A DNA stretch of 62,690 nt, the filler included. It is 15 parts of 15 records of this genome, joined end to end, with 100 filler letters (N's around TTAATTAATTAA, not from the genome) between each part and the next. Parts side by side here need not be neighbours in the genome. Positions count along the whole stretch, not along the records: positions 18,585 to 22,889 come from SRR7504441_28276; 14 more parts are not named here. One strand, 5' to 3'. Of this stretch, positions 1 through 62,690 are shown in pieces. The stretch's first letter is position 1; each line of letters starts with the position of its first letter. Below the pieces are notes generated by a model. That model was given only the letters and a program-made list of their open reading frames with translations. It had not been told where the DNA came from and did no database searches. The translations under genes were made by a program, and so were the position numbers.

Positions 1-846
1 TTCGTAGACACGCGTGGTATTCATCCACTCTCTTGCACCCCGTCGAACAGGAGGTGCCAGCAGGGATAAAGAAAGAGCAGAGGGTTTGGCACGTCGACGG
101 ATTCAATTGGAGCAAAAGAAGAACCAGCACGCAACGGGTTGCAGCAATTGCATTGTAGCCTTGGAAGGTGCCCCGGCAGAGGCAGTGCAAATCTCGAGAT
201 CCCAGGGCTTGCGTTGTCCTAGGCGCCGACCTGGCCCTTGGACGAGCTCGAGTAAACACCGAATTCTCATGCCAGCTGGGCAGGTCCGGCAGGAAGCCAG
301 GCTCGGAACATTCAGAGCCTGGGGCACCCCGTAGCACTGCGGGCATTGCTCGGTCTGATTTCGGGATTCAGGGGACGTTACAACTATGTTACAACGTAGA
401 GTGTAAATTCGGTTAATTAATTACTGGTAGATGTACATACATGTACCGGTACATGTAGCTCGAGCTAGAGTCACGATCAAGCCGGGGGGCGCTTGAACCC
501 TAGCCGCTTCCCTCCCGAACCGAGACACTGTAATTGTCATTTCATTTCATTATAATTATGTCTGCAGGTCTACCCCTATGCTCAAACAGCAAAGTTGACA
601 TTGATCCACACGCAATGATTCCTGCTATAAGAGTCGTGTAAGAGTCGTGCGGCTATAATCATGCTAAATGTACGGTACACGGACATGGTGCGCTGTACAG
701 GTAAAGCATGTAAAAGATCATGTAGCCTGGGGTTAAGCCCGGTGTCATTAGCCCGGAATCCCCACTACACCAATGTGCAACAATGTCCTGCAGTCAAAAG
801 AAGTTGGAGCATTGCTCTCTGTAAAAATTGACGATGCTTGTCACAC

Positions 847-3800
847 TCATCTCCAGCGCATCGACCCGGCTTGAGTCGAGATCAGCCACGAGCACCGCGA
901 GCTGGTCTGCTTGCACAATCGCCATGTGGTGCATAGTAAGTGCCTGTACTGGTCATTCACTACTAGCACGTTTACAAGGCAAATTGCCTGTAGCTGAGCC
1001 TCAGTGGCGCCAACAGTTACCGGCCCGAGGCAGCTGCAGCCCACCGCGTCATTCATTTTGACCCAACGCCGACCAATACCTTGCCATAAGCTCTCCTGTG
1101 ACCTCGACAACTAGCGCTGCATTCTCTCTCATTCTCAAGACGCAATTAAGGTACAACTCCAGTCGCTTCGGAGCGCCAGTGTTGCGTGCCATCACATCGA
1201 CTGCCTCCACTTGACTGTCGTGCAGCAACTGGCAGGCTTTGACAAGTCGTGTGCAGAGACTCTGCGCCTGAGCCACCACCTGCAGCTGGCCATCAGTACG
1301 CTAGGCCATCAATCAACGACCTCCGGGTCTGAGCACTTGAGATTGGTCGGAACCTTTAGAGGCGTGGCACTCTCAATCTCATTCATGAGCTCGAGTCCGA
1401 GGTTCTGGACAGCATTCTTGTCCTTGCTGCCGGCCCGCACCTGCCTCACACTGACACGACCATGCATTCCAGATCACCTTTGTATGTGCTGCGAGCGTGG
1501 CGAGCAATCGCATCTCTCTCAGGACTGGCTCGATCTGAGCGTCTGGATCTACACACCTGAGCGCCACTGTTTCAACAGATCAGGCGCATGCGCTCGCTCA
1601 CAGCACAAGCTCCACTCTGTGCGCCTGTTCAGTGATTGCGACCAGCCTGGCCAGCCCAGTTCGCTGCACTGCGATCCAGCTCTGATTATCCATGCTCAGA
1701 CCAGCCAAAGGTAGCTCAGCTTGTGCCAGCAGACTGATCAGCCCATCCGATAGCTGTACTGCATTCACCGCCGCAGCGCCAACCTAGATGTCTGTTAGAT
1801 GGATCATGTGACCACGCACCAGATCGTATTCGATTGACTCCGAGTTGTGATCGAGCACAAATGCTGAGTCCGATAGACCCTGGCTCCTCGCGGGGACAGC
1901 AAACAGTGGATGGTCGTACCTGCTGCAAGTTCAGGACCTCATCGGGTAGGGTCGTAGAGTGACTATTCAGAACTAAAGACTACTCGCACCCGAACCCGAA
2001 TCGCTCAAACAGCCTTGCAGCGAGCTGTGACTCTGGCCTGTGACCGGGTAGTCAGTGCTTGAGCCCTGCCAACAGCTTGCCTGCCGCGCAGCTGATCGAT
2101 GCAGCTGAGGATGCCGCTGCTCCCATTCACCAGCTCGATGATGGGTGTCCGTGACAGGGCATCCTGCCGTTCACACAGCCCATAAGTTTATCTCAAAGGT
2201 CTGCAGGATGTGAGCTAGGCGAGGCTAGTCTACGTAGCCAAGGTGCGCAGCCTTGCCTGATCTTGTGACGGCTCGAGACACACCGCCCTGGCAGTAGCCA
2301 GCCCTAGGAGTCGCTCAGCGAGAAGATTGCGCCACACTTTGGGTAAACCATCTGCCGGTCTGGCCCCTGACCGAGCCAACGGACTCGAATCCAACCCGCT
2401 CACCTGCCAAATGTCTGTGCACAACACCGTGAGGGCTGGACCTGCATGATCTGCAGTTCCGAGCCTGGTTTCGAAGGGGCGGTGCTCTTGTTCATCCGTT
2501 GGACCAGCCACTCCAAACCTGCGGCATACAGCCCGCGACACAGTGCATCCCTGCTGGCTGCACAGCCCTCCAACGCTCCAAGGTGCCACTCGGTCGGCGG
2601 GCAGCAGAGAGCTCGCTCTAGCGCCATCTGGTTCACACCAAGCGCAACCGCTGCGGCCTCTGTGGCTTCGCCGTTGGCCACCACGCATCTGGCCTCGTTC
2701 AACGGCTCAAACTGTACGTTGCCCAAGTGGAGGACCGCTGCCAGGATCCGCCAAAGCCCGGTCTGCTGCTTGCGCCCAACTTCAAGCACTGTCATCGCCG
2801 CCTGCAACTGATCGAAGTCCTGAACTTTACCGGGCGGGGCGCAGTCGGCCAGCGTGCGGAAGAACTGCCAGCCCTGTCCGAGTCCGAGCTGCGTCCTGAG
2901 CTCTGGAGGAGCCCCTGCCAGACACTCGATTGGGTCAGAAAATGGGCTCACCAGTGACAAGTTCGTAAAACACTCTGAAGTTGGACTGATCCGTGGGCGG
3001 CCCGATCAGTCGGGTCTCTTCGAGTGCCTCTAGACTAACCGTGAGCCCTGCAGCAGTTCGTTACCTGCATGGCCGTTGGGGACTGCCTGTGAGGGAGCCG
3101 TCTGCCCCGAAATGGACTGAACGCGTGACAACTGCCCTGGTCGACTCCGGGCTCCCAGGCAGCGCCGCGGTCAGCCACGACTGGAGCAGCGTGCTGGCCG
3201 CCTGCGTCCGATCCTCGAGGGGTATCGGGTCCGAGCGAAGCCCAGCCGGTGCCCTCGAGAATAGAAAGCTGACCGCCTCCGCAGCTGCCTCAGACTTGCC
3301 CGCCCCGTGTCGGCCATACAGCAGGACCAGCTGCGGAGAGCCCGAGCGCAGGCACCTTTCGGGTCAGGCTCAGAGTTTGGGTCAGGGCCACACACCGGAC
3401 GTACGCAGCATTCACTCGTTCAAATAGGTGGGGCGGCCGGTCGGCCCCGGAGCCGCTGCAGTACCGGCGTTTGGCCTCCTCTCCGTACAGCCCGAGTCCC
3501 GGCCGGACCAGCCCTTGAAGCAGCACCCCCTCGCCGGCGCTGGTGCCGGGCATCCTACGGGCCGCCCGCTCGCGCGTGTTGTGCGCTAGATCCGGGAGAG
3601 TGAGACGGTGCTCGGTGAGGTCGGCCGCTGTCCCCTGAAGCACTACGGCCGCTGCCGGTGTCAGGTGCCGCCGCTGGGTCTCAAACAGCTCGCCCGGGCC
3701 GACCAGCGGCGCCACCTGCGCTCGGTGAGAGCTCACCCGGGCCGGGCGGCACCGCGCAGCTCGAGCCGGCCAGCTCGGTCTCGAAGGCACACAGGGTGGC

Positions 3801-3893
3801 AGGACCGTCGCCCGGCGGGTGATGCCAGACCGGCGTACCCTGTGCTAGCCGGGCAGGTACCGGCGAGCCGATCACGTCGGCCCAGCATTGCAT
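847..3893 (-). CDS. Highly divergent myosin motor-domain protein, multi-exon (ends approximate)
   Basis: Spliced fragments read PPHLFERVNAAY, LLYGRHGAGKSE (P-loop), LEETRL...SNFRVFYELVTGAPPELR, WRILAAVLHLGNVQF and SRDALCRGLYAAGLEWLVQRMN, all in myosin-head order. Short introns separate them, e.g. 3048-3086. Confidence 0.75.
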
Positions 3894-4432
3894 CACTGTC
3901 ACACGAATCCCTACACTCGTACTGTCAGCTGACTGTAGACTCTACTTTACAGCTGTAGTAGTCTATAGCTAGTAATAAGTACCGGTAGATCTAGCTGTAG
4001 ACTCTAGACCTAAAGCTGTATATAACTGTACAGCTCTGTACAGCTGTACTTGGTACTACTCGTATACAAAGTACAGGTAGGAACCTAGGGTCTAATACCC
4101 TAGGCTTGCAGTGCCTGGCACATTACAAGATTGTCGAGTGATCATGATATCAGGTGCCTCTATTCATTATTCTACCTCTATTCATTACCGTACAGTACGT
4201 AAATTCGTAGAAAATTTGTAGACAATCATAGATTCCGTGCTTATAATGTGGCAAAGTTATACATTGTAGTCTTATATTCGCCTCCTATTGCATTCGGGGT
4301 TCTCTATAATTACTAGTATAATTACACATCTCATGCGTGTCGCGGTCGTGCAAGGAGCAACGAAGTGTGTCAGGAGTCGCAGGATCTAGGAGTCATAGTA
4401 TTTCAGGAGGCGGCTTGATTTGAACGCAACAA

Positions 4433-5085
4433 TCAGTTCTCTTGATCAAACTCCTTTGCGTCACGGAAATGCTGGAGCATGTTTACCACGTTCTTGTGCA
4501 TCACCATCACTCCCTTGGGCTTTCCGGTGCTGCCGCTCGTATAAAGTATGTATGCCAAAGAATCCGGCTTCTGTGATTCGGTCATGGCAATCCCGTCTTT
4601 GGCGGCTCCGGAGGTATCGCCAAGAGTTTTAACCAGATTACCCTGCTCGTCCAAGCAGATGACAACGAGTCCCTTGTCCAGGGCAACCTTTACCACTTGG
4701 GCGTCGCTTTGGGCCATCATGGTCACAAGGACGTCGCTTTTCGAGTCTTCAAAGATGTATTCCTGCCGGTCGAGCGGATAAACCGGATCGATGGGCACAT
4801 ATGCGGAGCCCGATTTCAGGATCCCGACCTGACCGACCAGCATGGCCAACGATCGGTCGACGTTGATGGCTGCAAAAGGTTGATCATTCTTGCCTGCGGT
4901 GGCCGCTCGAATTGCTTCGGCCACTGTGTCAGATCTGGCGGCGAGCTCCCCGTAAGTAAGATAGCGGCCAGTTTGGTCAAATTCGACCGCGACAGCACTC
5001 GGGTTGAAGGCGGCTTGCTCGGCAATAAGATCATGGATCAAGCGGGAATCACCGATCCCGATGTAGGGTTGCCCCCCCGCCGAAT
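4433..5085 (-). CDS. NRPS-type adenylation (AMP-binding) domain fragment; open at the contig edge and stopping just after motif A3
   Basis: LTYGEL (A1), ILKSGSAYVPIDP.YP..R (A2), LAYILYTSGSTGKPKGV (A3). The frame is open to the linker, then hits TGA at 4433-4435. Confidence 0.85.
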
Positions 5086-5185
5086 NNNNNNNNNNNNNNN
5101 NNNNNNNNNNNNNNNNNNNNNNNNNNNNNTTAATTAATTAANNNNNNNNNNNNNNNNNNNNNNNNNNNNNNNNNNNNNNNNNNNN
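5086..5185. other. Artificial contig linker (44N-TTAATTAATTAA-44N). Also at 9854-9953, 13181-13280, 18485-18584, 22890-22989, 28655-28754, 32248-32347, 36070-36169, 39338-39437, 44576-44675, 48561-48660, 51691-51790, 55975-56074, 59586-59685
   Basis: Identical 100-nt spacer with stops in all six frames, present 14 times. Confidence 0.99.
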
Positions 5186-5612
5186 CAATTGACAAGCGAC
5201 GGAAGATTTTAGTTTTCATGTTTAGTTTGTTTTTTACATGCGGGCCTCCATCCTGCCACCGGCGCCGGCGAAGCAGAAGGCACGGTCCGCTCCATTGCAC
5301 GGGGTGATACATGTAGTAGCTCTAGGCCACCCACCTAAGCTTAGGTAATTATTTACCACCTGATTTACAACCAATTTGCTACTCCAATTATATCAAGTCA
5401 TAATTCTCTTAGACAATCGATTTTATGAAGGTTGCGTAACTTTGATGCATCCTGCTATTTAAGTTATAGGAACTAGAAGCAGGTGATTGTGAGGTGATTG
5501 CTCTCTTGTCTCGCGTGTCTCGTCACCGCCCTAGGGTAGGCACAAGACATAATCAATACTCGAGTACTGCAATACTGGGCATTCAGTGTAAAGCACTAGT
5601 GAAACACGAAAA

Positions 5613-8600
5613 TCAGAACGGAATGCTCATGTCTTCATCTTGGAGGTTGCAAGCAGCAGCGACTGACTGCACTGAAGCCGGCACTTGCAGCTCGAACCAG
5701 TCGGTCTTCCCACGATCAGCGCGCGCAGCATAGATCGCCTCCTTGACCGCAAAGAACGCCGAGATGGCCAGCGGCATCGCCGGCTCCGCGCACGCCTGTA
5801 GGCCGACTCAGGCCAGCCTGGATTAGTTTAGTTCCTTGGAGCCGAGGATCGAGTTGCGTGAGGTGTTGCGGTGTCCCTCGAGCAGTGACACGTTGAGTTT
5901 GATTGGGATGTCCAGAGCCGACGGGATCTTGTAGTTCCAGCTGCCCAAGTTAAGCTGCTCACCCGCAGCCGACCAGAGCATCTGCCGACACCAGGTTTGG
6001 CCATTCAGCACGCCTCCGGGCACCTCCTCGGTGAGCAGGTAGCCGAGCGCCATCACGTAGCCTCCCTCGAGCTGCCCAATCGCAATGTCTGGATTCAGCG
6101 GCTGGCCGAGGTCCATCACGATGTCAGTCTGGAGGATCTGCACCTGAAACAGCCTCTATCAATATACCGGTCTGACCCTGGTCGGTACCTCGCCAGTGAG
6201 GACGTCCACTTCGGCCTCGGTGGCTGCAACTCCGTACGTGGCATAAGCGTTCAAGTTGTCGTCGGTCTTGTTGTCATACCTACGCCTCGCGTGTCAGACA
6301 CAGTTTAAACTAGAGCTATATACCAGCCCGAAGCCGACAGCGGCTCGCCGGCAGTCAGCGCCGCAGTCACTTGATCCGCGAACGACTGGCCGGGCTTCTG
6401 ATACTTGGCCAGCGTGCTCGCAAGCGAAGCGCACGCCTGCCGGACTGCTTCGGCAGTGCATTCGGTTGTGCCACTGCCGCCAGTCCCGGTGTTGTTGGGT
6501 GTGGTGGCCGTGTTGGTGTCTTGGATGATCACAGCACTGAGAGGTACTCCAAGTGTGCCAGCAGCCACCTGAGCCGCCACTGTGTTGAGCCCCTGCCCAA
6601 TCTCGCATCCGCCGTGCGACACGGCCACAGAGCCATCGGCGTAGATGTTGACGAGCGCGCCGGACTTGTAGAATGGCAGGCCCATCCCGTACTTGACCGG
6701 CTGGACGGCGAGCCCACGCTTGCGCCACTTGTTAGCAGCGTTGAATTGAAGCACGGTCTGCCTGCGGGCGGCCAGCTGGGCCTGTTGCTCGAGCTGGGAG
6801 AGCAACTGTGGGATGGTCCAGTCAAAGTCCTGAGTCCCGATGTGGTCCCCGTACGGGGTGGTCTGGCCACTCTGGTACAGATTGGCTTGCTGCACCTGCC
6901 AGTGCGGGAGCCCCACTGCGCGGGCAGCGCGCTCGATCACCACCTCGTGGATCAGCTGCGACTGGAGCACGCCCGGGGCTCGCTGCGAGGTGAAGTGCAC
7001 GTGATTCGAAGTGACCGGCTTGCACTGACAGTCGTAGCTAGGCGTGTAGTACACGTTGTCCGAAAACTGGACAGCCATGGTGCCATCACCCACACACTCG
7101 CCCACAAACGGTCCGCAGTCCATAGAAAGGGCCATGCTCAGCTGGTTTATCTTGCCGGTGCTGTCGCAACTGGCCGAGTACTTGGTGCACTCGATCGGCT
7201 CCCGGCCTCCAGTACTTCTCATATCCAGCACCTGCACCCACCGGCTTGCCCCAGACAGCAAGCGCGCACACCCGCTCATTCTGCACTGCCACTGGCCGTC
7301 CTGCCACCGGCTCACACAGACCCGCTCCAGGCCAGCACCGTGCTTGATTGCTGCGACAGCAGCCGCGGCCGCAGCTGGTGCCTGTCGATTGAGCTTTCCC
7401 CCAAACGCGCCACCCGCTCGGCGCGTGGTCACAGTCACTTTGTGCTGAGGCAGGCCGACCACCGCAGCCACGGCGTGGCAGGTGTAGGCAGGGTCCTGGG
7501 TCGAGCAGCTCAGCTGCAGCCGGCCCTCATTCGGCACAGCCAACACTGATTGCGTTTCCATGTACCTGCCAGACGCTGGCCGCTCGACCCGGCTGGCCGC
7601 ACCAGTGGCTCTGTCCGCCAGTGGCCAGCGAGCCTTCAAAGCTGTGCGCTGACTCGCCGGGTGGCTGCTCGCCGCTGGCCACTCTGACAGTCCCGTCGTG
7701 ATCCGGCTGGTCCAGCTGGGCCTTGAGCACAGGATGCACCCGCCGCCGGACCAGCCCCTGCCCGGACGGCGTCAGCCCCGGCCGCTGCTGGGCGTACCCC
7801 TGTCCTCGCCAGCGTGTCGATGGTCTCGCGGATGGGCTGCGGGCTGGGTTGCCGGCCCGGATGACTCGAGTAGCTGATCTGTACGGCTTGGGCAGCTTCA
7901 CGAGCACCGGCCTGCCGCACTGATCATGCCCTGGTTGGACGGCCGAGTGCGAGCACCTGGCTGTTGGCCAGCACCAGTGCGACCGCGGCCCCCTGGCTCC
8001 AAGAGACGTCACCAGGCCCGAAGAAGAGTGGCTCCTTGAACGGCAGCTGATTTCGCTCGGCCGGCAAGTCGCTGGCGGTGAGCACGTCCACCACTCCGGG
8101 CATCCGGAGCGCTTGGTCGGTCTGAACCGCCTGGACGGTCCCACCGGCCTGCTCGGTCACGGCCAGGGCACCAAATAGCGCGCCTTCGGGCAGCTGATCG
8201 CTTGGGTAGATGGCTTCGCCAGCCGCCTGCACAAGGTGAGAGCACGTTCAGGGAGGCCTGACTGGCCTGCTCGAGCGCTGATAGCTTGATCACCGGCTGG
8301 CCGATCGGACCGGTCACCGGCTGGAACTGCTGTTTGCCCGACGAAACGGGGCGGTCCTCGGCTGCAGCAAATCCCTCTATGGCAGACTGATACCGTGACG
8401 GGAGCGGCCCGCCGGCAGCCAGGAGCCACTTGTACAAGAAGCCCTTGGCCAGCCGGAGCCGGTACTCTGTCGAGCTGCGCGGGTCGGTGTTTGGACCGTT
8501 GGCCGACACATCTCTCTCGATAGCTTTGAGTGCGGATGCCAGGCTTGCGGAGCTGACTGGCTGGCCAGCGAGAGTAGCCTCGGTCTGAGTGGCCCGGAGC

Positions 8601-9830
8601 AGCCCCCGGTCGAGCACTCCGCCGATGAACAGTCGGCAGGAGGCCAGTTTGTGCTGAGGGTCCAGGCAGGCGCTCATGGCCATATTGACAATTGCGTGTG
8701 AGTTGACGTGACGCTGTGCTGTCTTCTCAGACCGGAACAACGTGCCAGTCAGTGGCGGGACAAGGCCCTCGAGCACTAGGCTGTACTTGGGGCAGCCATC
8801 CGCCACCAGCCGCTCCACTGGCACGCTCTCTGTGTGCTCAGCAGAGCTGGCCAGCGTGATCGTCACGCCGGCAGCAGCAAAGACTGTTGCGATGTCTGAG
8901 CAGAATGCAGGGTGGCTCGAAGCCAGGACCAGGTTGCCGGCCCAGCTGCCCACGCTCCGGACCTGCTGATTAGCTACCCGTAGCAGGTGCCGACGGACAG
9001 CCTTCTGCCCTGCACTCCCCTGGTCCAGCTCTGCAATCAGCCGCTCCAGGGAGACCCCTCCCCCCACCCGCAGACTGCCATCCGGCTGGCGCGAGACCGC
9101 CTGCAGCTCCGTCAGGTACGACAGGTCCACAGTCTGCCCGGTGCTCGCCCCGAGCGGCCCGTAATACTTTGCCACGCCGATCGAGGTGTTGGCCTGCACC
9201 AGCCGGATAGGCTGCCCTGCCTTCTGGGCGGCGGACATGATCGGCCACAGCTGGGCCAATTGGCGGGGCTGCCAGAGCTCGAGCTCGCCGTTCGAGTACT
9301 TGACCAGCTGGCTCGAGCCAACTGCGCTGGGCTGCGGCTCCACTGGTGGCTGCGGCAGATCGAGCAATCCTTCCATCCCCTCGAGGATAGGGCGGTAGCC
9401 AGTGCATCTGCAGAGGTTGCCGTCGCAGGCCTGTTGGAGCTGGGCCTTGGTCGGAGCCTCGCCTTGCTGGAGCAGGCTCCAGATGTTCATAACCCAGCCG
9501 GGTGAGCAGTAGCCACATTGACTGCCGTTCCCGAGGGCCAGCGCCTTTTGTACTGGATGGTACCCTGCCCGGGCTCCGCCGAGGCCTTCCACCGTCATCA
9601 GATGTTTGCCGGAGACGCTCACCAGCAGCCGCAGGCACGAGTTGATCCCCTTCCACCCGGTCTTACCGTCGTCCGACATTGCCACTGTGCACGCCCCGCA
9701 GCCGCCCTGCCCCGGCTCGGCCATTCACCGCTGGCGGGCACCTCGTTGCAGCCTTGTTTGGTACCGGTGAGCCGGGCCCCCTCCCTCAGCCAGTGCACCA
9801 GCAGTGTGCTCGGCTGCCCCCCAGCTCGCC
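5613..9830 (-). CDS. Molybdo-flavoenzyme of the aldehyde oxidase/xanthine dehydrogenase family, about 10 introns, 5'-truncated
   Basis: 2Fe-2S motifs GTKQGCNE|GGCGACTV, QCGYCSPG and GNLCRCTGY; FAD region; Moco motifs GGAFGGK, RAPG, EIGQGLNT, DIAIGQLEGG and GSK|ACAEP. RAPG and the lack of Glu after GGK (GGKLN) resemble aldehyde oxidases more than XDH. Confidence 0.93.
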
Positions 9831-10190
9831 CCCCCCCCCCCCCCCCCCCCCCCNNNNNNNNNNNNNNNNNNNNNNNNNNNNNNNNNNNNNNNNNNNNTTA
9901 ATTAATTAANNNNNNNNNNNNNNNNNNNNNNNNNNNNNNNNNNNNNNNNNNNNATGCTGTCGTCCATGAGTCGAATCTGGCATGTTGCGATGTTAGTGAA
10001 TCCTCATACTAGGCAGTGCGGCCGCGGCACTAGGCAGTAACCGACTAACATTTAGTTCAGTTATAGTTCGGTTAGTTGTACATGTACTCGTATTTACGAA
10101 TTTAGTAGTGGCGCCACACGCTCAGCTATACACGAGGCTGCAATACTGACGAGTATACTCGTACACATCTAACTAACATCTAACTGACTC

Positions 10191-11914
10191 TCAGCCCACC
10201 AATTGAATGAGAGCAAAAGCAGAAGGCCTCAAGTGCACCTCGTCTGAGACTAGAATTTCGCTGCTGTACGCCACATCGCCATAGCCGGCCTCCGAATCAA
10301 CTGTGTGGATAGTTCCGTGGGCCGCGCCGTGCACAGTTGCATTGGCAGCAGATGTGTTGGTGTTGGCTAGCAACACAACCCGTTTGCTCCCTGCGGCAGA
10401 CCTGGGAGCTTCGCCGCTCAGCTCGAAACCGATGGCATAAATGGCTGATGGTAGAGGCCATGAGCTATTGGCGGTGTCGACGTCTTCAATCTGGGCCGGG
10501 AAAACTCGCTTCAGGCCATTGCCGAGAATGTCAATGGTCATTTGGAGCGCCCAGGTCCGTGCCGTGTCAGAGCCGTTGCCACGCCAGTCCATCATAGAGA
10601 CGCACGGGAAGTTGTTTGCTACTGGCGATCCACGGATCGTCCACTGTGCTTGAGGGTACCCGGTCAGCTGCGAGGCAGCGATGGCGGTACTTCCCAAACG
10701 TGCAAGTTCGCCATAGTAGTATCCCCAGAGACTAGCTGCTATATTCCAGTACAGGCGATCACTGCTGAACAGTGTGGAGATCGGACAGTGCTTGCCCCCA
10801 ATGATTCCCACCTCGTCGACGTTAATTTTGACAGAAGGGCCACCAAAGCTGCCTGCTGCTACTAATTGGTTCACATGCTCTGCTCGGCGGACGAATTGCT
10901 GTGCTTGCTTGAACAGATGATACGGCCACTGCTCGATCGGTGTATTGGCATTCAGGTCCTTCCACGGGTCCTGCGGGCCAGTCAAGCCAATTTGCATGGT
11001 TGTGAACAGGGGCACGCACAAAGGACGGGAGCGCGCCCGGTATGGCGTAGAAGTGGTAGGTGACATACTCTGGCGGCTTGATGCCAGCCCGGTGGTTGGT
11101 TGCATTGAAAAAGAATCGAAACCAGTCGTCATCAAAGATCTTGGCTTCGTCCACACCCTGACTGTCCTTGCCGCCCCCTTGCGCCAGGCACAGTGCGGAG
11201 ATTGCCAGCTGCGGATGATCTCGAGAGAGCACCGACACAATTCCATCGTACAGCTGGGTGTACCGTACATAGTTGGGCACAAGAGGGTCGGCACCGAGAT
11301 ACGACTTGAGGTTGGGCTCGTTCAGCACCTCGTAATTCTCCCAGCGCAGCCTGTACAGGCAAGATGAGGCTCACCAGCGTGTGTGGCGCCACTACTCGCC
11401 TGTGAGGGCTGGTGTAGTTCCTGCCAGTCCGAGGGTCCTGAAAGCCTCCGCGGGTGTACCACGAGACAATCCTGGAGATCCACTCTCCGAGCTCGCGTCC
11501 ACTCGAGTCCCGCAGTGGCCGGCCGCAATCGCCGGCCTGGTGTAGCCAGCAGGGCGCCGCGTCGAAGTTGATGACAGCGTTGGCAGCGTTTCGGCTAGAC
11601 ATGAAGTCCATCACATATTCGTCAGTGAGTGTAAAGTTGAAGACTCCCTCGGCCAGCTCCGGGAAGGGGGCCTGTGAGTGGCTCCAGTGCAGGTAGCGCA
11701 CCAGCTTGGCGCCCAGCCTGTCCATACGGCGGAAGACTGCGTCGTGGATGGGCGACTCACGGTCCATTGACGGATTGACCTGGTCGAGATAAGTGGGTAT
11801 GGCCAGCGCGCGAGTGGCCAGCTCTGGGCTGGCCCAATCGACTCCGATGCGAGGCACCGCACCAACAACGGTGGCCGCAAGCACCCAGCGATACAGTCGC
11901 AGTCGCATTGCCAT
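10191..11914 (-). CDS. Secreted clan GH-A glycoside hydrolase (GH39-like), one intron at 11351-11399
   Basis: Signal peptide MAMRLRLYRWVLAATVVGA; YEVLNEP (acid/base-like); YVTYHFY; INVDEVG (nucleophile-like). A GC-AG intron joins ORFs 11132-11914 and 10191-11294. Confidence 0.75.
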
Positions 11915-11947
11915 TCTAACGGCAGCTCATGAGCTGATGAGCTGCAC

Positions 11948-12025
11948 TGGTACACGGTGCTCCAGGTCGGGCAGCCGCGATGCAGCCGGAGCAGATGGAT
12001 TGGTACACGGTGCTCCAGGTCGGGC
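11948..12025 (+). repeat. 25-bp perfect direct repeat (11948-11972 and 12001-12025)
   Basis: TGGTACACGGTGCTCCAGGTCGGGC occurs twice, 53 nt apart. Confidence 0.95.
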
Positions 12026-13035
12026 GCAATGCCACCCAGGCCGAGCTGCGCCAGGCCCGCAACGCAGCCTTGCGCTCGCAGGCCGCCCCAGCCTGGCAGA
12101 TAAACGCCGCATACGAGGTCCTGGGCGAGCCCAGCGAGCGGCGGCGTTTCGATGTTTTCGGGCACGCCGACCTGTCCCAGGTGCGAACCGGGTTGTGGCT
12201 CGGGGGAGAGAGCGCAGCCCGGCGACCGCAGCTGCTGCGATCGCTGGGCATCCAACGCGTGCTCACCTGCGCGCACAGCCTGGGCTACCTGGACGGTGCG
12301 CTGGCCGAGCACGGGCTGGAGCATCGCATACTGGTCGTGGAGGACTCGGATGCGCAAGACCTGGCCCCGTTCATGGAGGAGGCAATGGAGTTCATCCGGC
12401 GCGGGGCGGTGCTGGTGCACTGCCAGTACGGAGTGTCGCGCTCAGCCACCTTTGTGACCCGCTGGCTGATGCTTGCGGAGCAGCTGACGGCGGAAGAGGC
12501 GCTGGCTGCGCTTAGGGAGTGCAGACCTAAAGTGCAGCCCGGGCCTCGCTTCTGGGAACTGCTTTTGGAGATCTCGGCAGCAGACCAGGTGCTGCGGTCC
12601 GCCAGGCAAAGCAGGATGGAGCAGGTGCTGCTCATCTGTGTGTACCCAGCTCTTGTTGACAGCCTGCACCAGGCAATCACTCTCCAGGATGCCCAAATAG
12701 CCGCCAAACAAGATAAAATTCAAACTCAGCTGCGGCGCCTCGATCGTGACCCATCACGGTTATTGCGGCTTCCGCAGCCAGCAGTAGCAGCTGCCACCAA
12801 GTTGGAAGGCATTTGCCATAGTGAACCGCTGAAACAGCGAGCACTAGTTGGGCTGCTGTACCCCGAGCTCGTGAGCATTTTGCAGATTGCTGTCGCCCAA
12901 AGAGAGGCATTGCTTAATCTGCAAGACGATCAAATCAAGGAACACAAGGCACTATTGCTCCAAAAGTACGGGCAATATTACTTTGAAGAAAATCGTACGC
13001 GTGAGAACGGGTATTATGGAATGAATTGTTTATGA
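11980..13035 (+). CDS. Dual-specificity phosphatase with an N-terminal shortened J-like domain and a C-terminal coiled coil
   Basis: DWYTVLQVGRNATQAELRQA...INAAYEVLGEPSERRRFD (J-domain helices, no HPD); VRTGLWLGG; VED; VLVHCQYGVSRS (CX5R active site). Confidence 0.88.
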   Translation: MQPEQMDWYTVLQVGRNATQAELRQARNAALRSQAAPAWQINAAYEVLGEPSERRRFDVFGHADLSQVRTGLWLGGESAARRPQLLRSLGIQRVLTCAHSLGYLDGALAEHGLEHRILVVEDSDAQDLAPFMEEAMEFIRRGAVLVHCQYGVSRSATFVTRWLMLAEQLTAEEALAALRECRPKVQPGPRFWELLLEISAADQVLRSARQSRMEQVLLICVYPALVDSLHQAITLQDAQIAAKQDKIQTQLRRLDRDPSRLLRLPQPAVAAATKLEGICHSEPLKQRALVGLLYPELVSILQIAVAQREALLNLQDDQIKEHKALLLQKYGQYYFEENRTRENGYYGMNCL

Positions 13036-13364
13036 TATTCACATATAATGTTATATTGGTAGCTTCCTCGTGGGTTTGTATACATCATGCTACTCGTACT
13101 CAGTATACTTCGGTACTTGGGATCAAACCAAGGATCGTGTTGTGAGCATAGTTTGCCGGTACTCACTTACTCCCCGTCAANNNNNNNNNNNNNNNNNNNN
13201 NNNNNNNNNNNNNNNNNNNNNNNNTTAATTAATTAANNNNNNNNNNNNNNNNNNNNNNNNNNNNNNNNNNNNNNNNNNNNGACATTTGGAAATAAAATGG
13301 AAATTCGAGGTCAGATTCCGTTGGAAATCCTAACCTTGACCGGGAGGTCCGCGCCAGCTCTGCA

Positions 13365-14102
13365 ATGATGCGCGCTCTGATCTGCTTGCTCTGGGCGGCG
13401 GCCGCGCAGGGCCAGACGGCACCAGCCGTCCAGTGGCCAGGCAGCACGGTGCAGCACCTGTGGCAGGAATACAACAACATCTTCAAGCACGGGAACAGGA
13501 ACGCGGCCTCGCACCTCTGGTCCCGCTTCCTGCTCGATCGGGCGGCCGGCATGTCCGTCGACCGGTTCAACGAGCTATCCGGGGGCTACTGCGCGGTGTC
13601 TGGCTCTCCGGTCACACCAATGGAGCGCACTCGGTACCGGGTTCGGCTGGAAGACGTGGCCGACGGCAGGATGGTGGCCGGGATCGTGTACTACTGCTGC
13701 TGGCCGTGCGTTTGCGACACCCAGGACTTCATCAAGGTGGACACCAAGACAGTGATCACCGCGGACGGCCCGTCAGTCCATAGATTCATGGTGATAGGCA
13801 ACCCGTGCGAGCGGAAAGAAAGAATCCCATGGGAGGCGCCGGAGGTGCGCTGCGCCCCCGATGGGAGCCTGATCGGAGCCCCAATGTCCGACCATGGGTA
13901 CGTGATTCTGGCCAAGTTCTTCGAGGACGAGGGCAAGCCAGCGATGGACGAGTCGATGTTCGCGGAGCACTGCGAGCAACGGAAGAGGATGGGCTACAAC
14001 TCAGGCATGGGCGAGATCTTCAGGAAGGTGGCCGGCCTGGGTGCCATCCATGTCGGTGCGGCCAACGCGCTCGAAGACCGCACCAACACATCCGAGCTTT
14101 AG
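13365..14102 (+). CDS. Secreted cysteine-rich protein of unknown function
   Basis: Signal peptide MRALICLLWAAAAQG; GYCAVSGSPV, YYCCWPCVCDTQDF and GYNSGMGEIF; strong coding-type GC3 bias; no introns. Confidence 0.8.
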   Translation: MMRALICLLWAAAAQGQTAPAVQWPGSTVQHLWQEYNNIFKHGNRNAASHLWSRFLLDRAAGMSVDRFNELSGGYCAVSGSPVTPMERTRYRVRLEDVADGRMVAGIVYYCCWPCVCDTQDFIKVDTKTVITADGPSVHRFMVIGNPCERKERIPWEAPEVRCAPDGSLIGAPMSDHGYVILAKFFEDEGKPAMDESMFAEHCEQRKRMGYNSGMGEIFRKVAGLGAIHVGAANALEDRTNTSEL

Positions 14103-14280
14103 GATTCGAGTCACACTCATAGTCGTGCAAGCATCTGTTTGATAGTTATTGTACAGCGAGTACGAGTACTCCGGCGTACGAGTACGTACTCGTAGTGTAC
14201 GAGTGTAACATTACAAGTGTAACTATGTAGCAACTATGATGTAACTATGGTGCGCAATAGACAAATGTACGTGTTCTGGA

Positions 14281-14829
14281 CTAGCGAGTGTTATCACGCT
14301 CGAGGCTACGTACGTATAAACGGCATATCGCAGAGTCCGAGGAGTAGCCAGTATCACCGGAGTACATGACGCGATTCAATTTATGCCTACTTAGACATGC
14401 CGTATCAGTATCGAAGGCCTCTTGGTCTTGAATGAAGCCCATCCCGCCTGGTCTTAAAGCCCCGCCAGCGTCGCTGCCCCACCGGTCAGCCGTCCTGGCC
14501 AATTGAGCGCTCGCCTGTATCGCCACTGTTGCCTCATGCTTCTCATTTTGACGGTGCTGCATCCCGAAGCCGTCAGCTAGGCTCGCTAGCATCAGGCCTA
14601 CCATTATCCGTATCTCGCGCTGAACCATCCGGGATCGCCGGCTGGCTGGGATCCCGCCACACATCGAGCTGTGCCGCACGAACCAGTTCGAGCTTCCCTT
14701 GGCCCCACACCGGGTGCACAGTAGCACCGCCCCGGTTCCCTTGGCCCCATCCCCATTCTCCACCATCGCAAAGTCGTTAGGCCGGGAGCCCGGCACCAGC
14801 AAGTGCCCGAGCGCCGACCGCCGAGCCAA
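14281..14829 (-). CDS. Hypothetical ORF or terminal exon with a C2HC zinc-finger-like motif
   Basis: CTRCGAKGSSNWFVRHSSMC (C-x2-C-x11-H-x3-C) at 14659-14718; may be a 3' exon of the upstream gene. Confidence 0.35.
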   Translation of the reverse strand: MARRSALGHLLVPGSRPNDFAMVENGDGAKGTGAVLLCTRCGAKGSSNWFVRHSSMCGGIPASRRSRMVQREIRIMVGLMLASLADGFGMQHRQNEKHEATVAIQASAQLARTADRWGSDAGGALRPGGMGFIQDQEAFDTDTACLSRHKLNRVMYSGDTGYSSDSAICRLYVRSLERDNTR

Positions 14830-17420
14830 CTGACCTGGGCCGGACGCTGGTGCTGCCAGTCAGCCATTTGAAGCGTCATTTTGTGCTCGAGCTGATGCAA
14901 TGCTGCCCGCCGTTGCAACAGCACCCTCTCTTTCCACTGACCGGTCTGTCGTTGCCAACAGCTGACCGCCGAGTGCAGCCGATCCATGAGGGTCCGCGCA
15001 GCCAGTTGCGCGCTACACCGCCAGCTGCTTACTGCCCGTACCTGACTCTTGGCAAGCAATCGGGCCAGGGTGCTCCTACAGAGCCTCAACCCAGAGCCAT
15101 GCCGGACTCCTTGGAGCACCCCCACCACCCGTGCCTGCTGCTGCCACCGCTGAACAACGGCTAACAATCGCATCTGACTCCCTCCGCACAAGGTGAGCCG
15201 CAACAGTCTCATGGCACTGTCCTGTCTACCCAACTGGTGGTGTGCAGCGCTCTCTTCAGCTCCCGCCAAAGCCTGATTGCGACGCCATCGCATCAGGCCA
15301 TCTGCCAGTCGTCCGGTCGCCATTCTTGCACCTAGCCGTTCGATCACTCGCATTCCCGCCCTGGAGCGGGTGCAACAAAGCCTGCCAATCTCTTGCTGCA
15401 CCGCCGCCGACTGCGTATCCCCACTCAGCCATACAGAAATCCTGCGGCCGAACCGACGTTGCTCGTCAACACTGCATGCATGCGACACAAGCAGCGTGAG
15501 CAGCTGTTCTAACTTGCGCGCCTTGGCTCGGTCCACATCTAGCAGCTCCCGCCAGTCCTTAGGAGCCCGGGTTTCGCGCAGCCCTGAGCGCCACAGGTCG
15601 AATCGCAGCCAGAGCTCGGCTTGAGCAGCCCGGGCCACCACTCGCCGCAGCATGCCCAGTGAGGATCCCCGCTGCTTAGCAATCCGCTTGCGCCGCTGCG
15701 CCTCATTCGATTCAAAGCTTGCGGCCTGCTGGCGTTGCTCCCAGCACTGAACCACCGAAAGCAACCGAGTGTGCTCCTCTCGGCACATGGCCAACCGGAG
15801 CAGCCTCGCGGCGCAGCCCTGCCTACCAGACCGATGGTCTGCTTGCTCGTCAATCAGCAGATTCAGCTGTTGCTGCTGTCTCGAACCAGGACCAACCAGT
15901 GATCCCACCCGCCACTCTGCAATAGCGCAACCGAGAGCACCTGCTTGTACTCGAGCGAACGCTCGGCGGATCAGCTGCAAGCCAGTCGCCCGTGCCGCGA
16001 TCCGTTGACCGCTCGCCTGTCTCCAACGACTCAGAGCAGAATACACTCCTGAGTGCAACAGTCGTCCCGCAGCCTGGCGCAATGCCTGGGCCCTGGCTCC
16101 ATTCTGAGCCTGCCTGGCCGCGAAAGCCTCCCGCCTTGCTGCGACCAAGTCCAGGGTGAGCCCGTCTGCTAGGCTTGAGACGGCTCCAAGTTGTGCAGCA
16201 GCGCTCACGTCACGTAAAGCCTGAGCCACACGCTGCCGCCAGCTCTCCAGCACGTGATGACCCATGCGGCTCAGCTGGCGGGCCAAACACCGGCGGAACA
16301 TGCGGACCGCGGCAGTCCTGGTCTGCTTGGCAATGGCAGCACAAGCTAGCCCGTCTGTAAGCCTGTCTATGGCAGAGCCTCCAGATGAACAAAGCGCCGG
16401 ACTACGTGGATACGACGGAGCGGCCATGGCCGCATAGACTAGTCCATCGGAGAGCCGGTCTATGGCCGGTGATCCCGGGGAGGGTGATCGCACCCGAGCC
16501 GCTGTACTGATCCGCCACTCCACCAGGCAGCTCCTCGCGGGCTCTATGCACCGTTGCAGCTGCCGAGCCAGCCGGGCCTCCACTGACTGCTCACGGGGTG
16601 CTGCCCGGTTGGCCCAAGCCGCAAGCAGACCGCGCGCAGTCCCCATGCTGGCTCGCTCCAGGGCTTTGCTCAGTGAACGGTGCAGCAGTGCAGCAGCCAA
16701 CTTTGGCCGCAGAGTCAACTGGCACCGCCAGCCACGCACAAGCCGTGCGACCCGGCCCGCTCGTAGCTGAGCCAGCACTCGCCCCACCCGCCGCAGTCCA
16801 GCCGCCCTGCAAGGCACCGCCCGGCCGAGCTTGGCGCTGAGTGCCGCGGCCCTCCACCGGGCGAATCCCTTCCAGCCGAGCTCTCGCTCCCACAGCCGGA
16901 GCGCCTCCTCGATCTCAGCAGTGGCCGAGCACGCCTCCAGCGCCTTGACGTGCCCCCCCGCCTTGTCCACAAGCCGGCGGGCGGCTGCAGCTGGGTCCGT
17001 AAATAGGTCGCACAGCCTGCGGCTCTCGGCCAGCATGGCCCGCCGCTGCTCATCGGCCGAGGCGGCCCGCTGCTCGATCTCATCCATCAGCGGCTGGCTG
17101 GCCGGGGCTGCTCGGGAGAGGGCGGCCACCGCAGCGTTGAGCGCCAGCAGCAGCGTGTCGTGGCAGGCCGCCGCCCGCCGGGCCTGCTCCTCCAGCCCCC
17201 GGCGAAGCTCCGCACCAGCCTCCAGTTGCGCCAGCTGTTCCCGCAGCGCCCGCAGCTCCCGCCGGGCCGCCCGCCCGTGCGCAGCAGCCTCACTACGCTG
17301 GGAGCCCCCTGTCTGGGTGCCCATGCTCTGATGCAACAGTCGGAGTGCCAAACGGCGGGGATGCGCTGGGATGCCGCAGCACAGACCAAGCTTAGCAGCA
17401 CAGGCCAGTACGTATAACAC
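14604..17420 (-). CDS. Large alpha-helical Ala/Arg/Gln-rich protein with periodic Trp (Sfi1/centrin-binding-like repeats)
   Basis: 938-codon ORF with recurring units such as FARWR, VRGWR, LESWRQ, LSRWRQ, IAEWR, FDLWR, LMRWRR and VQRWQ. Likely start at ATG 17324. Confidence 0.6.
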   Translation of the reverse strand: MLYVLACAAKLGLCCGIPAHPRRLALRLLHQSMGTQTGGSQRSEAAAHGRAARRELRALREQLAQLEAGAELRRGLEEQARRAAACHDTLLLALNAAVAALSRAAPASQPLMDEIEQRAASADEQRRAMLAESRRLCDLFTDPAAAARRLVDKAGGHVKALEACSATAEIEEALRLWERELGWKGFARWRAAALSAKLGRAVPCRAAGLRRVGRVLAQLRAGRVARLVRGWRCQLTLRPKLAAALLHRSLSKALERASMGTARGLLAAWANRAAPREQSVEARLARQLQRCIEPARSCLVEWRISTAARVRSPSPGSPAIDRLSDGLVYAAMAAPSYPRSPALCSSGGSAIDRLTDGLACAAIAKQTRTAAVRMFRRCLARQLSRMGHHVLESWRQRVAQALRDVSAAAQLGAVSSLADGLTLDLVAARREAFAARQAQNGARAQALRQAAGRLLHSGVYSALSRWRQASGQRIAARATGLQLIRRAFARVQAGALGCAIAEWRVGSLVGPGSRQQQQLNLLIDEQADHRSGRQGCAARLLRLAMCREEHTRLLSVVQCWEQRQQAASFESNEAQRRKRIAKQRGSSLGMLRRVVARAAQAELWLRFDLWRSGLRETRAPKDWRELLDVDRAKARKLEQLLTLLVSHACSVDEQRRFGRRISVWLSGDTQSAAVQQEIGRLCCTRSRAGMRVIERLGARMATGRLADGLMRWRRNQALAGAEESAAHHQLGRQDSAMRLLRLTLCGGSQMRLLAVVQRWQQQARVVGVLQGVRHGSGLRLCRSTLARLLAKSQVRAVSSWRCSAQLAARTLMDRLHSAVSCWQRQTGQWKERVLLQRRAALHQLEHKMTLQMADWQHQRPAQVSWLGGRRSGTCWCRAPGLTTLRWWRMGMGPREPGRCYCAPGVGPREARTGSCGTARCVAGSQPAGDPGWFSARYG

Positions 17421-17744
17421 TTATAACACTAGTACTAGCCAAGCAGCCTTTATGGTAAAAATTGGAAGTGTTTGACCACAATTTTTTATGATACTGCACG
17501 CGCGTGCGGTGGCATTGGATCCCAGCGGCCGTAGATCGTACCTCGCACGCTTGCAGTTCGCGAGTTCGATTGGAGCACGATTGAAGCACGCACGATACAC
17601 CCACGAACCAACGCACAAACTCGGCGGTGTCGGCGGGACTTGGTGGTCGGTTCTCGTTGCGTATGTACATAACGTAGCGCCAGTGACCGTAATCCCAATA
17701 AGAACTTCCTTTCGAACTAGATCATAATGAACGGTCAACCCTCG

Positions 17745-18182
17745 ACGATATTGCTCACTGTCTGTGCTCACAATCACCTGAGACGGGGGCTGGGTTCCGG
17801 CTAGAAGAGGAGGGGCTACCTTATCCACCAGAGCGGTCTGTCTGGCATGCTCTACCGAGTGTGCCAGCATTGGCTTGCCGCCAAGCTGCCGAATGTTCTT
17901 GTGAGGCACGGACTTGGAACCGCTCCGAGCGGGAATCACAGCGAGCACGCTCGGACGGGTGGCTGCCGCAAACTGTGCGGCGGGCGGTTGTGGGCCTGCA
18001 GCCGGGCTCTGTCGGAGGGCGGCCTCATGGAGTGCAGCCGACAGGGCGGTGAGCGGGATAGTGCCAGCTGGCGAGACCAGCCGGGAGGCGATCTCCTGCA
18101 GCTCAGTAGCTCTCACTGTAGGCTCGGCAGCCAAGCTCGGCGCCATGCAGCTCCACACAAGCAGTGCGGCTCCTACCCGCAT
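17745..18182 (-). pseudogene. N-terminal fragment of an acylneuraminate cytidylyltransferase (CMP-Neu5Ac/KDO synthetase family), 3'-truncated
   Basis: Signal-like N-terminus; VLAVIPARSGSKSVPHKNIRQLGGKPMLAHS...VDK|VIVSTDSEQY across a 42-nt GT-AG intron; homology then stops abruptly. Confidence 0.7.
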
Positions 18183-18723
18183 GTTTGCTGTCTGGGTGCG
18201 ATGGAGTGCCGTTACAATGACTCTGGGGCGACGATCTACATCAAACCCCTTTTTATGTACCCTTGTATTCGTTTGTAATTGAAGTTTAAATCCACTATTC
18301 GTATTACAATACTAAGATCGATTGTATGTGTATTCGGTACCACGGAAACATGCTGCTTTGGTTTAATCAATCAGGATTCTTTAGTTCCATTATGATAGTA
18401 TGCGTTGTGCACCTTGATGATGGCATTACTGACATCATGCATGTCCTGTGGCTCCATTTTGGGAAACAACGGGATTGTGATGATNNNNNNNNNNNNNNNN
18501 NNNNNNNNNNNNNNNNNNNNNNNNNNNNTTAATTAATTAANNNNNNNNNNNNNNNNNNNNNNNNNNNNNNNNNNNNNNNNNNNNCTGCGATAAAATTGTC
18601 AAAATCTAACTTTTCATTTGCAGCTACTAGATCTATACTAGCTGCAGGTACGAAGCTGTACCCGTACGTATTCAAGTACAGCTGTACTCGTAAATGAGGC
18701 ATTTCAAAATTCAAGGAGCCGCC

Positions 18724-20402
18724 ATGCACTCTGCGTTGCGCCGGGGTCTGTGCTCGGCAAGCAGCGCAGCCCGTTGCGAGGTGACCAGCTACCTCAACAG
18801 CCTGGCCGTCCGCCGGCTCGGCCGCGAGCTGCCTCGCGAGCACCGACAGCTGCTGGCCGAGCGGCTCGAGGCCAACTGGTACTCGACCGTTGACGAAGTC
18901 CGAGCCCTGTCGGAGGCAGACGCGGTGCAGCTCGGGTAACCTAGCCGACTCGGGGGGGCGCATTAATCGGGTTGGACCGGCAGGCTGCCGCTCCGGCTGC
19001 TGTCCGTGCTGCAGGAGGAGCCCAGCGCCGCAGCAGCTGCGACCGAACCCGCACCGAAGGCCCCGCCGCCTACTGCGCCCGAGCCAGCCGCCGCCCGAAC
19101 AGCGCCGCCCGAACGTGCCCCGCCGCGGAAGCGTGGGTGTGGCACGGCGGCCAACGTGCGGGTGACGAAGCGGGAGCGGGGCAAGCCGTACGGGCTTACG
19201 GTACAGCAGCTGACCCCGGAGCTGGCAGCTGAGCTGGACAGACTTCGGACTTTTCTAACCAAGCGGTTCTATGGCCAACAGGAGCCCCGGATGCGCCCGG
19301 CCACGGCCGACAAGCACATTGCGCATGCCCGGGCAATGCTCGGCTGGTTGCACTTGCACAGAGACGCGCCGCTAGATCAACTCTGCCTTAAGCAGCTGAT
19401 ACCATCCAGCGGGCGGGATGGCGTCCAGACCTCGTTCGATTTCCTCCAGTTCCTAGTGGACACCAGGGGGGCCGTGCCCAATACGGAGCTGGTCCACTTG
19501 CGCTCCTGTGTTCAAATATGCAAATTCTTGTATCACCAAGAGTCCTCTGCAGACCCTTCGCAGGGCGATAAACCGTACCAGGACATCCAGGCCATTCGCG
19601 AGCTCCGGAAGCTCGCCAACGATGCCAAAATGCGCGCCAAAGTGGCCCCTGGGGTGTCGGACGATGGTCTCAAGTGGCTGGCTTGGCCAGAGTACCTGGA
19701 GGCAGTTGAGAAGCTCCGAATGGAGTGTGCCCCGAGGCTTGCCAATGGCGCTCTCCGGCCGCGGACGGCGGTGGCGTATTCGTATCAGGTCTATCTGATC
19801 TTCTCGATCTTGGCTTGCATCCCGGACCGGCAGCGGACGCTGCGTGAACTAGAGATCGGCAAGACATTAATGCACGAGAGCGGCAAGTGGGTGATCAGGC
19901 ACGGCCCAGAGGATTACAAGACCGGCAAAGACTACGGCGAACGGCCGCCGCTTGTAATTGCTGAGAGTGTCTACCCGGAGCTTGAGGCGAGTGGCCGGTG
20001 TGGTGTTTGCTGAGCCTGATCAGGAATGGATCAACGTATGGAGAGCGGAGCTCAACCCGACTCACGGGTATCTCTTCACACGGAAGAACGGAGCCCCCCC
20101 GACATCGGCGGATTTTATCTGGAAACTGTTCACCACTGCCGCATTCCGAGTGACCGGCAAGAAGACGAATCCGTGCGCCTGGCCATTGGGTCTGGATAAT
20201 TTGTGGGGACAGGCATCTGATCCGTGACATGATTGTGACACATCTGCGGAACACGAATGCCAGCGAGCGGGAGCTGGAGGCGCTAGCGATATACATGGGA
20301 CACAGCCTTGCACAACAGCGGGGTTCATATGATAGACGCTCGAAAGAGCAAAAAGTTGCGCCTGCAATCGACTTGCTACGAACAATCAATGCACAAGCTT
20401 AG
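18724..20402 (+). CDS. Tyrosine recombinase (lambda-integrase fold) family protein, 3 introns (18936-18983, 19987-20023, 20173-20212)
   Basis: After splicing: IPDRQRTLREL (R), EDYKTGKDYG (K), NP|HLIRDMIVT (HxxR), YMGHS (H), SYDRR (Y). An alternative in-frame ATG lies at 18694. Confidence 0.85.
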
Positions 20403-20687
20403 CACAAGCTTAGCACAAGCTCGCTAGTTCAATAATCAAGGAGCGTTTCTAGAGCGTTTCGCTCAAGGTTGTCGTCATTTACAATGTACTAGTCAGTAAA
20501 TACTGTCGTGTGCTGAACACCGAGGTCCCGAACGCAGCCATGGAAACAAGACTTTGTGTCTAATAATTATATTATCCATTTATTAATTGTTGATTGTGGA
20601 GTCGTATACTATATTCCCAAATGCAAAGCACGCTGAGTTCGACAACACAAGCTTACCTTCACGGTGGACCCGCTAGGCTCTAAAAGA

Positions 20688-22532
20688 TTATCCTAGGCAC
20701 GACGTTATGCCAGGCTGGATAAACTTTTCGTACGCTTCAATGTAGTGCATGCAATCGCCCTGGCACATTGAGCAGTCAGCCACACTGCCCACGCAGCCAC
20801 TGACCTTGGTGCGGCGAATGGTGATATTTGTAAGGTCGTCTGATGGCACGAGCCCGAATGCGACCTCAAGCGGCATTGTGCTCCCTTGCCGTGGGCTGAA
20901 ACAGACTTTAATCTGCGTGCCCAGAAGCTTTCGCTCCTCGTCATCCGCCTGTGCCCTGCTGAGCGCACGCGCCAAAGACCACAGCGGACCGCCACACTCT
21001 CGGCGCCGTTGTCCATGAACCATCGCTCGAGCCGAGCCACTAATTCCTCCTCCGGCACCCGACACACAAACTGCCAGACGGTCAGTGGACCCGGTGAGTC
21101 AATCGCAGGCTGTCACCTGGGCCGTCGGCTTGATGGAAAGCCCCCAGCCCTGGGCAGGATTCCGTGGGGCGGCTACTTCGGTGGCCGCGGCCGGAGCCGG
21201 CGGGGCGAGGCCTTCGATTGATCGATATACTGGCTCCTGAGAAGCCGGCTGAGTCCGGAGAGAACAGGCAGACCAACCTCAAACTGGTTGAATTCGAGGT
21301 CGCCTTGATCCATTATATCGCTAGCCAAGTCCCGGTACACCCGCTCTTCCTCGTCGTGCAGGCACTCGTCCATCGCTGCCAGGCTCACTGGCATTGGGAG
21401 CGCATTGTTCAGGTTGAACCACGGATGTCTCCGGATCTGCACTCCTGCTCAGCGCGCGGCAGCAGGGAATGGGGACCTCGGGTATGGTGATCCGTTTCTT
21501 GGGCTCGACCTCCCACATCCGGAGCAGCAAGTCGACCAACTCTGGTGAGAAACTAACTGGGAACTGGAACTGCTTTTGTACCAACGACACAAACAGCTCG
21601 CAGCGCGCTGTCGCCTCCGTGAAGGGGAAGGCACCGGCGGTCATGATGTAAAGGATCACACCAGCGCTCCTGCAGCCCCGCCCCCAGCAGTGAGCACGCC
21701 AGCTTGCCCCAGCCTAGCGCGCACCAGATGTCAATCGGCGGACCCATGTACTCTGCAGAGCTGCCCATGATCTCGGGAGCAGCGTACTTCTCACTGCCAC
21801 AGTGCGTCTTGAGCATCGTCTCGGGCCCCACAATCGCATTCGACAGGCCAAAGTCTGAGATCTTCAGGATTTCCTGCGACAGGTGCTCAGGCGGCGCGCG
21901 CAGGCCGGCCCTCACGTCTTTGGCGAGCAGCAAGTTCTCCGGCTTCAAATCCCTGGGGGCGGCAACCCGTCAGACCAATCTCTGGCCCGGCAGCCACCGG
22001 TGCACAATGTGCTTCTGATGGCAGTACTCGAGCCCGTCGATGACTTGGTTAAAGAAGTGGCACGCCGTCTCCTCCGAGAATCCGCCGTCGCCAACGATCT
22101 TGTCGAAAAGATCGCCGCCGGCAGCCAGCTCCAGCACTAGGTACAGGTTCTGGTCGTCCTCGTGGATGTCGATCAGCTTGAGCTGCCCACGGCGGCTCAG
22201 CCCCCCCGAGCCAGCTCTCTCTCACCACGTTGCTGTGCCCGTTCAGAGTGCGCATGAAGGCCACCTGCCGGCCCGGGTCAGGCCTGCGGGTGTTGGCGGC
22301 AGGGCGCCTCTTTCTGCAGATGCTCCACCTCCTTGGGGCTCCGGCCGACCAGGGCGGCTTTGGCAATGATCTTCACCGCGAACCTGTGCCCGTTGTCGTC
22401 GACCGCCTCCTTCACCTGGACCGGGCTCGAGGGGTAGCCGGCCAGGACAGTGGCCGGCACCTTGCCGAACATGCCCTCCCCGATCTTGGGCCCGAGCTCG
22501 TACATATCCTTCACCTTAAACCCCTGCGCCAT
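20688..22532 (-). CDS. Ser/Thr protein kinase (CAMK group, SNF1/CIPK-like) with a C-terminal KA1-like region, about 10 introns
   Basis: IGEGMFGK|VK, FAVKII, LELAAGGDLF, VH R|DLKPEN, ISDFGLS, THCGSEKYAAPE, IDIW|SAG. Confidence 0.93.
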
Positions 22533-23128
22533 TGCCTTGGCGGGGGCTGTGTGTTGATGCCCAGCTCCACGTGCTTTCCAAATAAAGACGTGTGATGATC
22601 AGACAACCGTAGGAGAGGCCTGACAAGGACAAGTTCATCCGGCGGGTCGGTCGGGCGCCCTTGCCCAAGCACCGGTCTCTAGGTCTACCTCAGAATCCTC
22701 GTGTGATGGGCGTAGCTAGCTCCCAGATGGTTCGACACGCGATCGATGTTTAGGTTGGATGAAATCGTAGAGTCCAGTGAGTTTACACTCGTGCTATTGT
22801 AGTTAGAGCCCCTAGCAAGAACGTTGGGCCCGCTTAAGGCTTAGTTACTAGGGATGGATTACTGTAAGCCCTCATAGGGTGCAATACAGNNNNNNNNNNN
22901 NNNNNNNNNNNNNNNNNNNNNNNNNNNNNNNNNTTAATTAATTAANNNNNNNNNNNNNNNNNNNNNNNNNNNNNNNNNNNNNNNNNNNNCAGCTTCTAAT
23001 TTGGGATTCAGCGAACCTGCCAGTCCAGCCGTGTTGCTCGCCTTTTATTTTATTTTCTCTCGGCACTCGATTTCAGCGGCCTCGAGCAGCAGCTAGCGCT
23101 CATCTCCCAGGCCACCGAGCTTACCGCG

Positions 23129-24611
23129 ATGCTCTTCGGAAAGCTCCGGGGCAACGGGGCCATCGTCGGCTGGGTGGCGCTGCAGGCCGGGCTAGCCTGG
23201 CGAGCCGGCTGGAGCTGGGGGCAGGGATGCTCCTCCGTCGGGCTGATCATGTGCAACCGCTACCTGGCCCTGTACCTGCACCAGCCCGTGCTCACGCTGG
23301 TGCGCCCCCAGCCCTAGCTCCACTCTACTCGCCGGCCGCTCGGGCGGGGCTCGTCGACGGTGTCGCGTAGAGGCACAGGCTGGGTCGACAGGCCAGCGGC
23401 CGTGTGTCTGAGCTGAGCGGCGTCTGAGCCCGGGCCGGCAGGTCTGCCAGAACATGACGGCCACTCTCCTGTCGCTGTGCGTCTGGTGAGAGTCAGCAGC
23501 CCGGCGGCCAGCTGACTGGCGGGCCCCAGGATGCTCGGGATCGGCAACACGATGAAGCGATGGCAGCTCGAGCACTTTGTGCGCGTGGTGCGTTGCGCCC
23601 CCGGACTAGTCTATAGATTTGAATCAGCCAGCTTCCCTGCCAGTGCCTCCGTAGACCAGGCCGTGCCGCGACTGTTATTCAGGCGGGGGCAGGTACCGCT
23701 GACTGTAGTGTTCTCCCTACTGCTCTTTACGTCATTTAAGACGCTTTCGTTTGTCTCAGTGGCCACAGTTGTTGTTTTCCGCAACTCTTCGCCGTTTTTC
23801 ACTGCGATAGCTGAGCGCACGGTCAATGGGACTCAGATATCCAACAAGTCAATGGTAATCCTGGTCATGCTGATTGTGGGCGCTGTCATCTTCTCATACG
23901 ACGATATCACATTCAGTGCCATCGGGTATGGCTGGGGCCTGGCCAATCTCACATGCACAGTGGTGGCTGGGATGTTTGGAAAGAGCTTCGCGATGGGGCT
24001 CAAGTCGGAGCAGACTGGTCTCGGACTCTCGTGCTATCAGAACATAGTTTCGGTCCCCACACTCGCACTGCTAGCAATGGCCACAGGCGAATTTTTCGAG
24101 TGGACTCCCTGGTACCTAGCCACCCTCTTTCCCGCAGCTCAGCTAGTCTTCGGACTCTCGTGCTGCTGGTGTGTCACAATAGGCATTGCGACATTCGAGT
24201 TGCAGCGTCTGGTGCCGCAGACAACTGTGACAGTGTGCAACGTCTCGTACAAGCTGATCACGCTCATTGTCAACGCAGCGCTGTTTGGCAACAATGTGGG
24301 TCTAGTCGGGATGTTCGGGCTCATGATCGCCCAGGGGTGCCTCCACTAGTCGAGCCCTGTCCCGTGTTACAGCCCCCAATCCACTAGAAGTGACTCGATG
24401 GCTGTGCAGGTGTGCAGTGCTTTACATTCTAGAGCGGACCAGAGAAGCGCAGGCTAAGACCGAGCTTCCAACCACCCGCCCAGCCGAATTATCTACCGAA
24501 CAACTTGCAGAGTCGTCCGATGTGCAAAAGACGCCCACTGGTACTGCAGAGGTACTAAGGTCAAGGCCGGAAGCGCCTACAGTGGATGGTGACAATGAAA
24601 AGGAGGTGTGA
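23129..24611 (+). CDS. Nucleotide-sugar transporter (TPT/SLC35, GDP-mannose transporter-like), multi-exon
   Basis: Multiple TM segments; SSVGLIMCNRY, VATVVVFRNSSPFFTAIAE, SCYQN and TTVTVCNVSYK. Confidence 0.8.
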
Positions 24612-25080
24612 CACAGCCTATCGTGGATGTAAGCCCTTACTACTCTCATTCTCTCTTTAAACTCTCCGGAGCTAGCGCTCTCGTCGAATGCATGCAGTAG
24701 GGGTCTAATTCATTATTGAACATTGTATAATTATTATAGAGTGAGCTCTAGCTAGTAAGTCTGCTTGAGCACCGTATTAATTAAACGGTACCGTATTAAT
24801 GGCATAATTATAACACATTACATGTAGTTCTAATGTAGTTCAACCATGCTTTTAGTATTCATGCTGGGTCTCGCGTTAGCACTCTAGCCAAGAAGATTCA
24901 CCGGTGATTTATGTGCAAGATCTCACAGACCGATCACAGACTTCCGTCTAACTACGTACTCGTACGAGTAACTACAATTATGAATTCTCATATTGCTGAA
25001 CTCGTTATCGTGAATACTCACAAGTAATTTGCGCAGTGCCTCAACCACCATTCTTGGATAGAAATAGATAGACCGCAGAT

Positions 25081-28000
25081 CTACAACATGAATGTCGCTT
25101 CCTTCGACCCACGCGGTCCAGAGGTGGGGGCGGCATCATCCGGCTTTTGGGCCAGCTGGTTTCGCTGGATAACCACATTCTCCCTCGGGCCCATGCTTGG
25201 CACTTGTTTCCCCCGGAACCAAGGGCCTGCCTGCTTTGCAAATCCAGGCTTGGCCTGGTTCCAGTCATATCTAAAGTCATTCTCAGACGACTTGGCGCCA
25301 AGCTCAGTCCTTCCAAGTACAATGTCCTGAGCGTTGGCCACGTCTTGGTACTCATTTTCTGGGTCGGCCACAGCACGCTTCACCTGGGAGCCCTCTTTAG
25401 TGAGCCAGCTCTCGAGTTGGACGTTTTCGAAAAGCGAATCTCGTCTCTGCGAGCCAGGGGTGCGGATGGCCTCCACCAGTCCAGGCCGGAAGACAGTGAG
25501 ATATGATTTGTAGGTGAACTTTGGGAGCATGCACACTACTATAGTGATGGGCACGTTGAACCAGAACCTGGTGACTGCCGAAACTATGTACATGCCCATG
25601 TATCCATCCGCGTTGCCATCTACGTTGTTGAGGATTGAGGCTGGCAGGGCAGTGTACGCGTATGCAAAGACAAACCAGAGGGCAATCACTGCCCAGTATG
25701 CCCAGTGGTGGTACTTGGTGAAGTGAAGCGTGTCGATTGCCAGCCGGAAAGTCACAATCACAATCAGACTGGTCATGCAAATCCAGCCCAAATCGATCAT
25801 GCCCAGACTTTTGCCGTCGTTGCTCACTGCGTTGGCCATGTAGAAGTAACTGCAGACGTAGATCATCGCAGCAGCCCAAGCGCCATCGAGACACCAGATC
25901 CCGAGCGTTGTATAGTCAAACAACTCGTTTGTGTGACCCTTCTTGTACAGTGAAGGGTTGACAAGTGAGTTCTCTGCAGAGACATCTTGCTCAAAGAAGC
26001 CGATGACCAGCACTCCAAATGATGAAAAGATGATATTGTACAGTGTGGCAACCATATTGTCGTAGAATAGAACTCCAGAAAATCCAGCAGTAAACGACTG
26101 AAAGACAAGAGTGTAGCCGTAGATGATACTCTTGTAGAAGAAGTAGTTGATAATCAAGGCGAGCCTGTAATACAGCCACCGGCCATGCACGAGCATCAGC
26201 CTGAGCAAATATTGAAATTGAGTAATCGCAAAATCTGAATTGTTCACAGCTTGCGTGCCCTCGAGCCCCGCAATTCCAATGCCAACATGTGCCTCCTTAA
26301 TCATCGACACGTCATTGGCACCGTCACCAATTGACAGAGTGATCTGTCCAAGTTCAGTCTTCAGCAGGTGGGTGATTTCCTTCTTTTGGACTGGCTGCAG
26401 CCGGCAGGCCACAACGCTCTTGAAATCCTTTGCCAGTTGAATAAACTGCAATTGGCACTTGCGCATTGCCAAGAGATCATCGGAGATGTTATGCGGGGTT
26501 GGATCGCCGCACACCTTTGCCTTCAGACCATCTCTGGCTTGCTCGGCAGCCTCGATTTGGAACAGCTCTGTTTCAGTGATACATCCGAATCCCATCTGCT
26601 TGAGAGCAGCAGCTGGGACAACGAGCCCGAGGCGCTTGTGTTCCATCATGTCGACGGGCGAGAAAGCAACATAACGATCCTGACACGCACCCGTCATTGG
26701 GAGCCGAATTGACGAGGACGCCCACCTGAGCCCGGCTGTCTAGCTGGTTGAAGGATTCCTGGCAAATGTCGGTGAGCCAGCTGAATTCTTCGTCCTCTGC
26801 CGCCTGTACCAACAGATAATTAGACACACAGGAAGAAGGGGTGGCGTATCTGTACCTCGCCTGCCGATGTTGCACGGTTCAGGCCGTCTGCTGATGTGCA
26901 TTGCCGGTACCAGCGGGTGTCAGATACGATCTGCTTGCGGATCTGCAGTGTGTGTCAAGCGCACAGCCTTGATCCATTCTAGCCGAGCAGCCAGGGCTCT
27001 TGAAAATCTTAGTGGCAAGCTACCGGGCACATCTTGCGGCCAGTAGCGTAGTAGTCCGTTATTGCCTGAAGCTGACACATGTGCCTTGCCACCAAGCGCT
27101 GTGCATCGCTCATGCCTGCAATCACAGTCAAGCTGTGGCTGCAAGCAGGCAAGCAAGCAGAGCGGCTGGTTGCTAAGCTACTCCTGCTTCTTAAGCAATA
27201 GTTAGGCCTGATCAGGCAGCGGCTCAGGGATGGCGTTGGGCACCGGCAGGATCAAGGACGGTTGCATCTGGATCTGGATCAGTGAACGGCCACACAGTCT
27301 GTCCCCCAATCAGCACCCCAACCATGCTGGTCTAAACCTATACTATCAGCCCTAGGGTAGCACGATGGTCACCTGGTCCATTTTGACTGGCCCGAGGTAG
27401 ACCAGGTCCATCTTGGGCCACGGCCTGAGCAGCTGGCACGCGTGGCCAATCATGACTGCGGTCTCCACTTTATCGCCGGTGCACATCCACGTGTGCACTC
27501 CGGAGTCGGCTAGGGTGGCCAGCACATGTCCCACGTTCTCCTGCAGCCGGTCTTCAATCCCGACCGCGCCCAGCACATGAAGCCCGCCCCCGTGTGCCAG
27601 CCCGACCTCTGCCTGATCACGAAGCGCCTGCATTTGAGCCTCGATTTGCTCCTTGGGCGACATACTCGAGTACTTTCTTGGGCTAACAGCAAGCGTGCGC
27701 GGAGTGAAGGAGCCAGCATCGGGAGCCTTCAAAGTCTGTGGCATTTTGCCTGATTTCTCGGCTTGGAGGATCATTTCCCACTTGGGAGCCCAATTGTCGA
27801 ACTCCTCCTGACTCATTTCACGGCTGGCGTACATCATTGTCCGCAGACCGGAGGCTGCCATACTTGTGACATGATCCATCGTGTGCTTGAGCCGTTCCGA
27901 CGTATCGCCCGACTTCTCAAGCATCTCAATGATGACTGAGTCGGCACCCTTGAGGAACACTTTCAACGAGCCGTCCGGCATTCTCACCACCACACCGGCC

Positions 28001-28654
28001 CGCTTGAGGTGCGAAGTGAACTTGAGACTGTACAGTACCTGGAAGCTGTGCTGCTGGAACTGCATTGGGTGGCTGGGAACCAGCGTCTGCTGCCGCTGGA
28101 TGACCTTAGTCACGTGCCGGCTCAGCTCCATCGCCGGCTCGACCGGCAGTCCGGCCACCACGTCTTGTGAAGTCTGCTCGGACCGGCCGCACGCGATGTT
28201 GACTTTAAACTCCTTGCCCTTGTCGTTGGACTCGAGCGCGGCGAATTCGAACCCTAGATGCCGGGCCGCGAGCACCAGAGCCGAGTCGTCCGGGCTCTGC
28301 GCCGAGTAGACGATTTTGTGCTCCGAACTCTCGTCGTGCAGCGGGACGACCTCGTGGCAGAGCGACATGGCCAGCAGAAGGTCCTCGGCGTGCTGCCGCT
28401 CGGTCTCGGTCAGTTTGCCGTTGTTCTCGGACTTGAGCCAGGCGTAGTCACTGATCCTCCGATCGTAAAAGAGGAAGTCTCGCATCTGAGTCTGTGAAGA
28501 TTCAAACAGCCTTGGGCTGGCGGGGGGCGACATGTTTGGATTCTCCTGCTTCTTGATCTCGAGGTCCACTTCGGTCATGCCTTCCCCGTACATTTCGGGG
28601 CCGCCAGTTGAGAGCTTGAGCAGGGCCATCTTGTTCTGGGTGAGCGTGCCGGTC
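25081..28654 (-). CDS. P4-type phospholipid-flipping ATPase, 5'-truncated, multi-exon
   Basis: TGTLTQNKM at the contig edge, YSAQSPDD, LKGADS, GLRTM, IEDRLQ, WMCTGDKVETA, VACRLQPVQK, IGDGANDVSMI, YFFYKS and C-terminal TMs. Confidence 0.95.
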
Positions 28655-28754
28655 NNNNNNNNNNNNNNNNNNNNNNNNNNNNNNNNNNNNNNNNNNNNTT
28701 AATTAATTAANNNNNNNNNNNNNNNNNNNNNNNNNNNNNNNNNNNNNNNNNNNN

Positions 28755-28784
28755 GGTCACTTTTCGAACCCCTGTATTCCGGAA
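28755..28784. repeat. 30-bp inverted terminal repeat, left copy (probable transposon/MITE end)
   Basis: GGTCACTTTTCGAACCCCTGTATTCCGGAA is the exact reverse complement of 32218-32247. Confidence 0.9.
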
Positions 28785-28799
28785 TCTCGTGGACGACAG

Positions 28800-31700
28800 G
28801 CCGCGTGTCAAGTGGGAGAAAGACTTTGAAAAGGTGCGCTAGGGCCTGGGAGGGTTGCGATGGTGCTGGCAGTGCAACTTTGAAGAGATGTTTTGGATGA
28901 GCGACAAGGAGGTTGCCAAGATGGACAAGAAGACTGCCAAGCAGCCAGAGCCAAAGAAGGCCCGCGGGAGGGCTCCGATCACCATCATCGGCCAGCTGGC
29001 CGTGCCGGAGCGGGTGAATGTGCGCTGGATGCAGCTTCTGCTCGCGTTCAACCTGGATGAGGTGTTTCATCTGAGCCAGGACAACGTGCCCGGGCGGCTG
29101 GCCTCGCTGCTGCGCGACTCGGGGCTGTTCACCAGGATGAACTTCTGGATCCGGTGGGTGGACATCTGGCTGCGCGGGAACGGGATTCGCGGGCGCGGGC
29201 GGGTGCCCAAGTCGATCCTCATGATGCTCCGCGGGGTGATCAAGATTCTCCAGTGGAACCCGGCTCTGGCCAACAGCTTCGGCGACCTGAAGGACTGGCT
29301 GCTGCTCTCTCTCGAGCGGTTCACTAGGCTGGTGGAGCAGTCACCAGAGAGAGTCAAGCAGGTGAAACTGGCGACCCGGTTGGTTACTGACCGGTGCTGG
29401 GCCAGAATGGACCGAGGTCCGGGCTGGCGAGCCAGCTGATCATGTGCACTGTGTCGTTCTGCTCGAATGAGAAGGCGATAGGCACGGATGTGCTCGGGGA
29501 GCGGGCCAGGATGACCAACCTGATACAGCGGCTGTGGGCAGCTGTGTATGCTGTCGGCAGGGACGGGATCCTGATCGATGCAATCTTAGGGGCTTGTGCA
29601 TACTTGCTCACGCGATGCAACAGGATTGAGGCCGACGCGGTCAGGGAGAGGTACGAGGAGCTGTATCAGAGGCAGCTGGAGGAGGACTGCGATCCCGAGG
29701 TGATTCAGATTAACACAATCAAGTCTCGGATGGACCCTGGCAGCCGATGGGATAATCTGTGCTACAACTTGAAGGACGTGGAGGAGGGCAACGGGGTGCT
29801 GACAATGATGGGTCCAGACGTCAACCCGGATTGGGATGTGCTCCTGGGGAATCACGTGCACGTCCTGTCGCAGAACGAAAACTGTCGCACCGAGTTCGAC
29901 AATGCTATCAGGACGGCGTGCCAGGTGATTCGGCCCAGCTTGGCCAGCTGCGCGAGCCAAGCGGTGCCAGGTGAGGTGGATGGTCGTACAAATGGTGTTC
30001 AACATTGACGACAACCTCTCAACCACCAGGATACCTGGTCGCGCCCTCACCACCCAAGAGCTTGCCGACGAGATGATTCAGCGCGACAAAGCCAGCCAAC
30101 GCTCAGAAGGCGAGCGGCGGTGCCGATTCCAGGTGCAGGTGGACAAGGTATACCACTTGCTGTGCCCGTGCTCCAAGCTCTACAGAGACATGCACCACTC
30201 GGCGCACGACTCGGAGAAACTCAAAAACGAGGCCAGATTCAAGATGGCCCAAGCTAATTTCGACAAGTACGGAGACTCCAAATCGGCCGGGGAGCTGGAT
30301 AGAGCTCGCACTCGGGCGCTTGAGCTGCAGGACACAGACGTGCCCGACCTTTTCAATCAAGACTATGGAGTGCTGCAGGGAGTCTTCCGATCTGCGTTGC
30401 ACTTTCTCGCGCAGATGTTCAGGTCGTCGACAAACCACCACGACGAGCTTGGGGTTGCTTCGGTGTTCTCGCCGTACTGCGAGGTGGTGCGAGTGGTTCG
30501 ACTGCCTCCCGACCCACTTTCAGCTTACTTGAGCATCGAGGCGATTCTTTTCGATCTGATACGCAACCCTGCTGACCCCGTCAAGATTGCTTCAATCTTG
30601 TGTCTCTCGCACATGCGGTCCGAGAAATTTGACAAGGGTGCGACAGAGCAGATGGTCAAATTGCTCTCGCACTGTGCTAATGCGACAGCTGGTCAGATGG
30701 AGGACGTGCTTGTAGGTGTGATCAACACACTGCTGCAGATATCGAATGTCGAAGGCCGGTTCGGGCAGGAGTTCCGTGAGCAGTACGGCAAGGAGATCGT
30801 GCTCGGCTGCCTGCAGATCTTCAAGCAGCTAGCAATGCCCAATCCACTCGACCTGTCGTTGGCTGAGACGAACGAGAAGGACCGACTCTGTGCAGCTGGC
30901 CTGACAATGCTCCAGGCTGCAGAGTTGTGGTATCAGCCAGGTGCAAAGGCGAGTGATCCTGAGCAGCCTATCTGCCTGAAAGAGTTCCAGAAAGAGTCGG
31001 TGGTGCGGCTGAGCTTATGTCTGGCTTGTGACAGTCTGGCTGTAGGAGGCTGACGTCAAGACTATCCTGAGAATGGACGAAGTCCACAATTCTATCACAC
31101 ACCCTATCCCAATCGAGGAGACGATGGCGCTCGGCTCTGTCGACAGGTGGAATAGTCGTCGCTAGTCGTCGCTAGTTGTTGGTAGTCGTCGATAGTTGTC
31201 GCTTGGCTCTGTCGATAGTTGCCGAACCTCCGCTCAGTGCTGTCGCTGGCTATCGCAGGTGTCTCGACTACCTCGAACAGTGCAGAAGCAGCAATAAGAG
31301 CTCGTATATTGCCACCAGAATTGTTCGGCGGTGCACCTGCATGGGCTGCCCTACTGAGCTGGCTGTGCGCAGGATCGCCAAATTACTTGAGGGATCGGCC
31401 GTTTCTCGGGCAAAAGTGGACTTGGACAAGCATGATAACGCGGAGGAGGCGAAGAGGCGGGAACAGAACGCAGTAGCTGCGCTCAAGGACGGGCATTTCG
31501 AGGAGCACAGCCATACGGCAGACTTCCATGGGACTACGTACTTTTGCGATCCTCTGCTGCGCGAGAAAATCGCGCATCGACGCGAAGAGAGCGACCTCCA
31601 GCACTACAAGGCTTTGTTTGGGCCGTTCACGAGTGTGGTAGAGCCAGCAGCTCAGCAGCGAATTCGTGAGGAGATGTATGCGTCTTTCGATGAGCAGAAC

Positions 31701-32196
31701 ACACACAGACAAGTAGTGGACCAGCTGTTTGCTTCGGCCATTGGCGAGGCATTCGATCAAACAGAACAGGAGGACGCTGTCGACACTGACGTGGGCGATA
31801 AGTAAGCCATACGTGTGGTATACCTATGTGACTGCTTTCTGGCAGGCGATTTGCTGAGAGGCATGCACAGAGGAACGGGCTGCCGTGGTCTATCAATCTA
31901 TGGACGATACACCAGCTTGCAGTGTACGACGAGGGCACGCCAACTACACCCGCAGGGAGATCTCAGGGCCGGATTTCGTCTCAGCATCAAGATCAGATGA
32001 AGCTGCGCCCCGAGATGATAGACAATGTACAGCAGCTGTACAGCGCCATGCGGCGGTCTGATAGTCTACCCAAGGGCCTGCTTTTATGGCTGTCTGCAGG
32101 TACGATGAGCTGTATTTGCGCACTCGACGGGGAGAACCATTTGCAGCGAATGCGCTTGAGGCGCCTCGCCACCTGAAGATCCCAGCCAAGATGCCG
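28800..32196 (+). CDS. Internal part of a large alpha-helical (ARM/HEAT-like) hypothetical protein, multi-exon, truncated at both ends
   Basis: Consecutive + strand ORFs (28855-29439, 29394-30008, 29971-31053, 31176-31805) are joined by short GT-AG introns. No start or stop is seen. Confidence 0.7.
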
Positions 32197-32217
32197 GTGG
32201 GGCCGTGTACCCTCAGC

Positions 32218-32247
32218 TTCCGGAATACAGGGGTTCGAAAAGTGACC
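32218..32247. repeat. 30-bp inverted terminal repeat, right copy
   Basis: TTCCGGAATACAGGGGTTCGAAAAGTGACC at the contig end. Confidence 0.9.
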
Positions 32248-32677
32248 NNNNNNNNNNNNNNNNNNNNNNNNNNNNNNNNNNNNNNNNNNNNTTAATTAAT
32301 TAANNNNNNNNNNNNNNNNNNNNNNNNNNNNNNNNNNNNNNNNNNNNGCTCTCCGGGCAGAGCATGGAAGAGATGCAAGCGATGCTTATATTGAGGAATG
32401 ATCCGGGAATGCTTGAGCAGCAGTTGGACATCCTGATGGGGAGGAAAAGGGTGTGAGCTCACGAGGGCAATACGAGGGCGGGGCGATACCTTGAATGTTT
32501 GCCTTCGGGCGAATGCGGTATACAAGCATGTTGTATATATAGCCAAGAATAAAGTCAATCTACAGTTTAACTTTTCTACGTAACATTATAGTACTCGTAT
32601 TTCCAGGACCAGGCTCGATGGAGCACAACTAATTACTTGCGCAAAGCTTCTACACTCGCTTAACACCCTCGCATTGA

Positions 32678-33745
32678 TTACATTAGCACACACCCGCATT
32701 CGCCTTTGGACGTGTCCATGTTGTCGTGCTTCGGGAACTTGGGGCCCAGAATGCACTTGACCTGCCGCTGCTCAGCCCGCCGGCACATCCGGGCGCACCA
32801 GGTATTTGTTCAGGCTCAGAGTCTTGCCCGAGTACTTGGCCACCTCCTTCCTCTCGCTCAGGTAGTCGTCCAGCACGTCCACCCCAGGGATCGGGTCCAC
32901 CCTACCAGCCCCCTCCCCCAGCTGCCCGGCCGGCCGGCCCACCTTCTGTTGTATTCGTCCACTATATCGTCCTCCTCTGTGCACATCATCACACTTATGT
33001 ACACCTGCGGGTGCTTCCCACTGATGATCCGGCGGAGCTGGTCGAAGTTGACGTCGCTCGGCACCCCGTCGGTCATCACCATCACTAGCCGGTCCGTCTC
33101 TAGCCAGTCGGGATTCGTGTACTGACTCAGCAAGCTCCCGAGCGGCGTGCTCCCGCCCGGCTCAGCCCAGCTCCAGCACGCGTTCAGATCGGCGTGGTTC
33201 TTGATGATGTTCTTGCCGCCCCGGTTCAGGAACCGGAGCTCGAACCCGCCGTCGTCGTCCACAAGCAGCAGGATATCCAGTAGCTGGGCCAGCCGGAGCC
33301 GAAGCTCGTCCCATCTAGTGGAGCGCTTCTTCCGGTCGGCCACGGTGCGCATGCTGCCCGAGTCGTCTGCGATCACCACCACCTCTGTCCCGGCCCAGCC
33401 CACCAGGTCCTCCACCATGCCGTACTCCAGGTCCAGCGCACGGGCCACCGAGGCGCACTTGGCTGCCAGAGTGTTCTCCGGCCTCGCGCCGGCCATCCGG
33501 AAGCCTGTGGCGCTCTGATGGCCGAAGGGCACGGTCACCAGACCGGTCGGCCGGGCAGGGGGAGCCTGCTTGGAGTAGGCCGGCAGCTGGTCGGCCTGGC
33601 TCTGCTTGATTCGCTGGGCCGCCGACAGCGGGTCGCCGCCGGTGGCGTTGAGCGCCGAGCGGGCTTGCTCGCGGGAGCAGCCCTGCTCCTGAGAGAGAAG
33701 GAAGGACGGTGCGCGAGACAGCATCAGGCCCTCCGTCGACGCCAT
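32678..33745 (-). CDS. UBA-like + vWA domain protein with a C-terminal CaaX box, 2 introns
   Basis: GCSREQARSALNATGGD (UBA-like); VVIADDSGSM (MIDAS), GSTPLG, VMTDGVP, VDVLDDY. The spliced end reads ...KGECGCVLM*. Confidence 0.8.
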
Positions 33746-33912
33746 TGCTAGGGTTGACGTGCAATGTGGCCCGGTCGACCTATGCCCCTAGCCCTGCGAG
33801 CGTTGAGCCGGGCCGTTGAAAAACGAGCAGTTCAGAGCAGTGCGCTGCAGCACAGGCTGACAGCGGTCCAGGCACTTAGTCAGGCTCGGCGCCCGTGCAC
33901 GGTCGGCTGGGC

Positions 33913-36069
33913 ATGAGCTTCCAGCCGGGAGATGAGGTCTGGTATGCTCGACAGGGCGGTACCGCGCGCCCTGCGCCCGGGCTGACGGGCTCGGCAGACC
34001 AGGAGGAGGGCGCTGGAGTGTTCGCGGCCAGCGTGGTGCGGTCGGACGACAAGACCGTCACCGCGCTGATCCAGGACCCGGCCTGCGACCTGGACGGCCA
34101 GGCGACTCGCGCCTGCGGTCCAGTGGTGACCCGGCGCAGGAGGTGGAGTGTGCCAACAGCGACGAGACTGACTGGAAGCGGGGCAACGTCTATCTCAAAG
34201 ACGCCCAGTTCGCCCCGGGCGTGCCCACCGGGTATGACGACCTGGTGCTCCTCCGGTGCGCCTGCTGCTGCCGGCCGGCTGGAGCGCGGCTGCAGCTACC
34301 TGAACGACGCGGAGCTGAGTCGCAACCTGCAGATGCGTTTCGAAAAGGTGATCCGGGCCGGGGCCGGGCCTGACCGGGCGGGCAGGACCTGAGCTACTGC
34401 TACTGCGGCAACACCTGCGTGGCGATCAATCTGTTCTATCGAGGCCAGTCCGAAGAGGATTCGCCGCACGACTGGCAGACTGGCAAGGTGGCCTGCCAGC
34501 GCACGCAGTGGGGTGTTGAGCCATTGCAGGTGGCGAACGTGTTCTCTGACGAGGTCAAGCAGCAGTACGTGGGCCAGGCCCGGTGACTGCTGCCAGCCGG
34601 CAGCGCGCGGTGAGCGGGGGGCAGCGACCAGAACCCACCGCACATTTACGCGATCGTCGAGGAGGCGTTTGAAGCTCTGTTCAATCGGACAGTGCACGGA
34701 CCGCCCAAGAAGCAGGCGATCGTGATCACCGGTAACTCGCCCCGCGGCAGCTGGGCTGAGCGGAGGGCAGGCGAGTCGGGGGCCGGGAAGACCTTCACTA
34801 CATACAAAGTGCTCGACTATGTCGACGCGATCAACCAGTCCAGCTGCCGGGCCAACGGTCGAGAGGCTAGCCCGATCACAGCCAAGATCAAGGCCACCAT
34901 GCCAATTATGGTGCCTGTCCGCCGCAGCTGGCCGCTGATCGCTGGGTGACAGGATGCTTGGGGCAACGCCACGATGCCTCGGGTGCGACTGCACGCTGCA
35001 GGCAATGAGCTGGGTGGGACAGAACGACGACTCGTCCCGGTTCGGCAAGCTGTATCGGATCGTGTTCGACAAGCGCACCAAGGAGGTGGTCGGGGCGATG
35101 GTCACGCCGTATCTGCTGGAGAAGTCTCGCGTGTGCCAGCAATCAAACTGGGAGCGAGGGTTCCACATCTTCTACCAGATGATCTACGGCGCCGACTCAG
35201 GCCTGCGTCAACGGCTCAAGCTCAAACCGATCAGCCAGTGCGTGCCCTGCCTGACTGGCTTGGTGGCGGCTGAGACTGGTGCAGGTACCACTATCTGAAC
35301 CGGCACTTGAAGGACGGGCACACCGCAGCTGATGACGCTCCTGCAATCGAAGTGGACGGAGACGTGTGTCTGTTCCATGTGTGCGACCGCTCGCAGGAGC
35401 CTCAGCTGGTGGACGTTAACAAGAAGGGCAAGCGGTTGGTAGACGATGGCCAGAACTTTAACAACGACACTCTGCCGGCGCTGCGGGACTGTGGCTTCTC
35501 TGAGACGAGTGCGGCTGGCTGCTCGGTTGTGGGCATGACGGCGGACAGGCATTGAGGAGATACTGGCCATCACGTCAGGCGTGCTTTTGCTTGGGAATGT
35601 GCAATACAACGAGTCTGAGCCAATGGACAACGGAAAGATTCTGGACGAGCAGCCGCTCAATGAGGTGACCGTTGGGTGAGGCCGGGGTGGACTGGTGGCA
35701 GGTGGCGGAGTTGTGGCAAGTGGACGCGGCGCAATTTAAAAAGGGGCTGCTGCACGGGCTTAAAGGGACCACCCAGACCAACTACTCAAACCAAGCAGCC
35801 GCCCGATTCAGGGATGGGCTAGCCCGGGCTGTCTACAACGACATTTTCGTCGAGATCATCGAGCAATTCTCCAAGCGGCTGGCGTGTGACGTGGACTTGT
35901 CGTCGAACAGCCAGACGTTTATGGCTGTACTCGACATATTTGGTTTCGAGTTTGTCGAGGATAAGAAGCTGGTGGCAGGCCGGTCCAGGCTGTCGACTGA
36001 GCCGGAGAGCGCAGATACCCGGCAAGCTGGTCAATTCACTTGAGCAGTTTTGCATCAACTTGTGCAACG
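33913..36069 (+). CDS. Myosin motor domain, about 14 short introns, 3'-truncated
   Basis: YLNDAELSRNLQMRF, NPPHIYAI, ITG|ESGAGKT, GNATMPR|NDDSSRFGK, YLLEKSRV, ERGFHIFYQ, VLDIFGFE, NSLEQFCINLCN. Confidence 0.95.
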
Positions 36070-36204
36070 NNNNNNNNNNNNNNNNNNNNNNNNNNNNNNN
36101 NNNNNNNNNNNNNTTAATTAATTAANNNNNNNNNNNNNNNNNNNNNNNNNNNNNNNNNNNNNNNNNNNNTATATCTCTGATAAAAGGTTTATACTCTCTG
36201 GTGT

Positions 36205-37272
36205 TCAATTAGTGGGCGCCCAGAACGCATCTTCGGCCAGGGTTCCGCACGCCTTCTGGATGAGCAGCTCGTCGCTTGAAGTCATCTTGCTCCGCCAGTG
36301 GTTATCGACTCTACTGATATCACGCGGCTGCAACTGGCCGGCATTGTTCGCATAGCCGCCCACCTGGCTGGTCTTCTCGGCCAGCAAGTACTCTCGCACT
36401 GTCCGGTTCAGCTCGGCTGGGGGCACCTCCCATTCCAGCCAATCCACGAGCCGCTTGACCGTTTGGTGTGGCTTGTGCACCAGGTCCGAGAACTTCAAGA
36501 GCCGGAAATTCCGGCTCGCGCTCTGGTTGGCCAGCCAGGCCACGTCCTCGTGCATATCGTTGCAGGTCGGCCCGAGCGTTTTGAAGTCTGGGTACATCCC
36601 GTTCACGATTCGACTGTACATCACCGCTCGAGGATCCCGAATCAGACGAATCACCTTCAGCGGTCCCCAGCCCTTCGCTGCCTCGGCTATCTTGGCCGGA
36701 CGGAACCACCCAGTGTCCACCGTCTTGAGCACCACTGTAGCGCTCGGCCAGTCTGGGACTGCGCTCAGAGCCAGCCGGGCCGGATCCGATGCAACCCCGG
36801 GCGCCCCGTAACAGCCAAAGTTGAAGAATCCCGCGTGATTTAGATTGAACCAGCGGCCGGCCCCGGCCGGGAGCCCCTGCTTGCCCGGCCCCAGGTCGAC
36901 CAGCCCTGCCAACAGGTCCCTGACCAGCTCAAAGCATCGCACCCGGGGCTCGAACAAGCCAACCCGCTGCGGGTGTCCCGCCGAGCCGGCCAGCGCGAGC
37001 AGCAGGGTCTGCACCATCGTGGAGCCGGCCCGGGCGTCCGCCACCAGCACCACCGCCCGGGCCGGCCACCGGCGGCTGGCCAGCTCGCCCCGGACTTGGG
37101 AGGCCACAGCCCCAGCCCTCCCCGGCGCGAGCTCGGCTGCCAGTTCGGCGTACAACTCGACCAGCCCAGCCGGCCGCGCCACGCTCCAGGCCGAGCGCAT
37201 GGATAGGACCAGCGTGAGCGCCGCCAGCAGCCCGAGCACAGCCGCCCCGCGCGAGCTGCGCAGGGCAGGCAT
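36205..37272 (-). CDS. Golgi-type (type II membrane) carbohydrate sulfotransferase
   Basis: TM anchor after MPALRSSRG; 5'-PSB ADARAGST; FEP; 3'-PB IRLIRDPRAVMYS; LKFSDLVHKP. Confidence 0.8.
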   Translation of the reverse strand: MPALRSSRGAAVLGLLAALTLVLSMRSAWSVARPAGLVELYAELAAELAPGRAGAVASQVRGELASRRWPARAVVLVADARAGSTMVQTLLLALAGSAGHPQRVGLFEPRVRCFELVRDLLAGLVDLGPGKQGLPAGAGRWFNLNHAGFFNFGCYGAPGVASDPARLALSAVPDWPSATVVLKTVDTGWFRPAKIAEAAKGWGPLKVIRLIRDPRAVMYSRIVNGMYPDFKTLGPTCNDMHEDVAWLANQSASRNFRLLKFSDLVHKPHQTVKRLVDWLEWEVPPAELNRTVREYLLAEKTSQVGGYANNAGQLQPRDISRVDNHWRSKMTSSDELLIQKACGTLAEDAFWAPTN

Positions 37273-37330
37273 CCGCGCCGACCGCGCTTCGGGGCCAGGC
37301 AAGAAATCCCAGCGCCGCAGCTTTTCACCA

Positions 37331-38786
37331 ATGATGAGGGGGAGACTGAGTGTGGCCGCGCTGTTCCTGCTGGCGGGGCTGAACCAGGCCCAGCCGGAGG
37401 TGTCGGCCGAGCACTTCCACCCGGGCACTTCCATCCCGGAGGATGAAGCCCCGCCGGCCGCCCTCCACACGGCGGGCAACAAGAGCCAGCCGCAGGGGCT
37501 GCCGGAGGGCTGGGAGATGGAGGAGGAGCACGGGGTATCGGCCGGCGGGAAGCGGGGCGATCTCGGGGGGCAGGAAGTGGTAATCAGATGGAACGATTCG
37601 CACCCGGAGGATCCGCGTCAGGGCAACATCACCGGGATTGACAGATGGGTCCCCCGCCGCGCCAGGCAGGGGGGCGAGTCGGGACAGGGCCGGAGGGTCC
37701 GGATCGAGAAGGCGGGCCAGACGATACCCACCGAGTACCTGCTGGCGCACGCCCGCTCCCGCTCTAAAGTCTACGCGACCCAGCCTGAGATGTGCGACGC
37801 GTGCAAGGTGCTCTTGGGGCCGGCTGCCGCTGAGATCGCCGGGCAGACCATGGTCGAGGAGGTGCATAAGCGGCTGCACAAGATCAAGCCGGAGGTACCG
37901 GACGATGGCAGCCGGCGCGGCCCGATCCATCACGAGGCGCACCCCAACGTGCGGAAAGCGGTCGACTCTTTGTGCAATAGCTCGCGATATAAGGCACCCC
38001 CGTCTGGTCTGGCCGGGGCGAGCCGGCGGGGACAGAACTTTGCGCCGCATATCCAGGAGGGCTGCCATTACATGCTGCATGGGGAGCGCAGAGCAGGCGC
38101 CTACCTGGCTGTTTGGGGCTGATCGTGTGCTGCCAGAGGTTTTAGAAGCTCTAGACCACGTCCACGCCATACACACAGAGCATGGCGAGCACATCGACGG
38201 CAACGGCTTTGTCCCCAAGCACTGCGTCTGGCGCCGGTTGCTCCCCCGTGCCCTGCCGGCCGCTGATGAGGCTTTCAGCCGTATTATCTGTGAAGATTTG
38301 TTCGGAGTGTGTCCTGAGCCGCCACCTCCGGAGTCGCTCTCGCAATGCCGGTGAGCTGACGGGCGCGGGGCTGGCCGATGAGCGCTTGCTGCAGCATATG
38401 CGCCGAGGTGTTCCGAGATTTGCATTTCGTGACCAGGCGAGATCATCCTGTGATCAACAAGACCTCGTATAGCTATCCGACCCGTGAGGCGTCCAAGCGA
38501 AAGCGACTGTACACCCAGCTGCTGGACTTATGCTCGGTGCGTTACCTCAGCGTGGGTAGGCACAACGGGCGGGCAGGACGTGCACATGCGGCATTCGTTT
38601 GGGCACGCCAACCACCTGTCGGATCGATGCCAAGCTCTTGTGGACGGGAACATAGAGGAGATCATGCGTGTGTACATGGTAAGTGCGGCAGCATGGTCGT
38701 ACTGATGCTTGTGCTACCAGCACCCGGACGGCAAGGACCCGGCTAGCACCGTGTGCGTGGACATAACGCGATCGTGCTCCTTGTAA
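37331..38786 (+). CDS. Secreted protein with two saposin-B/Canopy-like cysteine modules, multi-exon
   Basis: Signal peptide; CDACK|TMVEEV...C...C...CEDLFGVC, then CR|ICAEVFRDL...C...CQALVD...CVDITRSC. Confidence 0.6.
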
Positions 38787-39437
38787 CTGGCCAGCTGCCA
38801 TGCAGTAAGACAGGGGCAGGCGGAGCTTTCAGAGGCACGCGGAGCATTGCGAGCATGAGCACGACTTTCATCGGCGGGCTGCGCTCCACAACAGGATTGT
38901 GTCTGGCAAGGAACCCGAGGAATAGAGATGCTGTTATGATCCAAGGTGCTTAGTTTACATGGAAGTTCGTGGCTGTTGTGTGGCGCGTGGGCTCTCCTTT
39001 ATAATTTAGATGCATGCATAGAATCAAAATTGACAATGTAATCGGTTATCTAGTTTATATAGAGCCATTTGTGGGAGTGCAGTGTGAGGTTCACAATTTT
39101 GAATCACCAATGCATGCAACAATAACAACCAACGAACTCTTCCTCTTCGTCACTATCATCATCGATTCCCAACGCTTCAGCTCTTTGTCGCCTCTTTTCT
39201 GCCTTGGCATCTCTATAACTTTGCACAATAGCAAAGATAATATAGGCGACGAGCAGCCCTCCTAAAGCAATGTTCTCGTAAAGTAGGAACTTGTTGTAAA
39301 ATTCGAGATAGTCCTCGGAACAATCTTCACCTGAGTANNNNNNNNNNNNNNNNNNNNNNNNNNNNNNNNNNNNNNNNNNNNTTAATTAATTAANNNNNNN
39401 NNNNNNNNNNNNNNNNNNNNNNNNNNNNNNNNNNNNN

Positions 39438-42400
39438 CGCAGGTCCAGCCCCCTCTCCCACTCCCCCTGGTGGGACAACGGGCGGAGGCCAAGCCGGAGG
39501 CCAAACTGGTGGCCAAACCGAACCTGTGGATTGCTCTGGGGAGGGCACGGTCTGGGGACCAGGCATCGGGCCCCCTCCCGATGGATGCGGAGGTCCAGCC
39601 CCCTCTCCCACTCCCCCCGGAGGAGGAGGAGGCAGCAGCACCGGAGGAGGAGGCAGCACCGGAGGAGGAGGCAGCCCCTCCTCCAGTCCTCCAACTTGTC
39701 ACGTTGCTTCTCGTGAGTGTGTGGTCACAAAGTTGACATGGACTGGATCCAGCAACAACATGACCGGGACGCTCCCAAGCGCTCTAGCCAATCTTACTGG
39801 ATTATCTACTCTCATACTGACAAACAACACGGTTTCAGGCACCATCCCGAGCACCCTGAGCACCCTGACCAATTTGACGAAGCTGGATTTGAAAATGACC
39901 AGGGTCTCTGGCACCATCCCGAGCAGTCTAACCAACATTCCCGAGCAATTTGACCAACAGGCCTTTAGGCTGGAGCTATCCAGCACATCTCTCTCGGGCA
40001 CAATTCCAAACTCGCTGACCATTCGGATGCTGTTGTTGGACCTAAGCGACACGACTATCTCAGGGACTCTGCCAAGCACGCTTTCGAGACTCACTAGGAT
40101 GGGCTCGTTGCAACTTGGCGACCTGACCTTTGCCTCAGCCAGCAAAGCCAGTGGGGAGAGCAGGTCTAGGCTCTCCGGCACCATCCCTGATATGTCCAAC
40201 CTCACTGGTCTAAAGCTATTGAGCCTGGCCAGCACGTCGCTCACAGGCACTCTTCCAAACTGGTGGTCCAACTTGACCACTCTGGAAACGTTCGGCTTAA
40301 ATTGTCAAGAGCTCTCGGGCACCATCCCTGACGAACTGATCGGTCTTGGACTGGCAAAATTCGCTCTCACCAGTGAGTGCGCTCTGTTGTGGGCCTGGTG
40401 CTGAGCTGCGGGGTTAGGTCAAAAGCTTCGAGGTACCATTCCAGCATGCTTCCCAACCAAAGACCACGTTCCTGGGTCTTGGATTACACTCACAAACACT
40501 CAGATCTCGGGTGGGTGTAGCATTGTGGCTTGAAATTGCAATTGACTGGTATGAATGGTAGGTACGATCCCAGAAGCAATTGTTGGTCTGGAGCTCCAGG
40601 CTTTGAATCTGATGAATAATAAACTCACAGGAACGATCCCGGACGCGCTGATTAGGATCCAGCGTAGACACGACAATTTGGATTTCAGCAACAACCCTAT
40701 CTCAGGGACTCTGCCACAGACCAATCTGACATCAAAGACGCTGGTGAAACTGAATATTTCAAGCACCAAGGTCTCTGGTACTATCCCGGATGAGATGTGG
40801 AGGATGACAGAGTTGACCATCTTGGATGCGAGGAGTAGTGCAATCTCTGGGACAATTGCATCTATGACTACGGAGAGGCGTGCTCGGCCTGCAGCACTGA
40901 ATTGTTCTGGGTATGGCACGACCTGGGGACCAGACATCGGCTCCCCTCCGGTGGGATGCGAACATTTGATTTTCCTCGGTGCGTCTGACACTAATATCTC
41001 TGGAACCATCCCGCGGACGCTGATCAGCAGCAAGGTGCTGGATCTGGCAAGAACTCCTATTTCTGGAACTATCCCCCACACGCTCCTGTCAGAGGACCTG
41101 GAGGGATTGTTCCTGGCCCAAGCGCGCCTCAGCGGCAGCATCCCAAGCAACTGGGAGGCTTCAAATAAACTCAAATACCTCAGTGCCCAACAGAATGCAC
41201 TCTCAGGATATATACCCAGCACTCTGGGTACTTTGACTGTGCTCGAGGTTGTGTCATTGTTTGGCAACGAACTTTCAGGCAGCCTGCCGAGCGAGCTGGG
41301 ATCACTTACGAGTCTAAGCCTTCTGAGTCTGCAAAACAACAAGCTTACCGGGACCGGCTCGTCAGCGTTCAACAGTTGGAAAAAACTGAAGCTCCTCTCA
41401 TTGTACGGCAACCGAGAGTTGAGCTGGGACCTCTCGATTCTGGAGCATCTGACTGGCTTGGTGGCTGCTCTGCTGCAGGATTGCAACATCAAGGGCAAGA
41501 TCCCTGCCAGTTTCAGCTTCAATTCCAACTTTGAGGCCCTGATTCTCCACAACAACGCATTACTAGCTGGCACCATTCCGGAAGCCCTCGGCACTAGTCA
41601 CCCGAACCTAACCGCGCTGACCCTGTACAACAGCAAATTGAGTGGAACTCTGCCAAACTCACTCTGGCAGCTTCCGGAGCTTGAAACTCTGCTTGCACAC
41701 GGCATGCAGCTATCGGGCACACTGCCTCAGAGGAAAGCAAGCAGGCGGAAAAACGACACCTGGGCACTCAGCACACTGAGTCTGGCACGCAACTACATCA
41801 GAGGCCGAACTGATGGGCTCAATGATGCGACCGAGCTCCAAACTCTCTTGCTGTCTGGGAACTATCTCTCTGGGAATGCAGTCCAGCTCAACGAAGCAAA
41901 CGATTTGGGTAACGCTTCTATACTTTTCTTTGAGCCTTCTCAAGTTACACTGAATGATGTCGCGGCCAAAAATCCGATCGTATATTCGATCTTTGCTTCG
42001 GCCATGACCGATGCGACCAAGGCGAACGAACTGACAGATGGAGATATCGAAGGCTCCTTTCCTCCCTTTGAATATGCCGAGCCAGAGACTTTCAAAGCTA
42101 TTGCTCTGGCATTCACTGGTAATTCCCTGACGTCCTCGGGATCCAACCTGCCTTCTCGGGATCCTGGTCATCTGTGCAAGCAGGACCGGATCCGGCAGGG
42201 TTTCCACGGGTATTTTGCCGGTCACAACCTTACCCTGGAGCTGATATTCTTCATACTGCCGATTTTATTTTTGTTCTTCCTTGCGGCCTTTTTGCCGTAC
42301 CTGCTGTGGCCAAACTGTGCGGGAACACCTACTTGGTTTGGATCAAGCTGCATGAGTCGCGCATTATCATACTGTCGGCCCCCGCCACCCAAATCTCGTA

Positions 42401-44376
42401 TCTTCCACTGGCATCTGTACGCTTCTTTGCGACCATCAATGCTGCTTGCAATCCTCGGGATTGGATTGACCGCGCTCTATCTTTGGATTGGACCTTCTTT
42501 AGCCGGCGACCGAAGTGATGCAGACCCACTTATCCAGGTGACGATTGCACCGATTGATGCACGATCTGAGGAATATCAATACATTTTCGTGGTGATCGCA
42601 TTTCTGGTGAATACAGTAAGTGTTGTCCTCCTGGAGAGACTTGCTGGGCTGAGGCGCGAGGAACGGGGGCGAGCTATCACTCAGGTATTACAACATGTCT
42701 GCAAGAAGGCTTCGCCAGAGTTTAGAGTGATCAGTGACTGGAGAGACTCCGCCATTGGAGAGACTCGCGGAATCAAGTGTTGGCGCTGCTTATGCTATTA
42801 TCTGGGCTTATTGCTAACAATACTTGTCAGCACTGCCCCAACTTGCGGTTATGTGCTGCTCACAAACGTGTCCTCTACACTAGTGCCCTCTGCATTCAGT
42901 ATATTTGCAAATCCATTTGTGATAGCTGCCACACAGAAGTGCGTGCAATTTCTGCTGGTGGACCCATTGGCCTATGCTCTCGCCAGGCTCAAGCATGGTG
43001 GAAAAGTGCCTATAACTTCTCTCGAGTGTCAATCATTTTACAAGTCACAAGCGAATGTCAAGATGATGGTAGACGTCGCTGCAATTATAGTCATACCAAT
43101 GGCGGCTGTCATCGTACTGGATGAGTCTTGTCTCCGAAACTACCTTTACTTCGACTACGACTTACGATCGCTGCTCGAGACTTGGGGGCTCGGCATGACC
43201 GGATTCGAAGCCTATCGCCTGGGCTTTTGCTCTCGTCAACTGCTTGCCAAATTCATATATGCGTGGCTGCAGCTGGCTCTGTGTGATGTGATTTTCATGG
43301 CGGGAGCTTGGCTCCTATCTGCACTGCCATGTTGTATAGCGGTGTTCAGCAAGTCCCAGGCATGCTTACTTGCTTCAACCTTTGGGCAGTGCTTGAGGCT
43401 TTTTATTACGATTCTTCCCATTCCGGATCGGGTCCAGGCCTCGCTTATTTATGAGGACGACGACGACCGAGCATTCGCGGAAACAGTAAGTATCCAGAGC
43501 GAAGCGGTGGCGTTGATGAGTATGTTCCTGACTGCTGCTGTGCTCGGTCCTGCTGTCCCGCTGCTTCTGCTGCTCCTTCCACTGGCAGTGTGGATGCAGC
43601 TGTGTGCGCAATACAACTACTACCGCAACAAGTGTTCTTTCACCGACAAGCTAGCTGCCGATGTACTGGCCCACGTGCCCATACGCACGGCCCAGGTGGC
43701 GACTGTCTGTGTGGGATGCATTTGGAACGGGTATCTGGTTTGGGACCTGGAGTTTGGTCTGAGGCCGATGGCATTGTTTGGAGCCCTGTTCGTATTTGAG
43801 GTGTTCCTTATGTGGCTGCTTCGACCCAGGGCCAACGACGATTTGATGTGCTACAACATAAGCACATGCTTGCGACAGCTCGTCCTGCTTAATGTCAGCA
43901 ATGGCACTGAAGACCTTGCTAGCAGTCCAGACGTCGAGTTTGGCAGAAATCCATTGCAGGGAGAACACGTCGAGTTTGGCGGAAATCCATTGCAGGGAAA
44001 ACATGACAAACAAGACCTTGCAATTTGTAATGTGGGCATTGAAATGAAGGGGGATCCGCAGGCCTTGGAGTCTGTGCACACTGGCGGAGGAGAAGTCGAC
44101 GAAGCAGCAGATCCGGCAATCCTGGGACTAACAATACAGATGAAGGAGGACGCGGCAGACCTGGACGACGAACGGCGCTCCGTGGGTTTAGAGATGGAAC
44201 TTGCACATATCGGTCCGCCGATCATGGGCGGTGAGGAGCTCGATCTGGACAACGAGCTACATGTAGACGTTTCCACACACGATTCGAAGCTTGAGGCGGA
44301 CACGGAGATAGGGATACATGCAGCTCAGCAGAGCCCACCGACCATGGGCGGTGGGCTCGGCAACCTTGATCTCTAG
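39438..44376 (+). CDS. LRR-ectodomain, multi-pass membrane receptor-like protein without kinase, 5'-truncated, 2 introns near 40374-40561
   Basis: Many plant-type LRRs (LxLxxTxLSGTIPxxL), Gly/Pro linkers, about 8-10 hydrophobic segments and an acidic C-terminal tail. Confidence 0.88.
43931..44002 (+). repeat. 36-bp tandem duplication in the coding tail (VEFGRNPLQGEH / VEFGGNPLQGKH)
   Basis: ACGTCGAGTTTGGC(A/G)GAAATCCATTGCAGGGA(G/A)AAC x2. Confidence 0.9.
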
Positions 44377-44675
44377 GTACTCGTCGGATGTACATACAAG
44401 TACTCGACGTAGGTCTATACAGTAGTAACTGTTACATAATCATAAGCTTACATGCGAGTACATTTAATAGGTCCGAGTTAGGTCCGAGTAGACTATTTCA
44501 AGTACATTCATTTTCAATCATCATGATACAGGTAGGCCTAGGCCCGCTCCCGAGTTTGAATAAACGATATATACTNNNNNNNNNNNNNNNNNNNNNNNNN
44601 NNNNNNNNNNNNNNNNNNNTTAATTAATTAANNNNNNNNNNNNNNNNNNNNNNNNNNNNNNNNNNNNNNNNNNNN

Positions 44676-44929
44676 GCGCATGCACAGGCTGCAATTGTCA
44701 AAGACGACAATTCACCAATTACTAAGACCGTTTTGGTCTGGCAATGGAATTGGCAGAGGGGTTGGTTGTGGTTGTTCGCCATGAAAGAGTGGTAGTAGTT
44801 GCAACGCGCGATGGCCACTTTGTCGCAAAAGGCGCACTTCACGGCGCCACTTTCGATCTCTTGTGCCTCATGTGCCTCCCGCTCTTTCTTCTTCTTCAAC
44901 GCAACAGCGACAACTGCCCCGCTGGCCAT
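44676..44929 (-). CDS. Small Cys/His-rich (B-box-like) protein, 3'-truncated
   Basis: CAFCDKVAIARC...PLCQFHC; the frame runs into the linker. Confidence 0.45.
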
Positions 44930-44974
44930 GACGAGCGGACGCCCTCACAGCAACGGTAATTTCAACGCCTTCGA

Positions 44975-46994
44975 ATGGCACAGCCCAGTGCTGGTTTGAG
45001 CTTATTAGCGGCGCTGCTCGCGCTGTGCTGCCGGCCCTGTGCAGCATCTCGAGGTTTGAGATCCCCGGCTGCTGCTGTGAGCCCCCACATACTCATGGTA
45101 GTCGCCGACGACCTGGGCTATAACGACGTCGGCTGGCACATCAACAAGCCCACTCCGGCCAACCCAGCCGGCCGACCGACAAGCACCCCCCGCGCCGGGA
45201 TTATGCGAACCCCAGTGCTGGACCGGCTCGCAGCGCAAGCGGCTCGCCTGGAGAGCTACTATGTGCAGCCGCTGTGCTCGCCTACCCGGGCCGCCATCCT
45301 GACCGGCCGCTACCCCTCGCACACCGGGATCGGGCCGGACGTGATCTGTGCCTCGTGCGGTCAGCCGTACGGGCTGCCGGCGCGCGAGCGGTTGCTCCCC
45401 GAGCTGCTGGCGCGGGCGGGGTACAGCACGGCGGCGATAGGGAAGTGGCACGTTGGGGATTGCCATGAGGGGTACCTGCCGACCAGCCGGGGGTTTGATA
45501 GCTTTGTCGGGTACCTGGCCGGCGGTGAAAGCTATTGGAACCACGCAGCTGACTTCAGGAACGGGACTGCAGCTTCGGGGCTGCACTGCGCGGGTGGTGG
45601 GCTGCTGCATAACTACTCGTCGCGGCTGTATGCCCAGGAGGCTGCTCGGATTGTGAAGACGCATGTGCAGACGAAGGGCAGGGACTCGCCGTTATTCATG
45701 TATCTTTGCTTCCAGAGCGTGCATAATCCGTATGATCTGGTGAGCCGCCCCGGTCCGCGCAGGGCTGACTGCACTGTGCAGCCCCCGAGCGACATCGTCG
45801 ACATCAACCGAACTTTCCCTGAGATCGCTGTTTACGGCCGCAGAGTTTACGCAGGGATGGTAGCGGCGCTGGACATCGCGGTCGGGGAGGTGGTCGAGGC
45901 GTGGGAGGCGGCCGGGCTCTGGAAGGACACCGTGTTCGTGTTTACCTCCGATAAGTAAGCCGCGCTGCGATGTGGCGGCTGACTGGCGGTGCAGCGGTGG
46001 TATAGAATGGGGCAACAACTACCCTCTGCGCGGGCAGAAGACAATGACTTGGGAAGGCGGGATCAAGGCAGTTGGGTTTGTGCGTGGCACCACCTCGGCG
46101 CTGGCCCCTGTTGTCGCTGCGGAGCGGGTCAATTTGATGAGCGCCACCGACTGGCTCCCGACACTGGCCCGGCTGGCGAACGCAAGCCTGGACGGGACTC
46201 TGCCTCTGGACGGGGTTGATCAATGGGCTGCGCTGGCTGAGGGCGTCCAGTCGCCTCGTACAGAGATCATACACAATCTGGCTCGTGGGCGGGCTGTGAG
46301 CACGTCGACGGGCTGGAGCACTGCTTCGTGCATGGCGAACGTGGATGGACGGGCGAGTAACTGCCACCCGTTCGGGATTGTAGGCGGGGCGATTCGGCAG
46401 GGCGATTGGAAGCTCCTATGGACCGGCAGCCCGGCACCCGGGATAGAAAGTAACGTACCGGCGCGAGTGGAGCAGCGGCCTCCGCAGGGCTGGAACGGCA
46501 CTGGGTCTGACACAATTCCAGCCGCGCACTCCGGGCTGTTTTTGTTTAATATTACCGCCGATCCGACCGAGACTGATAACCTCGCAGCGGCACGACCGGA
46601 TGTGGTTTCCCAGTTGGTGCGACGGAGGGACGAGTACGCTGCAAGCTCAGACACAGTAGGCGATTTGGGCTGGCGTTGGGGATTCTCGGATAAGACTGGT
46701 CAGCCTAGTGATCAGTGTCTTGGTCCCACACGCGGGAGCGCTTTCTGTGCATACGGCCACGAGTTTGACTGCTGGGTACGAGGGTCTGTGATGGAAGCCA
46801 GTGCAGCTAGTGGTAGCAGCATGGCTGAGGTGCACGATCCGGCGAGCTGTGCGGCTGAGTGCCGAGCTGAAGCACAATGCAACTGGTGGTCCTGGGAAGA
46901 GGGCACGTGTACCTTTTTGCGCACAAAGGGCCTTGCGCGAGCCTCGGCCCACGACTGCGCCTATGGACCGAGCAGATGCCCGCATGACCTTTAG
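44975..46994 (+). CDS. Secreted arylsulfatase (ARSB-like) with a C-terminal PAN/Apple-like domain, 2 introns
   Basis: Signal peptide; VADDLGYND, CSPTRAAILTGR (formylglycine motif), IGKWH, FTSD|NGG, NYPLRGQK, WEGG, DWLPT; C-terminal CAAECRAEAQCNWWSW...C. Confidence 0.92.
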
Positions 46995-47275
46995 TTCGCC
47001 CTATAGTAAAGACTTAAGTGTACTATAGCTAGTACTCGTAGTACTCAGTACAGTCAGTAGACAAGTATGCCCTCAGTACGCCATGAGTTATCTTTGACTT
47101 ATCTTATTATAATTGTTGTTAGATAATTGCAATGTCAGTTTAGCACTTGATGCATGTGCCAAAGGGGCTGCGGAGCCATAACCCGATTGCTCCTAATATA
47201 CAACACGACGTTCGAACACGTATAGCACTTCTAGTAGAATGAATTCAGATTGTTGTTGAAAGACTATTGCTTGCA

Positions 47276-48283
47276 CTATCTGCGAGACTCAGGGATCAGA
47301 AGCTCAAATGGCACAGCAGGGAGCCCCTCCTGGTTATAGAGTGCGCATTGAGGGAATGTAGCACCCCCAGTGTAGCGCACAGCAGTAGGGGCTACTTGCA
47401 TGCTAACCTCGAAGCTCACAGCTGAACCCTTGATGCCCAGCAGCCGTGCTGAGGAGCTGTTCACCCAGGTCGCGCCATCCGAACTAGCTCCAAAGTCGAG
47501 AGTGCGTGCCCTGTGACTAGCATCGCAGCAAGTGGTGCAGTTTTTGGTGCCTCGCAAAAAGAACGGCAATGTCCCGCCGGCAAAACCCACTGTGACGTGG
47601 TAGGTAGTTGAGTTTGAGTCAAGCGATTGCAACTCAGCAGGCTTGACTGACGCAGCTGTCGGGCGAGGACCCTCCACCACTTGGTGTCCACCCACCAGCA
47701 GCTTGTGTAACATTACACCAGCCCGGTGCCCAATCACATCTTTCTGAACATTGTGTACGCTCCCAAACGGGCACCAGGGCAGCCCAGCACTGCACGACTG
47801 ATCGTAAGTTGCAACGAATGATGCATTTTTCAGGCCACGGAGCTGAGTGCCTCTCTCCTGCGCAAGCCTCATCGCAAACACATCCGGCCCAGCTACTGTG
47901 AGCCCAGGGTATACACCAGTGCCATTGTTCCAGGCTGCAGTGTACCCTGGGAGCTGGATGGCAACAAAAGGTGCACCCGGCGACTTGAATGCATCGCGCC
48001 ACGAGGTGGTCAGGAGGTGCTGCATGCAGCCATAAGCTGCTAGGCTCCCGGGGCACTTGACATCGCGTTCGGCCTGATCCCACAGGATGGCGCCGAGGGT
48101 GTATGGCACTACTTGCATGACAATGTCCGAAAAGAAGCTCCCATCGGGGAACTGAATGTCGCATTGGGTGGGAGTTGTGTCCTGCTCGCAGGCGTTGACG
48201 TTGAGCTTGCGGCCCGGGGGCAGCCAGTATTCGATTGGAGAGCCCCCGACAGCTGCTGCAATCAGCCCAACGCTAAAGTCCAA
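47276..48283 (-). CDS. Sialate O-acetylesterase (SGNH/SASA) C-terminal part; N-terminal half not found
   Basis: VGLIAAAVGGSPIEYW, GAILWDQAERD, WRDAF...PFVAIQLP, MRLAQ, GSVHNVQKDVIGHR, LYNQEGLPAVPF. Confidence 0.75.
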   Translation of the reverse strand: MDFSVGLIAAAVGGSPIEYWLPPGRKLNVNACEQDTTPTQCDIQFPDGSFFSDIVMQVVPYTLGAILWDQAERDVKCPGSLAAYGCMQHLLTTSWRDAFKSPGAPFVAIQLPGYTAAWNNGTGVYPGLTVAGPDVFAMRLAQERGTQLRGLKNASFVATYDQSCSAGLPWCPFGSVHNVQKDVIGHRAGVMLHKLLVGGHQVVEGPRPTAASVKPAELQSLDSNSTTYHVTVGFAGGTLPFFLRGTKNCTTCCDASHRARTLDFGASSDGATWVNSSSARLLGIKGSAVSFEVSMQVAPTAVRYTGGATFPQCALYNQEGLPAVPFELLIPESRR

Positions 48284-48289
48284 GCTGTT

Positions 48290-48560
48290 ATGGCAAAAGG
48301 GTATTCCCCAGTTCCCAGCGAATACGATCAGTACATGAATGCTGTTCAGGAAGATTCAGACTGTGCAGTAGTGCGCAGGTTGCTTTTATCAGAGCTGTGC
48401 CTTCAGGCCCATCTGCCTTCCATTCAGAATTTGAGCCTGATCAACAAAGACTGGCAAAGCTCAGTAACGGGTTCCTCGGCAGTACGACAGCTTCGAACAA
48501 ATGTGATCATGTCGAGGCAGTCTGCGCTCGTAGCACAGGAAGCTGCACAGTCTGCCGTTG
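48290..48560 (+). CDS. Hypothetical protein start with a possible F-box-like segment, 3'-truncated
   Basis: MAKGYSP...LLSELCLQAHLPSIQNLSLINKDWQSSV; open to the linker. Confidence 0.35.
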
Positions 48561-48660
48561 NNNNNNNNNNNNNNNNNNNNNNNNNNNNNNNNNNNNNNNN
48601 NNNNTTAATTAATTAANNNNNNNNNNNNNNNNNNNNNNNNNNNNNNNNNNNNNNNNNNNN

Positions 48661-48985
48661 TCTTGGCGAGCCGTTCCTCCATGTTGGCCAGCTGCTCCTG
48701 CCGCTTGGCCCGACGGGACTCGGCGTCATCCGCCAACCTGGCGTCCGGATCCTGCTCTGGCTCGACCGAGTCCGCCCCAAGCCCTGTCTTCTGCCGCACG
48801 GCCGCGAGCAGCAATTCGAACCCATCGGCCAGCCGGTCTTTGAGCGCCCCCGCCGCGTCACCGGCCTGCCCGATCCGCTCGGCCATCGCCATCCAGAGCT
48901 GCGCCGCCCGCTCCGATAGCCCAGACCCCATCTCGGCTGCCATCACAGCCCATGAGCTCTCCTCTTTCTCTTCCATTCCCGCCAT
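48661..48985 (-). CDS. Hypothetical coiled-coil protein, 3'-truncated
   Basis: MAGMEEKEESSW...RRAKRQEQLANMEERLAK; coding-like codon usage; open to the linker. Confidence 0.5.
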
Positions 48986-49047
48986 ACGATAACGGTAAAG
49001 CCACAACGGAAAAAACGGCTGTCCCTTCGGCTCGATCTCGACGAACA

Positions 49048-50067
49048 ATGCCGGGGCCAATCAGCTGGAAGCCGGAGATCAGCGATGACATGAAAAGAAA
49101 GTTCGCCTCCGGGGCCCGCGACTTCGCTATCTCGCTAGCCTGCGGCGGGGGGGCTGGCGCAATATCCAAGACGGCAGTCGCCCCCCTGGAGAGGGTCAAA
49201 ATGCTCCTCCAGTCGCAGCACATGTCCACCCAGGCGCCCGGTCCGATCCCAGAGGCTTAATTGCCGGCGCAGGTGGCCCACCGCTACGTAGGGCTGTCGG
49301 ACGCCGCCACAGGGATCCTGGAGCGCGAAGGGGTGATGGCGTTCTGGAAAGGCAATTCGGCCAACTTGATCCGGATCGTGCCCAACGCCGCGTGCAAGTT
49401 CACATTCAACGACTACATCAAGAAGCAGCTGATCGTCAAGCCCAAGGACGCCAGCCTCGGTCAAAAGATCGCGTACGGTGTGGCGGCCGGCTCGCTGTCG
49501 GGGGGGCTCACATACTGCGTGACCTACCCGCTCGAACTAGCCAGGACCCGCATGTGCATGGACCAGACCGCCGCGGACGGCAAGCGGCTGTACAATGGAG
49601 TGTTCGACTGTCTAATGAAGACCACCAAGAACGAAGGCTTTTTTGCAATGTACAAGGGGTTTCTACCGACTGTGGCCGGAGGCGTGCCCTACCTCGGTAT
49701 GTCGCTCGGGCTGTATGACGTCTGGAAGGGGCTGCTACTGCCGGGGCCCGGCTGCGTGTATGGTGCCACTGACAAGACAGTCTGGTGGTACGACCTAGCC
49801 AAGTTCGGCGTTGGGGCCTGGAATGGTATAGTCAGTCAGACTGCCGCATACCCGCTCGACACTGTACGCCGGCGGATGGCGCTGGACGCGGCGCCGGGTC
49901 AGGCAAAGCTGTACGAGTCTTCTATTCACTGCGTCAGGAAGATCGTGTCCGAGGAGGGCGTCTCGGCTTTGTACAAGGGCTGCAGCGTGAATGCACTCAA
50001 AGCTATGCCGAGCGCGGCAATCCAGTTTTACTGCTATGACAAGCTCTCGCAGATGCTCCGCGGTTAG
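49048..50067 (+). CDS. Mitochondrial carrier (SLC25), adenine-nucleotide/CoA-carrier-like, one intron at 49234-49272
   Basis: Three Px(D/E)xx(K/R) signatures: PLERVK, PLELAR, PLDTVRRRM; also WKGNSANLIRIVP. Confidence 0.93.
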
Positions 50068-50250
50068 TCCAGCATGGCCAGCCAGTGTGCACCTATTGCG
50101 CCATGCATGGCTCACGATGTGATGCATGCATGCTGCGAGTCACTTGTTATAATTATAATTATCAGGGGGTAGGTACGAGAACAATGCGGATGCAGGACAT
50201 CGCGCAACTAGTTATAAAGAAGTTATACAGAGTCCTCGGCAATCTCCTGT

Positions 50251-50742
50251 TTAATGGTGAGGTGCAGCTGCGCACAATCCGCGTGCCGAGGCCTCGTCGT
50301 CGACTCGGCCACAGCTGCTGTGCCGCCATTCAGCTGGCGCGGCCCCGATCGCCCAGCACGTCTCACTGATCTTCCAGCGGTGGTAACTGGTTGCCAGGGC
50401 CACGAACCCCGCACAGTAAGCCTGCCACAGCCCGGGTGGGCACAGCGCGTCGGCCCGGACCGTGGCGCTGTGCACAAACTCTGCGTCGCAGCGGCAGATC
50501 TGGCATCCGTAGGCCGGATTCGTGTGGCTTCGCAGCGGGACAATGGCGCCCGCCAGCGCGGTGTGAATGCAGGCGTCGTGCTGCATACAGAGCGCGTCCG
50601 CCCCGTCCGCGGGCGGCAGGCGGAAGCCGAGCCCGTCTCCGGGTCCACAATAGCGGCCATAGAACGTGAGAGTCCGCCAGTCCGCCACCCAGAAAAGGAC
50701 AGCCACCGCCGCCACCAGAGCTGCCGGTGCCGCCCAGCGCAT
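50251..50742 (-). CDS. Secreted phospholipase A2-like protein
   Basis: Signal peptide; Ca-loop YGRYCGPG; catalytic DALCMQHDAC; downstream CD. Confidence 0.8.
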   Translation of the reverse strand: MRWAAPAALVAAVAVLFWVADWRTLTFYGRYCGPGDGLGFRLPPADGADALCMQHDACIHTALAGAIVPLRSHTNPAYGCQICRCDAEFVHSATVRADALCPPGLWQAYCAGFVALATSYHRWKISETCWAIGAAPAEWRHSSCGRVDDEASARGLCAAAPHH

Positions 50743-50841
50743 GTTATCGCTCTGCACGCTCCCTCGGCCGCTCCTCCAGCGTCGCTCCCCGCTGTGCGCT
50801 TGAGCTGCAGCCTGCGTCTGTTCGGACTTCAGCTTGGCGCA

Positions 50842-51690
50842 ATGGAGACAAGAGTTATTGCTGCCGAGCCTGCCGCTGAGCCTGCCGCCAAGGCTAAAGC
50901 GGGGCACCGGGCTGCGGACGTCAAGCTGCACTGGGCCTGCGTCAACGGGAGTGACCAGGGGGTGCAACACTGGCTCAAGCAGGGCGCCGACGTCAACCTG
51001 GCTATCAACGGTGTCAAGCCCCTGCACCAGTGCGCCGGCGGTTATCAGGACAACCCCGAGATCCTCGAGCTGCTGCTCCTGCACAAGGCCCAGCCCGACG
51101 TTCGGGTCAAGACCGGCGACCAGCTCGCAGCCACCGGTGACCGTGCCCTGGCGCAACTGGTTGCCAGCCCGCCGGGGCAGCGCTGCACATGGCGGCCTTG
51201 CTCGGACACGCCGGGGTAGCGCGAGTGCTGATCCGGGAGGGGGCCGACATGGCTAGCACCGACGCGGTCTGTAGGCTGGGTTGGGGAGCTGATCGGGGGG
51301 CAGGCCGGCCGGAGCCCCCGGGACATGGTGGGGCTCTTCCAAGATAAATTTGGGCACATCGTCGCAGAGCGGCAGCGCGAGATCAAACAGGGCAAGCAGC
51401 AGATCCTAGAGATGATCGACAACGGATCCCCGGACGAGCTGGTCGGCCCGATCAACAGCGCCGAACCGCCGCCGGCGTCGCCAAATCTGGACTCGCCTGC
51501 TGCACTGGCCACACCGATGGCAAGGGTGATCAAGCTGGAAGCAGCGATGCACCTGCCCGACCACAAGTTGGCCTCGCCCAACACTCCGAATCAGCTGAGG
51601 GAGCGGCTGGAGCGGATGGAGGCAGATCTGCTTGGGGATGTGCAGCAGGGCACGCTGCTGGAGAGGCTAGTGTCTAGATATCAAGAAGAT
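50842..51690 (+). CDS. Ankyrin-repeat protein, 2 introns, runs to the contig end
   Basis: LHWACVNG...GADVN...GVKPLHQCA, T|ALHMAALLGHAGVARVLIREGAD. Confidence 0.8.
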
Positions 51691-51790
51691 NNNNNNNNNN
51701 NNNNNNNNNNNNNNNNNNNNNNNNNNNNNNNNNNTTAATTAATTAANNNNNNNNNNNNNNNNNNNNNNNNNNNNNNNNNNNNNNNNNNNN

Positions 51791-54700
51791 ATCCAGCGGC
51801 GGGCCTGCAAGCAGGGGTTCGAATGCTGGTCTGGGCTGCTCCCGTCTGGGATTGATGCCCATGGAACCCAACTCAAGGAGGTCGATCACTACATGTCTAG
51901 CACTTGGGAGCTGCCACGTCAGCCGGCAAGAACCGGTCCAAGCGAATCTGACAGTTGCCGATTTGTGCTTCGCCAGCTTTTGCAGGCACTCGGGATCGCT
52001 GTGCTGCCGTGTTACCTGTTTGTCTTGGCATTACCCTCGATCTACATCATGCTTTATACAAGTATTTGGCCGTCAGCCCTGAATGGGTACCTGGCCCTGC
52101 CCGCCTTTGGCTTCTTGTTGTTACTGCTGTATTTTGTGGTGCAAATGCTGATGTTGGTGATGATGCACTGGTTGCTGGTCGGGCATCTGTATCATGGACA
52201 GCAGTGCCATGTGCACTCATGGCTGGCGGTCAGGATCTGGTTCACGGACTGTGTTGGTGGTCAGGTGTTTCTGCTGTTAATTTTGTTTCAGTACACGAAG
52301 TTCAAGCCTTACTACATGCAACTACTGGGAGCGCGAGATTCGATGAATTCAACCAGCTTCGGTCGGTTCCAATTTAGCATGGCGAGTCTCGTCGAGATCT
52401 GTGATAACACCTTTGTTAGCAATGCCCAATTCGGTACAAAGTCCAGTGTTGGCGACAACATGCTGCAATTTAACACAGTGTCCATTGGCAGATTCTGCGA
52501 CGTAGCCCTCAAGAGCTTGGTGGCCGGCACCGTGAGCGACCAGAGCATGGTGGGCAGCTTGGTATGGATACCAAAGGACCGAGTGGTACCATCCAAGCAC
52601 ACGGCTCTTGGGACACCGGCCAAGTTCGTCCAGATGGGCTTTGGGAGCGGGGATGTTCCAAACCTTCCTCAAACACCCTGGTTTGCAAGAGCCGCGCTCT
52701 ATGTTTACACAGTGATTGGAGTTCCGCTGCTCTTTTGTGCGGCACTGCTACCAGCGTATGAGGTGCTCTGGACGTACGACCGTACCACCCTGCAGTTTAT
52801 CGTAGGCGGCTGCAACCGTCCTAATTACCTGTATCAGTTTGGCCGCGAAGACTTATCACATCAGCAGTGCATCGACCTGGTGTCGCAGGTGGTCTGGTCG
52901 GTGTTCGACCCCTCAGATCCTAAACAGACGCTGGAGCGGCTGGTAGTGTACTCGTGCGCATTGTTTCTGATGCTGCCGGCCACCGCTGCGCTGGAAGTGC
53001 TCCTGAAGTGGTGCATAGTAGGGCGGTATCAGATTAGTGAAACCACCAGTTCCGATCCCGGTGGCGCTGATTCGCATGTGGCCCTGATGTTGAAGAACTT
53101 TATGTATCTGACTTTCCATTACCGGGCAGGCTTTGGTCGTCTTCAGCAGCTGCGCAGCACGCCCTTCTGGACCTCCTTGCTCCGGGCTCTCGGGTCACAG
53201 ATTGGGAACCGCGTATATAGCGACTCCTTTTCTCACCTCGACTTCGACCTGGTGTCAATTGGGCAAGGCAGCTGCATCAATGCTGGGTGCTATGTGATCG
53301 GGCATGCATTCCAGTACGGGGGTTTCCAGTTCAACGAGGTGTCCATCGGAGACGAATGTAATGCCGGCTGCGGGGCACAGATTGTGCCCGGAGTGACTTT
53401 ACAGGATAAGAGCAGCCTGTGTGCCGACTCCAGGGCGTTCAACGGCGAGGTACGCCAACCCACAGTTTGCTTGCGCTGATCAATGGGTGGGTCCAGGTGC
53501 TCGAGGAAGGGTCTGTCCATGCCGGAGTGCCTGCAAAACGGATGCTTGGGGTGAGACAGGCAATCGTGCTTGGTCCGAACGAGCAAATGCAGCCTACGAC
53601 TCGGCCGGTACACGCGACAGAAGGCAGGGCCCTGCCAGATGCAGACGAGTCCCAGAGACTGCAGGAGGAAATCGCGCTGCTGGCCATGCCCAGGGAGGGT
53701 GGGAGCCGTTGTGAGCAGGCGGTCTTGGCGCTGCGGGTAGTACAGTGCTTTCAGGCGGAGCTGCTCGCCTGGGCTGTTACCCGGAACGTCCAGGCGCATA
53801 AGCGGCTCTCCCAAACTGGACAGTTCAAGCAGTTCGAGACCCAGCTGGCCGCGCTGGTTCGGCTGTTTGAGCAGCTCCTCGACCAGCCTGTCGGCGACTA
53901 TCTGATGCAACAGTACGCGTTGCTCGAAATGGCGTACTCGCTGGTGCGCCGTGGCTCTAGCTTCTTTGGATCACGGTACATGGACAAGGAGCACAGCTGC
54001 TCGAGGCACGTTGGTCTGTTGGAACAGCTGCGCAGCATTGAGGAGCCATTGGCTCGATCTCAGACGGTGTTAAATGGACTAGATGATGGATGGCTACCTC
54101 AAGCGTTGGACATAGTCGGCCCGATCGAGAGGCTCAAGCAGGCAGCTGCCGTCGCCATCCTGAGAGTAGCCGAAATGGTGGCCAATGATGTTGAGTTGGT
54201 GAGGTTCCTGCACAACCAGGCCTTGGTACATGGGTTACGTGGGCACTGGCTTGCCGCATCGGTCCAGACACGTGAGGAGTTAGGCGGCCCGAGCGCTGAA
54301 TATCATCAGGCGGGCAAACAGTTCATGGAAGAGGTGTCACCGGGCTTGATGAGCACCCTGGAGAGTTATTGTGCGGCCCCTAGCCGAGCAGGGTGGCAAA
54401 TGTGTCTCGATGAAGTTCGGGCCAATCCAAGCTGCTTGAGGTTGTTGTCAGACAGGCGATGCAGCATGAGGCAGTTTCTTCGGGTCATGTATGCACTAAC
54501 CCAGCAGGAGGCAGACTTGGCTCAACTGATCGGATATCAAAACACTCTCAGCCGCATACCGCTCATGATGGCGTCAGACAAGATTAGACACGCCTTTGGT
54601 GAGCTACCCATCGGCTCTTATATGCTGACCGAAGAAACCGCTGGCAGCGACATGGCGACAATCAGTGCAAGTGTCGGCCAAAATCAGTTGTCTGGGACGA

Positions 54701-55647
54701 AGTTCTGGGGAGGCTTTGGCTGTGGCCGTGAAGCCTACGGAGATAAACTGCCCGTAGATTGGTACATAGTGTCGGCAGTCAATCAGCACACGTCCATGTG
54801 GGAGCTCGTCCTGGTCGATGGGGCTTCAAAAGGTGTCACCGTCGATTGCCAATGGGCGACAGCCGGGCTGTGCAAAACTCCTTTTGCACAGGTCACATTC
54901 AAGGATGTCCCTGTAGCCTTCTCTTGGGGGCAGACCTCCTGGCCAGTTGCATTGCAGACCATGAATATGACACGGTTATGTATTGGCGTTGCTGCATTGA
55001 GCACGCTCGACCGTGTTTGTGCGCTGGTTGGGGCCCAAGAGAACTACAATGCCATGACGCTTGGGACTTGCCGGGGCTTTGTCGAGCATGGTCTTAGTTT
55101 GCTGGATGCACTACTTTCCCCGGATGCCAGCGCAACTGATCCGCTTGATATGAACGTTTGCATAGCCATCAAGGTGCTGCTTCCAGACTACGCATTAGCA
55201 TTTGCAGAAGACTTGTCGTTAACACAAGGGAAAGCGGCATTTAGCGATGCCCAGAGTGAGTTCGTTGGCGAGAGCTTTCGCGGACATGTGGACAACCTGC
55301 GAATCTTGTGCATCTTTGAAGGTCCAAGTGAACTCTGGTATTCCGAACTGCTCAAACTGGCGAAGGATTTTGATCTTACTGAGAAGATGGCATTGTACCA
55401 GCCCAAAGAAGCAGCGCACTACATTGCATTGAATATTCTCGATGCCTTTGTCTCAAGACCTCCCGTGGAGTCCTCGGACAGTCAAGACGAGGCATTGCTG
55501 GGATCGAGCCTAAAGCGAGTGGGTCTAGAAGTAGATGCGAGCACAAGTGTACCGAAAACAACACATGCTTGGGTCCGGGCAGAGCAGGCGCGAGTGTGGG
55601 ACACACTATCCCGGTTCTGTAAATACAGTAACCTGACACAACCCTAA
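51791..55647 (+). CDS. Fusion of NRPS-terminal/Pls-like (TM + left-handed beta-helix) modules and an acyl-CoA dehydrogenase-like domain; 5'-truncated; intron at 53450-53496
   Basis: Two copies of TM pair + 'Y/FxxLLGA' + hexapeptide repeats (VSIGRFCDVAL..., SQIGNRVYSDS...DLVSIGQGSCIN...VSIGDECNAG). A 47-nt GT-AG intron restores FNGE|VLEEGSVHAGVPA. ACAD motifs follow: YMLTEETAGSD, GTKFWGG, VTFKDVPV, TRLCIG, LRILCIFEGPSE. Confidence 0.8.
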
Positions 55648-55665
55648 ACCTAAACCTAAGTAGAC

Positions 55666-55974
55666 ATGGAGGAAGAGAATAAGGAGAATTCAACTGCGGC
55701 AGATGGTATCAAAATGATCAAGAGTATACCAGTAAGCATACAGCTTGTCGACCTCTCCCAAAACCGCATTGGAAAAATTGAAAAGTGTGTGGTAAAGGCT
55801 GATGCGGCTGCAGAGGAGGCTGCAGAGGCTGCAAAGGAGGTTGCAGAGGAGCCAGCTGCAACCGACATGCGCGCATATTCTCTCAAGCAAGCCCACGCCT
55901 TCAACCAAGATCTGAGCGGATGGAAGGCACTTAGCTGTATTTTATTTTCAAGTTATCTTTATTCACTCCATAGT
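55666..55974 (+). other. Short mosaic ORF (LRR-like and BspA/DUF285-like fragments)
   Basis: LVDLSQNRIG, an A/E-rich stretch and TDM...AHAFNQDLSGW within about 100 codons. Confidence 0.35.
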
Positions 55975-56074
55975 NNNNNNNNNNNNNNNNNNNNNNNNNN
56001 NNNNNNNNNNNNNNNNNNTTAATTAATTAANNNNNNNNNNNNNNNNNNNNNNNNNNNNNNNNNNNNNNNNNNNN

Positions 56075-58139
56075 GAATGCCTCGAAGACACGTTGCGCTC
56101 CGGACTACTAGACTTAGCCTTCGGCACTGTGCTTGGCATTTTGAACAGCTGGGCCCCCTTGCCGTCCTGTGGAGTGAACGTGGTCTTTTTATACATTTTC
56201 ATCTTCTTGAGCTGGGCTGTGAGCACTTTGGCCAGCTCCCTTGTTGCTTCCATATCTACTTGCTCACACGGCTCAAAGTTGGGCCTCCTCGAACTCGATT
56301 GATCGTACAGCTGGATAGCAGGCGTGTAGAGCATCGCCAACTCTCGGTGCTCGATCTCAGTCGAAATTGCACAGTTATCCAGCACAAACTGATACCTCTC
56401 GGGTGCCGTGTCCAGCTTCAGGTCGATCAGATGCCTCAAGTCGTCCAACGTCGTCCTGGTGCCTATGGGCACCGTCCCAAACGTCTTCTCTGAGCCCCAC
56501 ATTTCGATAGCCAAGTCCTCACTAGCCTCGTCCTCGTTCCCAGTGCCATACGCGGGGTTGACTCGCGCCAGCTGAGTCCGCGCCACCCTCGAGCGCATCC
56601 AGGCGAGCATGGCCTCACTGCCCTGCGCCTGGACTTCTTTGGGCGGCGAGTGCAGCTTCATGTTGGGCTGGAAGCTAAAGCTCTCGAGCTCGAGTAGCCC
56701 CAGCTCCTCAGGTAGCATCGAGAGGCTGTTGAAGCCTAGCGTGAGCTCTTTGAGCGCAGAGCAGTGCATGATGGTGTACGGCAGCGCCTTGAGGTTGTTG
56801 TTGTTGAGTAGCAGCCGCTGGATCTTGGACATGTCGTTGATCGCGACTGGCAGTGCGATCAAAGAGTTGTACTGAGCATCGAGCTCCTCAAGCTCCAGCA
56901 ACATCTGGACTCCGTCAATCTTCTGGAAGTCGTTATTGCGGATCGACAGTCGGCGCAGGTGACTCATCTGGGGGATTGCAGTCGAGAACCTGCCAGCCGG
57001 CTTGCACCCAGCCGCGGGCGCAGGCACCTGTCCAATTGGTTAAAAGAAAGGTCGAGGTCCGTTAAGTTGGGCATGTGCGAGAGCATGTCGTCGGGCGGCT
57101 CGGACGGGGTGTAGGTCGGGTCTTGCTCCATTTTGACCACCTCGTCTGGGTAGAGGAAGCATCGCGAGCTCAACCCTAGGCTCGAGAGATTGAGCGTGCT
57201 TAGATTCACAGCGCGGCGGCCAATATGGTACACGTTGAACCGTATGGCCACGGGGAGCACTTCGAAGTCGTCTTCTTCCTCCTGCCCGCCGAGCATCCGA
57301 GACACCACACCCTGCTCTTCTATCAATTCTGTTTGGTGCTGGAGCTGGAGAGAGCGGAGACTCTCAGTGAGCGATAAATTGACGGTGTTGCCCTGGCTGG
57401 GCGTGAACGGCGCGCTCGGCAGCTGCATGATGTGGTTGCGCGACAGGTCTAGCTCCTCGAGCGTGTGTGACAGCACCTCCACGCCGTCAACGAATTCAAG
57501 CCTGCCATACAGCAATCAGCCGGCGCGACCCGTGTGCGCGCACGACCTGTTGGCTGCCAGGCTGAGGATTCTGAGCTGGCGCATCTCCTCGAGCATCGCG
57601 TGCGCTGGGATCACCCGGAACTTATTCCCAGCCAAGTCCAAGGTCTCCAGCGCGTGCGGGCAGCTCCGCTCCGCCGCGCTCACCGCCGGCAGGGATGCTG
57701 GCCCCTTGCCGTCCGGGTCTGTCAGCCGGTTGTGGCTCAGGATGAGCGTCTTGAGGTGCGGCAAGAGCAGCACCGCCCTGTGCACTGTGCTGATCTGGTT
57801 ATACCCGGCGTCCAGAGTCTCGAGTGTCTGGATCAGCCCGATCGTCTCAGGCAGCTCCTGGAGGAAATTGCCTGCCACGTTGAGCACCCGGCAGCAGCTA
57901 AAGCACGGGACCAGTCGGCCGTGCTGGGCCAGCCCCTGCAGGTCTCTGAACTTGTTGTTGAAGAACTGGACCGACCCGTACGCCCGGTCTGGGTAGCGCC
58001 GGCTCAGCACGTCCAGCACCTCCTCCTTCATCCGGGTCAGCCCCCGGTGCGACAGCGGGAGAACGTCCCCGTCCACCTCGTCGTCGGCGAACGCGGCGTC
58101 CACCGCCTGGTCCACAAGGTTGGAGCTGCTGGAGCCCAT
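56075..58139 (-). CDS. Leucine-rich repeat protein with a likely N-myristoylation site, 2 introns, 3'-truncated
   Basis: MGSSSS start; repeats such as [58 protein letters not shown] cap. Confidence 0.85.
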
Positions 58140-58248
58140 GGCTCGGGCCCAGCGCCGCACCCCCGCACAAGGAAGGCACCGACTGCCTCGGCCCAACGGA
58201 AAATCAGTGAATCGGCTTCGGAGGGCACTCCGACTCTCGTGCTCCCAG

Positions 58249-59461
58249 ATGGGCGCATTCCTGGACAAGCCGATCACCGAGAAGGAGACGGCCCAAACCA
58301 GCGGCAATGGGATCACTGCCACCGCCAGCCACATGCAAGGCTGGCGCGTCTCGATGGAGGTCCCCCCCCCGCCGCGCGGGCCGCCCGAACCGGCGGCGGC
58401 AGGACGCCCATCTGCAACTGCACCGCCTCCAGGGGCACAGTGACATAAACCTGTTCGGGGTGTTCGACGGGCACGGCGGCTCGTTCGCGGCCCAGTTTGC
58501 CGCTGTCAAGCTGGCCGACAAGATCGTCCAGACTTCGCACTGGAACGACAAGGCGGTACCACTTGCAGCCCGGGGCGCCGGTTCAGCCCCGGGGCAGGAG
58601 ATGTCGGTCGATGCGCTGGCGGAGGCGCTGAGGCAGGGGGCGCTCGACGTGGACTTGGCCTTGCGGGACGAGCCATCGGTCAGTCGCCCGCCGCACGCCG
58701 CCGGGTTGCGATGCGGCGCAGGTTCGGAGCGGGGAAGACCACAGCGGCACCACGGCCGTGTTCGGTGTGGTAACGCCCACGCACGTCATCGTGGCCAACA
58801 TCGGTGCGCCGATCGGTGCTCGGGCGGGGCGCTGAGTGCTGGGCCGCAGGTGATTCGCGGTCCGTGCTGAGCACAGGCGGCCGGACTGTTCCCATGTCTT
58901 TCGACCACAAGCCCACCGACGTGCCTGCCACTCACGGTGTTCAGAGGGCTGATCTGGCCGGTGCAGGCCAACGAGGAGAAGCGCATAGTGAATGCTGGCG
59001 GCATAGTGTCTCTGGGAAGGGTCAACGGAGATCTTGCGGTCTGCTGGCCCTGCTCGCCCGGCGCTGATTGGCTGTCGCAGGTGTCCCGAGCCCTCGGCGA
59101 CTTCTCGTACAAGCAGCAGGGCCACTTGGATGCAGTGAAGCAGCAGGCACAAGGCGTGGCAGCTGCGGGCTGAGTCGTGCTCCAGGTGAGTCCGGAGGCC
59201 GAAATAAATGTCGTGGAGCGGAGCGACCAGGACGAGTTTCTGATCCTGGCTTGCGACGGGATCTGGGACGTAATGTCGAACGAGCAGTGCACGCAATTCT
59301 TCCGCGAGGTGCCTCGAGCCCGCGCCGCCGTGAGTTGAAGCGGCGAGCAGGCATTGAAGAAGGGTCCAGCGGAGCAAGCTTGTGAGAGTTTACTAGACAC
59401 GTGTTTAAACAAGAAGAGCCGGGACAACATGACGGTGGTTCTGGTCGAGCTGAATCCTTAA
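58249..59461 (+). CDS. Protein phosphatase 2C (PPM1A/B-like), 8 introns
   Basis: [72 protein letters not shown]. Confidence 0.96.
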
Positions 59462-60065
59462 GGGGACACTAAGCGTGCTACATGTAGTGTTGCTCGTGTC
59501 ACTACACTACGTGTATGACGGTGTATCGATAACATTTGATGACATAACTCTAGAAACCGATTAAACAACATTTCAAACAACCAGANNNNNNNNNNNNNNN
59601 NNNNNNNNNNNNNNNNNNNNNNNNNNNNNTTAATTAATTAANNNNNNNNNNNNNNNNNNNNNNNNNNNNNNNNNNNNNNNNNNNNTTGATACATGTATTA
59701 TTGAATCTTCCAAATCGAAATAATGCCAATTTCTGTTAGGGAAATTTTGGCAAGAACAGAGCCCAGGAAGCCTACGATGGCCTAACGATGGCCGACGCAC
59801 AAGCTGAGTAGGGCGTCGAACCAGATGTCGAAGACCCCGCGCCCACCATGCGGTCGTGCAATCAGCTGTTCAAGACGGACTGGCATGGCTCGCATGCCTT
59901 GAGTGAATCCCACTACGTGCTAGCTCGTAGGGGACGTGTGTAACATGTGACACTTAGCGAATGATAGATTCTCGGCCGTCCCGGCACGTACCCTCCCCCG
60001 GAACTTGGATTAATCAATTGATCGATTATGCACTATCATGCGATTATGCAAATTGATTGATCGAA

Positions 60066-62357
60066 TCAATAGCGCGGGCCTAGATGCAAGCTTGGCGCTG
60101 GCCATGGATGCCGTTGAGGCTCGTCCCTGGGCCACTCCCTCGGTCCATCTACATCCTGCCACTCCCTTTCGCGCCCACGCGAGAACCGCCACTCCCTATC
60201 GTTCCACTCTCTTTCGTGCCCCCCTTGCCCCAGCGAGCAACCGTCCCGCCACTCGCTCTCCTGCCGATGGGCATGCTCGCCCCTCTCTTGCCACGAGATA
60301 TGATCTGGCCTCTCCCACTGGTCCGACCCCCAGTCAGGCTCCCGCCGCCAACGCTCCGGGGGCGACTGCGACGGCCTGTGTGCGCTCATCGGCTGCAGCT
60401 GGATTGGCAAGCCCGCCGATGGCCGCCTATCCCGGGTGGTCCGCCGGCTGGGCGGCTCCGCCGGCTCCCTCGGCCGTTTTCTGTTGCTGTTTATGTACTG
60501 AGGCTCTGGTCCGTTCAGCCCGCCGTGCTCGGCAACTAGGTGAGCCCGCAGCTGCCGGTACCCTTTAAATATTTGGGCATCGCACTGGGCCGGCCGGGTC
60601 AGCCGCCAGAGGCATCCGCACTTGCCCTCCTTGAGCCGGCTCCTCATGGCTTCGCGCATTGGGAGGTCCGGCTCTTCATCCTCGGCCGGCGGCTCGTCAG
60701 CGCAGTCCGGGCCGTTAACCCCCCGGTGCTTGGCCACAAGGTGCCGCCGGAGCGCTTCGTGGTCCTTGAACCAGCGGCCCGGCTTGCATTTGGTCGGCTG
60801 GCTCAGACTCCACAGGCAGGCGCACCCTTTACCACGCACCAGCTTACTCCGTTTGGACTCACTCATGGGAGTGTCCTCTTGAGCTCTCCGGCCTTCTGCT
60901 TGGCTTACTCCGTCTCGAGCGGAGCCACAACTGCGATCACAGTGCGAGCTGCTCTTGTCGGCCAATCCTCGGAGCGAGTCCAGGATTAGGCCCAGCTCCT
61001 GTTTGGACCCGCCCAGCTCAGCATGCAGCCCGCGCACTCGGCTCACGAGCGTCTCTGGCCTGAACAACTCCGCTGACCTCGACCCGACTATCGCCCGGCT
61101 CAGCTCTCTGCCCATCCCACTGATTCTGCTCTGCAGCTCGTCCGCGGAGCTCGTATTGAGCAGCGCCGCCAGCTCGGTCCCGCCGGTCGGCCCGGCTGCC
61201 GGTTTGGGAGCGGGCTCGAGCGTTGCTGGAGGGACCTGTATGCTCGGGAGCGACAGGAGAGCAACCCACTGCACCGGCTCGCACTGGGGGGTGGCCGAGG
61301 CCGGGGCGTCCAGGTCGACCACCGGCGGGTTGGCGGCGGGCAGGTAGCTTACTCCGTCACGTATGCTAACTGAGAGCTTGCTCTGAGGCAACACGTGAAG
61401 CAGCCTGAGTACCAGCTCATCCTGCCGGAGCTCATCGGCGGCCAGAGGCAGCGAGCACTGCGGGCAGCGCGGGTTGTCTGGGCACTGGCGCCACCCGGCG
61501 GCGTACGTGGCCAGTTCAAATACCTCGTGATGCCGGCAGCGCAGCCCGCGGCACGGGACAGACAGCCGGACCCGAGAGTACCCATCTATAAGCGGCAGCT
61601 GGGCCGTCGCCACCGCCAACCCGTCGCTCACGGCTAGCTCGCGCTGCTGGAACTTGGCCAACGCCTCCGAGAACCCTAAAAGCGGCACGCGCACTGGGCC
61701 GGTCGGAGCCCCGGCCGGCTCATCAGCCCGGCGAGCTGCGATCACTGAATCGAGCAGCTCAAGCCCGTCGCGGTCAGAAGGGGCCAGGGCCACAGCAGCC
61801 CGGCAGTCCTGCTCGGCCTGCCGCCACTGTTTGCCGTCCAGGCGCACCCGAGCCCGGAGCAGCAGCGGCCCGGCCGCCTCAGGTAGGAGCTCGGCCGCCA
61901 TATTCGCCGCCTGAAGCGCCGGCTCCGGACGGCCGAGCCTGTGCAGGACTCCAGCCATTGCCAGCCCAAGCTTGCCCTGGAACTCGCGCATCCGAGCCGC
62001 CTGATCCGGGGTCGGATCCCCAGGCAGCTGCCCGAACTGTGTGGGAACGTAGTCAGCGGTCTCGTACTCGTCTAGCGCAGCCCCGAGCTCCCCAGCCTCG
62101 GCCCGCTGGTCCCCGGTGGCCTTCTTCTGCATCCCGAACTGGATCAGCTGCTCGAACGCGTCGGACGGCTCGGCCGCTGGCTTGAGCTTAGACGGGCGGA
62201 TCCTGAAGATCTTGCCAGAGGTGTGCATCCGGACCACCCAGCGACCGACCGCCGGGATCCAGTGCAGGCAGGTGCACAGCTGGCCCTCCATCGAGCGGTC
62301 CGACAGACCCTCGGTCCGCACCACCGCACCCGCCTCCAAAGGCCCGGCACTCTCCAT
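60066..62357 (-). CDS. Multidomain protein: TPR + MIZ/SP-RING zinc finger + HhH-like + two C/H zinc-finger-like repeats + R/E/W-rich tail
   Basis: TPR helices (LLLRARVRLD...AEQDCRAAVALAP); SP-RING pattern PCRGLRCRHHEVFEL...CPQC; LNTSSADELQSRISGMG (HhH-like); intronless 763-codon ORF. Confidence 0.75.
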   Translation of the reverse strand: MESAGPLEAGAVVRTEGLSDRSMEGQLCTCLHWIPAVGRWVVRMHTSGKIFRIRPSKLKPAAEPSDAFEQLIQFGMQKKATGDQRAEAGELGAALDEYETADYVPTQFGQLPGDPTPDQAARMREFQGKLGLAMAGVLHRLGRPEPALQAANMAAELLPEAAGPLLLRARVRLDGKQWRQAEQDCRAAVALAPSDRDGLELLDSVIAARRADEPAGAPTGPVRVPLLGFSEALAKFQQRELAVSDGLAVATAQLPLIDGYSRVRLSVPCRGLRCRHHEVFELATYAAGWRQCPDNPRCPQCSLPLAADELRQDELVLRLLHVLPQSKLSVSIRDGVSYLPAANPPVVDLDAPASATPQCEPVQWVALLSLPSIQVPPATLEPAPKPAAGPTGGTELAALLNTSSADELQSRISGMGRELSRAIVGSRSAELFRPETLVSRVRGLHAELGGSKQELGLILDSLRGLADKSSSHCDRSCGSARDGVSQAEGRRAQEDTPMSESKRSKLVRGKGCACLWSLSQPTKCKPGRWFKDHEALRRHLVAKHRGVNGPDCADEPPAEDEEPDLPMREAMRSRLKEGKCGCLWRLTRPAQCDAQIFKGYRQLRAHLVAEHGGLNGPEPQYINSNRKRPREPAEPPSRRTTRDRRPSAGLPIQLQPMSAHRPSQSPPERWRREPDWGSDQWERPDHISWQERGEHAHRQESEWRDGCSLGQGGHEREWNDREWRFSRGREREWQDVDGPREWPRDEPQRHPWPAPSLHLGPRY

Positions 62358-62690
62358 ACCTGCTACACCATACTACCTGTGCCACAGTACCTGTGCCACA
62401 GCGGGGTATTTAGTACCGGTAGCTTCTTCACGCTTACTGTATCTGCGGTCCCAGCTCTACGTGGAGACCTGTACTTAATTAATTGTCCAGGGATGCCCTG
62501 GCGTCTCGTCAGGCGCCGTGCACACCGCAGACGCCGACCGGTATGATGGCCGTGACGGCACACTGACCAGATTACCAGAACAGCAAGGCTAGGCAGCAGC
62601 GGGACACCGGAGCAAACACCGGCGACACCGGTCTAATACACTTGTTCAGTCCTTGCTACACCGCAAAACCCAGTCGCATTCTAAGTAGCA

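Follow-up and report, generated by a model that had tools for sequence, protein, structure and literature searches.

A nuclear tyrosine recombinase gene of probable cyanobacterial descent in an uncultured marine picoeukaryote, and its possible role on organelle DNA

The maintenance of organelle genomes is generally attributed to homologous recombination and junction resolvases. A search of the literature for nuclear-encoded site-specific recombinases imported into plastids or mitochondria found none, and returned only the plastid-encoded protein TyrC. A gene for a putative tyrosine recombinase, interrupted by introns, is present in a stretch of DNA of 62.7 kb that was analyzed as a whole (hereafter the window), and raises the question of whether it is a host gene or a mobile unit, where it came from and on which DNA its product could act. 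An earlier note on this DNA had read it as a domesticated recombinase from a mobile element, possibly directed to mitochondria. The window is made up of 15 small contigs with 14 N...TTAATTAATTAA...N linkers between them, and the sequencing runs that hold parts of it, each a small share (≤0.11), are all marine or aquatic metagenomes. Elsewhere in the window, a flippase ORF (25081–26739) has its best matches in land-plant ALA3, with 35–41% identity.

Gene structure and domain composition

The recombinase coding sequence lies on the + strand, from an ATG at 18724 to a TAG stop at 20400–20402, and consists of four exons separated by three tiny introns, the splicing of which yields a protein of 517 amino acids. 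Exon 1 (18724–18935) encodes residues 1–70 plus two bases of the codon for Gly71; its codons 1–18 (18724–18777) specify a presequence-like N-terminal extension, and the remainder covers the first four helices of a conserved module with a predicted SAM fold. Exon 2 (18984–19986, residues 71–405) contains the last helix of the module, a Pro/Ala linker, the core-binding domain and the first half of the catalytic domain, followed by exon 3 (20024–20172, residues 406–455) and exon 4 (20213–20402, residues 455–517 and the TAG stop). Introns 1 (18936–18983, 48 nt) and 3 (20173–20212, 40 nt) have GT-AG borders, intron 1 being in frame and containing stop codons; intron 2 (19987–20023, 37 nt) has GC-AG borders, an in-frame GT donor being absent.

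The three host-style introns proposed in the earlier note were confirmed by several lines of evidence. Alignment of the spliced protein with 14 homologues was free of gaps at all three junctions, and this is the basis for intron 1, which lies outside the coverage of the RNA contigs, as does most of exon 2. Splicing of intron 3, seen as the joint 20172→20213, was present in the polyA metatranscriptome RNA contigs X7 and X12, from two studies, and DNA run X1 reads through this intron. In one of these contigs (X12, record 5) the 37 nt of intron 2 were also skipped, one side of the joint being 18 nt only. In addition, a kinase gene on the same contig as the recombinase has similar introns, of 45 and 55 nt with GT-AG borders, one of them with a GTGCGC donor as in the recombinase. 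The recombinase gene is thus a real, expressed, intron-containing nuclear gene.

Searched individually against Pfam, the translations of the four exons had no match. After splicing, the R-K-HxxR-H-Y catalytic set is complete, as the earlier note had stated, with R353 (19828–19830) and K383 (19918–19920) encoded by exon 2, and H456/R459 (20214–20225), H485 (20301–20303) and Y494 (20328–20330) by exon 4. The six residues are kept in 54–62 of 63 and in 71–82 of 84 eukaryotic rows of the alignments, the remaining rows having mostly gaps at these positions. The spacing of 9 between the last His and the Tyr is the same as in XerD, and the protein ends 23 residues past the catalytic Tyr.

Structural comparison, which the earlier note had proposed as a check, was carried out on a model of a homologue (P0007, not the window protein itself). 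The model, of pLDDT 89.8, shows a two-domain Cre/Xer-like architecture behind a SAM-fold module, and matched Cre in Foldseek with an E-value of 1e-6 (TMt 0.65) and in VIA-align with Z 15.8 (rmsd 3.8, 292 residues aligned). Since the VIA-align Z values of XerA (15.5), XerH (15.2) and IntI (15.1) are tied with that of Cre, none of these proteins is singled out, and the homologue was placed with Cre/Xer-type recombinases in general. Core-binding and catalytic domains and the R-K-H-R-H-Y site are common to Cre and the window protein, which differs from Cre in having an extra presequence, SAM-fold module and linker, in being encoded by a nuclear, intron-bearing gene, and in a sequence identity of only 13–18%. 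The best sequence match of the family profile in the PDB was XerD (E 2.8e-4), the alignment covering the catalytic half at the C-terminus. Membership of the same superfamily as XerC/XerD does not extend to equivalence, the NCBIfam equivalog models for these proteins giving 15–29 bits against cut-offs of 280–335. Six of seven full-length homologues matched Pfam PF00589 (Phage_integrase) with 18–26 bits, below the gathering cut-off of 27.1, and this was their only Pfam match when hits with E≤0.1 were listed, DUF3504 not being found. From its intact set of catalytic residues and the structural matches of its homologue, the window protein is taken to be a simple tyrosine recombinase of the kind represented by Cre, Xer and IntI.

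The N-terminal module, called SAM-like by eye in the earlier note, deserves this name at the level of fold, to judge from a model of the homologous module, and not at the level of sequence. A model of the module alone, taken from a homologous locus, shows a five-helix SAM fold with a pLDDT of 83.8; the first 14 rows of its Foldseek search were all SAM domains, with probabilities of 0.66–0.97 but E-values of 0.17–0.8. By VIA, which in the whole-protein search had barely probed the N-terminal module, the best comparison was with the SAM domain of EphA5 (Z 7.2, rmsd 2.4, 64 of 69 residues aligned), a Z below 8 possibly reflecting a common arrangement; Rad51 N-terminal and NusA/alpha-CTD-type domains reached 5.6–6.5. 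A protein atlas search with the module gave only leads below 0.9, SAM families scoring 0.78–0.82. Pfam SAM_1/SAM_2 did not match exon 1 or the homologues bearing the same module, and an hhalign comparison with the P0006/P0230 lineage, where a bona fide SAM_1/SAM_2 domain occupies the position of the module, gave a probability of 1.3% for a match between that domain and the module.

Family relationships and cyanobacterial affinity

The family is large: with E-value limits of 1e-3, 1e-10 and 1e-30 it counts 4480, 1545 and 494 representatives, respectively. Its eukaryotic members come from green algae, Saprolegniales, a diatom-containing clade and Balamuthia. On the prokaryotic side, all 15 loci found were titled cyanobacteria. 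These closest non-eukaryotic relatives are 24–44% identical in the core-binding and catalytic domains and share the PDRQRT, DYKTG and NPH..R motifs with the eukaryotic family; they differ in carrying a specific N-terminal domain of their own, of about 120 residues, instead of presequence and SAM-fold module, and in some of them Gln or Lys replaces the first His. They are both chromosomal and plasmid-borne: 24 plasmid records were found, and the 22 with a printed genus were all cyanobacterial. Examples annotated as 'tyrosine-type recombinase/integrase' are those of Nostoc sp. HK-01 plasmid6 and of the Geminocystis NIES-3709 plasmids. The gene neighbourhoods on the cyanobacterial plasmids contained hypothetical proteins only, and no paper on these relatives was found. 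Neither the viral contigs (13 pattern matches, no relatives) nor the phage records yielded a relative.

In an IQ-TREE phylogeny of 70 rows, the 49 eukaryotic rows formed one side of a branch with an SH-aLRT support of 100. The sister of this clade (support 87) includes a Nostoc plasmid protein, and in the midpoint-rooted tree the eukaryotic clade is nested among cyanobacterial proteins. Saprolegniales and the diatom clade were joined with a support of 98, and the order within Saprolegniales is that of the species tree. A FastTree phylogeny of 171 rows agreed with these results. A phylogeny had been suggested in the earlier note; the one built, of the eukaryotic family and its cyanobacterial relatives, gave a cyanobacterial sister. 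The eukaryotic family appears to be best explained by one origin from recombinases of cyanobacteria, many of which lie on plasmids. The window protein itself fell in a basal polytomy together with Balamuthia, P0006 and P0104, a position from which its lineage could have acquired the gene horizontally. A literature search found no description of this nuclear recombinase family, and the locus tags of six named orthologues were absent from the main texts searched.

Host gene or mobile unit

The recombinase gene is present in one copy in the 62.7-kb window, and its GC3 (0.725) is inside the host range (0.57–0.82). Purifying selection was indicated by the dN/dS analysis that the earlier note had proposed, with values of 0.07–0.38 in 10 of 10 pairs. 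Among 22 representative metagenome loci, on contigs of picoeukaryotes, 11 have a TCP-1 chaperonin gene adjoining the recombinase; this neighbour is 79–92% identical between loci, the recombinases there only 42–60%, and the loci with it span GC contents of 0.46–0.65. Rab, DGAT, Dcp2 and threonine aldolase genes are further neighbours, of the housekeeping kind, and the metagenome contigs show one conserved locus per lineage. The contig that carries the window gene is only 4.3 kb long (18588–22886), with just 135 nt upstream of the gene, and holds the recombinase and the kinase, with no RT, RNase H or gag gene. The absence of adjacent gag/RT noted earlier stands, the kinase being the only companion, but as an argument it is weak, given the small joined contigs and the 135 nt covered upstream.

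In one respect the earlier note was wrong: it had reported no terminal repeats. A direct repeat of 17 nt brackets the coding sequence, its upstream copy (18703–18719, + strand) ending 4 nt before the ATG and its downstream copy (20428–20444, + strand), with 2 mismatches, beginning 26 nt past the stop codon. The two copies, 15/17 identical, were the only matches with up to 3 mismatches in the window, against a chance expectation of 0.07, and when the flanks were shuffled 1000 times, 15/17 was never reached. Record 6 of RNA contig X7 ends at 20444, the last position of the downstream copy. A separate tandem repeat with a unit of 11 nt and about 2.8 units (20391–20421, + strand) spans the stop codon; its unit number varies between strains, RNA contig X7 lacking 11 nt at 20391.

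The direct repeat is what insertion of a circle mediated by the recombinase would leave, and a host-gene reading leaves it unexplained. The window copy could accordingly be a present or recent minimal mobile unit, a 1.7-kb circle that inserted itself and left its crossover sequence as direct repeats, in the manner of a Crypton or a cassette. As described for Cryptons (PMC3212892), these elements are eukaryotic, consist of a recombinase gene only, which may have introns, and occur in low copy number; CryptonS elements, found in oomycetes and a diatom, are described there with short terminal direct repeats of 5–6 bp, mostly TATGG. The short contig beside an assembly gap and the placement in the basal polytomy, beside the plastid-less Balamuthia, would also be compatible with such a unit. 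Against it, none of 23 homologous loci showed a comparable bracket (best 10–14 of 17, with lowest shuffle counts of 3, 5 and 6 of 300), and the span from repeat to repeat would carry a leader of 4 nt and no promoter. The gene ends bear no TATGG of the CryptonS type, the 17-nt repeat being present instead, and the window protein lacks the conserved C-terminal region that CryptonS proteins are described to have. Host-like introns and GC3, the synteny of the family, purifying selection and putative targeting peptides likewise disfavor a mobile unit, and this explanation is considered improbable. The verdict of host gene, not active transposon, is supported by single copy in the window, GC3, introns, microsynteny, dN/dS, a tree that follows the organisms and an intact site, which together indicate that the recombinase behaves as a host gene.

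N-terminal extensions, destination and proposed role

The N-terminal 18 residues of the window protein contain 3 basic and no acidic residues, in agreement with the description in the earlier note. At 18 residues, this extension is short. The extensions of homologues range from 13 to 180 residues, and in 31 of 33 rows basic residues outnumbered acidic ones, by a crude count that took in family members only. In several homologues the module stands right at the start; these may be incomplete gene models or genuine forms that are not targeted. N-termini of oomycetes, of 18–29 residues with Arg-rich starts, look like mitochondrial presequences, and the picoeukaryote loci begin with MRR. A hydrophobic, signal-like region was found in 28 of 52 proteins of the diatom clade versus 2 of 42 green-type and 4 of 43 cyanobacterial proteins; in many of the former it is followed by cleavage motifs of a small residue and Phe/Trp, so that these N-termini resemble the bipartite plastid signals with Phe/Trp motifs typical of complex plastids. 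Those of green algae have the look of transit peptides. The mitochondrial targeting earlier suggested is upheld in part: the extensions in the family favor import into an organelle, and a specifically mitochondrial destination is at odds with the plastid-type appearance of the diatom clade. As a target, the plastid seems no less likely than the mitochondrion.

These N-termini bear on the reading first put forward for this gene, a domesticated recombinase from a Crypton, a DIRS element or a Polinton-like virus, directed to the mitochondrion. The short, Arg-rich, mitochondrial-looking N-termini of oomycetes and picoeukaryotes speak for it, as does the 18-residue extension, more in keeping with a mitochondrial presequence than with a long transit peptide. 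Moreover, most tyrosine recombinases of eukaryotes are borne by transposons (PMC3212892). Yet the descent it assumes found no support: the nearest outgroup, in a comparison covering prokaryotic, plasmid, viral-contig and phage sequences, is cyanobacterial, neither transposon nor viral, and the homologues match Phage_integrase only, not DUF3504. Domesticated Crypton genes with DUF3504 have lost the active site, which in the window protein is intact, and the recombinase family is further set apart from Cryptons by its cyanobacterial relatives, conserved synteny and putative targeting peptides. Together with the plastid-type bipartite signals of the diatom clade, this makes the reading as a whole unlikely. 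The least likely reading, that of a nuclear or cytosolic host protein with basic N-termini that are not import signals and a SAM-fold module serving in oligomerization or in DNA binding on nuclear chromatin, would suit the SAM domains typical of nuclear and cytosolic eukaryotic proteins (P0006/P0230 bear a true one), the members without extension and the retention of the gene by plastid-less Balamuthia, but it is opposed by the clade-specific occurrence of signal-peptide-like starts, the acid-poor character of nearly all extensions and a cyanobacterial ancestry that suits organelle genomes.

The reading that we favor, and hold to be probable though far from certain, is a single-copy host gene of cyanobacterial descent encoding a site-specific recombinase that is imported into organelles and resolves multimers of their DNA. 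The nearest relatives being cyanobacterial and many eukaryotic relatives bearing putative organelle-import signals, the enzyme probably acts on plastid or mitochondrial DNA. According to this proposal, a nuclear gene of an uncultured marine picoeukaryote would encode a recombinase with a full catalytic set in which a five-helix SAM-fold module follows a short import presequence and a Pro/Ala linker leads on to the core-binding domain and then the catalytic domain. The family would have been acquired once from cyanobacterial recombinases and inherited since then as an ordinary host gene. Its product would be imported into a DNA-containing organelle, to judge by the look of the N-termini: the plastid in the diatom clade, the mitochondrion in oomycetes, and plastid, mitochondrion or both in green algae and the window organism. 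There it would carry out site-specific recombination on organelle DNA, its putative substrate.

The likeliest task would be conversion of multimers generated by homologous recombination into monomers, comparable to the roles of Cre for plasmid P1 and of Xer for chromosomes; it is this analogy, and the plasmid location of cyanobacterial relatives, that suggest it. The natural job of Cre is the resolution of plasmid dimers, the role proposed here for the window recombinase, and the task proposed is likewise analogous to that of XerC/XerD. An organelle precedent is TyrC, a tyrosine recombinase encoded in the plastids of Heterosigma akashiwo and Kryptoperidinium foliaceum, for which reduction of plastid multimers to monomers has been proposed (PMC2873285). 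TyrC differs in being encoded by the plastid genome and short, with the catalytic Tyr at residue 285 (PMC2873285), and no match of that name was present among 79 relatives. A bolder version of the proposal, possible but rather doubtful, is that of a native Cre/lox-like system on organelle genomes of algae and oomycetes, in which a recombinase acquired once from a cyanobacterial plasmid was relocated to the nucleus, gained a SAM-fold module and import signals, and acts at a conserved site in the organelle. Its task could be multimer resolution or the flipping of inverted-repeat isomers, with plastid, mitochondrial or dual import.

If a conserved organelle recombinase is real, it would be a candidate for the means by which multimers of circular organelle DNA are resolved and for the interconversion of organelle genome isomers, and would provide a natural site-specific tool for engineering the organelle genomes of algae. 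The affinity to cyanobacterial plasmids and the presence in oomycetes are also relevant to the debate on 'algal genes' in stramenopiles that lack plastids: should the Cre/lox-like system exist, retention of the gene by the plastid-less Saprolegniales, which group with the diatom clade, would mean that the ancestor of stramenopiles already had this gene of cyanobacterial descent and that its product was redirected to the mitochondrion later on.

Gene structure, expression and flanks

The tyrosine recombinase gene (18724-20402, plus strand) was resolved by reading frame and homologue alignment into four exons (18724-18935, 18984-19986, 20024-20172 and 20213-20402) separated by introns of 48, 37 and 40 nt. 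Intron 1 is of the GT-AG type, in frame and contains stop codons, and intron 3 is also GT-AG; at intron 2 the frame stays open with none of the GT donors, and only a GC-AG reading (GCGAGT...ATCAG) is in frame. The spliced product of 517 residues aligned over its full length with 14 homologues, with no gaps at the three junctions. The joint 20172->20213, left by removal of intron 3, was found in polyA metatranscriptome contigs from two studies (X7 and X12), and the 37 nt of intron 2 were absent from one X12 RNA contig, in which one flank measures only 18 nt; a DNA run was unspliced across intron 3. RNA contigs covered the junctions of introns 2 and 3, intron 1 lying outside their coverage. These spliced joints show expression of the gene and splicing of at least two introns out of three. 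The stop codon lies within an 11-nt tandem repeat (20391-20421) that is one unit shorter in one RNA contig, so the unit number differs among strains, the protein end being unaffected.

The introns had been described as host-style, and the Ser/Thr kinase gene on the same contig (21553-22598, minus strand) agrees with this: its introns, of 45 and 55 nt, are GT-AG, and one has a donor, GTGCGC, identical to that of recombinase intron 3. Likewise, the recombinase has a GC3 of 0.725, and values for other ORFs in the window run from 0.57 to 0.82. The contig, of 4.3 kb (18588-22886), holds 135 nt 5' of the recombinase and the convergent kinase 3'. A poly(T) loose end at 20571, in a contig from an oligo-dT library, marks the kinase polyA site, some 170 nt from the stop codon of the recombinase. 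The window is not a single piece of chromosome: 14 linkers of the form N...TTAATTAATTAA...N (at 5130, 9898, 13225, 18529, 22934, 28699, 32292, 36114, 39382, 44620, 48605, 51735, 56019 and 59630) connect 15 contigs, each roughly 3-5.5 kb long, and gene pairs spanning a linker are not true neighbours. Other contigs carry pieces of a xanthine dehydrogenase (6305-9724, minus) and a P4-type flippase (25081-28698, minus). The best named relatives of the latter, land-plant ALA3 proteins, are only 35-41% identical, which suggests a source organism distant from all those named in the protein collection.

The coding sequence is bracketed by a 17-nt direct repeat (15/17 identical), copy 1 ending 4 nt before the ATG and copy 2 starting 26 nt past the stop. 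When the 100-nt flanks were shuffled 1000 times, this score was never reached, and the window holds no further copies (chance expectation, 0.07). No comparable repeat was found at 23 homologous loci, where the best scores were 10-14 of 17. One RNA contig ends at the last base of the downstream copy. The repeat may have been left behind by recombinase-mediated insertion, may be an element of the UTR or may have arisen by chance.

Catalytic core and N-terminal module

All the catalytic residues are present in the spliced protein (R353, K383, H456, R459, H485 and Y494), as the earlier note had claimed, and are near-invariant across the family. The first His of HxxR is H in 36, K in 4 and Q in 3 of 43 cyanobacterial rows; a cyanobacterial relative at locus L001 (4458-6152) carries Gln there. 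In the PDB, a profile of 47 family members matched XerD (E 2.8e-4), and Pfam searches with full-length homologues returned Phage_integrase alone, scoring slightly under its cut-off. A fold model was built with the family alignment on the homologue P0007 (47% identical over exon 2; pLDDT 89.8), which stands in for the window's own protein. Its best match was Cre (Foldseek E 1e-6, TMt 0.65; VIA Z 15.8, rmsd 3.8, 292 aligned), whose build it shares, with XerA, XerH and IntI tied by VIA.

The N-terminal module, of about 65 residues, is conserved among green-algal and oomycete members. Its likeness to SAM domains, judged by eye in the earlier note, stood at the level of modelled fold and failed at that of sequence, by which the module does not qualify as a SAM domain. 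Modelled in isolation from an intronless relative (pLDDT 83.8), it retrieved SAM domains in all of the first 14 Foldseek rows, yet at E 0.17-0.8; SAM domains were also top in VIA (e.g. EphA5, Z 7.2, rmsd 2.4, 64/69 aligned), with similarly folded DNA-binding domains (Rad51 N-terminal, NusA AR2) at Z 5.6-6.5. A true SAM_1/SAM_2 domain occupies the same position in one lineage (P0006, P0230), and the N-terminal domain of cyanobacterial relatives differs from the eukaryotic module. One member, P0151 (1145 aa), is fused to a DnaJ domain in front.

Distribution, descent and inheritance of the family

Among 8000 scored candidates, 79 were relatives of exon 2, at a best identity of 57%. Named holders were green algae (Elliptochloris, Chlorella, Raphidocelis, Chromochloris, Tetraselmis and Chlamydomonas spp., with Micractinium from a further search), Saprolegniales (Saprolegnia, Achlya, Thraustotheca, Aphanomyces), two diatoms and Balamuthia; no streptophyte, animal or fungus was named among the 79. 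Horizontal transfer, or else contamination, is suggested by the copy in Balamuthia, a plastid-less amoeba (P0008; identity with the window's protein, 52%). When 1.84 billion representatives were searched with a profile, 4480 proteins passed E<=1e-3, 1545 passed 1e-10 and 494 passed 1e-30. All 15 loci found among 185,579 prokaryotic species were titled cyanobacteria, and so were all 22 of 24 plasmid records (tblastn) with a printed genus. Genes beside the plasmid relatives (including L016 and L017) encode hypothetical proteins. Several strains (Geminocystis NIES-3709, Annamia dubia, Nostoc HK-01) carry a relative on more than one plasmid, and such occurrence (matches H1-H15) would suit a role in plasmid maintenance. 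Loci L009 and L010, from MAGs labelled Coleofasciculaceae and Oscillatoriophycideae, encode near-identical recombinases (tree distance 0.06-0.08); a distant paralogue, L006, lies in the L010 genome as well.

Trees of rows selected by us from the matches (FastTree, 171 rows; IQ-TREE LG+C20 quick search, 70 rows) were concordant. Eukaryotic proteins formed one side of a single branch (support 99 and 100, respectively); under midpoint rooting, the root not being inferred, they fell inside the cyanobacterial rows, beside a clade with a Nostoc plasmid protein (87). Within them, Saprolegniales branched in species order and joined a diatom-containing clade (98), loci from picoeukaryotes formed one clade (95), and the pairs Chlorella-Micractinium and Raphidocelis-Chromochloris were recovered; the window's protein lay at the basal polytomy with Balamuthia, P0006 and P0104. 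Our reading of these sequences is a probable descent from a cyanobacterial, plasmid-type recombinase. An origin from Crypton, DIRS or Polinton-like virus elements is not supported, the closest outgroup being cyanobacterial and no family relatives having been found in phage records or IMG/VR.

From the 325 relatives in JGI metagenomes, 80 loci were retained, many on contigs of up to 233 kb; 79 of the 80 showed a single uninterrupted match. In at least 11 of 22 representatives picked by us, these 11 spanning GC 0.46-0.65, the same TCP-1 chaperonin gene stands head to head with that of the recombinase; it is 79-92% identical among loci, whereas the recombinases are only 42-60% identical. Rab, DGAT, Dcp2 and threonine aldolase genes are further neighbours, and other lineages have conserved flanks of their own. 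dN/dS was 0.07-0.38 in 10/10 pairs (Nei-Gojobori). Combined, synteny, uninterrupted loci and dN/dS point to a stably inherited host gene under selection, in line with the earlier view that it is no transposon.

N-terminal extensions and proposed role

In 33 of the 42 listed proteins, 13-180 residues precede the conserved module; 31 of the 33 extensions show an excess of basic over acidic residues, counted within the family only, and several run for 50-70 residues without any acidic one. Oomycete N-termini are short and Arg-rich, and those of picoeukaryote loci start with MRR. A hydrophobic signal-like region was present in 28 of 52 Met-starting proteins of the 57-row diatom-holding clade, against 2/42 of the green type and 4/43 cyanobacterial ones, and in the diatom clade many are followed by a small residue|Phe/Trp, as in bipartite plastid signals. 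The window's recombinase has an extension of only 18 residues. The basic extensions and signal-like regions favour the organelle-directed protein proposed in the earlier note, and import into a DNA-bearing organelle is most probable on these features, the mitochondrion named in that note being one candidate.

By its residues and fold, the product of this retained nuclear host gene would be an active recombinase of the Cre/Xer type. A task in resolving organelle DNA multimers has already been suggested for the plastid-encoded TyrC (PMC2873285), from which the window's recombinase differs in being a nuclear gene. Because of this idea, the Cre-like build and the plasmid-borne cyanobacterial relatives, we propose that the task of the recombinase would be the resolution of organelle DNA multimers.

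Follow-up and report, generated by a model that had tools for sequence, protein, structure and literature searches.

Synthetases of the Pls/PosA type make antimicrobial cationic polymers, and all characterised members known to us stop at the terminal domain, which, to our knowledge, is described under the model TIGR02353 as invariably closing the protein. The family is understood to comprise NRPS-like synthetases of cationic homo-poly(amino acids), laid out as A-T-[TM pair + beta-helix] x3, a member being expected to make an isopeptide-linked homopolymer of a diamino acid. In the account of this architecture given in PMC10522769 and PMC7179176, eukaryotic homologues are already in print, so that only the fusion reported here would be new; the members reported include fungi and, in the wording of PMC10522769, 'Amoebozoa, Metazoa, Alveolata'. 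PMC10522769 describes six TM helices in three pairs that alternate with beta-helix units C1-C3, and presents an AlphaFold model of the PosA terminal domain with approximate three-fold symmetry, the membrane polymerisation domain being, by that account, still without an experimental structure.

A second set of described systems comprises enzymes of the acyl-CoA dehydrogenase (ACAD) fold. According to titles and family descriptions, PigA/RedW are L-prolyl-carrier-protein dehydrogenases, TcsD is an acyl-ACP/acyl-CoA dehydrogenase of the FK506 pathway and ColB1 carries out assembly-line-tethered cysteine dehydrogenation. These proteins share the ACAD fold and the Glu of an I-F/Y-E-G motif with the locus described below, a likeness that rests on fold and motif; they are free-standing, of ~380 residues, and act in trans, whereas here the corresponding domain appears to be fused behind a membrane domain.

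The window analysed, a stretch of 62,690 nucleotides, is made up of 15 short metagenome-type contigs (3-5 kb) joined with N44-TTAATTAATTAA-N44 spacers, and the candidate fusion lies on the contig at 51791-55974 (4.2 kb). Judged from its sequence, we consider it a new architectural variant of the known Pls/PosA family, represented by a fragment and with a putative dehydrogenase activity, in which the terminal domain and an ACAD-like domain are probably fused in one protein. The contig presents the following features:

51791..53449, plus strand: exon 1 (553 codons, frame open at the contig edge), predicted to encode the second and third of the three units, each a TM pair with a left-handed beta-helix, in a Pls/PosA-type NRPS terminal domain
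51974..52192, plus strand: earlier of the two TM pairs, residues about 62-134 (peaks of 2.28 and 2.53 in Kyte-Doolittle windows of 19 residues), aligned with the TM region of the family
52313..52645, plus strand: beta-helix unit corresponding to family C2, residues about 175-285, ending in ...HTALGTPAKFV (HMM positions about 985-1085)
52682..53023, plus strand: later TM pair, residues about 298-411 (hydropathy peaks of 2.18 and 1.81)
53153..53449, plus strand: exon 1 portion of the beta-helix unit corresponding to C3 (best TIGR02353 stretch)
53450..53496, plus strand: 47-nt GT-AG intron, GTACGC...CTGAT...TCCAG, with GT at 53450-51 and AG at 53495-96; the frames meet at a codon boundary
53497..53553, plus strand: start of exon 2, the final 19 residues of the C3 unit, VLEEGSVHAGVPAKRMLGV (HMM positions 1307-1325, high posterior probability)
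53554..54462, plus strand: ~300 residues, predicted helical, without a Pfam or NCBIfam match
54463..55344, plus strand: divergent acyl-CoA-dehydrogenase-fold domain, ORF2 residues 323-616, covering the last part of the N-domain, the middle domain (beta) and the helical C-terminal domain
55345..55647, plus strand: C-terminal tail of ~100 residues with low-confidence helices, and stop codon (from sequence and AF2 model)
55666..55974, plus strand: start of the next gene, an LRR-like ORF open to the contig edge and separate from the fusion, its ATG 18 nt past the ORF2 stop

The earlier note on this DNA had described a frame open from the contig edge, carrying two TM + beta-helix units and forming a membrane module of the Pls/NRPS-terminal kind, and all three elements are borne out: the reading is open from base 51791, hydropathy reveals two TM-like pairs, and both TIGR02353 and a family HMM align, which supports reading the first half as the C-terminal portion of a terminal domain of the Pls/PosA, NRPS-like type. 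TIGR02353 matches exon 1 in two stretches (E 1.6e-37, 129 bits), the better of which pairs residues 385-552 with positions 519-681 of the 695 in the model; given a curated equivalog cut-off of 423 bits, this score indicates homology and makes no equivalog call, a score under the cut-off being expected for what appears to be two thirds of a divergent domain. In an HMM built from 33 relatives, residues 54-572 align to positions 853-1325 of 1334, which correspond to the last two of three units (853-1306 for the exon 1 part, residues 54-553). The contig hence encodes what by alignment are units 2 and 3 of a membrane-embedded terminal domain. With the family it shares this membrane-embedded layout, in which TM pairs alternate with left-handed beta-helix units, and the C-terminal G-x-P motif; of the three TM pairs and units, two are present on the contig and the first would fall outside its edge. 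It differs in an identity of at most 24% to any relative, in an insertion of ~45 residues between the two helices of the second TM pair, as seen in the HMM alignment, and in an extension of ~700 residues. Pfam Hexapep gives no match in the C2-type unit and a weak one, under the gathering score, at residues 517-543 of the C3 unit (E 4e-4). The first 53 residues of the ORF have no match to the family HMM; an E-x-W-x-G among them resembles, by eye, the end of C1 in the family.

No A or T domain was found on the contig, which ends at 51791, and the search for a 5' extension in reads yielded contigs of a public run (X1) that begin at 52034, none of which reaches past the ends of the stretch. Elsewhere in the window, however, there is a fragment of the kind sought:

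4436..5085, minus strand: first 217 residues of an adenylation domain of NRPS type, on another contig and open to its edge; may be the 5' end of this gene or of a paralogue

This fragment matches an HMM of Pls/PosA relatives at positions 21-198 (E 9.2e-39) and the relative P0001 at 34% identity (tblastn, E 1.6e-25), P0001 being the best partner of both the fragment and the terminal domain. The remainder of the A domain is not on the same contig, where the ORF stops at 4436 and the sequence continues into unrelated DNA, and the family HMM detects no T domain anywhere in the window. The fragment could not be joined to the contig of the candidate fusion, and the A-domain sequence at hand includes no specificity-conferring part. 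Our expectation is that A-T-C1 probably lies upstream of the contig edge in the same gene.

The case for a single protein depends on the junction at 53450. An in-frame stop, TGA at 53477-53479, lies inside the intron, and a branch-point-like CTGAT is found 17 nt upstream of its AG. The first residues of exon 2 fit the motif KGE-x-[LV]P-x-x-[ST]-x-W-x-G-x-P seen at the C-termini of the 33 relatives, and it is because exon 2 contributes this conserved motif that splicing raises the family HMM score by about 15 bits: the spliced product reaches 162.7 bits, while exon 1 by itself scores 147.4 and a product read through to the stop at 53479 scores 149.4, so that the gain over exon 1 is 15.3 bits for splicing and 2 bits for read-through. 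When 4150 stop-free, frame-restoring deletions were scored, the top value (91.3 bits) fell to seven equivalent placements of the 47-nt deletion, one of them the canonical GT-AG pair; the chance of a GT-AG among 7 placements is roughly 3%, or 7 x (1/16)^2, under uniform base composition, and the runner-up of 17 GT-AG candidates, at 82.7 bits, stays 8.6 bits below. A 47-nt GT-AG intron joining the two frames, as had been proposed, is therefore supported by homology criteria, and on this alignment it falls inside the last beta-helix unit, with 19 residues of that unit still to follow.

The same junction can be read as two genes, a terminal-domain gene that stops at the TGA and a separate ACAD-like gene that starts from an ATG at 53542, the apparent intron being coincidental. 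That ATG is codon 16 of ORF2, 45 nt past the start of exon 2, and genes are very tightly spaced here, with the 18 nt that separate the ORF2 stop from the next ATG; in addition, no RNA contig joins 53449 to 53497 in four runs, where uncovered parts count neither for nor against. All three observations count against the fusion. Under the two-gene reading, though, the unspliced protein would be devoid of the family terminal motif G-x-P-A, encoded right after the AG but in the other frame, and the splice scores and the branch-point-like sequence would have to be fortuitous; an RNA unitig, weak at 39 nt with 3 mismatches, also halts exactly at 53449. We consider two genes improbable and retain the spliced, single-protein reading in what follows. 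An X1 DNA contig at 53339-53623 retains the intron, with 0 gaps against the sequence. A second intron was not definable among the GT-AG candidates between neighbouring ORFs of the window, these being too ambiguous. We discarded a 33-nt removal that would join ORF2 to the LRR ORF further on, since ORF2 closes with three TAA codons in frame, its own stop and two more at 55651 and 55657, which mark a genuine stop.

Exon 2 encodes 716 residues, of which 697 follow the terminal domain in the spliced form, the open frame running through ~300 helical residues and the ACAD-fold domain into the tail. The helical stretch between the two domains is absent from the earlier description. Neither Pfam, NCBIfam, Atlas nor AF2 assigns a fold or family to ORF2 residues 20-322: an Atlas feature search with residues 20-250 returned no usable match, and one with residues 20-365 returned ACAD N-domain clusters at 0.83, a value also attained with shuffled proteins in a third of cases. 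The AF2 single-sequence model of the helical stretch has a pLDDT of 41, and from about residue 241 to 322 ORF2 models, with lower confidence, as the beginning of the ACAD N-domain.

For the domain that follows, the presence of ACAD motifs including the catalytic-Glu IFEG had been claimed, and this is confirmed by profile comparison: hhalign against a 77-member ACAD family gives 98.5% (E 2e-15, 282 columns), with TEETAGSD (54628-) and IFEG (55312-55323) aligned to the counterpart motifs of this bona fide family. Of the profile matches looked for in the two halves, the one to TIGR02353 stood, while among the Pfam ACAD models only Acyl-CoA_dh_M responded, under its gathering score (E 8.3e-6, 26.3 bits against 33.3), and Acyl-CoA_dh_N and Acyl-CoA_dh_1 gave no match at E <= 1. 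The sole NCBIfam match of ORF2 is RedW (E 0.014), and phmmer against PDB sequences returned 0 matches at E <= 10. An AF2 model of the domain (pLDDT 75, pTM 0.79) shows the N-alpha/beta/C-alpha order, and Foldseek matches it to the PDB at least 369 times at E <= 0.001, with ACADs on top and many at probability 1.00; since the model was built from an ACAD alignment, this fold match is not independent of sequence homology. TcsD (6u1v) ranks 1 (E 9.8e-12), PigA (5zw0) 21 and ColB1 (7xp7) 50, with E-values that do not set the three apart from ordinary fatty-acyl ACADs. These results support a genuine, very divergent ACAD-fold domain that retains the catalytic-Glu motif.

Residue mapping against the nearest ACAD family bears on whether such a domain still works as an enzyme. 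ORF2 keeps 33 of the 94 positions conserved at >=85% in the family, including the invariant E143, G147, K170, G209, R259, K337, G356, R374, G381 and E384, and the 99%-conserved family E380, which is E608 in the IFEGPSE of ORF2 and which we take to be the catalytic base at the position of MCAD E376. In ORF2 numbering, the retained elements comprise T378-E379, A382-G383-S384, K402, W404, R602 and E608-G609-x-x-E612, where T378, E379, G383, S384, K402, W404 and R602 presumably bind FAD, as judged by MCAD structures. The invariant R284, Q353 and G359 are replaced by N518, L575 and A581, and family R377 by C; the equivalents of the first three are, we assume, the residues through which the partner subunit of MCAD touches the FAD adenosine. 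The N-domain also lacks a segment of 28 residues.

ACADs are obligate dimers or tetramers, and the same fusion might have kept a degenerate pseudo-enzyme devoid of flavin binding, whose role would be structural, in oligomerisation, or in giving the synthetase a platform on which to dock. The low share of conserved positions, the lost invariant residues and the deletion would fit such a role, as would the failure of every Pfam match to reach its gathering score and an extreme divergence, with 1 match in 1.84e9 representatives. What is retained, on the other hand, consists exactly of the flavin-proximal and catalytic elements, and therefore looks like the outcome of active-site selection and not of a scaffold alone. 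We regard the pseudo-enzyme as somewhat unlikely; that the domain is a catalytically competent flavin dehydrogenase is a tentative proposal, which we hold with some doubt.

The closest relatives of both halves are metagenome proteins at 22-24% identity. Among the 33 relatives with an A-T-terminal-domain layout (best, 24% identity) none has an ACAD tail, and 31 end <= 64 residues past the terminal domain; unlike in those 31, the terminal domain is not last here if the intron is spliced. The early ends of those 31, like the final position described for TIGR02353, speak for two genes. One metagenomic relative, P0018, nevertheless bears a C-terminal HGSNAT_cat (membrane acetyltransferase) extension, which indicates that a domain of tailoring type can follow the terminal domain in this family; its added domain differs from ORF2, phmmer having found nothing between ORF2 and the tails of P0018, P0022 and the other 31 relatives (best E 1.9). 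No ORF2 orthologue was detected at E <= 0.001 among 7999 scored candidates from a word-indexed set of 5.8e9 proteins at near lengths, and JGI metagenome scans, one per half, found no relatives, a null count that weighs against the fusion. Exhaustive HMMER of ORF2 against the 1.84e9 representatives produced its one match in P0034, a bacterial ACAD, weakly (E 3.8e-5). The family of P0034 ('acyl-CoA/acyl-ACP dehydrogenase', ~530 residues, of actinomycete, myxobacterial and cyanobacterial origin) is the only one found by sequence for ORF2, at ~22% identity and with its own C-terminal extension of ~150 residues unmatched. P0034 itself is matched best in NCBIfam by RedW, a prolyl-PCP dehydrogenase, and 11 of the 120 family members listed carry a PP-binding domain, one member being also fused to FAAL; such fusions to carrier-protein and FAAL parts link the family to assembly lines, and a Pls-type terminal domain occurs in none of the 120 members listed. 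Literature searches found no report of the fusion architecture, and the assertion in the earlier note that it is absent from characterised proteins agrees with the 0 of 33 detectable relatives.

The origin of the contig has to be weighed on less uniform evidence. GC ranges from 0.53 to 0.64 among the window contigs, which, being short and metagenome-type, are weakly linked to one another, and GC3 and codon composition do not discriminate because these contigs vary widely. The eukaryotic rather than bacterial source that had been proposed is compatible with the intron, with eukaryotic genes on other contigs of the window and with 151-nt pieces of ORF2 (0-2 mismatches) in polyA-selected metatranscriptomes of two studies; a marine microbial eukaryote would fit all three. 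Pieces of ORF1 were found in one cDNA run, and RNA contigs of runs X10 and X11 cover 55665-55923, at the start of the LRR-like ORF. A chimeric metagenome assembly or a bacterial contaminant, with halves from different genomes, might be suspected from the 3-5 kb contigs of uneven GC, from the A-domain fragment abutting unrelated DNA on the first contig and from the organism-named relatives of both halves, all bacterial except one oomycete protein. Independent X1 contigs, however, tile 52034-54940 with gaps of at most ~400 nt (the largest between listed pieces at 54352-54747) and pass over the junction, although X1 may be the source sample of the contig; the intron is of spliceosomal type, ORF2 pieces occur in polyA RNA libraries, and, as family homology runs across the intron into the ORF2 frame, a chimeric join cannot be at the junction. 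We deem an artefact most improbable.

Taken as a fusion, the locus would be the 3' part of a eukaryotic gene for a Pls/PosA homologue with an ACAD-like domain that, if flavin-binding, would dehydrogenate a carrier-bound thioester in cis, an explanation towards which we lean. In such a protein the A domain would load an amino or acyl substrate onto the T domain as a thioester, and the terminal domain would pass it to an amine acceptor and release or export the product. Each TM pair brings the chain back to the same side of the membrane, and the ACAD-like domain should therefore share a side, presumably cytosolic, with the beta-helix units and the presumed A and T domains. There, provided that it still binds flavin, it might perform in cis what the stand-alone PigA/RedW, TcsD and ColB1 do in trans, by analogy with those enzymes. 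The RedW match (E 0.014), TcsD as the leading fold match and the fusion context would lend indirect support to action on a phosphopantetheine-tethered thioester. A more speculative and, in our estimation, rather unlikely extension is that, in a planktonic eukaryote, a single polypeptide produces a cationic amide polymer or conjugate in oxidised form (for instance of dehydro-amino-acid or pyrrole type) at the membrane, combining A-T loading, amide-bond formation and export by C1-C3, and a flavin dehydrogenase acting on the carrier-bound thioester. We know of no description of such assembly-line logic for the Pls/PosA family or for any NRPS-like enzyme.

The case is limited to a 4.2-kb contig, a splice inferred from homology and a putative cofactor site. 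The published family network was drawn from sequences of 1100-1800 residues (PMC10522769, Methods), and length-filtered surveys of the family would miss fusions of the size proposed here. An in-cis ACAD-type domain, if confirmed, would suggest that the products are tailored and oxidised and that a redox step is coupled in a new way to membrane-bound, thioesterase-free release, in a lineage of marine protists whose relatives are essentially unsampled.

The window of 62,690 bases was put together artificially from 15 contigs, each 3.0-5.7 kb long, with six-frame-stop spacers of the form N44-TTAATTAATTAA-N44 between them. Because the finding lies on the contig 51791-55974 of this spacer-joined set, the contig edge from which the earlier note had read its open frame is real. 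The GC content of the contigs ranges from 0.53 to 0.64, and given this spread they may not all derive from one genome. Plainly eukaryotic genes are found on the other contigs, encoding a P4-type phospholipid ATPase, xanthine-dehydrogenase-type domains, an SP-RING finger and LRR proteins. Three of these loci, ordinary eukaryotic genes that show the context of the bin, are:

8009-9724, minus strand, xanthine-dehydrogenase-type domains (Fer2_2, FAD_binding_5, CO_deh_flav_C)
25081-28629, minus strand, P4-ATPase flippase split over two ORFs
60066-62357, minus strand, SP-RING protein

Public metagenomes and metatranscriptomes from marine, seawater or estuary samples contain parts of the finding's contig; the fullest match is to a DNA run, in which 0.42 of the sampled words occur. 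RNA libraries contain pieces of both halves of the finding (ORF1 and ORF2), with polyA-selected libraries among them for ORF2.

ORF1 reads without a stop from 51791 up to the TGA at 53477-53479 and is matched over two stretches by the NCBIfam model of the Pls/PosA NRPS terminal domain (TIGR02353, E 1.6e-37), at 129 bits, far below the equivalog cut-off of 423; Pfam detects nothing beyond a weak Hexapep repeat. A search for longer relatives of ORF1 yielded 33 proteins of 1285-1966 residues, the best at 24% identity, with precomputed Pfam hits to AMP-binding in all 33, PP-binding in 28 and Hexapep in 30. In an HMM built from these relatives, query residues 54-572 align to positions 853-1325 of 1334, the first 53 residues having no match to this family HMM, and by hydropathy residues 62-134 and 298-411 each form a TM pair. 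The terminal domain of the family has been described as three TM pairs, or six helices, with three intervening units, C1-C3, which in an AlphaFold model form three five-turn left-handed beta-helices of approximate three-fold symmetry (PMC10522769). Read against this published layout, the HMM alignment and the two TM pairs place units 2 and 3 of a Pls/PosA-type terminal domain on the contig, in agreement with the terminal module proposed in the earlier note. Relative to all 33 relatives, ORF1 also presents an insertion of about 45 residues (approximately 333-377; 52790-52930), with many Cys and aromatic residues (…GGCNRPNYLYQFGREDLSHQQC…), which would lie on the non-cytosolic side, since it separates the helices that make up the second TM pair.

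The 47 nt running from GT at 53450 to AG at 53496 enclose the stop of ORF1 and carry CTGAT 17 nt upstream of the AG. Exon 1 ends in ...NGE, with VLEEGSVHAGVPAKRM immediately 3' of the AG in the other frame; the conserved C-terminal motif of the relatives reads ...KGE-x-[LV]-P-x-x-[ST]-x-W-x-G-x-P.... On the HMM the spliced product scores 162.7 bits; exon 1 by itself reaches 147.4 and the read-through form 149.4. When all 4150 stop-free, frame-restoring deletions starting in 53400-53480 were scored, this 47-nt removal ranked top (91.3 bits), with seven equivalent placements of which one is the above GT-AG pair, and the runner-up among the 17 GT-AG candidates scored 82.7. Homology thus upholds the putative GT-AG intron proposed earlier, while the RNA contigs from public runs that match the finding's contig include none bridging the junction. 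The latter would be expected of two separate genes, but the gain on splicing and the rank of the 47-nt deletion make that reading distinctly unlikely. A 39-nt RNA unitig with three mismatches, ending exactly at 53449, is a weak hint of splicing. Nor is the intron an assembly frameshift, since a DNA contig from the public run X1, which may be the source sample, spans 53339-53623 without gaps. An assembly artefact is very improbable.

Exon 2 comprises 716 codons and closes with the TAA at 55645, after which come two further in-frame TAA. In the stretch 55645-55668 the three stops are separated by ACC (TAA ACC TAA ACC TAA), and the resulting CCTAAA units are telomere-repeat-like. The ATG of the next gene lies on the same strand, 18 nt past the first stop, and an RNA contig from the public run X10 starts at 55665, leaving either extremely tight spacing or polycistronic transcription. 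On ORF2, Pfam detects Acyl-CoA_dh_M alone (E 8.3e-6), with 26.3 bits where 33.3 are required, and the sole NCBIfam match is a prolyl-PCP dehydrogenase model (E 0.014). No relatives were found among 7999 scored near-length candidates, and no match in PDB sequences or in JGI metagenome contigs. When 1.84 billion representatives were searched exhaustively with HMMER, a single protein came up, P0034 (E 3.8e-5), a Streptomyces ACAD of 540 residues with all three Pfam ACAD domains. P0034 in turn matches 190 proteins at E <= 1e-10; among the 120 of these listed, those with an organism name belong chiefly to actinomycetes, myxobacteria and cyanobacteria. A PP-binding domain is present in 11 of the 120, one of which, P0084, has in addition part of a fatty-acyl-AMP ligase fused to it. 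A 77-member family profile matches ORF2 residues 323-616 with 98.5% probability (E 2e-15). ORF2 carries a divergent ACAD-fold domain that retains the catalytic Glu, in line with the ACAD motifs read in the earlier note.

Among the 94 columns conserved in at least 85% of the 77-member family, the query retains 33, including T378-E379, A382-G383-S384, K402, W404, R493, K559, G578, R602 and E608-G609-x-x-E612 (IFEGPSE); going by MCAD structures, we take these residues to surround the isoalloxazine ring and the catalytic base. The invariant R284, Q353 and G359 are not kept in the query; these positions presumably touch, from the partner subunit, the ADP moiety of FAD. The N-domain also lacks a segment of 28 residues. 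These losses favour a pseudo-enzyme domain, a reading to which we give a minor but appreciable probability. An AF2 model of residues 241-716 (pLDDT 75.3, pTM 0.79) presents the ACAD domain order and gives at least 369 PDB matches in Foldseek at E <= 0.001, with TcsD (6u1v) at rank 1, PigA at 21 and ColB1 at 50, amid ordinary ACADs scoring similarly. This predicted fold match is no independent evidence, because the input alignment was made of ACADs. No fold or family could be assigned to residues 20-322 of ORF2.

A six-frame scan of the whole window with the family HMM gave one further match:

4436-5085, minus strand, the 217 N-terminal residues of an A domain of NRPS type (E 9.2e-39), with the frame running off the edge of contig 1

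Its best partner, the metagenomic Pls/PosA relative P0001, is also that of the terminal domain. Beyond the abrupt stop of the A-domain ORF at 4436 come AT-rich DNA of some 530 nt and a myosin-like gene, so the fragment may be the 5' end of the finding's gene, on a contig misjoined or broken at a repeat, or else a paralogue or a remnant. The myosin-motor-like fragments (2400-3400, minus strand) lie in differing frames and carry a GAGKSE P-loop-like motif and LHLGNVQFE, suggesting either a myosin gene with introns or that contig 1 is misjoined.

In 31 of the 33 relatives the terminal domain lies within 64 residues of the protein end. P0018 has instead a 453-residue tail with an HGSNAT_cat domain, where the query has an ACAD-like one, and P0022 a 282-residue low-complexity tail; none of the 33 relatives resembles ORF2 in a phmmer search (best E 1.9), and full-text literature searches returned no fusion of a Pls/PosA terminal domain with an ACAD. 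Eukaryotic members of the family have already been published, namely fungal Epls (PMC7179176) and proteins from 'lower eukaryotes' (PMC10522769), the survey in the latter keeping only sequences of 1100-1800 residues. The putative spliced fusion, from a fragmentary contig, with no orthologue and with a questionable cofactor site, represents a known family in a variant of new architecture. A-T-C1 would lie upstream of the part on this contig, and the ACAD-like domain would be cytosolic, since every TM pair brings the chain back to the same side; there it might dehydrogenate the T-bound thioester in cis.
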